Source of the DNA: Thalia democratica
Lineage: Eukaryota
Assembly: GCA_965202585.1 (NCBI GenBank)
Contig: OZ241831.1
Span: 54,932,001-54,996,000, forward strand
Reading direction: 5' to 3'
Length of the DNA: 64,000 bases
Position 1 is the stretch's first letter. The number at the start of each line of letters is the position of its first letter. Of this stretch, positions 1-64,000 are shown one piece after another. The translations under genes were made by a program, and so were the position numbers. The notes beneath the pieces were generated by a model. It saw only the letters and a program-made list of their open reading frames with translations. It made no database searches and was not told where the DNA came from.

Positions 1-271
1 AAACTTTTGCAAGTGTTCATATTTATTAAAAAAAAAGTGTAATCGAAAAAACATGGAGCTGTGATAAGTTGAAATATAGTACGAACTGTAGTAAACGCCT
101 AAAATAAATAGAAATTACAATTGTAATAAAAAGTTATTAATATCAACTTAGGATTACACTTTTACCATAACAAAAAAGGAACATAGATTAACTTAAGCAA
201 ATATTTAAAAATATAAAACGAGCTACAATCACAAAAGATGTCTATGTTATACTACAAAAGACTGTTTTTTT

Positions 272-720
272 TTTCAAGTTGTGTTGGACAAATAAAAGTT
301 TTACACCGGTCTTTGGAAGCAATCGATCGCGCTTTTGCTCTTACAAATTCTAAGCTTCAGAAAATAATCTTTTAGAAGACACAGAAGATGATGGTGTGGC
401 TAGATATTTCCTTGCAAAACTGGTAAGATGTGGGTATTTTGTCCTGTCAAGTTCCTCCACTTTAAGACTTTATCCTCTTCAGTTTCTACATTCAAATATT
501 CTGTAATAAAAAAGCCTTTTATTTCTACTTAAATTTCTTTATCAGTAGAGTCTTATTGCTCGTCCTCCTGTGTAACTATGTTTGACCCTATTTTAAACAA
601 AGAATAGTAAGTTGAAAAGTATTTCGAACAAAAGTTTACAGAGCTTTGTGGTTTTGGTTTCTCTGGTGGCAATATAAAAGAATCACCACCTTGGTTAGCC
701 TCTAAACAGTTATGCATTTT
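272..720 (-). pseudogene. Decayed hAT-superfamily transposase, C-terminal dimerisation domain and upstream linker
   Basis: Minus-strand translation of 272-448 reads DRTKYPHLTSFARKYLATPSSSVSSKRLFSEA*NL*EQKRDRLLPKTGVKLLFVQHNLK. This matches the hAT C-terminal consensus YPxLxxxARKYLxxPxSSxxSERxFSxAxxxxxxKRxRL. It has two in-frame stops and a frameshift upstream near KVLKW. Confidence 0.85.
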
Positions 721-972
721 ATCATTTAACTTTATCTTTTATAGAATAAAGTAAAGTACCCTGCGTTTCATTAAGTACCATGAGTGTTTGGCAACCCTTG
801 ATTGCTATAATTAATAATAGCTAACAAAAAAATATTTAGAAGTATACGGTTGTTGTAAACTACACTTACGTATTTATAAAAGTATAAAATAAGCCAAATC
901 ATTTATTTAAAAGTGTTTTATTTAAAGATATATAACATATAAAGGTGTCCAGTCTCCACTTATTGCTAAAGA

Positions 973-1392
973 CAGGGTTGCCAAATGTTTTCGATAAATA
1001 TTTCTCAAGTTTTCATAAATTCTCTCAGGTTTTAAAAAGTAGACATTTTTGGGTCTATTTTAGTTTGAAATTCAGTTTAAGGTTCAAACTGTGTTAAACT
1101 GTATAAAAACATTAAATGGCACAGTAAAGCTACTTTAGAAATGTGTTTTAATAATAAAAAATTGTGATAATGACAAAAAAAGTGTATCTTTGTGATAGAT
1201 TTTTTGTGTTAAATCTAAACTTTACTACTTTTTATGTAGAAATTGTTTGAATTTCTACTTCTTTTAGTGATTTTTTTTCAAAATTCACAGTTCTTCAGTT
1301 TTTTTTTTCAAAAATTTTCTAATTCCAGATATTTACAGGATTTTTAGTCTAAACTTTAAAGTTCCAGGGTTCCAAGATTTTAAACAACCCTG
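973..1392. mobile_element. Non-autonomous TIR element (MITE) with CAGGGTTG...CAACCCTG ends, probably hAT-family
   Basis: cagggttg at 973-980 and its exact reverse complement caaccctg at 1385-1392 enclose an AT-rich non-coding interior. No clear 8-bp TSD. Related TGGCAACCCT ends occur at 789-798, 34006-34395 and 43115/43301. Confidence 0.6.
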
Positions 1393-2411
1393 TAGGAGAA
1401 TGATATACCTTTAATAATATGAAGATTTTCTTTTCATAACAATCTTTCACTTTAAAACATCAAAATAAACAAAGAGCATCAGACAAAATGGAAAGTTATT
1501 AAAAATTTGTTAGCTATGGATGTTGGTGGGCCTGAATCCAAAGTCTCAATTATGTCCGGTTGACTGAAATTGGACATAAAAAGTATAAAATGCTTTTATA
1601 CTAACTTCTTATAATGTATCAGTTAATTTTATATATCAATACTAAAAACTATTCTAGACTACTTTATATAAGTTAGAAAAGATACTTTCGATGATGTGTC
1701 TATTATAAAAAAGAACAACACAAGTTTATTGCAATTTTTTTTACTCAAAAAATATAAGCTGCTTTTAAAACTTTTATTAATTACTATGCAAGTTTTTCAA
1801 TTACTTGTTGCATTGATGATTTTAAGCCTTATTTCTCATAACTGCAGCAAGCTTTTAATATTCTCTTATATTCTGACTTCAACAATTGCAATAGTTGCAG
1901 AAGTTTACTAAAGTTTTATTACTAAAAGTTTTTTTTTTCTGTAGAATATTATTTTCAAATAAAATCTAGTAATTTATAACATATATGTCATAAATTAAAA
2001 CTGTCAATAAGATAAGCAACATAATATTAACAAAATGTATTCAGCTAGAAGTATGGAAGCATCTGTTTTAATGTTATATATCTAAGTAGCTTTTTTTTCT
2101 TTGAATAAATACTGCAGCATTTCATTACAACGAGCAAATATAAAAACTAAACATATGATGAATAAGTAAAAAGCTGAAAAGCTGCGATTAAACGCCTTAA
2201 CTATGTACTTATTTTTTTTTGAGAGTCTAACAAAAGTAATAATCTTAGTTTTCATACTGTGTGAAAAACTCCAAATCAAAACTTATAAGACTTTTATAAG
2301 TTTTAAATACCTTTTTTTAATTTACTTAAGCGTGACATCATTAACTTGAATTCATCTTATTTAATATTTTACAAACAATTAAGTAAAATTCAAAAAGTTT
2401 AAAGTGGTCTA

Positions 2412-2515
2412 CCGAGTCCAAAATTTCGGATTTGGCCGAGTCCGAATCCGAATCTTATTTTGAAATTAGAATTTGGCCGAATCCGAGTCAGAGTCTTGGA
2501 TTTGGTACATCCTTA
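2412..2515 (-). mobile_element. hAT-type element terminus with CCGA(A/G)TCC subterminal repeats
   Basis: Clustered ccgagtcc/ccgaatcc motifs end in ggtacatcctta (reverse complement TAAGGATGTACC, close to TAGGGATG-type hAT TIRs). The orientation fits the 5' end of the minus-strand hAT remnant at 272-720 (inference). Confidence 0.55.
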
Positions 2516-3984
2516 CTTGAAACGTTTTTGTCGAATCATAAGTAGATCTATAACCTAAATAGTGTAAATAGCTTTATTAAAAGTTTAGTATTTTACTTAA
2601 GGAAATATGAGTACTAGCAAATAAAAACAACAAACTAGTTTTAGAGAGTTTCTTCAAAGAATTCTAATACATTTATCAAGTCAAAATATAATTCCAGTCG
2701 TCTAACAGTTTTATCTAGCAAATTTTTACATCACTTGGTATTTTTAAATGTTTTCTACTTTATTATATTCTATCTCAAACATTGAGTATCAAAACGAATT
2801 ATAGCAATTGAAAACTTTAGTTTAAAAAAAAAAAAATATATATATAAATTTAAATTGTGTTTGTATCAAACTATAAGCTTATTATTACTAACTTAATTTT
2901 TTTTTTTTCAAACTTTAACTTTAAATAAACTTGTAAAACAAGTATTTTTTTAGTGTACAGTAACTAATACTGTATAAGCAAACTCAGAATAAAAGTAAGT
3001 TTGAATGTTTTTTAACTTTACTTATGACGCATTTCTTTATATATTAAAAAATTCAAAAAGCATGCATCTAAAAAATAAAGTCAATTTATTTTATTTGAAA
3101 AACTTGCATATGAAGTCAAGATAATTTAAGAAATATAAGCAGAAAAACAATGCTTAATAATTTAACACAAACGATATTTTGGGTTGAAAAACATGTTTAT
3201 ACAAACTGAGTTTATTGTTATTTATAATAAGTTTAAGACAAAAACAGACCGTTTCGCAATAAACATTAACGCAACACATACTTTTATACAAAAACAAAAA
3301 CATACATTTCGTAATATTTGCGTTATTTGAATGATATAAAACTATGTAATACAAGTTTATACGCTGAGGTATAAGAGACAATAAACTTGCTTACTTAAAT
3401 ACAAATTAAAGTTGTAAAAAATCATTATGTCTGTTTTAGCTCATAAACTAAGTGTTTCAAATATTTTTTTGTGATAAACAGTCCTGTTTAATTTTTAGAA
3501 GTAACATTTTTTGTTACAAATTAAAACTTTTGTACGTTTCATTTAAGCAAAAACTTGGAGTAAAACTTATTTCAAATATTATTCTTAAAAACAGTTAAGC
3601 GTTATATACTTAAACTTAAGTTGTTTGTTTAAAAAGTTTATAAAAATTTTGGTTTAATTTGTTAGTTATTTTAATATTATAATATGTTAGGTTTAATAAA
3701 AATACTCAAACTATTTTCATAGCTTATTATAGAACTTTCACTTAAAATTATTTCAAACATTGACTAAAATCATTGTTAACAAATGTATTGTAGGTTACGT
3801 ATAAATATCACGCTTGTCTATAAAAAGTATAGACAAACACTAAAATGTAAACATTTTTGAACCATATATTATGAGTTCACTGTTTTGTACTTTAACCATA
3901 TGTGTAATAAAAAACACATGGTTTCACAAACACGTTTTAAATTAGATTGTTGCAGATACTTTCTTGTTAAATATAGCTCTAAGT

Positions 3985-4503
3985 ATGGTTAATTTTAAAC
4001 GTGAAAACGACAATGAAAATGTTGACGGCCATGCTATTAATGACGTCGGTTGCAAATCAGGCATTGAATATTTAGTTGGGGCTTTAGTGAGTCTTGGTAT
4101 CGACAGAAACGTAATACTCAACAAACCAGATGAGTAACTGAAACAAGTAGAATCATTTCGACGAACTAAGGAACTGTGGACGAAAACAAAAGACTTAGTG
4201 GGTAAAAAGAACATAGAGACACTGAAAAAAGCAATTAAACAAAATAAAAAAGGCACATTTGAAATTTACGAGGAAAAAAAATCGTCAGATAATGTTGAGT
4301 TTGAAGAAATTCAATGGAAATTAGATAGTATGATAGGAAAAAATGGTGTAGAGTTCATACCACTTAATGATGATCTTGTGAAGCAAAGGAAAGTTTATTT
4401 AGTCAAGGAAACTTACTTAGATGAAATTAAGAAAAAAAATGAAGTATTGGAAGAAAAGTTGAAATATCTTAAAGAAAATGTTAGTAAAAATAAAAATAAT
4501 TGA
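3985..4503 (+). pseudogene. Intronless 172-codon ORF interrupted by a single TAA; unknown Lys/Glu-rich protein with a coiled-coil-like C-terminus
   Basis: ATG at 3985 is in frame with track ORF 4198-4503 (MVNFKRENDNENVDGHAINDVGCKSGIEYLVGALVSLGIDRNVILNKPDE*LKQVESFRRTKELWTKTKDLVGKK...). The only stop is TAA at 4135-4137. Such a long, nearly open frame is unlikely by chance at this AT content. Confidence 0.6.
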
Positions 4504-4574
4504 TGCTTAAACTTTATAAAAATATAGACCATCTTAAAAGTTTATAGTTCTTAGTTTATAAATAGCGTAACTAT

Positions 4575-5886
4575 TTGTTTAATTGCTTTATAATTTTTCG
4601 GAAAAAAACAATAAAAATACTAATTAAAATCAAGGCTGTAAAAATATGGAGCGTAGGATTGAACGAACAACGTTTTAATTTTGAAGAAATTTTGTCCAGA
4701 GTTGGTCCATCTGAAAAACATAATGATAAGATATACGAAGTAACCATCAATGATAAACATCTAAGTACCCCCGAACAAGTTTGTTGTTTTAGTTCTTGTA
4801 AACTAACTGAAAATAACAGTAAATTTTTATTTTAGGTTACTAGTCTTAAAAAATTGATTCAAGCTTTGAAAACCAAGTATAAGAATTGATTAGAGTGCGG
4901 ATAATATCAGTAGATTTCAATAAATTAGGGGAAGTGAGAAGGCATTTTAATAACAAACTTGAAATTGTCTACATAAGCAGGGATAAGCAAGAAATTCACG
5001 ACCGTTTTCTACGGTACGTTTCATTGATCTTATGGAAGCATCAGTTAAATACTATTAAAACTGTTATATTTCTCGTTTTATGTAACTACTTTTAGTAATA
5101 AGAAATTATCTGGTCGATATATTTATCAACCAAATTGTTAGAAAACAATTTTCAGTTTTGCTTGCTGTAAAAATTTGTCAGCTTGAAAATTGTTTAATTT
5201 AATATTATTTACTTATAACATTACTTTGATTTTTTTTAGTTCAAAAAACTAAATCAAATAAACGATAAAAATGTAATGTATAGCTTTGTTTATTTAATGA
5301 TCAATAAAAAAACTTGAATATAAATATAAATAAATTTATAAATAGCGCAATAGATATCAAACATTTAATTTTGTTTTATACTTTTACTTATTATACTACC
5401 TTCATTATTTCTAAAAATTGTAAACAGCTAAAAACTTTTTTTTAATGCTCAAATTGCTCATATGTTGACTTTTTGATGCACTGTTAAATCTTAGACAAAA
5501 TTAAATAAAAATTAACAATCACTGCAGCTTCAATGACATAAATTACTTTATTATTTTCGGACGAGGGGTAGATATGCGGAAGGCATGTACATCTAGACCT
5601 CTTCCTGGTAATAACATGATCGGAATTTCTACAAAGTCTGACCTGGAGATTGTGAAATTTGTTGGAATAAGTAAAACTTTTCGTTGATTGTGCCGTTATT
5701 CTGTTTTTCTTACATTCTTATTTCAAAATGACGAACTTGACAAAGTGAAAAGACTACTGAAAAATGTCGAAAGTAAATCAGGTTGGATCTTTGTTGGCAC
5801 AGGATTGCCTAATTTCTGCAAACACAGCAAAAATAGTTGGTCGAATTGCAGATAGAAATGATATACATGTTAACGCTTGTGTGTGA
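4575..5886 (+). pseudogene. Decayed four-exon gene of unknown function, possibly a transposon accessory gene
   Basis: Phase-consistent exons at ~4575-4778, 4836-5013, 5561-5670 and 5728-5886. Donors gtttgt, gtacgt and gtaaaa are intact, but two acceptors are mutated (ttttcgg, atttcaaa). There is a 1-nt frameshift at ~4887 and another near 5810. Peptide fragments: KIWSVGLNEQRFNFEEILSRVGPSEKHNDKIYEVTINDKHLSTPEQ / VTSLKKLIQALKTKYKN(W)IRVRIISVDFNKLGEVRRHF... / RGVDMRKACTSRPLPGNNMIGISTKSDLEIVKFVGI / DELDKVKRLLKNVESKSGWIFVGTG..ISANTAKIVGRIADRNDIHVNACV*. Confidence 0.5.
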
Positions 5887-7939
5887 ACATAAAGCAAATA
5901 ATTCAGTTTACATATAAAACTTATGAGCTTTTATTTTTTATTGGTTTAATAAAACGCTGAGTTAATGTTATAATTTTTTAAAACGGCGGAAATTGTAAGA
6001 AGAATATGAGCATGAATTAAAATAAACTACTTTTTTTACAAGAAAAATTGTTAAATAAAAGTAATTGTTCTTTTTAGACTAATCGTTTTATAAATAAAAG
6101 CGTTAGAATATCTCAACTGAAAATGAACGTTTATAACTTAAATGTTAAATTGAAGTAAAATATACTTAAACATCTAATCAAATAACTAGCTCATACTGGT
6201 ATAATAAAATTAGTAAAAACTCTTGATTAACTTAAACCTATTTGATGAAAGTATAATAAGCATGTACTTAAACAGTTAAATAAACGTAAACTAATTTTAA
6301 TGTTTTTCTTTAAAATTAATTTAAAACTATTTAACGCAAGCTACCGAAGTATAAATCACAAATACTTAAAAATACATAAAAATATAAGAACATCAAAAAA
6401 AAACATTAAGGAAAAAATTATCAAAAATGATCAAAAATATAAACCTTGCATTTACATTTTGTATTATTTTTGGAGCATAAATTTATGTGGTAGCAAAGAA
6501 CTTTGGTCGAATATATTTAAAATTGAGATATGTCAGAAAAAGAATGTATGTTTTAACCATATTAATTATTTTTTAAGTTCAGTCTAAGCTGTACAAAATT
6601 TTAAAATCATTAAAAGATTAAATTGCAACGTGAGCAGTTTCAACTACAATTACGTTAAAGAATGTATATTGCTAGTTATTTAATTTTTTAATTTACTTGT
6701 TAAATAGTTGAAATGATATTAAACCTTCGATTGTTGAGGTGCACTTTATGTTAGTAATTTTTGTTCAAAAATTCAAAAATACAAAATATCTAAACTAAGC
6801 TTAAAAATAATACACTTATTATTTTAAATAGTTTACGTTAATAATTTATAATATTTTTCGGATTGATTTTTAAGCAGTAAACTTCAAAGACAAAACAATA
6901 TTTTTTAAGGTTTATTTTTTAATAATTTGTAGTTACAATATGATAGGCTGTATAACAAGATAAACTTAACACTTCGTAAATTTGATTGATATTTATTAAA
7001 AGAGAATTTTTTCAAACAGTTTATAAACAGCTTTTTACTCGAACAAGAAAAACTAAACAGCTTTTTTATGGTTTTTGACAACTAAAAAACGTACTAATTG
7101 TTTTTTGCTTATGTATTATTGTGTTCTACAATAAAAACAAAACAAAAATTCAATGTATCAACGATTAGCAATTATATTTTTTGAAAATTATTTTTCTCAG
7201 TTTTGAATGTTTCTTTAGTATATGAATAAATTAATTTTTGTTGAATAAGTTCATAGTAATCAAAAACTATGTTTTATTAAATAAAGTTTTATTATCCTCT
7301 AATAACTGTTTTTCTTCTCTAGTTTTAAACAATTATAAAAACAATGTTTTAATTAGATAATATATGGACCTTATGTACATTAATATTATACATTTTTGAG
7401 ATGTTTCTAAAATAAGTTTTAAAATAAAATTGTTTTTAGTAGTTTTTCAAATAATTTTAAAGTGAATACTTTTTTTTAAACAAAAAAAAAAAGGTTTGTA
7501 GGTATAAGTTAGACCCTTTTTTAAGTATTTTAACTGACATGTAACCGGTTTCGTATGACTGACTATCATTTTCTAGATATTGTTATAACATGTAGATAAA
7601 CTGATGTTATCATTCTAGTTTTTACAAGTGTAAATTTTCTTTCTGTTTATTTCGCTTTACTTGCCGAAAATTATAACTACGTTGTTCAATATCAATGCTA
7701 AACTCCTTTAAAATCCAATGCTAAACTAAAATTTTACAAAAAGCTCTTTTGAATAATAAACTTTTATGTTTCGAATATAAAAACACAACTGAATTTAAAA
7801 ATTTTAGATTCACATTTGTTTTGTTTTTATTTATTTAAATATCTAGATAAAATCTAATCGCAGCTGAGCAGAAACTTAGTAAATTTTAAGATTGTTTTCA
7901 AGTTTTAAATCAAATATTTTTGCTACATTTATTTTTAAG

Positions 7940-8050
7940 GTGCACATGAGGTTCCAAGAAAGAAAAAGAAAGAAAAAACGCTCACAGCTATCGTCACTGG
8001 ATTGGTGTGGAGAAAGATCTTTTGGTCATCGAGCCTCACACCATACAATT
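7940..8050 (+). pseudogene. Orphan exon-like block homologous to 63457-63504
   Basis: Acceptor atttttaag and donor gtaaat. 7995-8042 aligns with 63457-63504 at roughly 70% identity, conserving HWIGVEKDLLVIEPHT / YWAGLEKDVFVIEIQT with several synonymous third-position changes. Confidence 0.4.
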
Positions 8051-8209
8051 GTAAATAACTTTGATAATTTTTTTTAGAACTTTAATAAGTTAAACATTTT
8101 AATAAAAATTAAACTTTCGGTCATCGAGTTTCACACCGTACAATTGTAAATAAATTTGATATTTTTTTAGAACTTAAATAAATTAAAAATTTTAATAAAA
8201 TTTAACTTT
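8019..8209 (+). repeat. Tandem duplication, 95-bp unit x2
   Basis: cttttggtcatcgagcctcacaccatacaattgtaaataa... at 8019 recurs as ctttcggtcatcgagtttcacaccgtacaattgtaaataa... at 8114. Confidence 0.9.
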
Positions 8210-11200
8210 AATATCAGTATAAATGGTTTTTATTTACTTAAACTAAATAAAGAAGTTAATTATAAAAAACAAAGGTATGTAATCTTTTTAAACCCATTAC
8301 TGCCCATATTAGCCATGAAAACCCATTAACTGTAGAGCACAATCTATTCTAAAAAGGTCTACAGATCTATGTGCTAAGTAAAAAAAAAAATTAAGAATTT
8401 TTTATACTTTTTTAATATGTAAATTACTCATATACAATAACTATTCCTCACGCTCAAATACAGATACATGTAAGAAAAAATAATCACACTTATAGATATA
8501 ATAACTAAATGTTTTAAAAAAATTATGATAATAATAAAAATAAGAAATAAGCTTAACAACTAACGGAATAAAAAAAAAAGTTAACAAACCTATTTTAAAA
8601 ATAAAGATAAACAAGCATGAAACTTTCAGATCTTATATTATATTTTCAATTTTTATTTTCAAACTTATTTCTCACTACCTTTTACACTTATTGCTCATCA
8701 TGATTTCCCCAACTTTTCAAACTTTTTTTCAAGAAATTATTAGTTATTTCTTTAAAAATTTAAAAAACAACTCGTTTTTCATACACAGTACTGTTTTCTT
8801 TATTTAGTTAGACAACTTTAATTTTCACAGTTTAAATTTAATTATTTCTTCATTTAAAAAAAAATTAGCAATAGTCTTCTCAAGACTGAATTACAAAAAT
8901 TCTTATATTTATATACTTTTTAATATATAAAAAAAAATTGCTTTTATTTAACTTTGATTACCAAGTAACTTGTTGTCTTACTTGACTTTGGTTAATTGTC
9001 TCTCTAATATTTTTCTTCTTTATTACTAACGATTTAGTCCTTCTTGATTGAAAATTTTTGAGTTCATTTTTTTAGGTTTGATGAGTTATTTTAATTTAAT
9101 AATAATCTTAACAAACACCTTTCTCAGATTTTGTTTTTATCAATGTTTTAAAACTAACTTTTTGTAAATTAGTTGTAAGCCAATACTTCTTCAGTGAAAA
9201 TAAATTTAACTTGAATACTTTATATTTTAATATCAATAAATTAGATCCTAATAATCAGTGTTTGAATTTGTTAATTTTTTAACTTGGATACTGGAATGAC
9301 TATAATTAACATAAAAAACTTGCTAATAAAAATAAAGTTGTTTTAGCAATATAAAGATCTGTATTTAGAGTAGGTAATAAAAGCTAGATATATCTTTTCA
9401 GAAAATTCCGTTATTTTTTTTTTATACATTCAAACATGTTTTGAATTCACAAATACTGATACTGATTTAAATCTATATCAAGCTAATCAAAGTATGTTGT
9501 ATTATAAAAACTGATGACGTTTTTTAAACTAAAAAAAGTTAGTAAAAAAGTTTTTGAGACTGGCACTTTTCCTTATACTACATTTCAAATAAATAAACGT
9601 AATAAATAATAATTTATTGTTGTACGGGACTTTTAAAGCAATTAAACCTACTTAACTTAACAAAAATTATGTATACAACTAAAGCTTACTTATGTACTCA
9701 CTAGAATCTCCAGTGCTAAAAATTGGGTTTTCTCAATAATTGAACTAAAACAAGTTTTGATATTTAAAATTCTTGTACACAGAAACGAAAATTCTTAATG
9801 TATAAAATATCTGGCGTACAAGCGTTTTTCTTTGTTGTTAAAAAACTGCAAAACACAGAACAATATTAAACAGTAATGTTGCAAAGCTGTTTTTTATGCT
9901 TTTAAAATCACTCATACTATAAACATTTCGGATATTCTAAAATGTATTTTATGCCAAATCATATAAAAAATATGATTTTTTTACATTAAAGTCATTTAGA
10001 AGCTTATTACTTTACAATGCTTATGGAAAGTTATGGTTTTTTAGTCGGACAGAGGTTACCAAGAAGTATTTAAGACTAACTTTAACACACATACATAATA
10101 TTTTATGCATATGATGTCAAACTACACTAATTAATAACAATAACAACTATTTTCAAGACAGTAAAAAGTAGAACGGTTTTATCACTGAATTTAATGCAAT
10201 TCGCGTATCCTATCAATAGACTTCAAAACACAATTGAAATATGCTTGCAGCAAAAACTAATTGCCAAGAAAATTATGTTTTAAGATTAGTTGTAACTTAT
10301 TAAGTCGCTTCTGTATAAAACTGACACTATGTTCTGGTTTGTGCTTTATTAACTAAGTTTTCGTCAGAATAACTGTTTTATCTAAATTTACTTTGCCTTT
10401 AAATTATAAAGCACCGTATATCAAATTTAAAAACTAACAGCACATTATCTAAGTGTTTAGATCGTTGTATTTTTTAGTTTTTCGTTTTGCTCCTTTTAAT
10501 TGATTAAGATAAATTGTTTTTCATTTTTTTATGCACTAGTTATAGATTTGTTTTTCTTTTGTATTAGCATGTTATTATACTTTGTGTTATTATCGTAACG
10601 TTTAATATAGGTTTGTATTTTTAATTTCAGTTTTGTATATGGAGTGAAAACTAGTATATTATGATTATGATTATTTCGTGTAGTTTGTTTGTATGTCTTT
10701 GTGTTCTAAATTTGTCAATTTAATTTAATCTGAAGAGCAATTAACTTGTTTGATTTGCTCTACTTTTTGATGCCATAGTAAGAATTAGTTAGTTTAAATA
10801 TGTTAAGTTTTAACCTTTGTAAGAAGCTGTTAGTAATGAGGAAGATTACAGATAAAGTATTCAATAACTACATTGAGATTCTGATTAACCGGAAGTCCCT
10901 TCTTTAAAAAGGGGTCGTTAACAGTTTAACCAAGTACAACTTTATCATTAATCTAAAGTTAGTTATAAATTGTTAAGACAAAATGTTTTCACAGCTATTA
11001 CTTTAATGATGGTGTTTTGAGATTCTTTCATTTCCAATCTGCGTTTGGTTCCAGGCTCCATTTATTTAAAATCTTAATCAATTTCCATCACTTTAACATA
11101 GCAAACACAAAACGTCAAAAATTGTAATCAGTTAGCATTAATTTAAAATATTTTAACTCAATTGATTATGTACTATTTTTTTTTGTAAAATTAAAATATT

Positions 11201-12960
11201 GTGAAACTTTTAAGATAAGAAAATATATTTTTAAAAATTTGCATTAGCTCTCAAAATGATGTTTATTTAAAAATGGTTTATTAAATATTTTAGTGTTTTC
11301 AAAGTAGTAAAATTCTTATCAAGAACAGTTTACTAAAATATAGTGTTCAGTTCATTTAGTTTTTAACAAAAACATCGGCGATAGTCTACAGAGCAGAAGC
11401 CTAGACTATCGTATGCTATGAGACAAGCTCAAGTTTAGCAAAAGGATTAACATACCAATTCGATCATCAGACCACAAGCTGAGACTCCGACTAATTAAAC
11501 TAAAACAATGTAACTTCTTAAAGAATTATAAATTGAATTTTAGTATTTTGTACCGAATACTTATTTGGTCATAATAGTATCTACTAATACAATTTTTTTT
11601 TATACAAACTTTTATTTTTCATGTTTTTTATGTTGACTTTAATAAAATATAAGCAAAATTAGTGGTCAATAACAAACGAAATCAAACTTTCAGCTTTTTT
11701 AGTGATGGTTAGTTTATGCAAGTACATTATTTTGCACATAATTCTCTTTTTAAAAATATGCTACGAAAAATTTATTTAATGACCTATAATAATATTAGTT
11801 ATGATTAGAACCATCTAACTTCGTTAGCAAAAGTAGAGCACTTGTCTTCGATGGTAAAAGATTTAACATTTATATTTAAAGAAGTTTGGTAACCTTACAT
11901 TTATAATAGATATAACTACTACTGTGAGTACCTATAGACTTTTTTTTTAATATTAAGTATGCTCTAACATTAGATCTATGATGCTCATTTTGATAAACGT
12001 AACTTCTTTGAGAAAGTGATTAATCACCCCGATAAAAAAAAAACTAAAAAAAATACAGTATAAATTTCGAATTTCTTTTTAAATGGCCATGTACCCCCCA
12101 TGGCCACCTAACTTATCAGAATCACCCTTTGCAGCTTATTGATCCAAGACTCGCTAAGATGGCTCGAAAGGGGCCCTAATAGACCAGTTTAGGAAACCCT
12201 GCCTTAACACACTGTACGTGGTGAATGTTTTTTCCACAAACTTAAAGTCTTTATAGGATCAAGAATTTTATCTATTGAGCATCAAAAGTATTGCAAAGAA
12301 TTTTGGTTAAACTTGGTTAAGTTTCGCTGTTTTAAAGTATTCGATTGCTGTTCATCCAATTAGTTTGTTGTTCAAGGCTCATAACATACAATGGTCACAA
12401 GCAATATTTAATACTGGTTTTTAAATTAAAAGGGATTATGAGCGTCATCGTTCGGATTTTAGACTATAATAAGATTAAATCAATAAGATTAGAATACAAA
12501 AACGTTCAGTTGAATGCTATAAATATCTTTTTACGCGGTAACAAAATTTAACTGTTTAACACAATTAGTCTTAATTTCAAAACGTGTTTTTTGGAAAACA
12601 CACTGTTAAAACATTAACAAGCTCATGATTAAACTGACCATTACAATTTAAATTTTTGACAAATTTTCTAAAAATTTGCTTGAAACTCGGAATCTTACTA
12701 ACAGCTAGTCCAAGTTAAGTAACTAAAGTTTAAATACTTTCTTAATAGTTCAATTAGTTTTGTATTTCATTTTTCATATTTAGATGGGAATATTCTTATA
12801 ATCTTGCAATGTTTACACAAAGCTGTAAAATGAAAAATCCTTAAAAGAACCAATCTTTTTACTTAAACATTCTACAGTTAAAAATAAAGAAAAAACAAAT
12901 TTGAATTATTTTTCTGATAATTTAATACACTAATCAAAACTATGTCTTAAATTTAAATCT

Positions 12961-13221
12961 CGATCCAATCTCCACACAGATGCAGCATTCATCGTTGACT
13001 TGTCAAACTTGAACGCGATTGTGCCGGCCTCGAAGCGAACCGAAGAACTTGCTCATCGTCTCCAAGCCGTAAATGTTTTCAAAGCTGGCTTCCCTCCGAC
13101 GTCACTGCTCGCCTCGCCAATTCAAATTCTGGCATCCATCATCGTAGCAAACCTAAATGGCCTCGCCGAACATGGTTCTCAGGAAACGCCCAATTATGAT
13201 GCGAATGAAACCTTAAATTAA
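12961..13221 (+). other. GC-rich coding-like island (open frame from 12934 to 13221, no ATG)
   Basis: About half G+C by eye against about a quarter in the flanks. Frame 1 is open for ~95 codons (RSNLHTDAAFIVDLSNLNAIVPASKRTEELAHRLQAVNVFKAGFPPTSLLASPIQILASIIV...) with a purine-first codon bias. Family not recognised. Confidence 0.4.
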
Positions 13222-14671
13222 TTTTATGCGAATTTTAGCTTGCTTGCTGACAAAACTGACAGTAAATTGTTTATACTTTTATCTTTTTAAATTATTTTTG
13301 TTATTTTGTAGAAAATATAATTATACTTAAATGGTACATATTCGCTACTCTAACCTGCAGGTGCTAAATGACTTTGCAAGCTTAAGTTTTTCTTGGCATT
13401 AACTGCTTTATGGCTGGTTCAGGTCCTCAGGACTCAATGATGCCGTCATTCAACCGTAATTATTAGGACTGCAAGTATTAAAAAGACAGCAGCAGATTGT
13501 TTTTATATAAAAATGTAATTAAAAGTATTGTTTAAACTTATAACAACAAAAAAATTGTTAGCCAACTTCAACTTTTTTTTTCATTTCATAGCCAAGAAAA
13601 AATTCTTAATAAATATACTTGAGAAGAAGTTAAAACTTTTATTTACTCCTTGCTTAAAACACTTCAAAGTGTGAGGTATTTAACTTTGTATCATTTAGTA
13701 AGAATCAAAATTGTGTGGACTTAATCAAATAAAGTCAGAGTTGTACTTATAACTAAATAATATGAATAACTTTACTTTAATTTATTCTTATTCTAAAACT
13801 TGTTAGTTTCTTATAACAAACTTATCAAAATACCTTATATTTCATAAAATGAAAAGTTGTGGGCTTCATATTGGTATATAAAGAAAAAATATATATAATA
13901 AAACAATAAAACAACATAAAAAATTATAAAGTAGGGTTGACATTTTAGTCATTTACACCCTTTACACTTGACATCATGTGAAAAATAGCAATGAAAAATT
14001 ATAATATAGAAGATTATTTACATTTGGACGGGGTCAAGTTTGCCTTGATCTTTTCCACAAAACCCGTTTAATGAATTACGATACCATGTGAAAAGCAAGT
14101 TTAAAATAGTTCTCCAACTTGTAATACGTATTTAAAAACAATTCATAAATAGTAATACAATAATTTTTAGAAATATTAGTTATCTTTAAATGTTATTAAT
14201 ATGTTTTTTTTTTAATTAAGAAGTTTTTTTTTATTTTTTATGAAAAGCTATAAAGTTCTTATTAAAGTGTTTATTTTCAGAGCTTGAAGCAGTATTAGTA
14301 ATAATTGTTTAAACTATAATAAAAGGAACTGATAAACTTTTTTTTAAAGATAGAAAAACTAAGTATTTTAAGAACATATTTAAAAAAAGCAATAAAAGTA
14401 TAACTTTTAACAAACAACATTATTAAATATGTTTTATGTATTATAGGATAGTTGTCAAATACTTAAACTACTTTCAACTCTGAATTTGAGTCAGATAATT
14501 TCGTTAAGAAAATATTTTTTTTTAACAAACTTTTATGAACAAATCAGTTTCCTTATTAACAACAAAAAATACTACTACATTAAATAAAATAGTATATTTT
14601 GAGAAAAACCTATAAAACTATTTATCTGAAAATTGAACTAATTACGTGTTTAATTTTCCTTAGCATTCATT

Positions 14672-15700
14672 AACCCAGGACAACAAGGTTTGCAGCAAGA
14701 TTTTTGTATATACAAAGCACAATTTTGAAGGACTGAGAACCTACTTGCAACCTTGAGATAAGTAATAGATAAAAAGCAATTTGAAACAAAATGAGCAAAA
14801 CATAAAGTAAAAAAATATTATCAAAAAAAGGGCTGAGAGCAGCAATATTCTTAAATCCCTTACAACTATAGAGAAATTTTTTTTTTTGTTTTCGCATTAT
14901 TTACTGTTATTCTCAAAAAACACCCTATATTAAAAAAAAAGTAACTAAACTGTATACAAACACACAATTTTTATAATGGACTGAGAACCATTTGTACTGG
15001 GACCTTGAAAGATTAGTACCAAGTTTGTTGATTTGATTAAAAAGATTGCTAGATTTTTATTTTTTACACAATTTTAAAGGATTGAGAACCTACTAGCAAC
15101 CTTGAAGATAAAGAAAAAAAACATAATACAATCTAAAACAAAATGCACAAAGTATTTAAATTATCAAACTATCAAAAATTTGGCTTAGTAATTATTCTGA
15201 AAAAAAAGTCCTAAAATTAGTAAAACATTAAATATAAAATTCAAAAACGATTTTTATAGTTTTTTTTTTGCAAGTTTTTATTTTTTTTTAAATCTTTTTT
15301 TTTATATGTTTAATAAGTGTTTCTTGTACTTATTAAAACAAAAATATATATATCTTAAAAAAATGGGTTGAGATCAGTACTATTCTCGAAAAAAACCCAC
15401 AACTAGTAAAAATTAATAAACAATTGTTTATGTACAGGACACAATTTTTATAATGAACTGAGAACCATTTGTACTGGGACCCTGAAAGTTGAGTACCCGG
15501 TTTGTTGATTAGATTAAAAAGGTTACTAGGTTTTTATCAAACAACACAATTTTAAAGGATTGAGAACCTACTAGCAACCTTGAAGATAAATTACATGAGA
15601 AAAAATCAAAAATAAACATCAAAAACTGATACAAGTACATAATAGCTTAAAAAGTTATTTACAATCAGTTTTAAAGGGACTGACGAAACCCTCTTACAAA
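14672..15700. repeat. Nested (higher-order) tandem repeat; ~478-bp outer period with two related ~45-bp cores
   Basis: The core acaatttt...ggactgagaacc / ggattgagaacc occurs at ~14718, 14962, 15066, 15439 and 15544, with a degenerate copy at ~15661. 14961-15110 and 15438-15590 are near-identical. Confidence 0.85.
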
Positions 15701-15829
15701 AATAAATAATAAATACATTCAGTTAGAAAACGAACACTCAAAAATATATTATTTACATTTGACGAATATACAACAATATATTAAAAAACAATTAAAAACC
15801 AATATGACGCCCACAAATGTACCATTGGC

Positions 15830-15910
15830 CTACCCCCTATTGCGCACAACCAACACTCAATTTAACAAGTTTTGTTAAAAATTTAATTGATTGCGCGAAA
15901 TGGGGGGTAG
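15830..15910. repeat. Imperfect inverted repeat / long stem-loop
   Basis: ctaccccctattgcgcacaa (15830-) pairs imperfectly with ttgcgcgaaatggggggtag (-15910). An inner stem tttaacaa/ttgttaaa lies within. Confidence 0.6.
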
Positions 15911-18900
15911 TTACCGGGATACGCCTTAAATGGGAGGCTGGTACTTGAAGTTTGAACTTGAAAATATTTTTGCGCAAAATAAATTGTTATTTGACCACAG
16001 AAGTATTTTGAGCCCAAACTTCGTATCCCGTGTAAAACATTAACCGAAAAATTATATGAGTAACAAACGAAAAAGTCACACTCACAGTGTAGAACTTATC
16101 TTTTAAGTTGGCAATTTTATCATGACCATATTTTAAAATCTCGTATTTTTGAAGGTGTAGACAATTTTTATTAGTTATAGTCTATTAAATTTCAAAGATA
16201 ACTCCTTATTTTAAGTCATCAACTTAACCCTTATGATTTCTTTAGATTTTAATATTTTGTAATTTTTTAAACAACAGTTTTTAGCCGCAAAAAATTTAAA
16301 AAACTTTTTTTTTTGTTAATAACAACAGACCACCTAGTGAATAATTTCAAATAATACTACAACTACTAACATGAAAAAAAAGGTAAAATTTTATTTAATT
16401 TTAAAGTTAACATAACAAACCATAATGAAATTAAACACTAACTTCAAACAATGTGGATGAAGCAGAGTTTGTTATCCAACTCTGTATCAAACTTTCAACC
16501 GCACTGAATCGGGTTGTGTCTTGTTGAGTTGATTGTGGGGAGAAGTATTGTCATAACTTGATCTTAAGAGTGCGGGTGTCCAATCTGAAAGAGTACGGTG
16601 AGCAAATCTGCATCTTCCGTTGACCCATACAAAATCTGCAACACAGTTTTGAACTAAGAAGTAGACTTAAACTTTACAATTACAAAACATGGTTTGAAAT
16701 GTATTAAATATAATGTAATATTTAGTGTATGGGAAGTATTCAAAGTACGGTTTTTCCTTACTAACTAAACAAAGCATTGCAACTTATATCAATTTGCTAA
16801 GTTAAGTGGTGTTAATTGAAACTTTAAAATAATGATTTTACAACTCTACCGTTTGATAAGCGAATTAAAAAGTTTATGATAATTGAAATTAAACAAAAGT
16901 ATCATTTTCTTGTTAACTAGTTTATATGACGTAACATTCAAACTTTAAAATATAAAAATAAAAATTCCGATTTTTCTCATGATAATAATACTTACATCGA
17001 TGGAAGTGTAAATTCTCTAGTTGAAGACTGGATAGGGAAGAAGTTCTTGGAAAGCTCTGTTAATTAAATGACATTAATAAAATAAAATCAAAGTCAAAAC
17101 TGTAGTAACAAGTTAAATTCCCAAAAACAATTTAAATCTTTAAAATTAGTTTTAATACAAGCAAATTATTTCAAATATGAAGCTTAAATGAAATTACTAT
17201 AGAGCTTTATTATTCTTAGTATTTATTAGCTACTCTTAGTTTTTTATTTCTCAGCAACCAAAATAAACTTCGAGTGTACGGTAGACGTTGGCATTTTTTA
17301 TTATATTTTTATTAAATCAGTCTTGACAACTGAATATATTTAGGCAAATATAATACAGCTGTTTATAATAAAATCCCAGTAACCCTGAATTTATTTTTAG
17401 TTTTTTATGAGGTGAGTATAAAAACTGTGTTGAATGTATATTATGGACTTTTACCTTGGTTTAAGTTTCATACATTGTCGATATTCCTAATAATAATATG
17501 ATTTTGTTACTCTTTACTTTCAATTGCACAGCAAACGCTAAAAGGTAAAAAAATGGGAAAATATTTAAACAATATTAAAATAACATGTTTAACATTCACA
17601 CAGACGCTTTAATAATGTTTAGTAGCTTAACTATAACCATTTTATACTATGTTTTTGAGCTAGCATTTAGCTAAAATAATGGTAAAGAAGAAAAATCTAA
17701 AACTCAAAACATTGCCAGCAGTAAATAAATATTTTTTTTTTTTTGATCATTAAAAAATAGGAGACAGAAAATATTTTTGAACATACTTGTTAAAATGTTA
17801 ATTATTAATACTATGACTTAAGATACTCTTTCAACAGTAAAACTAGCTGTATTTGTTTCACATACAGCTACTAATATATTATGGAATGGTGTTTGCTTAT
17901 TTATGAGTTTGAATGAGTTTGTTCTTTATCATGTTAAAAATAAAAATATGGTTAGTTCTTATAATTTCCTACCAAATAATTTCAACAGTATTGCTCTAAT
18001 TTGCAACAAAAATTCAGTTTGGAGAAAGTAAACTTGTATTATTTTTGTAAACTTTTTTATGTTAAATTATGCAGTGAAATCAAAAAGATTAAAATTATTA
18101 CTTTTATGCTTAAACACTTTAAAAACTCTAATAATTATATTAAAAGTAAAATCTTAGGGGAACATACACCTAATATCATAAAAACTAGCCCAAGTTTAGA
18201 ATAAAATAAAATTAACAAGCTTTTTGCAAGCTAACTGTAAAAAACAAGCCTTTGCTGGTTAACCCAAGACAGCCAGTAAATTTTTACAGTTTTAAATTAT
18301 AATTATTTAAACGGAACTTTCTTTAAAAAAGGGGAAAAACATTGATAATAAATAACTAGCAATGAGAATACACATATGTTTTAAGACAACTGAAAAAAAT
18401 TATTTTATGATGTATACTAATAGCTTAATTGAATTAACTTACTTTAATTAATTCAGAGAAGTTGTTGTAAAAATCCAATTCTGTCTTCACAGGCAGAAAG
18501 TGTCTAAAATAAAAAATGGAAATTAATAAACAATTAATAAATAATTAAAATAATTAATAAATGATTAGTAAATAATTGAAATAAGTTACAGAAACACTAT
18601 ACTAATTAAGGTTTGTAAATGTGTATACTTAAAATTATGCATAAATATGTAATAATTTTTTAATTTTCTTTAAATAGTAGTAGATTTTGTAAAAACTTGT
18701 AGTTATTAACTTTACTGATATTTGACTAAAAATGAAATTATGTAGTAGTGTTTAAAATTTATAAGAAAGAAAAGTTTACGAAATATTTTAATGTATTAAC
18801 CAAATGTATTTTAAATTGTAAAATGCTTAAAATTATTTTTAAATATTAACTTATTTTAAGTTATAAAACATGTCTTGTAATTAAAGCAGAAAAAACTCAC

Positions 18901-21289
18901 CTTTAGTAAGAAAGTACTATTGAGCTCTCACCTTTCCAAAAGAACGCAGGTAGTAAGTTTGGTCTTTACATCATAAAACTAAATTGGCTTTTTAATTCTT
19001 AGGGTTATTCTTTTGCTTTGGTTAAAGAGTCATGAGATGATCAGGGTCAGTATTAAGTTTTATTATATAAAACATTCTAGTATTCTTATAAAAAAAACTT
19101 CATTAATAAAGTTTAGTATAACAATATTTTTTTGTCGGTTTTAAGAATTTTTCAAGAATTATGCTTTGAAAACTAGTTAAGTAATTAAGTTTAATTAAAC
19201 TTAATTAGTTTTATTTAATTTCAATTTACTTTATTAATTAGTCTAAATCAATTTACTCAAATTTTGATTCTGCTAAACCATTATTTTTGTAGCAATTTCA
19301 GCTAATAATAAGTAAGTTAAAAATTCAATACTTATTAAAATTATTAAACTATAAAATCATTATTGACGATCTTAAAAAGATTAAGACATTTTTTTTATGA
19401 AAAAATACTTAAACAAAACTATTTCTATATAATTACCCAAAATTTTTTGCTATTTGACTGTAAAAGATTTTTTCGAGTTAAAGTTTCTTAAAAATAAGTG
19501 AAATTTGCTACAAATTGAACTTTATTAAGTCTAGCTGTTGCAAATTTTCTGTGTTTGTTTACATACTTAGATTGTCATGTCGTTTTTGTTGACGAAAACT
19601 TAGAAAAAATCAACATAATTAAAAATATTTTTTTCAAGGAGCATAACAAATAAAAACAACAATATACTTTGCTATCAAAATTAATACTTTGATAAGATAT
19701 TTTAATTTTAGAAGATTCAAATTTTTCTTATGTTAAGCTACTTTTCAATAAAATCTTAACTTTCACAGTTACAAAATTTAAAAAAGTACTGTTTAACACT
19801 AAGCTTAATGTAATAAGTAGAATCATATCTGTTTTTTAGATTACAATTTTCAGTCAAAAGCGATATTTTTAGTAGAAAAAATAGTTGAATGCTTTTACTA
19901 TTAGAGTATACTATTTACGCAGTTAAAAGCTTTTATTTTGTCATGTATACATATTTAAAACTGTTTACATTTTCATATTCAGTAGATATACTGTTTTGCT
20001 TCAACTTTATAGCTATATGTTTAATAATTTGGGTATGAAATAAATCATGCCTCCTAAAGTCTAGCTATTCTAAAATTATATTTTTAAATAGAATTTATCA
20101 ACACATTTGTCAACGATACTTGCAGACTGATTGATTCCAAAAATCTTTTTCTTAGTTGCTCCTTAGTCGGAGAAATTAAATATCTTTTTATACTTGTAAT
20201 TTTATACCTGTTTATTTTAAAACATATACCTGTAAATTAAACTTGACACCTTTTGTATGTTTATTGCACAGTCCATAATATTTATTATAGATACTTTTTA
20301 CTACTAATTACCGCCAACTAACAAAATAGTTCCAACTAAGACACTATAATCGAACAAATAGGAGCGATGTTGCCCAATTAAGGAAGTTTTGGTCCAGGCC
20401 TAATAACTAATAATGTTTACAAAAGTTAGAATCTAAAAACTAAAAACTATGGTAATTTAGGCAATTACAATAATGGGTTGTAAACTACTAAGGTATCACA
20501 TATTTTTTAATAAATATTTTTATAAAAAATGTTGAAAAAATTATAATTCAATAAAGCGATTCCTGGTTTCAAACAACGGTTAATTAAATAGATAAAAGTA
20601 TACTTTTAAAGTTAATTTATAATAAACCTTTTTTTGATACTATGGAGATTATAACTTGTTTTAAACTTCTATGATGAATAAAAATATATAGTTTTTGTTC
20701 ATAATATAAAATAACATTTCAAAGATATCTGACTTTTGTTGTACTTCCTTTTAAATGCAGTACTTATATCTTCTATTGTTTGTGTTAAACTGATAAAAAA
20801 CATTTGAACCACGCCACAATACTTTTAGTCATATTCTCTAATAGACTTGCTTGATGTGCGAGAAAAATATATTACGTGTTTTTGAAAAACTTGTAGTAAA
20901 TAGTTCTTAAAATGCAAAAATGAAAATCATTTATTCATAAATATCATTGTGTTATAAAATACCTATTATAAACTTCTTTCATTTTTATTGAGTATATAAA
21001 TAATATTTTATGTATCAAATAGTTTTAAAGCTTTAAATACGTCCATTTACTAACCTGAAGTCAATACAGTAGTAATACAGTACTTACACACTTCCTGAAA
21101 ACTAGAAATGAGTAGTTACAAACCTTCTTAGAGCTAAAAACATGGCATAAATTAACTTTTAGTGAGAAATAAAGCTTTAAGCATTTCAATTTTAAGCTTG
21201 ATAGTTCAAACGCCTTAAAGCTTATTTGAAAAAATTTACTAAAACAAATACTTGTAAAAATAAACCTTTTAGTCCTAAGTAGTGACAAG

Positions 21290-22342
21290 CAGGGGCGTAG
21301 CGTGGGGAGGGACACTGGCGCACGCGTGCCACCCAAAAAAAAAAGAAGTAAAAAAAGAATGTAATATCTTTATCCTTTATTGTTTATTTTTTTGCACTTG
21401 CCTTTTTTCAACTATGTTTATCTAGTATTGAAAAAGTTAAGTGAAATTTTAAATACCAATTAGTGACAAGTTAGGAAAATTTCCCAATATACTGATTCGG
21501 TGCGCAAATGAAAGTGCGCACCGATGTTGATTAAAAACTCTATAAGGAAAAGTTTTACAACTTCATAAGAGTTTAGACTCAAACAGTACGCAACTAATTA
21601 GTGCACCGCTGTAGTATAACCTTATGGCAGATTTTTCTACAAAAAAATTACAAAAATACGTCACGCTTAAAGGAAAATTAAGCAATTTTACAATTTTTTT
21701 ATGGTATAATAAATGTTAAGACTACTGCTAGTTTTCTAAACTTTATTTTTGTAAACATACAAGAAAAAGCGTGTCGGCCTATGAAAATAAACTTTGTTTG
21801 TGATTTTTATTTTAAACAAATACAATCAGATGAATTAAATTTGAAAAGTATACTTTTAACTATTTTACAAAGTTGTAATAAATTTTAATAACAGTTATAA
21901 AGTTGGTCTATTTTAACTCCTGTGTAACTTTATCTAAATTATGTGCAATGAGGTGTTGTTATCACTGTTGTATTGTAAATAAAAGAAAATGATATTTTTT
22001 TCATAAATAAAACAGATATTTTCGTTTTATTGAATATATTCATTTTTAAACATATAAAGTATACTGTAAGTAGTAAAAACAACTTTTATTTAGTAAGTTT
22101 ACATTTGTGCAAGTATAAGTAATTCTAATGAAATTTTTACTATTTTTAAATTGTTTAATTTGTAATATATAAGTATTTTTTAAAACAGTTACTTCAAACT
22201 TATTTTACTTAATGAATTTATTTGAATTATATTACTTATAAAAAGATCTTTTTGTAGCTAATTACAAAAGTATTATTTTAGGGGATTTTTTGAGAAAAAA
22301 AATATGCGCATCCCCTGACCAAAATACCACGCTACGCCGCTT
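21290..22342. mobile_element. hAT-family MITE (~1.05 kb) with an intact 8-bp target-site duplication
   Basis: Left TIR caggggcgtagcgtgg at 21290 and right TIR ccacgctacgccgctt ending at 22342. The identical flanking octamer GTGACAAG sits at 21282-21289 and 22343-22350. An 8-bp TSD is diagnostic for hAT. Confidence 0.92.
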
Positions 22343-23760
22343 GTGACAAGTAATTTGAAAAATTGTCTACAAAGCAGAGCCATTACAAAATAAAAACATT
22401 GTTGAATCTAGCACTTCCAATGCTTGAACTGAATAATATACTTATTAATACCTTGTTGCTTGACAAGTCCAAAAAACCCGTGTACTGAAAACAGCTGGAG
22501 TTAAAAAAACTAAAACGACAGCAACTATGTTTTAGATAAAACTTTCATTGTACTGCCATTATTCAAACTGCTTATTGAACGACGAAATGAGCGCTAAAAA
22601 TAGTTGGTCCTTAGACCTAGTGAACGAAAAAACCTTTCGATTATCCAGTTGTACACCACTTAGATACAGTTTCACTTCATGTCTGAGAAATGATACTAAT
22701 GCTAATAACATTTCAAATAGTTTTACATCTATAACATACTACTGACTTAAAAATGTTATTGTAGCAGTACAATAACAATTACCAACATAAATATTATTTT
22801 TAAGTAACAAAAAGTTTGTCTATTCCAAATATGACTTACTCTTAAAAATAATTTTTCAAATACTTTTATAACAACAAGTAATTTTCTAGTAAGTTATACT
22901 TAATAATAGCATTTTCAAAAAATTTAAATATTTTCAATTTAACTCTCTGAAAGTTAAAATATTAAGTATATGTTTTTACAACTGTTTTTTTTTTTAATGT
23001 AAGTTTAAATCCTCAAGTAATAACTTTAGGCTTTAAATATTATGCTGTAGTAATTGTAATAGTAAAAGTTATTTTATGACTTATGAATTTTTGTTAAAAA
23101 ACTTTTTATATTAGCTTCATACAAACTGATTGTGACATCACTAAAAAGACGCAATTAACTCATGCAGTATATTTTTAAAACTATTGTAGTAGATAGCTTT
23201 AAATTGTATTCTAAGTTAAGTTAATATTTAAAAACAGTATTACTACTTTAATAAGAATTGATAATTTGCATACTGTTTAAAATTAATAAAAAAAAAAACC
23301 ACTAAGAGTATTTGTGTTTGATGTTCACACAACAACTACTAAGAACAAACAAAACAATTTGGATTTTTAGTTAACTAGAATACTAGTAAGTTTTAGGCAG
23401 AGATTTCTTTTCTAATCAATCACAGATACTACAGTATAAACGATAATCAGTTGCAAAAAAAAAAATTAAAGCGTCTCTCTACTTATATTGTTTTTTTTTC
23501 TTTGTTTTAATTACAAGATCTAATGTTATCAGCGCTCTTTTTTAAGGTTTTAGGAGTTATCGTTCTGATCTTTCCAAGGTGTACCTCATTTTATTTAATA
23601 CTTCATTTATATACTACTTTTACAAAAATACATTTATAAAAACTCAACTAAATTGTTAACACAAAAACCCTATATATAACTAAATGAGGTAGTTGAAAAA
23701 CATAATGTTTGTAATTTATAAATAGTATTTTGTCTTTTAAATATAAATAAATCGATAACG

Positions 23761-23815
23761 ACTCGATAACCAAAAGGTTCTTGTGCCCTAAGTCCTAGAA
23801 CCAAATATTTTGAGC
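23761..23815 (+). repeat. Dispersed ~55-bp repeat, copy 1 (copy 2 at 56825-56882)
   Basis: actcgataaccaaaaggttcttgtgccctaagtcctagaaccaaatattttgagc versus actcgataaccgaaaggttttttggtgcacttaagtcctaggaccgaattttttgagc. Confidence 0.75.
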
Positions 23816-25248
23816 GATTTTTTATTTTTCAATATACTAAAGTAAATACTATAAAGTTTAGTGTATTATATGCAAAAACTTTTAAGTAAGGTAAATATAA
23901 TAAAATTAGTTTTTATTTTCTTTTGAAATTTTAGAAATTTTAAACGTTAACAGAATTTTGATTTTGGTTTAAGCTAAGCTTATGTAGGTGTTATACTTGC
24001 TTAAGTAAACTTAAAAAGTTTTGTTTGTAAAAACTCTAAGTGATTGATTCAATTGATACTTTAGGAAAATCAAAGTAAAATTTTGTAATACTAACTAATA
24101 TAAATAATATTATTACTTTTGATTTTATTAAGCATATAAAATGTTTTAAATAAACGGATGTAAGTTTCTTTCGCTTTGAACAAATATAAGTTGAGTAGTC
24201 TAGGTAAAACACACAGAAAATAAAGACTTAAAAAAGGTAATTAATAGGTGGTTATTAAAATCCTATTTTTATGTTAACTAAATGTTAACTTTGAAAAATG
24301 TGCTCATAAAACAATGCCTTAAGACTTTATTATTAATTGTTTTTGTTTTGTTTAACAACTAATATTTAGACCAATTTTTTGAAGGACTTGCAAAATTTAT
24401 TACTATACTCATTAATTTTCAGTTTTAGAAGGACGCATAAGGTTTTCACATTAAGTTTTGTTTGTCATTTAAACTGTATTATATAAGTCATATATTCTTT
24501 ATCTATTTAAGTTTTTATTATTGGTTTACGTTGAATTTTAACAAAAGCTCAAAAATCAAGTACGTAATTTTGTATTTTGTTTTAGAAAATATTAAAGTAT
24601 GTGTACAACTACAAATACATACTTAATTTAAGTATAATAGTAATAATAATAATACTTTACGTATTACAAGCTCAGTTTACTAAGTTTGATACAACGAAGA
24701 TTATTTTAGTATCAACTACAAAAATATAACACACTGAACCTAGAAAACTAAAGATAGACTTCAAACACAAAGTAAATAAATAAAAATAGTCATTTACTGG
24801 TGTAATAAAATTTTCAGACAAAATTCCATAACTGATTAAGTGGATAAGTTGATATGTCTGATAAATTTTTTTACAATTTGTCTATAAGTATCAATAATTT
24901 TGTATAATTACATGTATTGTACTGTTAATTTAATTTAAATGTTGAATATTGTTTTTGTAATACTGACGTTGTTTTAGACAAGTATTATTTAGATTATTTT
25001 TACTTATTCAAAAGAAAGAATTACTTAAACAAAAATACTAAACATAATTGAAAATTGTATTTTTGTGACTTAACTAGTATGGAAAACATTTAAAACACTG
25101 AAATAAAGCGAACAGATTTTAGCAGATTAAGTTACTTTGTTTTTAAAACTTGTTTGTAGAGTTGTAGCCTTGTCCGTACTTCACTATAATAGCGTTCTGA
25201 AATTTGGTTATGATATCAATACAAATTTTTTTGTAAAAAATTAATAAG

Positions 25249-25461
25249 GGGAGAGCAATGCACAGCCAGTGGTGAAAAATGAACGGTTCGAAAGTAAGTA
25301 AATCTAAGCAAGCTGAATCAATTTTTGAAACTTACACTAGATATCGAGGAATTTATAATAAAGATAAAGAAAGGGACTTCGTTTACAAAAACTTGAAACT
25401 TTTACTGATTATGAATAATACTGCAAAATCATATAGATATAGAGTTTGTCAAAATTATTAG
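25249..25461 (+). pseudogene. Possible hATm-type transposase C-terminal remnant
   Basis: GRAMHSQ...KVSKSKQAESIFETYTR...KERDFV loosely resembles the hATm HSQxVERxVKxVTEAS...RDxFI motif. It needs a frameshift and is a weak match. Confidence 0.2.
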
Positions 25462-26920
25462 AAAATTTTGGGGTTTTTTTGTCAATTAAACAAAATAAAT
25501 ACTTTTGAAGTCTTAACCCACTTTTTTCACATCTGGCCAAGTGACTAAAATATTTTCTAGTCCTAACCTATAAGCTAACAAAACTTTTACTTCTATGTTA
25601 TAAGCTTTGCTATAATATCTCTTTTATCTGCAATTTTTTAAATAACTACAAAATATACAATAATTAAAACACATATTAACAATTTTAGTCAGTTACCAAT
25701 AAAAATTTTACACTGAAAAAAATCAGGTATAGACTAACTTGATTTTATCTTACAAAGTTCAATATTTTCAACTTTAATTATAATGATTAATGTAAACCCT
25801 CTTCGCCACTAAGCCAATAATATTGAAAGTTTTTTATTTGTAATAATAATTTTATTAAATAAGTCGTATAATTTCAGTAGAGTTTTAAAATGATGAATTT
25901 GGTAATAATCTTACAAAAACATATTGAAAGGGTAAATATTGAAATTATTCAATCTTTACAATAGTTTTTTATTAGATTAAGCCATTTCGTAGTACTAAAC
26001 AACTGAGATAATTAAAACCTCTTTAAAACTAAGTTTCAAAATTAAATTTTTCTACTTTAAATAATACTTATAAAAACACTTAAATGTTTATTGTAAAAGC
26101 TTTAAAAAATTAAATAAAAAAAGACAACAGTATAGCTTGATAATAAAAATTTATTCATGAAAACCAATTACATAACTTTGATTAACTAAAATGATATTTT
26201 TCTAGAAGCATTGTTAAGATATAGTTTTTGATTACTTTAACTTTTAAGACATTTGTAGAACGTTTTACTAGGATAATAAGATAAAGTGTAAGAATGAAAA
26301 GAAAATGTAATAAAATTTAACGCTTAAAATAATTTAAATGAGTTTCTTTTATATAACAGGAATACGTGTTTAAATGATAAAAACCATTTGTATTAAGTTA
26401 TATTTAAATTGTCGTATTTTTTTATTTAATATTATTTTTTTACAGTTTAAATAAAACACTTTTGACTCTTAATTATAGAAATAAATGAAAAGAAAGCAAA
26501 AATGAAGACTTAAAACTTAATTCAACTATCAGCTCTTCAAAGTCATGGTATTCAAAGTTATGGCTTTAGAAAATGAAAGAAAAATATTAAAAAAATGATA
26601 AACCAGAAGTTAAATATGTTTAAAATTATATTTTAGCCTAACAGAAAAGTTTGATTAAAAGTTTTAAACTTCTTTATTAGTTCATAAAACAGAGTTTAAA
26701 CACCTTAAAAAATAATAACCAATGTTATAATCTATTTTGTTACAATTTTTGTAAAAATTTAAATTTTAAAAATTTTTTGAATGCCCTTTACAATTAGTTT
26801 GTATCATCAGTACATTTGTAAACCAAAAAATAGCAAAAATGCAGCAAAAAGCAAAATTATTCTTTAATAAAATAAAAACTAGATCAAAGCAAAAACATGT
26901 TAGTCATGGTTTCAACAGTT

Positions 26921-26926
26921 TTTATT
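26921..26926 (-). terminator. Candidate AATAAA polyadenylation signal of the EGF-receptor gene
   Basis: First AATAAA I found on the minus strand, ~100 nt downstream of the stop at 27028. The hexamer is common in AT-rich DNA. Confidence 0.3.
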
Positions 26927-27027
26927 TTAGCAAAAATATTAAGCAAAGCGTTAAAGTATTAATTTAAAAAAGGCTTTAAATAATTTCTTGAAAGAAATAG
27001 AAATACCACACAAAGAAGTTCAGCCTT

Positions 27028-30000
27028 TTACATCAGAGTTATTTCATCCCCGATTCCTGATTCAACTGAGACTTTAGGAGCCTTCGCCTCTTTTTCCTCG
27101 GCCACATTCTTGTTTGCAGAAGACCTGACTATTGAATTGATGGGGATGTTATCGGATTCGTCTGAACTGTAAAACGCCTGAAACAACATTTATTTTTTAA
27201 TTTTTTTTTATACAAATACTTTTTTGAAACTGCTTTGTCTAGTTTTAAAAATATCTATAGATTGCTTAAATATTTTTAAATTTAGTGTTTAGTTTTAAAA
27301 GTTTTATTAAAAAATCGTCAAAAAGAGTCTCATACTTACCTGGTAGAAATGCTCAGTTTCAACAGATTGCTTCTTCTCCCTCAGGTTTTTTGGTAGGACA
27401 GTGGCGTAAACTGATACTTGTTCTGCCGGTACCTGCGCTGGATTGCTCCCGTCATCCTGATTAATCCTGATCATTTCCTGATCCCCTTCTTGCTGCTCAT
27501 CAGTTTCCTGTTGACCCTCCTGTGTCTCGCTTGCGTTTTGTTCGTTCGTGTTCACTCCCTGATCATCATTCTGTCGACTTTCCTCGTCCGAATCGACAAG
27601 ACGCTGTATTTTAATTATTTATATAATATGTTTTTTTAATTAATGTAAAGAACTTTATAATAATCAAATTTAATTTATATTTGTTTTTTTTACGATTAGA
27701 GTAATAAAAATATTCTGGGCAAAATTAAAATAAAGATTTATTTTAAACAAAACGTAAGGTTGTGACTAAAGTATTAAAAAAAAAAGTTTGTATCACATAA
27801 CTTATAAAAAACTTACATTATAAAATTGTAATGCACAAATAAAATGAACGAAGCACTTACATTGATAGAAGTTATAGAGTGGTATATGTTTTGTTCTTCA
27901 GTATTGTCTCCTGAGTTGTCCACTAGATTGTTGACTTGATTTCTAGACAATATACTATCTACAGGAAAACTCCAAGGTTCGTCATCACATCTGTAATTAA
28001 TTTAGTTTTAATCATAACGTAATGGTTTTAACAAAAACATTAAGTTTACTTTGTACTTTTAGTGCTTTAGAAGTTTTAATAATCCAGTTTAGGTTAAAAG
28101 TAGCCTTATAAATTTTTCCCAAAAATATATTTTCAAGTGTTTGTGCTTATAACAGTATTTTTAAAATTCAAACTTACCTAATAGGGGGCAGACTCCTCGA
28201 CTGAATTGGGGATGGCCTGAGAACAGGGTTTGAGCTTATAATAATTGGACTCGACTGTCTCATAGAGACAATTTCGTATCGAACGTTTGAAGTTGAAGGG
28301 ATCAATCTTGTTAGTGAAGGTTTATGTGATACCCTGTTTTTTTTTTTGTTTTATGGGTGAATGTGGAAATTTTTGAAACTTGCCTAAAACACGTTCATTT
28401 GGTATATCTAGCGAATCATATTTCTTTATGCCAATAATTATGTTGTGTTTTCTACGATTTTGTAACATGATCTATTTTAATGAGTATATTTGAAATTTAT
28501 GAAAGTTATTAAAAAATATAAGCTTATTTAAAATGAAAGCCTTAAAATATTAAAAATAAAATCAAGTGTTTTACTTGAAAGAGTGTTAATAATGTTGTTA
28601 ATTTTGTAACTAAGTAACGTTTTTAAACAAACAGTTATCTGCATTAAGATATTCATGAAAGTATTTATGATTAGTCCTCTACTGGATATTAGCAACCTTC
28701 AATCTTAAAACGAATGCTTTCAAGTAAGTAGTTTAAAAATCACTATTTATGACTTATTTTAAGTGTTTGTTCAAGGTAAAAATTAATTAAAAAAACTTAA
28801 AATGGCAAGTTTTAAAACAACTTGAATATAATATTACTCGGACATTTTCAACTCAGTAACCTTTAAATAGTATACAAAAATATTTTTTTTTACATTAAGA
28901 TGTTATGACCGAAATGAGTTATAAACAAAACTTTGGTAAGAAAATTTTACAGTAAAATTTAAAACATATTTTATGATAGTTTAAAATAAGCTTTACGTAA
29001 CTTTTTAAAAAATATACAGTGTTTTTTATTGAGTTTAGAGTAAACGATGTGAAAAAAATAAAGTTTTTTTGTTACCGTCTGTAGCAGGCAAAGTGGATGG
29101 TTACTGCCAGGATGACACATAAACTAATGATTACAATTATCATTATTATTTTGTCTGAACTTTCATTTTTAACTTCTTTTCCTTCTATTGAACCTGTTGA
29201 TATTTTAGTAAACTTTTAAAAACAGATAATTCAAGTTGTTTATAGAGTAGGTTTCCAGCATAGTAGTTTATATAACTTGATAGTTTTTTCATTCAAAAAC
29301 TCTTTTTTTTTTATTTTTTGAAGTTAGTTAGTTAAAAATATTATTTAGTCTACGCTAACTTTTAGTCATCTAACAACCATATACTTTTGAATCTAATGAG
29401 AAATTTAGGAAATAAACATCGCTTTAAAGCTAGTCTTCACCTACTTTAAATCATTTTTTTGTTTATTTTTATTTTATATCGTAATATAATACCTAAGAAA
29501 ATTAACAGATAATATAATAACAATATATTAGTAAAAAATATAAATATTCCTCCATTAATAAGTTTTAAGCTAAGAAAAATAGCTAAAATTTTCATGTAAA
29601 TATAAAAGAATAAATTGTACTAAACACATCATTTTAACACCTTACAAAGTAGTTAGTCGAGAATCTGAAAACTTTATAGGAATAAGAAAAAATAATAAGT
29701 AAATTTTAAAGTTTTATCTATAATAATTGCTTCACTGGCTTTAAAAGTAGACCTAACCAATAGCCAGTTTTTTATTAAAACAAAAAATTGTATTTTAGTA
29801 TGTTGACTAAAAAATATTAAGTGTTATTAGATATTGTGAGTATTTACTTTTAAGCACATACACTAAAATGTTCTAAGTGAGCTATTAAACTTACTCAAAA
29901 CAATATTTTTTTAAATGATTAAAAGTTTAGCAAGTTTTTGGTTGGTTCCTATACTCATAAACTATTAATCTTTATAACTGTTACAGTTTATTCTATGATA

Positions 30001-31096
30001 AATGCTTATTTGTTAAGCTTACGAAATTGACAGCGTGATCCAAAGTAGCCTGTAGGACAAATGCACTTGGGTCCATTGTACTCTTCATAATAACATTTGC
30101 CAGTCGTACAAAAGTCGTCAACATCACATGGATCTATAAATGTTAAACTTTTTAAAAAAAGTAATACGTTTCAAAATATATAGCTGCTAAACCATGAGAG
30201 TCCATTCTTCTTAAGCTTTATTTTTAATGTAGTTATTCATTTGACAAAAGTTTTTGTATAATTTTTTTATTCAAAACAAAAACTTTCTTTAAAAATTAAA
30301 ATAAAATGTAGAAACTCATAAACTATAAATACGAAGTTAATGTGTTGTTTTAAAATTACAAGAGAAAATAAATATAGGCTACAATGTAATTTAATGTTGG
30401 AATTTATAATGGCGACACATATTAACTAACAGTATTTAAACTGATCCGTGATACAGTTGTGATCTGAAGCGAAACTTTTGAATTGTTTGTTGTAGCATTC
30501 CGCTGTAAATAATAATTTATTTAGTTAAGGCAAAAATTAAAAGCGCTTGATAACATTTTAAACAAAACCAGGTATAAGTGTCTTGGTTTTAAATTATTAA
30601 CAAATTAATGTTTATCGATAAAGGTTAATCAATAAAGTATTAAGTTAACAATATTAAATTTTTTCTTTTTTAACTTCTTACTAGTTTCGCAAAATTGCCC
30701 ATGAAATCCAGGTTCACAAAGACATGCTCTTGATTTATCTGCCGTTGTGATGCACGAACCGTGTGTACAAGTGTTTCTGTGGTTACACTCATAACTCGCA
30801 TCTAAAAATTAGTTTCATCAACTAGAAAAGCTAAGTATTAAAGTATTTTTCAGTGTATTATTCAAGTTTAACATTTTTTGAAAATTATTTAAGAAATTTA
30901 TAGAATTTAAAAGACTTCTGATAAAAAATTTTTTGTCAACTACATAATTTAGTAATCTTAAATCATGTTAAAGTTATTTATTGAAAAGTATACATTTGAG
31001 TTATTAACAAACGTTTAAAACTAATCTTCACTTACTTGCAGCACTGGACAGTATAAAAATGATTATGGTTATCATACACAACTTGGCTATTTCCAT
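27028..31096 (-). CDS. Type I transmembrane receptor with signal peptide, 2 EGF-like domains, TM helix and ITIM-bearing cytoplasmic tail (~410 aa); 1-nt frameshift in exon 6 as given
   Basis: Nine exons, all GT-AG and phase-consistent: 31036-31096 (MEIAKLCMITIIIFILSSAA, signal peptide); 30682-30801 (EGF1 CNHRNTCTHGSCITTADKSRACLCEPGFHGQFC); 30431-30502 (2-Cys linker); 30023-30133 (EGF2 CDVDDFCTTGKCYYEEYNGPKCICPTGYFGSRC); 29076-29193 (TM IIMIIVIISLCVILAVTIHFACY then RR); 28178-28383; 27861-27990; 27340-27603 (track ORF 27307-27555); and 27028-27177 (ends ...GIGDEITLM*). Exon 6 is 206 nt where the flanking phases require 207. Confidence 0.9.
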
Positions 31097-34005
31097 TTTA
31101 AGGTTTAGTTTATTTTACTGAATAAATCTAAAATCATGTAGTAGTCAGTATATTTAAAATTGTTATTTTTTATGTCTTTCAATATAACTTGTAAAGTAGA
31201 TATTACACTATTATTTCTAAAGTGATTTTTATAAAGGGAATATTTACAAAATACAAACTAAAACAATAGCTTTTCTAAAAAAATTAAATTATCTTATTTA
31301 TCTTATTTCATTTTAAACTAGTCAGCTACATTTTCATAATAAGTATACTCTGATATACGACAAAATATAAGTTTTTTTAATATTTTATAAGTTTTGTTAG
31401 TTAAACTAAGTGCATTAAAAAGCTTTCTACAGAAACATTAGTTTAAAAAAAAAAGAGTGTTAACTTATAAAAACATACATACTTAATCAAAATCGAGATA
31501 AGTAAACTTATTAACACATACACACTTCGTATCTTAAAAATTGTGTGAAAATTAAATACCGACAGTAGAAAGGCACTGGTTATAAGGTTAAAATATCTTT
31601 ACTTTGATTGACATATTAAATATATTAACACAAAATATTCTACCTATTTAAGTTCATAATGTTTAATTTTTCCTTATTTTACAGTAGTTTTTGATATTTT
31701 TGAACAGTAAAGAGAATTACCAAGTTATTTTTAAATATATGAAAAAATACATTATGTATTTACAAAACTTCATGTTACTATTTTTAGCAGCATGAAATTC
31801 TTAAAATATTAAACTATAAAAGCAAAGCAGTATTTTCTATTGAGAATTCTAGTTTTTCTTACGAAGTTTCTTTCTGTTATAAAAAGTTGTACTTTAGGAT
31901 AAATAGTTTTTTTCTGAGATTAGTCTAACTATTTAGTAAAGTTTTAATTAAGGAATACCTAACAGTTTTATACAACATAAATAGTAATTAAAAAAACTCT
32001 ATATACCGCTAGTTAATACAAAATAATCAGTAATTTAATTTTTAAAGTTTTTTTTCACTGTATTTTAAATAGGTTATATATTTTTAATGCTACTTATTTT
32101 TATACTACAAAACTAAAAACTATGCATACTTTTGCGTTCAGCTATAAAAATTAGCAGTATATTATGTTATATTAGTAACGTTTACACTGCACTTATTGTT
32201 TGTAGTTAGTTTGTAGTTATAACTTTGCAGACTAACATCATAAATTAACTAGAACAGTCATGAAATAAAATAGTACACGAAACACAGGATATAAATTTAC
32301 GGCGACTTTAGGTTTTACGACCTTAAATTAAATTTAACATTTTGAAAAACTTTATAACTTCAAAGCATGATATTGTTCAAAACTAAAAGGTATTATTTAT
32401 CTAAACTATTGAAAAGAAATACAAAAAATACATATCTGTAAAACTTTGTAAAACAATAAAATGTTATTGTAGCTCTTGGTTTCAAAAATCTGATTAACTT
32501 TATATTTAAATATTTTCACCTCTGTATGCATCTTAAAAAACAACGTAAAATTTTAAGAATCCATTTTTAAAACTTATTTTGTATGAAAATAAAATGATAA
32601 TAGTAAGTTTTTGTGAGTGGAAGTAAAATTTTACCAAAATCTGAGTTATTTTATAAAAAAGTAAAACGAAGCAATTAATTATTTTATTAATATACTTTAA
32701 GAACTTACTTAGAATTTTATCAGAATTTGTAAGCAGATTGTATCTATTACAACCACTAATAATGACCTAACCACTTGTCATATTTTCATTAACGATCTAC
32801 AGTTAAATTTTTTGATTGTCAGACAGTTTTCAATATCTGGAATTAATGAGATAGTCACTTATTGTATCTACTTGTATTGTTATTGTAAATATTAAGTTGA
32901 AGTATGGGTATCAAGTATACTTAAATCTTAGAAATTTCAAATGTTTTATGCTAATTAACTAAAAAAAATTTGCTAGTAGCTTAAATTATCTAACGTTTTA
33001 TACAAACAAATGTTAAGAACAAAATAAACACTAAAAAAACAAGTTTACCAGAAAAACAATATTAATATATGCAACAACAATATCTTTTAGTAAAAATAAT
33101 ATAATTAATCAGTTAAAGAGTTAAATTTTCTTAATGACTTTTTTGTATCAGTTATAGGTGGTGTAAATTAGGTGCTGTTAAAGACAAAACTTTTTTTATT
33201 TTTTTTTTTGATGTTCTTATTTATACAATAAAACTTTGTCCAGAATTCTTTTTATAGTATGTCTATTTGAAAAATTGTATGTGCTAGACAATTAAGTTAT
33301 AACTTTCTACATTTTAAACTTCATTACTAAAATTTGAAGAAAATTAGATAGGAATCATTTACAAAAAGTAAACTAATTAGTTTCATAACTTAAAAAATAC
33401 ATAAGAATTGTGTATAAGTTGTACTTTAAACAAATAATAACTAAAAGGCTCTAATAAGTAGAATATTTATTATGAACAACCTTTGTTAAAGGACATTTAA
33501 AAAACTTCCATTTTTAGACAATTTAAAAAATTGAGCTAAAATTTTAACTATTAAGTTAGAAAATACAAAGAATAAAAAAAGCTAAAATTAAATAAATAAA
33601 AATATTCAGTCATTACTAACAAACCAGTACAATCAAAATCAATTTTATCATAAACGGGTTTTATTAAGATTAACTATTTGTTATTATCAAAAATATTTTA
33701 GAAAAAAAACTATAAACAGTGTGCTGTGCTGATTATTTTAAATTTATTTTCTTATTTATTGTCGAAAAAACTGGTTGTTTTTCTCCTTAAAAGATTCAAA
33801 ACTTGAAATTTTAATATTTTAGTGCAAAGTAGTAACAGGGTGGTACTAGTTTAAAGTTTCATTTCTTTTTTTAAATCTTAAAGAGTTTTAATCTTTTTTA
33901 TACAATACTTTTCCATACAACAATAAAGCTTTTAACTTTTACAAAATTGATGTTTGTAGTAATTTTAAACTACTTGAAATATTTTTTTTTGAAATATATT
34001 TGTGT

Positions 34006-34395
34006 TAAGGTTGCCATCTCAGTCTTTAAGTCAAAAAATTTTGGGTTATCAAAATTTGATAGGTTTACTTTAAACTAGCATGAGTTAGACTAAATTATGA
34101 AAAGGTTGGAAAAACAATTTGAGCCAAAAAGCTTAAAAGCTTACTGTTATAATTGATTGAATACCTAAAAAGACCATAATAATAACAAAATACTTATATA
34201 AAACACATATTGAAAAAAGAGTATAAAATTGTCTTATGGATATTAAATAATGCATAAAATGCCTTAGCTGACAAAATTCAAAGTAGCCTGATTCTCTATT
34301 AATATTTTTTAATGGTTAAGCTAGTCTGAGTTAACCGAGGTTAGCCTGTTTTTTTTTTCAAATTTTCAAACAACCCTGACTGTGTGGCAACTCTG
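34006..34395. mobile_element. Decayed GGTTGCCA/TGGCAAC-type MITE with a nested CAACCCTG end
   Basis: aaggttgcca at ~34007, tggcaactctg at 34385-34395 and an inner aaacaaccctg at 34368-34378. These are the same terminal motifs as 973-1392. Confidence 0.5.
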
Positions 34396-36789
34396 TTGTG
34401 TTAATAAATCTAAACACTATTATTGACTCTATAAAAAATATAGATAACTATAAAAGTTTAAACATTTAGTAAATATGATAAATAAAAGCATTAAAAACAC
34501 TCCAAAATTATTTTTACGATATTCGCTTTTCCAAAGTACACGTCACCTACTTTATATATAAGTAACAGTCAACTTTGTTGATGATATTATACAATGTTTT
34601 ATTTAACTTTTTTTATTTTTTTACTAATATTTTTATTAAATATTTAAGATTATGTTTTACTTTTTACATGAAGTTAAATAGTTATATATTAATATTTTGT
34701 GGAAATAACAACTTCATACAACTTTAATAATGTAAATAGTCTTAATATTATTTTTATTTATGAAACTTTTACACCTTTCTTTTTGAAGCAAGTAAATTCA
34801 AATAAAGATTTTCAGACTTCATTTAGATAAGTGGTATGAAAAAACTTATCTTAACAATAATAAAAAACATACATTTTAAACGAATTTATGGTAACTCTTT
34901 TTTTTTGTAGTGCATTTTGTATTAAGGAATAAAATTAAAATGTACTTTTAGGAGCATTTCAGTTAGGTTTGTTATAACAGTTTTTAAATTATTGAAAAGT
35001 TTGAGTTATAATTGACATTATAAATTTAGTTTAGTTTAAGATTTTGCACATGAATTTTAAATCTATAATTTACATTTTAAGAAACAGTTCTTAGGATTGT
35101 TTTTTAACAAACTTACTAGCTAAACCATGAACTTACAAAACTAATTAGTTTAAAATTGATACAATCTTAGCAAATTTTTTATTTACTTTTTTTTATTGAC
35201 AAATACTTTTTTATTAGTTTTAATGGCTTATAGATGAATTAGTAAAACTTTAATTTTCTCATGACTTTAAGAAGTGAATTTTGAGTATAAATTGTTTCAC
35301 TTTGTATAAAAAACCATATCTGAATTATAATATTTACAACTCTTTATCAATTGTCTTCAAACATGTTAAACTTGTTGCAAGATATAATATGACAAGTTTA
35401 AATAAATATTTTTAGATAAGTGCTTAAAAACTGAGCAAAATCGTTTAAGTTTTATACTTTATGCTTTTTTATAAAAACAAGTTATTACTAAAATGTTTAG
35501 TTGACCAATTTTCTGCTTGTTACGAAACATTTCTATTTTAAATTAACATAAACTCTGTATCATGTAACACTAAGGAAATATACTTCCAATATAATTTAAA
35601 AGTACTATAATAATTCCCTTCCTTTTGTATGAGTGCTAGTTCTGTTTTTTTTTTTTTTGTAAAAAATTGTTTGTATAAATAATAAAATTAGGATACAGAT
35701 GAATGTTAATTCATTCACTTTAGTATACATATAAACATTTTTTACTTAATGTTATTGATAAACTTATTTTTCAAACACATAAGCTAGAAATTTTATTTAA
35801 TTTAATTTACGATTATTAAAGTTTATTTCTTATTACTATAAAAAGAAACTACTATAAAAAGAATATAATGCTTGACAAAAGAGCACACAACAGCTAGTTT
35901 TAATGTTAGGTTGTACTACTAGACTAGTTAAATTCCATCCTAAATACGAATTAAACTTTACTGAGTAAATTTCACGACTTAAAAAGTCTACACAAGCTTA
36001 TCAACAAACATATAAAACAATAATGTTAATCATAGGTCGGCTAAAAGCAGGGTTTCCCTAGTTTTTTTTTTAATTATAGTTTTATTAAAATTTAAAAAAT
36101 GAACACAACTTCAATTATTACCTAATCAAACTCTTCTAATAACCCATTTATTTTCTTTTACCTTATACCATCTTATCGTCACCTTATAGTCGCAGCTTAG
36201 AGACAGAAAAGGTCTATTATTGATAAACACTGCTTTAAATAGAAAAAAAATTGCCTGATATAGACAAATCAAAGAATACAAATATTATTAAAAAACGAGA
36301 GCTTAATCAAAATCTGCATTTATCAAGTAGATATTTTATATATTTAGTTACCTAAACTAAAGTCAACTCTCATTGATATCTTACTATTGATATAAGTAAG
36401 TTTATATGTTTATATTCAATTTTTTATTTAGTAAAGAATTGAAAGTAACTACAGAACTATTGTAATAGTTTTGTTAAATTGTTTAGTTTGTAATTTAGTA
36501 AAAGTTTGATCTAGTTTAGCTAAAGCCAATTACAAAATTTAAATTTATTCCTTAATATTTTTCACTGCTAAAACTCTGGTAGGTATAGATTAGGTTTAAT
36601 TTATTTTAAATTTTTTGAAACTTTATTAACTTTTTAATGTATAAAATATAAGTTATTCTTAATTTTATCTCAATCGTAAACAATCTTTAGACCAGGAGAT
36701 TCTTTTTTAACTTAATTGAACTGAAAACGTTAATCAAACTTCAATGTTAAAATTTTTCTATTTCAATATAAGTAAAAAACTAGTGCATT

Positions 36790-39700
36790 TTCAAACATTT
36801 TATTTTGCTGATTTTAAATCGTTTTTTTCTTCAAGTGTCCAAGACAATGAGAACCCCTTTGTTCAGACAGTAAACTATGAAATTTTTAGTAAGAATAACA
36901 TTACTGTAAAAAATATTGTATTATTTCAACTGTCTTTAAAAAAAATAGACATATAAACGCTTTTGTTTCAACAGTACTTTCTGAACAAAAGTACTAGTGA
37001 AACAAAAAAGTTTATTTGTTCAGTTTTTCAAAAACAATGGAAGTAATAATGCTTTTTTTTTACAATAATTTTGTCCTTTTTGTTTCCATTATTAGTATTT
37101 TCTTGAAGAAGCGTTTGAAGTCCAGATTAACTGTATATATACAAAATTTAATAAAGTTGTTAGTTAGTTTTATAAAAATGGTTAAAGGTTATACTAAAAA
37201 ACAATTTAACGAACCATTATTTTGAGTGACAATTTTACAAGTTGTTAAGTAGCAGTTAAACCATTCATACTTGAAAGAAACGTTTGATGACAGGTAAAAA
37301 ATTGCTGGTAAAGTTATTGTCCGCACCTGATAAATAGATCGTAAATTTTTTTTTATTTAAAATAAAAAACAATATTTGTCAACTCATATTAGATAAGTTC
37401 CTAAAATTTTACACTTAGTACAAATACTTTAAAAACGTGTATATAGACATTTTACATTTAGTTAATACCAAAGTAACCGTTTTAAATTAGTCGCTGTGTA
37501 ATTCACACTGTATTCTCTTACAATTATAGTTTAAGAAGATTTAAAAGAACAATGTCATGTATTATTCACTCAAACTAGCTGTGTTATTAAAGTTGGTGAA
37601 AAAAAAAATATTTTTTTTATTTTCATGAAAAATATTTTGATATGCTGAAGTCGCATTTAGAAAGAAATTATTGATCTTCAATTTTTTTCAATTTAATTGT
37701 AGCACCATTTATTAAAAACCAATCTAAGATGATTTTATTTTAGTGAAATGTATAACATTTAAAGCTTGACTTCTTACAAAAGTTATTAGTTTTTTTTTTT
37801 CTAAATTTAAAGTTCGATTTAATAAACCAGTAGAAAATAACTTAATTTTATTTAGTTATTTTATTACTGTTCTCATAATTATGTCATATAAAATTTTACT
37901 TTATATAAAATATCAAATTCACTACTAATTAGCTCAAAAACATAAAAAATGGTAATTAATTTTTAAGACATTTTTGCACAAAAGCACATGTTCAGAAAAG
38001 GTCACTTCTGTACAAAAAATTGTTTACACGGAAGATCACTTTTGCTAGAAGGGTCATTTTTGCACGAGAGTAAAATAAAATAATACAGGTAGAAAAAATA
38101 AAATGAAAATAAAAATAAAATTTACGGACCGAGGGTAAGGGATAAGGGTTGAAGTAATAGTATAAATGAAAGAATAAGAATAAAACAAAAACAAAAATAA
38201 TTTGTTTGCTGTTTCAGTATTGTCAATTGTATTTTACATGACTGTTGGTACAATTCATTATTTAGTTTACTTATATATGAACATTTTTAGTGTTTGTAAA
38301 ATATTTTTCAATGTGCAAGAGCTAAAGCAACAAAATTAATACTCAAAAAAGAAGAACCGTTTGTTTAGCAATAAAAAAGTATTGGCTACAAATAAATTAA
38401 ATATTACTAATGGCAATATAAAAAAAAAATATTTTTTTTTATGTACAATAACGTTTTTACTTTGTTTTTTATTGTCCTATACAATTTAAACAAATTATAA
38501 AACAACAGAAAGACACTTATATCAATTTTATTTTTTTAAATAGTTTATATTTTACATTTCAAATTTTTTAACAACCATCATATTTAGTATTATGACGTAA
38601 TTAAAACTACGTACCTAACAGCTTTAGTTACTGAGAACTTCCCACTGTAAAGTAACTCAATTAAATGTGATAATTGGATTTTCAACCGAGCGTTAAATTT
38701 TTCACCGCTACGGCAAACAAATTTCAAACTGTAATTAACACTGTTCGCTTGCTAATTGATGTGTGAGTTGAATTTTCTTATTAAAGATTTCATGTTAAAA
38801 TTTAAGTCTTCCTTAATGAATTTTATTTCAATTACGCTTGTCTCAAACTAGTTTTACTTTTCATAAGCTTTACATGCTTAAAAAGTATTCGCTCTCTAGT
38901 TGAAACGTAAGTTCAACTTTTATCTTAACGTTTAACAATAAATTAAATCTTTTTTGATGAATCATACGTATAACTGAATATAATTTGTTAGTTTTCTTAT
39001 TTACTGTAAAAAGTCAAATTTATATTTTGAATTTGTAACTAATTCATATCTTTTAATACGTGTTTACTTGATTTTAACGCTTTTAATTGTTTTTTTGAAA
39101 CCGAAACAAACTTACAAACTTAACTTAAAATAATTTTAAACCAAAATTGTATACTTATCAAAGTTTTAAATTTTTCATTCAGTCAATAAGTGCGTTAAAG
39201 TTTAACAAAAATATTTTAAATTTCTCTTTAAACATTTAAAAACCATTAACCAAAAACAAACTGCAAAACCTTTACAAGTTTTAAAAACGTTCAAGATTAA
39301 ATAGAACCTTGTAGAGCTATTAACAATAAATTCAAAGACAATACTGTGTAACAAAACAATATATGGTCACAAAACATTTTTCTTTATGGTGCATTAAAAA
39401 TTAAAAATCAACAACAAATAAAGTTATCGCCAGCAACTAATTATGACTGAGGTTTTTTGCTTTAATTTTAATTGTTCTCTTTAAATATATAAATAAAAAG
39501 ACAATATATTTTTTTTTGCTGGTAAACTATATATATTATATATAAACTACGGTAAAACAAGTTTTTTTTTTGCTAAAACCAAATAATTTTTAAAGGATCA
39601 ATTACAATGTTCATTATAAGTAATAAACTTTGTAACTATTCAAAAAGAAATCTATTAAAAAAAATTATCGAAACCATTTCAATTATCATTTTAGCTTCTT

Positions 39701-41868
39701 TTTCCGTTTTAATGTTTAAACTAAAACAAAAATGACATTGATTTTGTTTATATTCCTATTTCAAGTTTAGATTGTTTTAGTTAAAAAGAAACGCAATGTC
39801 TTTTTTATTTATATGTCACATAAATAATTTGATATATATTCAAATAAATGTATAAGGGCTTTAAAAAAGCAATATTTTAATTACTATTTCTTTTTATGAT
39901 GTATTTTTCCTACCGTTTTTATAAGTTAGGGCTTTTCCATTTTTTACTTGAAGTTTTAAATTTATTATACTATATAGTGATAAGGGTATTTATCAAGTTT
40001 AAATCATGCTAATGCTTATTACTTGTTGGACTGATTCTAAAACTACTAAAGTAATATCTTAATGCTTAATAAATATATGCAGGTTTTGCTCTATTTGGTT
40101 AAAAAATAGAAGTAGAACCAATGAAAAAAAACACTTAAACGTAAGTTAGATAAAACCCGTATAGCTGACAATTGCTTTAATTATGAAAAATTATACTATA
40201 AGTATATTTTTGAAAATAAATACCTGTTTCAAGTTACTTTATAATCTAGATATTTAATAACAAGTTATAAAAATCTTATTCCTCAACACTTTCACTAAAC
40301 TACTTTTTAAGAGAAAAATATTTCGATAACAGAATATCAAAACGTCTTAAAAAATTCCAAAAACTAACAAAATAGCTCAGCAAATATTTTTGCCTTTCGA
40401 AAGTTTCTCCAAAATTGTTTTTAATTTCGCCTTTTACTAAGTAGTACGTGCACTCGTGGTAACCTCAGCTCACCTGTTTAAATTGAGACTTCTTAGGAAC
40501 TAATGATTAATACAATATCGTAAACTATTCTACTTGAAAAATAAATTTTTTTAAAGTTGTAAATAAAACACTCATCATTAAAAAGTTATGTAAAAAAATC
40601 AATAATTGTTTACTTATTTTAGCTTCAGTAATAATATCTCTTACAGTATGTAAATTTATTATTAGATATATCTTTAACAACTTTTTTTTAGATGAGCAAT
40701 AAAACCTTACAACAAAAGTATTTTTTGCTTTACTAGTCATATAGCTAACCCTTAACATAGTTGTAAACTGTTGTATACTTAAAGTCAGTTAAAATAAAAG
40801 AATAAAAACAGTATTGTATACTTTAAAAGTATATAAATAATAATTTATTCGTGTTCAGTTTTCGGCTAATAAGGTAAAAATTTACTTTTAAAAACTGCTT
40901 GCTTTTTAAAAGTAAAAACTTTATAAAAACATTACTTACGAAGTTTTAAAAATTATTTAAAACTAACAGCTGAAAAAACTTAACAACTGATAAAGTGTGT
41001 AAAAATGCCGTATGTTTGAAGAAAACTTTTCTTACTGTCTTTTATAGTTACTACATTGTTATTTGTAAGTAAACCCTAACCACCAGATTATTTTTAAACA
41101 CTTTTTAACAGTTAAAAAACAATTTTTTTTTGTGTAATAACTTTATATTGTTAAAAACTAAGTATCTTGTTGTTAAACTAGCTACATTTTTACCTCATTC
41201 ATTATACGAATGTTATATTTTTAGGAAAAAAAAACATTTTCACCTTAGATAGCATTTGATGCTACATTTAATGCTAAGCCCTTAAAAATAATATATACAT
41301 ATGTTGTACTTTTTTTTCACTTCTTGTTTAAATACTATGGTAAATAAAAAAAAATCTTTTATAAGTTAATTAAATTTTTTAAAAGCAAAATTGATTTCAT
41401 TTAGTGGGTTTATAGATAAACAGTGTAAAAACTAGGTCATAACTTTTTTTTAATTTTTTTAAAATTTTATAAATTACCTTAATGATGTTGTTCTTATTTT
41501 AAATTCAATTTTCATGAATTCATTTATTGAGTAGTACTATATGTATGGTATATTTTAAATACCATGGTTGTCATTTCACCTAGAACAACCTTAAATTATT
41601 GGTAAAAATCAATTAATAAATATAAAAAAAAACTTAAAGAATATTTTACATGTGAAACATATTAAATAAGATTACATAATAACTTTTACTTAGGGTGGAA
41701 ACTTATATAATATGTATATGTTTCTTTAATATAGAACAAATTAAAAGTGTTTCACTATCTTTAAAGTAATATTGTACTAGAAAAATTATATGTTTTAGCA
41801 TTAAAATTAGTTTTATACAACATAAAGAAGAAAACTGGTAGTTTGTAAGGAACCACCACTTCAAACTA
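36790..41868 (-). ncRNA. Second chain of exon-like blocks upstream of the receptor gene (lncRNA, long 5' leader or pseudogene)
   Basis: Minus-strand AG/GT-bounded blocks at 41819-41868, 40940-40969, 40474-40499, 38615-38728 and 37271-37326, with a further acceptor near 36880. The 40474 and 38615 blocks splice into an open frame (FLRSLNLNSLKFVCRSGEKFNARLKIQLSHLIELLYSGKFSVTKAVR), but the neighbouring blocks contain stops. Confidence 0.4.
37965..38165. mobile_element. Non-autonomous element with repeated (T)TTTGCAC-like units and a GGGTAAGGGATAAGGGTT tract (Helentron/DINE-like)
   Basis: Repeated ttttgcac/ttctgtac/tttacacgg/tttgcacg units are followed by gagggtaagggataagggttgaag. This architecture is common in invertebrate rolling-circle-derived repeats (inference). 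Confidence 0.4.
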
Positions 41869-43003
41869 CTGAAAATATGAACTTAATGATGTTTAAAAAA
41901 TGATTTGTTATGTTCAAATGTCCACAAACTTTTATCAAAGTTCTTTCAAAGTTCTTTCAGTTTAATAAAACTGATTTAATATTATTGTTTTTTACTCTTT
42001 TAGCCTACTTTACATCTTTAGTTCATACAAAATAATATTTGTAATTTTAAAGGTTGCTTGATTACATTTGATCATTAGTTTGTTTAGATTATTTTGTTTT
42101 ATTTATTTTCTACTGACCTCACAGTACTTTGTTTGTTTTAAGTACTTATAATCAAAACAACAATAAATAGTAACTGTGTTTTCCTATCAACATTAAGGTT
42201 TCATTTCTTTACATAAAATACTTATATCTTAAAAAAAAACTAAAATTCCCTAAACATTTATATTAGAACTAAATTATTTTTAGTATTTTAGTTAGTTATA
42301 AGTAGCTTTAAATTTAATAAAACAACAATTTTTGGTAAATTATGAAATAAAATGTTTTTTTAATATAACAATGTTATTTTTATATTATTATACATTTTTA
42401 TTTTTATCTTTACTTAGCAATATTCATTAGTTGGTTTAGAGCAGTATCAAGTGTTTTTATATCTAAAGCTAAGAAAAAAATTAAAAAAATATTTTGAACT
42501 TAAGAAGTTTTATAGAAAGAAATCATTTATTCTATTTATTAATCTTTTTTAACATTAATAGGTAAAAATGTTAGTTTATATTAATTTCATTAGAGTTCTC
42601 ATCAAAGTACATTTTCTATGCTAATACATGTGAACTAACTTCATTTGACTATTAGTTTAAAAAACTATAATTAAATCCTTACTAATTATTGATTATACTT
42701 ATAATTCTATAAATTAATGTTTATAAAAACAACTAAATACTATTTACATATTTTCATATAGTCTTAATGGAATTAATTTATTTTAATTTTTTACATAAAC
42801 AATAATTTGTCAACCAGCCAAACACAGTAGACTACAAAATTTTAGCCTTACAAAATTTAGCCCAAAATAGCATAAAATTTAAGTACTTATCTTCACAGTT
42901 TGATTACATTGATAGAAAAAAATTTAAACAATAAATATTTTTAGAAACTTAAAAATCGAATGTTTAAATATTAAATAAAAAACTCAAAGTATTTTAGATC
43001 ATA

Positions 43004-43580
43004 TGAGCTTTGTTTAAAATTACCTAAGGTTTTTAAAAAGAATGAAATTTCATGAATTTACAAGGATAATTTTTTGTCTAAAAGATTTTCAAGTTTAATT
43101 TTCAAATTTAATGGTGGCAACCTTAAGTTTAGTTAATTATTTGAAAAAATTATTTTCAAAATTTTACAAACTTAGTATTTTAGGTTTCATGAGCATTGTT
43201 TAAAACATTCTCAGATATTTTTAAAGTATGAAATTTTACGATTTTACAGGTTTTGTTTTTATCTTAAAGATTTTTAAGTTTAAGATTCCATGTTTAGTAG
43301 TGGCAACCTTGAGTTAAGTTAGTTATTTTACAAGCTTATTTTAAATGTTTTACAAATTCTACATTTAAAGTTTTAAAGCTTTGTTTAAAACTGACTATGG
43401 ATTTTTAAAATGAATGAAAATTCATGATTTTAAAAGGTTTTTTACCCATTAAATTTTTAAAATGAATGAAAATTCATGATTTCAAAAGGTTTTTTACCCA
43501 TTAAATTTTTTCAAGTTTAATATTACAGATTTAATGCTAGTAATCTAAGTTTAATTATATCTTTAAAGTTAATTTTTAAA
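43004..43580 (+). repeat. Tandem ~186-bp repeat x3 with an internal ~52-bp duplication
   Basis: tggcaacct at 43115 and 43301. gctttgtttaaaa/gcattgtttaaaa recurs about every 186 bp. ttttaaaatgaatgaaaattcatgatt...ttacccattaaat is duplicated at ~43402 and ~43454. Confidence 0.8.
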
Positions 43581-44059
43581 AAATTACAAACTTTTTTTAC
43601 TCATTTATGCATTAAAAAACTATATACATTCCTATACACATAAAATGATTGTTTATTTTTATGTTCTAAAATTATCAATGTTTTTAAAGAATATTTGTTT
43701 TGAAAGATATATTCTCTAACTATATGGATTATAAAATGTTACTTTGTATTGAGAAGTTATACATAGTATACTATTATAATTTATAAAGTTTATTATATAG
43801 TAAAACTTAACAGACTCTAATAAGTAATATAGACAAAGCTCTCTATACTTATATATTGGTATCATAAAATGAAAGTACTTAACTATACATAGTTTATATA
43901 TTGAAAAAAAGTTTAAGAAATTGAAACAGAATAAGTTGCTCTTACAATTAAAACTTATAAACAATACAAATCTAATTAAACTAAGTACCCATAACTACAA
44001 GTTTGAAATGAACTTAAAATGTAATATTACAAAAATAAATGAATAATATTTTTATAGTA

Positions 44060-44873
44060 CAGTGCTTATTAACTTATCCGGACTCCACTTATCCAGACAG
44101 TTTCAGTTAAGAAACTACAAAAAAAAACTTAACAATAAACAAAAACATTTTGTGTGATACAAATATGTAAGCTTTCCTGCTGTAAGAACATTCTAAGTAT
44201 TAAAAATTTTGCACAACAATTAGCTATTTTGACATAAAAATACTACAAACGCTTCCATTGAAACTTTCTTCAAAACTAGTGTAGTTATCAAAAACTTTTG
44301 TATGTAAAGTTAGTCAGTTTTTAAAACATTTAAATAAATGTTATTTAATTTATGAACAATTAAAATTTTTTTTTTTGAAAGTTGATTGGTTTCTAAGTTT
44401 ACTTTTTATGTACAAAAGTTCATTTTTGTTTGATTTTTTATTCAGACTATATTGTAAAATTTGTTAATTGGAACACTTTTTGTTTAAAATGAGGTGAACA
44501 ACATTTTTTTTTAATTTAAAAGCTATACAAGGTACTCAACATACTATGTTTTAGAAATGGACAATATATCAAATAAAATGAAAATGCACTAACCAATTAA
44601 AATAAACTACTAGTTTGTAAAATGGTATAAAAAATACCAAAATCTTTTTATTGTAGAGAATTTTAGCATGGCAGGTCGACTTTGTTAGAAATTTTGAAAA
44701 GTGAAATTTTTTTTTAAAGTTTAAAAAAGAAAAAGAGGAGCTAAGCTTTTGTTATGCATTGCATAATATGAAGTAGATATATTAATTTATAAAAGAGTAA
44801 TATTTTTGTATTTATCCGAACATATCTACAGAAAAATCTTGCCCAACATGTCCGGATAAGTGAATAAGCACTG
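44060..44873. mobile_element. Tc1/mariner (pogo/Tigger-like) MITE, ~814 bp
   Basis: Left TIR cagtgcttattaacttatccggac and right TIR gtccggataagtgaataagcactg (1 mismatch in 24). Flanked by TA on the left and TG on the right (a mutated TA TSD). Confidence 0.88.
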
Positions 44874-45825
44874 TGCATCAAACAAGCAGAAATTAATAGC
44901 TTACCTTACCAAACTTAGTATATTCAATCCAAAGAGAACATGGAAAACAGGACACTTCTTCAATCTACAAAATATTATTTATAACCAAACAGTTATAAAA
45001 AAAGATCGCTTGTTATAATAATCTTTTACAGCTCTACTTCTCTAACTTTAACAATACGGTATTTTACTTAATTAGACAAATACTTTATTTAAAATAAGTC
45101 AGGTTAATTAATGATACCTAAGTTTTATTTTCAAATAAACTAACTTATTTTATAATGTTAGTAAATATTTGGAAACAGTTATGATAATTACCTTATACTT
45201 TATGTTAAACAAACAAAAAGTTTTTGCTAAATAGCTGAGTTTTAATTTTTTAAACTGTTTTTTTTTTCGAAACAAAAGAAAAAATACAATGAAAAATTTT
45301 ACTAATTTCTTCTAAAATATTCTTCCAAGGTACTGTTCTAATATTTTTTTTTACTAATTATTACTTCTTTTTTGATATTTTTCTTTAAACTTCTACATAT
45401 TTTTAAACCTTGAATTTTTTTTCAAAATTGTGTTAACGATATTTAGTCATTAAAAAAGCAAATTTTTGTAATTGTAACTTATATTCTTGTTATCATAAAC
45501 AGACAAATATTGTTATCAAACATGTAACATATAATAACATTTTATACAAAATTTCTTAAACAGGATCACCTCTCAGCTTATAATCTTAAATAAGTTATTA
45601 AAGAATGTTTTTTATCGTAAAATGTACAAATAAATATTTTCAACTTAAATATGTCATAAGAAAGATACATATGTAGAAAAGTGTCACGATAAAGTTAATT
45701 TAGATTAATATAAAAAAATATTCTCAACTTCTTAAAATGCTTTTCTTCATGTTTTAAAAAGTAAATAAACTTATAAAAATGATAAATGTTAAAATTATTG
45801 AAACCAAGAAAATTTAGAAATTAAA

Positions 45826-46150
45826 GAGTGTCCTTTACAATACAGGAAACAAAAGTTATCTTAAATCAAATCACAGCTTTTACTTTATTTGTTAAATTTA
45901 CCGAGTTGCCTATCTACTTAATAATGTTTACATATAAACATCATTATTGCCCGGACGAGTCTCTGTGTGAGCTTAGTAGACTCAGACACTTACTTGATGA
46001 ATGTTTTTTGTCGAGTATTGAAACAAAAAAATTACACGCAAAAGATAAGCAAGTGTTGCTTAATTTACAACTTTTGACTGACAAAGTTAAGCGTGCTAAA
46101 GCTGTATAAAATGGAAACGAAAAGGCTTTGAAGCGACTTTTTATCTTTGA
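45826..46150 (+). repeat. Dispersed ~330-bp repeat, copy 1 of 3
   Basis: Core gagttgcctatctacttaataatgtttacat...gcccggacgagtctctg is shared with 48410-48760 and 49146-49460. Contains track ORF 45828-46109. Confidence 0.85.
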
Positions 46151-48409
46151 CGTGACTCTTTTTTATTTTTCTACTAAAAGTTCAGTTGAAAAGCTTGCTA
46201 GTCAAATAAGACCATAGGGGGGGTTTAGTCATGTTTTTTACAAATTGATCTTATTTTATAGAGTTTTTTTTAAGCTTCAAGATGCTTCTTATCGTTTTAA
46301 AAAGTCCGAATTATTTATTGAGTTACTATCAGTCAAAGTCGGGCCGAATAGTAGGTTCCCTTTGGGAAGGAAAACTAAAACAGCGAAAAAAACTACTTTA
46401 ATTAAAATCTATCTTCTCCTACATTTTTCAAGCAATCTTTTTCAAATTTTTACAGTCTAATCTTTATACAACAACTAAAAAACGTTACTTGAAATTTAAA
46501 AAAAAAAATTTTTGAAAAAAATACTTTTTTTTTAGTTTTTGTGATAAAATTTTTATTTCTTTTAATTATTAAATTTCATAAGTAACGTTTTTTCCTTTTA
46601 ATACAAGTAACATTTCCGGAAAATTTTAAGAATATTGCGAAAAAAATGAAGGAAGAGATAATTTTTTAGTGAAAGTTAAAATTTTTGAGAAAATTGACCC
46701 TGAAAATTTGTGGTCAATACGTTTGTGTCGGAAACATTTAAAAAAGAATAAAATATCTCAAAAGTTAAATGATATTTTTGTAATTTATAAAAACTGGCTT
46801 GTAGTTTGTATTTAAAGCTTTCATTTCAAAGCCAAAGTTAATTTTTGTAAAAAAGTTGTAAAATAACGACTTCCGTGTTGTTATGATAATGTACTAAAAT
46901 ATTGCCTATAACTTTTAAAAAACTTTTGTTGCTTCAAAGATTTAATTAAAGTAATTTATAAAAGTTTCGTACGTAATTTACTAAAGATTCATATTTTGTG
47001 TACATTGTTTGTTTATGAGGTTTCATGAATAGAACTTCAACAACTATTACAAACGCTTGATTATGCTTAGAAAACTTTTACTTTAAATTAAATAAAACAA
47101 CCACGATATTTAAATAAAACATTATATCCGACGATTTAAAAGTTATAAACCATAGCCAACTAGTCAATTAAGACAGTTAATTTTTTCTACATTTTGTTGT
47201 GTTTTAAACAAGTTTTAATATAAAATAATGAATGTTAACATATAATCTGGTCCCTTTATATTTTGTACTTTTTAATGAATCATATTTTCTTATTTGATTA
47301 AAATATTAAAATTATTGCTTATAAACTGTTAACTGTTAGCCTACAAGTTTATCATTAGCTTAAGCTTTATTAAGTTAAGCATTCAGCTTTATCGAATGTC
47401 TTTTTAAAGTGTTTAAATAAAATGAAAATTGATATAATATTCACCAATTTTTTTATGTACACCTAAAAAGTTTAAAAAACTATATAATCAGTATATCTAG
47501 AGATTTTAGGATGTTTCTTATTTTTTAATATGAATCACATTTATAAAAACAAAGTAAATTAAATAACGATTAATGAAATATTTAAGCTTAGTAACTATTT
47601 AAAATTAGGAAAAATCATAACATAAATAAATAAGAAAAAAACTTTGTAAGACTTAACATACAAACTATGTGCTGCGGTTGAACATCTTAGCTCTTAAAGG
47701 TCTTAGCTCTTCTGGCTCGCAAACATCCTTTATTTTGGTAGTGGACACGTTTGACTTGTCAGTTAATAAAACATTGTAACTTTATTCACTTAAAAATACT
47801 TTAATTTACAATACAATTTTAACCTTTCTTTAAAATTGTAAGTTCGCTCAATTTAAATGATTAATTTTAATCTATTTGAAGGTCTAAATAAGATCATACT
47901 ATTTTCTTTATGTATTTTTAAGTTTTTTAAGTTATCATTCGTTTTATGCGTAATAAAATTGCTTATAATTACTAATCATCACTGCAAATAAACTTTTGTG
48001 AAATTTTCAGCGCTGTACTTTTTTATATGAATTTTAAATACTACCTAAGTTACTAAAGTTGTTTAGTGTCATTATGATTAAAAAGTAATTTGAAATCGTT
48101 TGTATTAAAAGAGACTACATCCCAGTTTTACTTAACGACTAAAATTAAAGTTGCATTGACATTTTTAAAATTAACTAAGTTACTTTTTTGAAGCTAAATA
48201 TTTAATTAAGATATAGATTGAAGCACCAGTTATTGACTTTAAATTCATAAAAAAGACAAAAACTTTTGTGTACACTTTGTTAAAATTGTTAGCTTAATTA
48301 TGATTACTCAACTACTAGCTAAATTGGTAATACTAGTAAACTTTCGTACACGTAATAATCTAAGTTTGGATATTGTTACTCTTTGGTTTTTATTTTGCAA
48401 CAAAAGTTT

Positions 48410-48760
48410 TCGAGAGCATCATTTATCAAACTGGAAACAAAAATTACCAAAGTTGAAACAAAAAATTTTTTACTTCATCTGTTAAAATTACTGAGTCACC
48501 TATCTACTTAATTGTGTTTACATGTAAGCATCGTTTACCGCCCGGCCGAATCTTTGTGCAAGCTAGTTAAGCTCACCACACTTACTTGAGAAATGTTGAT
48601 TGTCAGGTAGATAGAAATATTCACATGCGAAAGAGAAGTGAGTGTGGCTTAACGTATCAAATTTCAACTAATAAAGTAGCGCACGTTAATAGCAGAAATT
48701 TTGTGAAAAACAAAATTCTTTGAAGTTTTTTGTCTTTGAAGCGATTTATTTTTGTCAAAT
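48410..48760 (+). repeat. Dispersed ~330-bp repeat, copy 2 of 3
   Basis: gagtcacctatctacttaattgtgtttacatgtaagcat...cgcccggccgaatct; collinear with copies 1 and 3. Confidence 0.85.
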
Positions 48761-49145
48761 TGAAAATTTTAAAGCGGTAAATTTGGGGAAAGAAGTTCAA
48801 GTAATCAATATTTATAAACTATAAGCCATTAAAATGTTTTGTATGTTTAAGTAAGTTTATCAATTAATTTTATAATACCAACACTGAAACAATTCAGAGT
48901 AAGAAATTAAGTTTTTAAATTTTGTTACATGTGTGTTTTTATAGTAATTTTTATTATGTATTTATTTATTACGTAATTGAGTTATAGCTTTATGGCTTCA
49001 AAATTATAAAACTATATATGTATAAGTTTACAAACAGTTTAATTGATAAAATTGTTTATTTCATTTTTACGTAATAATTTAGATTTGCTTATTGCCTTTC
49101 TTTGATTTTTATACTGACGCAATCTCACATTTGAAAACAAAACTT

Positions 49146-49460
49146 AAGGCATCATTTATGAAACAGGAAACACAAATTATCTGATACAAAATCAAGGTTT
49201 TTTTTATTTGTTCAACTTAGCGAGTCGCCTATCTACTTAATTATGTTTACATGTAAGCATTGCTTACCGCCCGGCCGAATCTCTGTACAAGCTAGATAAG
49301 CTCACCACAATTACTTGAGCAATGTTAGTTGTCATAAAATGCAAATTATTGTAATAAAGATAAAATTTACATGATAAAGAGAAGCGAGTATGGCTTAAAT
49401 GTCAACTTTTAAAATAAAGTAGATAGAAGAGATTTTGTAAAACGGAAACGAAAAGACATT
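49146..49460 (+). repeat. Dispersed ~330-bp repeat, copy 3 of 3
   Basis: gagtcgcctatctacttaattatgtttacatgtaagcat...cgcccggccgaatct; closer to copy 2 than to copy 1. Confidence 0.85.
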
Positions 49461-50149
49461 GAATTCTTTGCCGTAACTTGTTATATTTTAACGTAAACTT
49501 TGTAAAGAGTTTGTAATTAATAATGCTTGAGTGCATATTTCAATTTTTAATTTATGTCAAACACGCAGTTTTCAATTTTAATTACTGGCATTTACTAGTA
49601 TATCGAAAAAAATCAACATTTATTGTTTAGTGAGAAAAGAATTAAACTTTAGAATTAGAAATAATTTTGTTTTAAGTTTTGTATAAATTAACCTTTTTTT
49701 CTTATGATGTAATTATATTTATAAAACTTAAATAGATTTATGCAAATTGTACATTTTATTCGCGACCGGTTTCGGTGGCAAGAAATTGCGACCTTTTCAT
49801 GTAAAAATAAAATATGAAACTGCATATAACAATGTTATTTAATTATACTGTTGTTTAAAAACTTATTCATACGTGAAGAATATAAACAAAAACAAAAATG
49901 TTGCATATTCGAAAATTAAGGCATATCAGAGTATATTTATAATACTTAAAAACATTTAAGTCGTATTTGTATTATAAAATAATTTATAAAACAATTTAAA
50001 AAAAAATTGTTATTGAAAAACTGAAAATAATTTTTTTAATAGCTTTTAAAGTTTGTGCTAAACAACAATATCACGCCATTTTGTCCAGATACTTATAGCC
50101 TGAGGCTTGAAATTAATATGTTTAGTCAGATATGTTACTTGACAGACAA

Positions 50150-50215
50150 TTATGCTTACATTCTTTACATTCACTTCCGTGTATATTGAAGTGAATGTAA
50201 ATAATGTGAGCAAAA
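50150..50215. ncRNA. Pre-miRNA-like fold-back hairpin (candidate)
   Basis: gcttacattctttacattcacttc (50154-50177) pairs with gaagtgaatgtaaataatgtgagc (50188-50211). The 24-bp stem has one mismatch and one G-U pair, with a 10-nt loop. Confidence 0.4.
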
Positions 50216-53200
50216 AAATATATCAAATGTCAGTAGATTTTTTTTACCAACTTATACATTTTTAATGATGTAAAAACACTATGCTTTTAATGTCACTAAT
50301 ATAAAAAAGATATAAAATGCATATCGTATTAACTGTTTGCTTTTTAACTTTTGTACATACATTTGTGTTTTTTCTCATGTTAAAACATCATTTTATTGTG
50401 TTGTAAAGAAAACAAAAATAAATTACTTAGGAATAATATTTTAAAAATAAAAAAATAAAACCTTTTTAATCAACTGTTTATAAAAAAATTTAATTTTTTA
50501 CTTTTTACTTACTTTTTTATTTACTTTTATTTTAATTCGATAAAAACATTAGCTTTTTATAAATTAACAATTATTTTGAATCCTTTCGTGCATTTCATAA
50601 AAATTTTGAAAAAAAAAACAAGCTAAAGTTTTATAAAATATCACAAATTTTATTGAAAACAAAACTATTTTTTGTTCAGTTTAGTCAAATGACCTACGTC
50701 ACTGGAATCATTTTATGATACGCAAGTTTGTAGTATAAAATGTGTTTTGCATTATTTTTCGGAGTTAAGATTATACTATTAATAAGAAACTCTCAGAAAC
50801 AAGTTTCTAAAACCACTAAGACATCAAGTCTTATTGCTTCATAATTACATAAATTTAAATGTTTTTATTTTGTAGAGCGTGCTTAAAATACTTAAGTTAT
50901 ACGTATAAATAGTTACTGTTTACAAGGCATTGTTAGGTTTCAAGTATATAACGTAAGCTAAAACACTAAGCTACGGCAGTTAAAATAAAAGAAAGTGTTA
51001 CCTTAAGTAAATGGATTTGTGTTTCTCAATCAGGAAGGTTTAGAATCAGGAAGGTTATTCCATTCTCAAGTACACTGCACTGCGATCTGTAGTTTGTGTT
51101 ATTTTTTTAGTTTAAACTTATTTACATTTGATAAGTTTTTAGTTGATTAATATGTACTGCTAATTTTTTTGAAGAATTTTTTTTTAACACAACTACAATA
51201 TAATTTTCAAACAAAGAATTTGATACGTATTATACCGTTTTAGCTAGTGCATTTATTTAATATACACTTTTAATTCTAACTTTTAAAGCTTTATCATTTG
51301 TTTAATAAAAGCAGATAATATTTATTTAGTAAAAATACCTTCATATGTTTTCTAAAACTAAGCAAAGTTAAAATTATCAAAGTTAGTGTTTTTAAACATT
51401 TTTTTAAACTGTCTCTATACATATCAAAAAAAACTTTAGCATACAATATAAGTTTATTTCGTAAATTTTTATATCTTTCAAATCTTTAATTTATCATTTT
51501 ATCAGCTTTTAAAATTGTTTAAAATGGTTAAATAACACAAATAAAATTTATTAATATGTTTATGTTCGTTATTGTAACTTTATATTACAAAGATCAACTA
51601 AAACAATTTTTGTAAACTAGATTAAAACTGACATACTTCTATTTATAAACATTACATTAAAAATAACTATTAAAAACTAATTTTTCACATCTATTTTAAA
51701 TTAATATAACTTTTAAAGTTTTAAAAGCTACGTGAGAAAACATATTAAACAACCGATATCTTATTATATGTGCTTTTAAATTAATTTAAGTAATTTCAAA
51801 TAATATAAATAACATCAAACAGAGGACAGTTATAACGATAACATTTATCTTAACTTTAAACAATAAAAAATAAACACCTTTAAAAATAAATTAAATACGT
51901 TTGAATACATTTTGCTTAAATAAAAGTCTGCTTAGTTCTGTCAAATTTTTTAAGGTTAGCTTATTTTAATTGTTGAATTTATTTATACTAGACTGTAATG
52001 TTTTAAACGCAAGAGCTTGCTTCATCACAAATATAAAACTATTTTAAGTTTGTTATTTATAAAAACGGTGAAAAAAGAGCTTAAGCTTCTAAAAAACTAC
52101 ATCAAATAAAACTAACAACGTTTATGGAGAATTATTAAAACTTAGTTTATTAAAACCATTTTTTCTTTTAAATTGAGAAATGTTATCATATTACTTGGCT
52201 ACTTTTAGTTAAAAAACAAAAATGTTGTAAGTACATTTTAGATAGTTGGACGATTTTTTATTTTAATTTCTGCTTTTTGTTAATGAAGCGTTACGAGAGT
52301 TAAGCTATAATACTATGAAAAATTTTAAATAGCACTTATTTTAAAATCATGCATAAATTATAAATAAACTAACAGGTAATCGTGAAACAGACTAAGATAA
52401 TACTTGTTGATAGAATTAATTGAAATTGCAGGAACAAAATAATAAGTGCGTTACCTGTTATTATATGAAAATAAATTATATTTTTGGTATTATTGAAAAT
52501 TTTATTTATTAACTTTGTTAGTAAAAAGTTGATTAGTTCCAATTTAAACTTGTTTCTAAGTTACTTCATTAAGGTTTGATTAAATCTAATTTACTAAAAC
52601 TAAATGAGTAATTAGCTATCAAATTTTCATACTTTGGAAAATAAAATAACTCTGCATTTAACATTAAAGTACCATTATGTTTATAAATTTAAATTTTATC
52701 AACTGTAAACACTTTATCTATATAAAAAAAAGTAACTAAATTTCATGAACATATTTAAAAAAAAAAGAATTTTTTAAATTGTTTGTTAAACTTATTATAA
52801 TTGTTTTGATTAAACATTGCAAACATAATTTTTTGTAACTTACAAACAAAAAATAAATGGTTATAAAATATTTTTAATCAAAACTTTTAAATTACACAAA
52901 ACAATTAAAACTGTTTTTAGACCCCACTATGTATAACACTAATAAAAAAATAAGTTCAAGAAAATTGTTAAATATTTAGTTAAATCAAACATAAATATAA
53001 ACCAGGTCACAATGAATAAATTTTACAAAAAAATTAAACTGTAAATTAATTGTTACCACAGTAAGCTAATAAATTTAAGTTTTCATTTTAAATTAGAAAA
53101 GTTCAAATATACAATTACAAACTTTAGGATAATACTTGTAACTATTTTGTTACTTAGTCTTTAAGTGTACAATAGACTGTTTTTTCTGTCCTTTTTTAAT

Positions 53201-56200
53201 ATTAATAGAATTTCAAGTTCTACTTTCATAGCAATTCAGTATTAATGACCAGAGTATTGTAAAAGAACATACTTTGAAAAATTATTTTAAAACTTTTTAA
53301 AGGGTTATATATATAAGAAAACACAGGAATAAAATACTTAGAATTAACTTTTGTAAAATATACCTTATTTTAATTGTTAAAGGTTTCCAAGAATTATTTC
53401 TTTTAAAGTTTATATTTTTAATATTTATGCAAAGCTGTAAGGTTATTTAAAGATTCATAAACATCACATAAACTTAAACATATAAATATAAGAATATTCA
53501 AAGATTAAAGTTTCCTAGCATCTGAAGTAATTAAGCTAGCAACATATAGAATAGATATAGTTTTTGGTATGATCATGATTATGTTTTACTAAACTTGAAA
53601 ATATAAAATATAAAACTTTACAATATTTATAAAAACATACTTACAAAGATTTCAAAAAAAAAAACTTACATTAGTTTTAGAAATATATTTATTAAAAAAA
53701 CTAAGTTTTTAAGTAAGTTTGTCAGATAAAAAATAACTTTAATTAAATAACTTGTATATACCTTTTTATTGAGTTTTGAATCTATATCATAAGTATAGAA
53801 AACTAAATAAAAAAGAAGTGTGGTTTTCAAAAAAAATTTTGAAAGTTAAAAGCTTTACACTACTAGCTTTGTTGCTACTGATTTTTCTTCAAAGCAAACT
53901 CAAGCCAACAATAGCTAGGCTGCTGTGTTTGTTAAAAACAATTAAGAGCCAAAAGCTTTAAAAGGTTATTATTTATAAAGCCTAAATATTTTTAAAATTA
54001 GTAGGAATGATAACGGCAATTATCAAAATTTAAATACAGTCAATATTTTTCAAAAATTATTGTTATAACATTAAAGTGTTTTGAAACTTTCTTAGAATAT
54101 TAAAAATTAACCTGAGTTTTGTAAAAAATACAAACAGGCCAAAGTTAGCCTAAATTTATTTTTTTAAAATTTTAAACTAGAAAAAATGTCTAATAAGTGT
54201 TTTTATACTTTTCTTTTTTTTTAGATTAACAAAAGCTTCCTTTTTTTTATGTAAAAGTGGCTCAATTTTTATTTCTTTTGAAAACCTCAACTTGTAAGAT
54301 ATTTTATAATAAGCAGTCTAAATATAAGTATAATGTTTAAATACACCACCAATTTATTTTATTTAGATTATGAAATTGGGTTTAAAACCTAATTTTAATC
54401 TTACTTTCGAAAAATGACTGTTTTAATATTTAGCAATTAACTTATGAAGGTTTTTTTTTCAAGTACAATAAAACTATATATACAACAGAGGTTTTTCTTG
54501 ATAATGTTATTTTTGGGGCCATTATATAGGTTGTGAGAAATTTTTGACTGCTTTACAAAATTACTAAAACATTAAAACAACCTTTTTTTTTTGAATAAAA
54601 CAGTTTACTTAGAAAGTACATGCAAGTAGCACCTTAAATTGTGTTGTGACATCATTTCAAACTGCCCCTTATTTGGAAATCACCATATGTTTTATTCAAC
54701 AAATCATAAAAAATACGATTAATTATTAACCTTTTTTGTTCAATATTATCAGCTTATTTTTTAAACACATTAATATACTTATAAAATGTTTTTGGTTTTA
54801 AGAATAAAATATTTACAAGTTACATACATCTAATTTAAGTATTAATAAAAAAATAAAATTTATTGCCCGTTTTAATGAATTACACTATTTTAAACAATAA
54901 TAAAAAAAATAATTAATTAGTTTTAATTTATCCAGTTTACTAACAATGGCTTAATTAAGCTGAGATATTGTTTCCTTATGTGTAACAAAATGTTATGAAA
55001 TAAAGATATACAGTTACTTATTTTAGTATAAACTTAAATGTTTATAAAAAATTGAGAGTTTGAAAACATCTAAGTTTATATCACATATTTGAGTTTAAAA
55101 TATTTTAACTTAAATGAATTTTTTGCCACATTTTTAATAAAAAAACGTATAATTACAATTTTATAAGATTTTATGTGTAAGTAATAACTGTAAGACATAA
55201 CATATTAGCATATATTCAATCTATCCTCATCTATTTTATAAATTAATAACTGAACAAACTTAAATTTTGTTAAAAATATATGAAATAACAACCATATAAG
55301 TGTTTATTATAGTACATTATAGGGATAACATTAGTTCTTTGAATTTAGTGAGTCTATTAAGGATTTGTGATGTTTGTGTTTAAACAGACCATGCCATACT
55401 TCATTTGATTTAAATTCGGTTAAACTTTAAATTATTGTTTAATAACAAAAACATGAAGCACTTATGTTACATAAAATGCTTCTAAATAAGCTCATTATGC
55501 TGTAAATTTTGCTTACTAACATCTTTTTTGGTCCATGATGTAAAACATAACTTAGAGATGTCCAATTTAATCACCTACAATTCAGATCCTTTGTGTCGGA
55601 TGCCTTGAAGAGGACCTTTAATTTTATCAAGTTTTATTATCATGAAGCTAGTGTAGTTTAAAGTTTAATGACGACTTATTTTCAGTTCAAAATAAGAGCT
55701 CAGCAGAATTTCAAACAAATAAAAAACAAATATTTTACACTTAAATTATTAAACTAACATTAGTAAGTTCCCCAACTAAGTAGGGCAATGTGGAGGTGGC
55801 CAACTATGTTATGCATATGGTTATCGGCTATTGTTCTTTTTATGCCCACAGATGATTTTGACTTGTTTGAAGACCAATTTTCAAATTTGGAGAAGTCCAA
55901 TATTTAAAAAAAATAAGACTCTGTTATTCAGAAAGTGTTTTTATAATTTAAAGTTTTTTATAAAGTAGAAACAACATCTAAATATATTTTACAAAAAATA
56001 CTCAAATTAATCAGTTATTTGATCTAAGTATTGTTTGATATAGTTTTTAAACTGTAATATCTTAGTTTACAACGTTTTCTTCCATATAAACAATGCCGAA
56101 ATAGTTATATAACATATATTCTGTAGCACAGTTTGACAAAATACAACATTTATCAGATAGATTTTTAAAACTAATATAAATTCTAAACTCTAATAACAAA

Positions 56201-56521
56201 CTAAAAACAGTTCAAAACAAATAGTTATAATGAAAAACTTGATAGTTTTTAATTAACTGTTCAAAGCTGAAAGTATCCTTATGCATGTTTTGGTTATTTT
56301 TGAGCCTCTAATTATGAAAATATGTAGTCAAATAAAACTAAATTAGTTATAAATGACCTAATAAAACATACAACTCATACATTACATACTTCTACACTAC
56401 TACCAAACAGTTTTCTTTCTCTACCTCAAAGTTACTGACAAAACAAAAAATTAGCTAACTGTAAAGCAGGTGCTTTACTAGGTGTGAGTTTCCATTTGAA
56501 AGTTTAGCATTTTAGCTTGTA

Positions 56522-56587
56522 GCTTTTTTCCTTTCAGTTTTGAACATTTCTGGCCGAAGTCGACTTGCAATAAAATCGAAGCTGTAA
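56522..56587 (+). pseudogene. Decayed exon, inverted paralogue of 61175-61286
   Basis: ttttttcctttcag|ttttgaacatttctggccgaagtc matches minus-strand tttttttctttcag|gcttgaacatttatggtcgaagtc. Peptides are LNISGRSRLAIKSKL* versus LNIYGRSLVH*ISKLQ. Confidence 0.55.
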
Positions 56588-56824
56588 AATACACTGCAAA
56601 TAATTATTATACATTTGTTATAAAAATATTATTTGTTAGAATAAAAATAAATTATAATAAATTTTAAATACTTAATCGATTTTTTCAAACATTATTTTAA
56701 TATTTTTTTTTCTGACTAGCTTGAACACAAAACATAACAAGTATAATTAATATAAGTATCGACCTGGACATGACATAAAAGATAGGCGAAAAGAATGGTG
56801 AAATTAGAAAACATAAAAGGTACA

Positions 56825-56882
56825 ACTCGATAACCGAAAGGTTTTTTGGTGCACTTAAGTCCTAGGACCGAATTTTTTGAGC
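56825..56882 (+). repeat. Dispersed ~55-bp repeat, copy 2 (copy 1 at 23761-23815)
   Basis: Direct alignment with 23761-23815. Confidence 0.75.
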
Positions 56883-58269
56883 ATCTTTTGTCTTTCAATA
56901 AACTATACTGTAATGCAGTTGAGTTTATTAAGTTGCTCAAAGAATTTATATACAATAAAAACTATTAATTGATATAGAATTAAATGTTAGAATTTAGTAT
57001 TTTAGTTTTTATTGGTAAAAAAAGTTATGTAAACACGACATTTAATATAGCTTTATTCAAGATTCATATATTTGTGTGCCGAAATAGAATACTTATAGCT
57101 TTACCGACGGTATATATAGACTATAGAAATTTCACACAAAAATATCATTTTAATAAAACTAATATACATAAAACATATTGATGACTTGTATAAATAAAAA
57201 TAGAAACACATATATTTTAAAGATTCAATGCTTTTTTTTTTAGTTACTTTCTACTAAAATAGAAAAAATCTTACAAAAACTGTATAAAGCTTTTAAATGA
57301 TAACTGGTAAGGAAAGTAAAAAATTAGAAAACTTTAGTATTGTTCTTATGACGGTCAGAACTTTAAATTAACTTATTCTAAAAATATTTTATACTTATTT
57401 ACTATTTTAAAGTTTTTATACATTCTTTTGAAGACTTTTGTACTAAAATAGTAAATTGATAAACCCTCAACTTAAGTTGAAAAAAAACGTAGCTACCAAA
57501 CAGAGAACAGTCTGAGTTATAAAATCTTGTTCGAAAAATTCACAAACTTTTACTTATTAGTCTAGTTTTCTTTTAACTATATCATAGATTCGTTTCGTTT
57601 CTATAAAAAAAAACATTTAAATAAATACGGATATAACTTTTTTCTATAATTATATTTGTAATAGATAAGTTACAATTCTACAATTTAAATTTTTCTTTTC
57701 TTAAATATAAAAACGAATATTAAAAACCATGTACATTAGGCTTTTTAATTGTTTTTTAAAACTTTTGAAATAACAGTTGGCTCTAAACTTCTATAATGGT
57801 AAAGGTAATTATAAAAATATACTATGTTATGTAGTTTTGTTAAAAATAATATGAAAAATTAGATCTTGTTATATAGTTCATTGTTACATTTATTTAACAA
57901 CAACAACAAAATAAATTCATAAATCAGTTTCATTAAACTTAACAACACTTTTTGTTTTTTCCATACAATCTTTTGATAACCTTAAGATACTTTTGTCTGT
58001 CAAAAATATTATTTTTTAAATTAAAATAAATCAGTTTTAAGAGTTTTTATATGCTTGCACTTAACTTTGTTTATGTTTTCAAATCAATCATAATACACAA
58101 TACAACATGCATTTATTCAAAACACTGTACAGCACAAAAACGTACTCGAAACAAAAACATTTCTTTCTAACATAAGTATGACTGACATATGATAAGTCAT
58201 TTTTTTTAAACTAGTTGTTCTATTCAGGTGATTTAAAATACACAGTTTAATATTTCATCATGATAAAAC

Positions 58270-58425
58270 TTGGGTGGGCAAACTGCGGCTCACGATGTAA
58301 GTAATAAAAAAAACATACAAGTATTATTTATATTTAATCATTGAGTTCTATTTCTCAACAACTTTGGTTTAAGATCGTATTTTCATACTGATTACTACAA
58401 TTGTTTTAGATAGCTGCGGCCCGCG
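58270..58425 (+). mobile_element. Charlie/SPIN-type hAT terminus remnant
   Basis: ttgggtgggcaaactgcggctc (58270-) resembles CAGGGGTGGGCAAACT...CGGCCC termini. A second ctgcggcccgcg lies at 58414-58425. No partner end identified. Confidence 0.45.
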
Positions 58426-61174
58426 TAATACTGATTTCATAAAGTGCAAGAAGGTTGTTCTAAAAAATTCACAAAACAATGAATTTATTAAAAAATACCA
58501 AAGTACTTTTTGATTCTGATGTCATACTACATTTATAATTCTAATTTTTATGCAGTTTTTGTTTGATTCTGTACAAAATAACAAAAGCTTCGAAAACTTC
58601 TACTTCAATCAGAACAACTTTGTTGAAACAAAAACAGTATTGAAAATAGTTAATAGGACTACCATACGCTTACTACAGAAGTATTCAAGTCAATTTTGTA
58701 TAAACTGTTTATTGTAAAATTTTTGAACAATTTTAAACTACAGGTTATACGATGTTTATTTTTTATAAAATTTTATATACAAGTCCCTGCCATATCTAGT
58801 ACAAGAATTTTTAGAACAAGCTTAAAGCCGATGTTATGAAATGTGATAAAATATGTTGTGAGACAAAATAAACTTGTCTAAATAAGTCGCATAGCATACC
58901 TCACAGACTTATTTCAGCTAAAACACATTTTTACGTGTCAATCATACTTATAGAAACCAGCATTTTTGTTTCTAGCATGTTTTTATATAAAGTTGTGCTT
59001 TGAAAATGTGCAGTGCAAGTTGTGACAGGTATTGTGATTAATTAAATTTTTGAAGGCACTTAAACTAAAATTTTTCATATATTCGCAGGCTATTTATAAA
59101 CGCTAGACAAGTAAACTAGCTCGAGGTTATAGAATAATTCGATCTTTAATTAAATTGTATCTTATCATTTATTTTTTTAACTATTTAAAGCATTTTTATA
59201 TTTTTCGCTATTAACGTTACGAAAATATTTTAGTTCATTACGTTGTTAAAAAGAATGACCTGATGAAAAGTATGTTTATAATCATAATCTAACATTTTAA
59301 ACGCTAAATACTTAACAACTTTATAAAACAGTCTACTTAAAGTACAAAATTATAACACTTAACAAGTAGTTTGAGTTGAAAAGAGGACTTAACCATTCTA
59401 TTAGATATCTCAATGGATGTTGGGTACCTCAACGTTTCAAAAAAAACTCATTTTGGATCTGATTTACCGTCATCGACATATAAAAAAAGAAAATAAATTT
59501 GAAAAAGTTTCGATTTAGCTAAATGAGTTTTGTATAAGTTTTTGATATATTTATTAAAATATTATGATAGTATCAAGTAGTGTTTAACAGTGTTTTCTTT
59601 TGAAATATGCCGAACTGACTAAATATTTTGCTTTATATTTTTGCTGTCGCGTCGTAAAAATTTCATACTTAGTAAGAAAACAGTTTGGTTGATAACAAGA
59701 GTCTTATAGAATAAGAATAAAACATCAATAATAAAATAACTAACAAAGCAACTCACTCGAAACTTGACCGAATATTTTTTTTGTAAAACTTAATATCTTA
59801 AAAACCGAAATTATGTTTTATTGTACAAATCAAAATATCTCTTATCGCATAACTGTAGAAATCCTAACCATTTTCTGAACAAACTATTTTTCAATTGTTG
59901 TAAACTACACCGTGTGTACACACTGAGTTCAAACACAAGCAGTTATAAAATATAAAGGAACATTCTTATAATACTTGTAACTTATAAAAAATTTATAATA
60001 TTTCTATTACTTTTAAAGGTATATACGAACGTCACTAGTACTTTTACAAATATAAATTGTGTAATTAAAAATAGACTTATATTTGTTTTTAAAAGTTTGT
60101 AGATTTTAAAATATGCACTGAATCATACTTATAAAAACATTTTGTTTTATGTAAAACACCACTTTATATTACTTTATACAATTTTTTATTATATTTTTTT
60201 TTAAGTTATATTTTTATTAACTTTGATGGAAACAGTTTAAAGCTTATGTAAATTTAAATGTATGAAATAAGTATGTATAAATATAAAAAAATTATTACTA
60301 TCCAGACTTAACCCTTTTCAAAAGAGCCCAGTTGAAGAGCTTTTAAATAATTTGTTAAGAAAACTTGATTCAAAACAAATAGATCATACGGTTCAAAAAA
60401 AACAAAAAAAAAAAATCTTCAGCTAATATTATTATATTAATTTTTATACATATAATTGATTTTAATGTCGTAAAGTTTTACTTTGTAATAATATTTTCTT
60501 AATAAAAAAATAGTATTCAGTTATAGAATTTAAACAAAATCTAAAATTTGGTAAGTTTAAATGCAAAAACGATGAGACAAAAATTCTAATTTTTAGAATT
60601 TTTACTTATACAACCATTTTAACATTTTATTTTACCTTAAACAAGTAACATGAATGGTAGACCTCATTTAGCTAAATTGAGTCAAATACAAACTTACTTG
60701 CAAAGCCGATTCTTTAAAAATAAATAAATCTAGTGGTTCTAATACGTTGTACTTTTTTATTTATTTTCGTAAAACTATACAGATTGAAATAAATGTAAGG
60801 ACATTTACAGAACATAAAATTTTATCCACTTTCAGAAAAATAATAACAATTCGTCCTAGAAATTTCGTACATCAGGTCCTTAAAACAAAATTTATATCGC
60901 TTATTTTTTGTTGATCTCTAAACTTATAGCTGCTTTTGGAACAAATTATTTGTGTTAAATACAGTAGACTATATTTAACTTTCCATGCTTCTAAACATAA
61001 AGCTGTTTTAGTCAGTTCGAAATGAATATAATACTCATTTCAGATAATATTTTCGGATTTCCAGAATAAATATTGCTCACTTCGACAAGAACTTTTTAAT
61101 TCTTATCAACCATTTTTATATTTTGATATTAAGTCTTAAATCGTATTGCTATCATAAATATTACAAATTTATAC

Positions 61175-61267
61175 CTGATGTATGAGTTAGTTTTGCATTA
61201 TGTTCGAGCTCTTCAGCTTGTAGTTTCGAAATTTAATGAACAAGACTTCGACCATAAATGTTCAAGC
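61175..61267 (-). pseudogene. Exon with canonical splice sites and one in-frame TAA
   Basis: Acceptor tttttttctttcag, donor gtataa, 93 nt, phase 1-1. Reads (G)LNIYGRSLVH*ISKLQAEELEHNAKLTHTS, with TAA at 61233-61235. Confidence 0.5.
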
Positions 61268-62500
61268 CTGAAAGAAAAAAAATGCTTAGGATACAAAATA
61301 CTAAATTGTGAAACTGATAGCTTGTAACCATATGAGTAAAAGAAGCTACTAGAGTAAGTAAATTTAAATGTACAGTAAATAAACTTAATTAGCAATTTTA
61401 TAATTCAGTGTTATTAAATGTTAGAACCAAACTTTGCTTAAGCTCTAATGTTTTAGAATATTAAATTCCTATGTCAATAAAATGCTATGCAAGGTGAACG
61501 TTTTGAAATACTTTACTTTAGATAACTTTAGCCTTAAAGAACTTTTCTTTTTAGTTTTGAATAAATAATTAAATAAAACTGTTTTTTATATGAGTTTAAG
61601 GCAACTAGATAGAAATGTGTGAAGCAAGTGACAATTAGTATAATAACTTTTGTTTTATTTTACAGTCAGTAGTAGTTATACTTAAAAATATTTTGAGAAA
61701 ATTCTCCAAGTATAACAACAAAACTAAAAAAAATATATTATTTTAACCAACTAAAGTTTAATGAATACAATAGGTTTTGAAGTTCAGTTGTTGTTCATTT
61801 GGCATTTTTGTCTTACCCTTCTGTCACTTTACAGCACATTTTAAGTACATATGTTTGATACCAAAAGCAAAACTGCAAAACATCTTTTATATTAAGTAAT
61901 TAAAGGTAATCACCATTAATAAATATAATAGTTTAAAGTTAGTGTTTTAAATTGATAAAAATGTTTGAAATTTTTAAAGGCCGCCTTTGGTAAATGTGTA
62001 TTTAAGTTCTCATTTGGAGATAAAGAAAAATTTTTTATCCTTAAATTACTAAAAGTACCTAAAACTTTGACTTTAAACTTCAGCATAGTTAAACAATTTA
62101 AATCTTATAAAGTACTTGGTCAAACAACAAAAGTTATCCTTAAACTTGCATTTAGTTGTACTCTAAATTAGCTTTACAATTTTGGGTGTGGTACTTGACT
62201 AGGTTTTTTAAAAAAGTTTACTCTTTAAAAACTTCTAAATTTCTCATAATGATAATTTATGGTTAATGGTTTTTAATAAAGCTTCTTAAATATGGGGATG
62301 AACATTTTTCTAATCAGCGGTTTAGATTTTGATAAAAACGGTTATAGTATTATAACTGATTTTACTCTATACAGTAAAGTTATAAAAAAATATCACACAA
62401 TAAGAAAATTAAAAACATAAACTAAATCAGAAGCTTTTATCAAAAACCTAAGTTTATTCAATTTTCAGAAGAATATTTTAAGCTGAAAGATTTCTTGCAG

Positions 62501-63808
62501 TAGAAGGATTTGTTGGAGGACTAAGTCGTCCCACGGTCTCGAAGATTAGTACTTGAACATGAGCTACATATTAAAAATTATCTTTGGAAGGCAACATATG
62601 TTATGTAAGTTTTAAAATATCTTATAAAGATTCCCTTTAAGTGGTTTAATTATCAAGATTCAAAACTACTTTTAATTATTTTTCATTAAATTGATGTAAT
62701 TGATAGTTTTTATTTTGAAAGCTTTGCACTTTACTTTCGTTAGAGCAGAAATTTTTTGGGTAATATTTGAATTAAAAATTAATAAAAAAGTTTTCAAACA
62801 TAACAATTCATTTAGTAGTTTTAACAAAAACAAATCCAAAAATTTTTTTTTTTTTTGTAGAATATGGGTGTGGCCTGCTGACGCTTTCAACTAACAACTT
62901 GCCGCCTTTTATACTGTAAGTGTTTTCGCTCAAATCGACACAAAGTTTATACATACAAAACATTTATCTTTGTTATTGACATTAACAGAATTCATAACAG
63001 AAGCTAAGTCATTTGAATTTAAATATACTTATTAATAATTATGAATAAAATAAAAACTCTAAGCTTTTTTTTAGCATGGCATTTATGAGGTTTAGTATGG
63101 ACTTATTTTTGGAGCAACAAGGTGTAACACAGATCTATTTCTTTGCAACTCTGAACCAACCTTTGGTGCAACTGTAAGTTATTCTCTATGAAGTTAATAA
63201 AGATGTTAGCACTTAAAAGCATACAAAATAATTGTGATTTAGAAAAAAAGACTACAAAGTAAAGTTTATTTTGATTGCTGTACATTTTAATGAATAAACA
63301 AACAGTGAAAAAACACTTCTCATTAGTCAAAAGCAACTAAAACTATACTTTTTTTTTAATTTAAAGATTAATTTTAAAATTCATTGTTTTGCACAAAATA
63401 TATGTCTGAAAAAAGGAAATTACAAAATACTTAATAAAACTATTGTGTGTATTTTTTATTGGGCTGGTCTGGAAAAAGATGTTTTTGTCATTGAGATACA
63501 AACAGCTTGTAGTCTGTAGTTTTTATTTATTTTGCATAAAATTAGTATACAAACAACATGAATGTCATAGCTTATAAAATAAATTACATTAACATTTTAA
63601 TAAAAGAACTAAACTTACTTGTAAAATTTCATAAGTCAGTGAAGTATTAAATCAATTGTTACTAAAGCTAACTAAGTAGTTATTTAGACTGGTATGAAAA
63701 TTTAAAACATACCAATCTGGATCTATACCAATAGCTGTTGTTCTTAGACAGTTGCACATAAAATTATAACAACTTAAATTTTCTGATTTCTCACATGAGG
63801 TCCAGTAG
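62501..63808 (+). other. Plus-strand exon chain (partial gene, pseudogene or lncRNA) probably continuing past the window end
   Basis: AG/GT-bounded blocks at 62501-62604, 62861-62915, 63075-63173 and 63688-63808; the first three have gtaagt donors. Blocks 2 and 3 join in one open frame (YGCGLLTLSTNNLPPFILMAFMRFSMDLFLEQQGVTQIYFFATLNQPLVQL), but block 1 has stops in all frames. Confidence 0.35.
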
Positions 63809-64000
63809 GTGCATAAAATATGTGAATATCAACTTAATTATATTTGACCAATTTTCAAGATAAATATTTTTGTAACTGTCATATATTTTTTACTTTCCCA
63901 GCATTATTTATTTTGTTTTGTAACATTTTACACTCCATTAAAACAATGTTGATTTAATAAACTAATGATTTAAATTTTTTTGTCTTAACCATTGAAAAAA

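Follow-up and report, generated by a model that had tools for sequence, protein, structure and literature searches.

A clustered gene family, probably from a salp, with an EGF-ligand-like module and tyrosine motifs in the tail

Inhibitory receptors that bear ITIMs, such as PECAM-1, SIRP-alpha and PZR, are single-pass proteins with the consensus (S/I/V/L)xYxx(I/V/L) in the tail. The engulfment receptors CED-1, Draper, MEGF10 and PEAR1 combine an EMI domain with numerous atypical EGFs, carry NPxY and YxxL motifs, and signal via tail tyrosines. Ephrin-B and neuregulin are bidirectional membrane ligands. The tyrosine motif EPIYA or EPxYAxV is carried by the bacterial effectors CagA, Bep and AnkA and by mammalian Pragmin. 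EPxYAxV has been described as binding SH2 domains promiscuously and as under-represented among mammalian proteins, and EPIYA segments are intrinsically disordered (PMC3593179).

The so-called EGF-type ligands are defined by an EGF module and a transmembrane (TM) segment alone, and one screen for such ligands demanded a single EGF (PMC4914847). EGFR ligands are all type 1 membrane precursors which are shed by ADAMs, and in pro-epiregulin a YXXPhi motif serves as basolateral signal (PMC5017282). Their cysteines follow the consensus CX7CX4-5CX10-13CXCX8GXRC (PMC8172503). The ant venom component Mg1a is an ErbB-activating EGF mimic (PMC8851504).

Here we compare with these systems a gene found in the window, that is the whole stretch of 64,000 nt that was analysed. 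For its product, a signal of the growth-factor type bound to the membrane is more likely than an immune receptor with inhibitory function, because the outer EGF unit is similar to the hormones of the EGF receptor and tyrosine motifs are kept in the tail.

Gene structure and protein layout

The gene occupies positions 31096 to 27028 on the minus strand. Assembly of this strand gave nine exons, all with GT-AG borders, which join into a single open CDS of 1182 nt coding for 393 aa (Table 1). The predicted nine-exon gene is intact and its product is a type I membrane protein. From the N-terminus a hydrophobic signal-like segment (residues 1-22) is followed by EGF1, a two-Cys linker, EGF2, the stalk, the TM helix and a low-complexity tail of 234 residues. 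The sequence-only reading had described a nine-exon EGF-EGF-TM gene with signal peptide, long tail and tyrosine motifs, and the assembled protein bears out this anatomy. The remark that only one exon appears in the ORF track was also right, since exon 8 is the sole exon giving an ORF of at least 58 aa. The linker exon between the EGFs was absent from that description; both its Cys are found in the relatives L006, L015, L016 and L017 as well.

Table 1. Features of the gene and their positions in the window.
Feature	Position	Strand	Description
Exon 1	31036..31096	-	ATG start; signal-like hydrophobic peptide covering residues 1-20 and 1 further nt; KD19 1.98 (residues 1-19); donor GTAAGT
Exon 2	30682..30801	-	Phase 1-1; EGF1, six Cys, gaps 5,4,10,1,7
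Exon 3	30431..30502	-	Linker of 24 aa, phase 1-1; both of its two Cys conserved (E-C-x-N-K...N-C); donor GTTAGT
Exon 4	30023..30133	-	Phase 1-1, 111 nt; EGF2, Cys gaps 5,4,9,1,8; ends G-Y-F-G-S-R-C-Q-F-R
Exon 5	29076..29193	-	118 nt; stalk of ~14 aa, TM helix residues 137-159 (KD19 = 3.04), directly followed by basic stop-transfer RR
A11 run	28337..28347	-	Directly upstream of exon 6 acceptor (cag/G); intronic and noncoding in the nine-exon model
Exon 6	28178..28333	-	Ser/Pro-rich part of tail; VRYEIV and conserved P-x-I-I...I-Q-x-R-S-L-P-x-I-R block
VRYEIV	28284-28267	-	Tail motif
Exon 7	27861..27990	-	Conserved [DE]-x-[WY]-x-x-P-x-D at start; E-E-x-N-I-Y-H-S-I at end
NIYHSI	27890-27873	-	Tail motif
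Exon 8	27340..27603	-	Acidic, rich in Glu/Gln/Asp, then V-Y-A-T-V-L-P-K-N-L-R-x-K-K, the most conserved tail motif
SVYATV	27414-27397	-	Tail motif
Exon 9	27028..27177	-	A-F-Y, acidic Ser cluster, conserved P-I-x-x-I-V, Lys/Glu-rich end, T-L-M, TAA stop
TLM	27039-27031	-	C-terminus
AATAAA polyadenylation-like signal	26920..26925	-	~100 nt past stop codon; weak evidence in DNA of 24% GC

Both EGF modules contain six Cys. EGF1 scored 24.0 bits against the Pfam EGF model (PF00008), above the gathering cut-off of 21.5 bits, while EGF2 as isolated 36-aa exon reached 20.1 bits, just below this value, and has many EGF matches in the PDB. Sequons for N-glycosylation are present at the exon 1/2 junction (NAS) and in the juxtamembrane stalk encoded by exon 5 (NES).

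Type I topology, EGF modules and tyrosine motifs in the tail are shared with CED-1, Draper, MEGF10 and PEAR1, and the sequence-only reading had named the first three of these for comparison. An engulfment receptor of this type with a minimal ectodomain is, however, extremely unlikely: there are two EGFs only, the EGF_PEAR1L model scored 15 bits, far under its cut-off of 37.5, no sequence match to the family was found, and the tail has no YxxL-x(n)-YxxL pair. Kinship can be dismissed since the EMI domain, the NPxY motif and the array of atypical EGFs are all missing from the protein.

The gene family and its host

The gene is not a singleton; it belongs to a cluster of at least six related genes, itself included, spanning about 0.5 Mb of one chromosome, with six matches to the EGF2 exon on contig C7 at 54.96-55.48 Mb. 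Two further members, L006 and L015, share the tail type of this gene. Both are full paralogues with the same nine exons in identical phases, and the lengths of exons 4 and 5 are unchanged. Comparing L006 with L015 we obtained a dN/dS of 0.19 at a dS of 0.25; the two tail-sharing paralogues are under purifying selection. Within the family, conservation is highest in EGF2, with 57% identity to L006 versus 25-41% elsewhere.

Among public protein and metagenome sequences the sole matches were three metagenomic exon fragments, 53-63% identical over exon 8, one of them from a TARA ocean metagenome. The gene is lineage-restricted, as had been supposed, and absent from public protein sets. Pelagic tunicate genomes are poorly annotated, and the gene and its five neighbours fill an annotation gap, since no full-length counterpart exists in the public protein sets searched. 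Exon 6 has no second copy in the genome and matched nothing in the databases, and a search with exon 9 gave no match.

A silent or mis-modelled locus, be it an untranscribed young pseudogene or a set of exons not joined as modelled, appears highly unlikely. It would agree with the finding that no run recorded as RNA contains the stretch, that no annotated full-length protein was present among 15 billion public proteins, and that the variants listed for the gene include 10 nonsynonymous and 9 synonymous changes. Against it stand the frame remaining open over all canonical exon junctions, a GC content of 41% in exons, about twice the 21% of introns, and the selection and shared exon structure of the paralogues. 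In addition, exon borders are preserved from exon 7 to exon 9 in the orthologue contigs although the introns there have diverged, and the listed changes within YATV and TLM are synonymous.

The host is probably a salp, that is a pelagic tunicate, and not a cnidarian as had been presumed. Mitochondrial COX1 yields the correct motifs, among them WFFGHPEVY and GGGDPVLFQH, only if AGR is translated as Gly; this is the code of tunicates and identifies the host as one.

Resemblance of EGF2 to EGFR ligands

When the PDB was searched with EGF2 using phmmer, Mg1a (7.9e-7), HB-EGF (1.4e-5), TGF-alpha (2.5e-4), betacellulin (6.8e-4) and amphiregulin (1.9e-3) all ranked ahead of the best Notch EGF (0.019), these E-values resting on a module of 36 residues. 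The top match of L006 was betacellulin (7e-5). As controls we used EGF1, for which Notch EGFs were best and HB-EGF came next, and the unlinked EGF gene L019; both put Notch first. An Atlas feature search returned generic EGF clusters only. EGF2 displays several hallmarks of the ligands: C2 is preceded by an aromatic residue, a Gly lies in the C2-C3 interval, C-x-C and G-Y-x-G-x-R-C are present, and position C6+5 is hydrophobic. The layout of a type I precursor is also present, as EGF2 ends a few residues (~14) above the TM helix and is followed by a cytoplasmic tail.

Strict Cys spacing deviates from the ligand consensus. C2-C3, C4-C5, C5-C6 and G-S-R-C fit, but C1-C2 and C3-C4 are too short, so that loops A and B comprise 5 and 9 residues instead of 7 and 10-13 (PMC8172503) and are nearer to a generic EGF. 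We therefore speak of resemblance to EGFR ligands and not of membership. The Arg of G-x-R-C before C6 was seen in this gene only; in the other members compared its place is taken by Q, K or H. This gene further differs from the known precursors by the additional N-terminal EGF, the two-Cys linker and a 234-aa tail with several conserved motifs. A second EGF together with a long conserved tail is unusual among EGF-type ligands.

A candidate receptor for such a ligand is present: at C5:45.127-45.147 Mb we found Furin-like, GF_recep_IV and kinase exons, and for one of the kinase exons the best 60 PDB matches listed were all EGFR, ErbB2 or ErbB3. The genome encodes an ErbB-family receptor.

We tentatively favor a membrane-anchored precursor similar to EGF ligands, whose tail carries motifs for sorting or phosphotyrosine signalling. 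Such a protein would act in the manner of the pro-TGF-alpha, HB-EGF or betacellulin type precursors and remain anchored in the membrane, and EGF2 would be presented to an ErbB receptor either in a juxtacrine way or once shed at the stalk. The sequence-only reading had assumed a receptor; the likeness of EGF2 to EGFR ligands points to a ligand-type protein instead. This comes near to what the reading itself had named as evidence against it, a match to an established family of different function. EGF-type ligands are notoriously hard to spot from sequence. The family supplies concrete candidates for ErbB ligands in tunicates, a lineage in which an expansion of EGFRs has been reported (PMC4914847).

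Tyrosine motifs of the cytoplasmic tail

The positions of VRYEIV, SVYATV and NIYHSI proved to be exactly as given earlier. Two strict ITIM matches, VRYEIV and SVYATV, are present in the tail versus 0.32 expected from composition-preserving tail shuffles (P(>=2) = 0.034), and four of the five tail Tyr lie in YxxPhi (P = 0.01). Conservation of the tyrosine motifs in orthologues had been proposed as a check, and two of the three are kept in homologues, namely the NIYHSI and SVYATV sites, whereas L006 has no Tyr at the position of VRYEIV. E-E-x-N-I-Y-H-x-[IL] reads EEENIYHSI in the TARA orthologue L010 and EENIYHEL in the paralogues. Y-[AT]-[ST]-[VI]-L-P-K-N is conserved in paralogues and metagenomic orthologues: in an alignment of five sequences Y, LPKN, R and KK of the exon 8 motif are invariant, and L015, which lies outside this alignment, has VPKS. 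At the site itself VSVYATV of this gene corresponds to EPVYASV in the orthologues P0001 and P0002, EPIYAMV in L015 and EPIYTTI in L006. L008 and the paralogues retain the AFY/SLY...[DE]SD..PI block of exon 9. Type-B relatives show SD[ED][PF][IV]Y[QK][ED][VI] at the exon end matching that of exon 7.

The sequence-only reading had proposed an inhibitory receptor, in which VRYEIV and SVYATV recruit SHP-1/2 or SHIP as ITIMs and the T-L-M terminus binds a PDZ scaffold. The number of strict matches, the T-x-hydrophobic C-terminus of this gene and the conserved Y-A-[ST]-V core, which resembles SHP2-type sites, are consistent with this proposal. Its consensus is not retained, however: at the conserved exon 8 site P or K occupies the -2 position in P0001-P0003 and L006, one entire motif is unconserved, and the tail of L006 contains zero strict ITIM matches. 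The conserved stretch runs on to L-P-K-N-x-R-x-K-K, outside an ITIM. T-L-M is replaced by G-I-E in both paralogues, while the orthologue contigs end before the C-terminus, and the ectodomain consists of EGFs and not of Ig or lectin domains. Taken strictly, the term ITIM receptor does not apply to the protein, and we regard an inhibitory receptor as highly improbable. Motif scans call for caution: an ITIM match in a single sequence failed upon comparison with paralogues and orthologues, and the phylum presumed for the host proved incorrect.

A signal-transducing or adhesion receptor is possible but doubtful. Here the EGF pair would bind a partner, Src-family kinases would phosphorylate the two conserved Tyr, and SH2 proteins such as Csk or SHP2 would dock. 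Upstream of both Tyr the context is acidic and position -1 is I or V, and E-E-x-N-I-Y-H-x-[IL] as well as [VI]-Y-[AT]-[ST]-[VI]-L-P-K-N are kept between species and among paralogues, with flank conservation reaching well past a bare YxxPhi. EPVYASV of the orthologues and EPIYAMV of L015 fit EPxYAxV, the promiscuous SH2-binding sequence (PMC3593179), and type-B relatives retain SDEP[IV]Y[QK][ED][VI] at the matching exon end. On the other hand, the motif of this gene itself, VSVYATV, is without E-P, and the ectodomain is tiny with a ligand-like module as its best-conserved part. The receptor and ligand readings are compatible with each other, and bidirectional signalling is possible.

For the favored ligand-like precursor, E-E-x-N-I-Y-H-x-[IL], (E-P)-[VI]-Y-A-[ST]-V-L-P-K-N-x-R-x-K-K and F-Y with the acidic Ser cluster may act as short linear motifs in sorting or endocytosis. 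The YxxPhi-type motifs of the tail are comparable to the sorting signal of pro-epiregulin (PMC5017282). Possibly the same three motifs are sites of Src-type phosphorylation and SH2 docking. Like the EPIYA proteins, orthologues and paralogues carry E-P-[IV]-Y-[AT]-x-[VI] within a segment that is acidic, of low complexity and probably disordered, but the salp protein is an endogenous membrane protein of an animal and not an injected effector or pseudokinase, and phosphorylation and binding of Csk or SHP2 are putative for its motif. If the tail sites are truly phosphotyrosine sites, they would represent a natural docking site of the EPxYAxV type on an animal's own membrane protein and a model of reverse signalling by an EGF-type ligand.

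If the ligand and phosphotyrosine readings are both true, ephrin-B and neuregulin provide the working model, being tethered ligands with a conserved tail that has tyrosine motifs or a PDZ-type end; the comparison is architectural only, as the salp protein has no ephrin or Ig domain and no similarity in tail sequence. In such a two-way family EGF2 would bind to ErbB of an adjacent cell, and in the cell that presents EGF2 the E-P-[IV]-Y-A-x-V-type and E-E-x-I-Y motifs, phosphorylated by Src-family kinases, would attract Csk or SHP2. We consider this unlikely at present; if true, the "master key" EPxYAxV, which is otherwise a feature of bacterial effectors, would be at work in an animal's own protein.

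Gene model and protein anatomy

Joining the candidate exons on the minus strand yielded a single open frame of 1182 nt (393 codons) that ends with TAA and is spread over nine exons (see table). All eight introns are bordered by a GT donor and an AG acceptor, and an AATAAA is located about 100 nt 3' of the stop codon. The exons have a GC content of 41%, compared with 21% for the introns and 24% for the window as a whole. Exons 2, 3 and 4 are phase 1-1 exons, which is usual for shuffled extracellular modules. Exon 2 matches the Pfam EGF profile with 24.0 bits, over the cut-off, and exon 4, scored as a lone 36-aa piece, reaches 20.1 bits, slightly under it; both encode six cysteines, and the small exon 3 between them adds two more. 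Hydropathy analysis showed two hydrophobic stretches, the N-terminus (residues 1-19) and residues 137-159, the second being directly followed by RR. Model, Pfam and hydropathy together confirm the anatomy proposed by the sequence-only reading, namely a signal-like N-terminus, an EGF pair, a transmembrane (TM) segment with basic RR and a tail, and its motif coordinates were all exact. In kind, the product belongs to an already known sort, type I membrane proteins that combine EGF modules with tyrosine motifs.

Coordinates of the features (exons as window positions, other loci on contigs of the genome assembly G000)
Feature	Position	Strand	Remarks
Exon 1	31096-31036	-	exons 1-9: join of candidate exons, minus strand 26900-31300
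Exon 2	30801-30682	-	EGF1
Exon 3	30502-30431	-	linker
Exon 4	30133-30023	-	EGF2
Exon 5	29193-29076	-	
Exon 6	28333-28178	-	
Exon 7	27990-27861	-	
Exon 8	27603-27340	-	
Exon 9	27177-27028	-	
Type-B member L016+L023	C7:55033000-55049000		type-B members: EGF1, linker, EGF2, TM exon 3-4 kb downstream; partial gene models
Type-B member L018+L024	C7:55280800-55296800		
Type-B member L025+L017	C7:55363000-55379999		
Distant EGF-EGF genes L019-L022	C4:73131889, C8:53463873, C10:22202704, C10:22375880		same 108-nt in-frame EGF2 exon
ErbB/EGFR-family receptor gene (L028-L030)	C5:45127512-45146634	+	Furin-like and GF_recep_IV cysteine-rich exons, kinase exons

Genomic contigs from three runs labelled as the same organism, none of them recorded as RNA, span the introns, and none of their listed joints matches one of the eight model introns. 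We took these joints as noise rather than splice evidence because their sides are short (20-27 nt), the sequence is AT-rich and they fit no intron of the model. An A11 run (28337-28347) lies inside intron 5 directly before the exon 6 acceptor (cag/G). The gene model stays open without the upstream ORF in another frame (28322-28468), and in the paralogues an acceptor occupies the corresponding position. On sequence grounds we regard the gene model as sound; that the locus is silent or mis-modelled appears quite unlikely. The rest of the window (1-64000) is almost devoid of long ORFs and has a GC content of 20-30% throughout; nothing recognisable as a neighbour lies in the roughly 10 kb flanking the gene on each side.

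Paralogues and conservation of the tail

Genome searches with single exons returned two weak collinear matches elsewhere on the contig, at a distance of 520 kb. They belong to a full paralogue (L006) of 398 aa with 35% identity to the protein studied here; its nine exons have the same intron phases, and exons 4 and 5 are equally long in both genes. Searching with the exon of the membrane-proximal EGF module (EGF2, about residues 84-125) retrieved six members from the interval 54.96-55.48 Mb of contig C7, so that the family comprises at least six, together with more remote EGF-EGF genes on C4, C8 and C10. A second paralogue, L015, is a young duplicate of L006 that has preserved all nine exons and every splice site (dS 0.25, dN 0.047). 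Because dN/dS is 0.19, the tail type of L006 and L015 is under purifying selection.

A second tail type (K-K-V-P-S-Y-R-R-P-V-I-P-S-L-H-H-P-T-R) is common to the type-B relatives L016, L017 and L018. It is homologous to the first at the start of the exon 7 equivalent (Y-x-I-P-I-D-S versus W-S-F-P-V-D-S), and a tyrosine motif, S-D-[ED]-[PF]-[IV]-Y-[QK]-[ED]-[VI] (e.g. S-D-E-P-I-Y-Q-E-V), is located at the very end of the same exon. In L017 the third cysteine of EGF2 is replaced by Leu, and this module may be degenerate. No TM exon was found within 6 kb of the distant EGF-EGF genes, and the pair on C10 is inverted and 170 kb apart.

Database searches were performed exon by exon and not with the joined protein. 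Exon 8 matched only three short metagenomic ORFs among 1.84 billion representatives, and a profile of five exon 8 sequences retrieved only the same three from 5.8 billion proteins. These are short exon 8 ORFs from ENA metagenome assemblies with 53-63% identity, one of the three coming from a TARA ocean metagenome; their contigs additionally contribute exon 7 (L010) and a partial exon 9 (L008). Word searches with exons 6 and 9 were blank, a JGI metagenome scan with the exon 8 profile gave 599 pattern matches with none confirmed, and an Atlas feature search with the tail found nothing above 0.81. In the collections searched, no annotated full-length counterpart of the family exists, and apart from a few marine metagenome fragments no relatives of the tail could be detected. 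Kinship with CED-1/Draper, EGF receptors that also signal through tyrosine motifs, was not adopted from the sequence-only reading; we consider it the least credible explanation and rejected it. In one of the relatives (L009, an ENA metagenome contig of 585 nt) exon 8 passes directly into sequence resembling exon 9, without an intron and without the A-F-Y/acidic block, and an in-frame TAG is present where L008 has GAG. L009 may represent a processed copy or one in decay, or else an assembly error at low coverage (1x).

We compared tail conservation across the metagenomic relatives and the paralogues. Four elements are kept. Exon 6 closes with I-Q-x-R-S-L-P-x-I-R and exon 7 with E-E-x-N-I-Y-H-[SE]-[IL]; exon 8 contains [VIL]-Y-[AT]-[ST]-[VI]-L-P-K-N-[LM]-R-x-K-K; and exon 9 opens with [AS]-[FL]-Y, then an acidic Ser cluster and P-I. 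Among the five aligned exon 8 sequences, Y, LPKN, R and KK do not vary; L015, which lies outside this alignment, has VPKS at the LPKN site, and its exon 9 starts with AFF, lacking the Tyr. The allelic or sister-species differences of the gene comprise at least 9 synonymous and 10 nonsynonymous changes, too incomplete a set for estimating its dN/dS; among the changes listed, those inside YATV and TLM are synonymous.

The sequence-only reading had proposed a possible inhibitory receptor with tyrosine motifs of the ITIM type and a PDZ-type T-L-M terminus. Conservation held for NIYHSI and the YATV core of exon 8 and failed for VRYEIV, where L006 lacks the Tyr. Strict ITIM-consensus matches are enriched in the tail (2, versus a mean of 0.32 in tail shuffles, P = 0.034), but the ITIM -2 residue of the exon 8 site is not conserved, being P or K in every homologue, and the L006 tail contains no strict match. 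A strict ITIM receptor is thus very unlikely and was rejected. T-L-M is likewise absent from L006 and L015, which both finish with G-I-E. At the exon 8 site the orthologues have EPVYASV and L015 has EPIYAMV, where the subject gene has VSVYATV. The former two show a resemblance, as motifs, to E-P-x-Y-A-x-V, described as a promiscuous SH2-binding 'master key' that is under-represented in mammalian proteomes (PMC3593179). The main rival to the interpretation developed below, a receptor or adhesion molecule that would signal via the two conserved tyrosines, is consistent with this pattern; given the properties of EGF2, we regard it as possible but rather unlikely.

Resemblance of EGF2 to EGFR ligands

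The 36 aa of EGF2 were searched against all PDB sequences. The ant-venom EGF mimic Mg1a, an ErbB agonist (PMC8851504), matched with an E-value of 7.9e-7, followed by HB-EGF (1.4e-5), TGF-alpha (2.5e-4), betacellulin (6.8e-4) and amphiregulin (1.9e-3); epigen, epiregulin and EGF ranked above or equal to the best Notch EGF (0.019). With EGF2 of L006 betacellulin came top (7e-5), and EGF2 of the type-B member searched gave the same ligands at the top, weakly (0.013). As controls, EGF1 of the subject gene and EGF2 of the unlinked L019 both placed Notch EGFs at the top. The EGF2 alignments display the ligand hallmarks: C2 is preceded by an aromatic residue, a Gly lies between C2 and C3, C-I-C and G-Y-F-G-S-R-C are present, and position C6+5 is hydrophobic. 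No other module is as well conserved between paralogues as EGF2 (57% versus 25-41% elsewhere), which reaches 97% protein identity between L006 and L015.

All known EGFR ligands are made as type 1 membrane precursors with an EGF module beside the membrane and are shed by ADAMs (PMC5017282). Across animals, what EGF-type ligands have in common is limited to the EGF module and, in most cases, a TM segment (PMC4914847). In pro-epiregulin a YXXPhi signal of the tail directs sorting (PMC5017282); in our protein YxxPhi occurs at four of the five tail tyrosines (P = 0.01). Several features differ from EGFR ligands, however. The cysteine spacing of EGF2 (5,4,9,1,8) misses the ligand consensus CX7CX4-5CX10-13CXCX8GXRC (PMC8172503), loops A and B being short, and Arg before C6 is found in the subject gene only, with Q, K or H in the other members compared. 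The protein also has a second EGF module and an unusually long, motif-rich tail, and an Atlas language-model feature search with EGF2 retrieved only generic 'EGF-like' clusters. For these reasons we did not file it as a member of the EGFR-ligand family. Our tentative preference is nevertheless that it would work like an EGFR-ligand precursor, which we consider the most likely of the readings. Ligand function and signalling through the tail tyrosines are compatible; such bidirectional signalling, for which ephrin-B and neuregulin would serve as models, seems improbable as a combined reading.

The genome contains an ErbB/EGFR-family receptor gene, one of whose kinase exons carries the motif HRDLAARNVLVK..ITDFGLAKLL. 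When one kinase exon of this gene was searched, the best 60 PDB matches were all EGFR, ErbB2 or ErbB3. A genome search for Recep_L_domain gave matches at C5:27.03 Mb and C2:29.6 Mb and none at the ErbB locus. An expansion of EGFR has been described in tunicates (PMC4914847).

Mitochondrial code and the host genome

A cnidarian host had been assumed from the sequence alone. Mitochondrial COX1 (contig C1833) contradicts this: it contains 34 AGA/AGG codons at universally conserved glycines, and the motifs WFFGHPEVY, GGGDPVLFQH and LIGGFGN appear only with the tunicate mitochondrial code (AGR=Gly), while cnidarian and invertebrate mitochondrial codes place R or S at these positions. A cnidarian origin was therefore rejected, and the host is a pelagic tunicate, most probably a salp. 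For Salpa, transcriptomes covering development and life stages are available (PMC10686999, PMC12180652). A genome search with the profile of cellulose synthase, a tunicate marker, PF03552, gave zero matches, an uninformative result since it was scored exon by exon. NUMT-like COX1 copies with many stop codons (L012-L014) are located at C4:56842736-56945724, those on C4 lying within 100 kb, and at C757:30096-33638. Over window positions 28796-29164 and 27737-28304 the runs labelled as the same organism contain two contig versions, one equal to the window and the other about 8% different (30 of 369 positions). This points to a sample that is mixed or very highly heterozygous.
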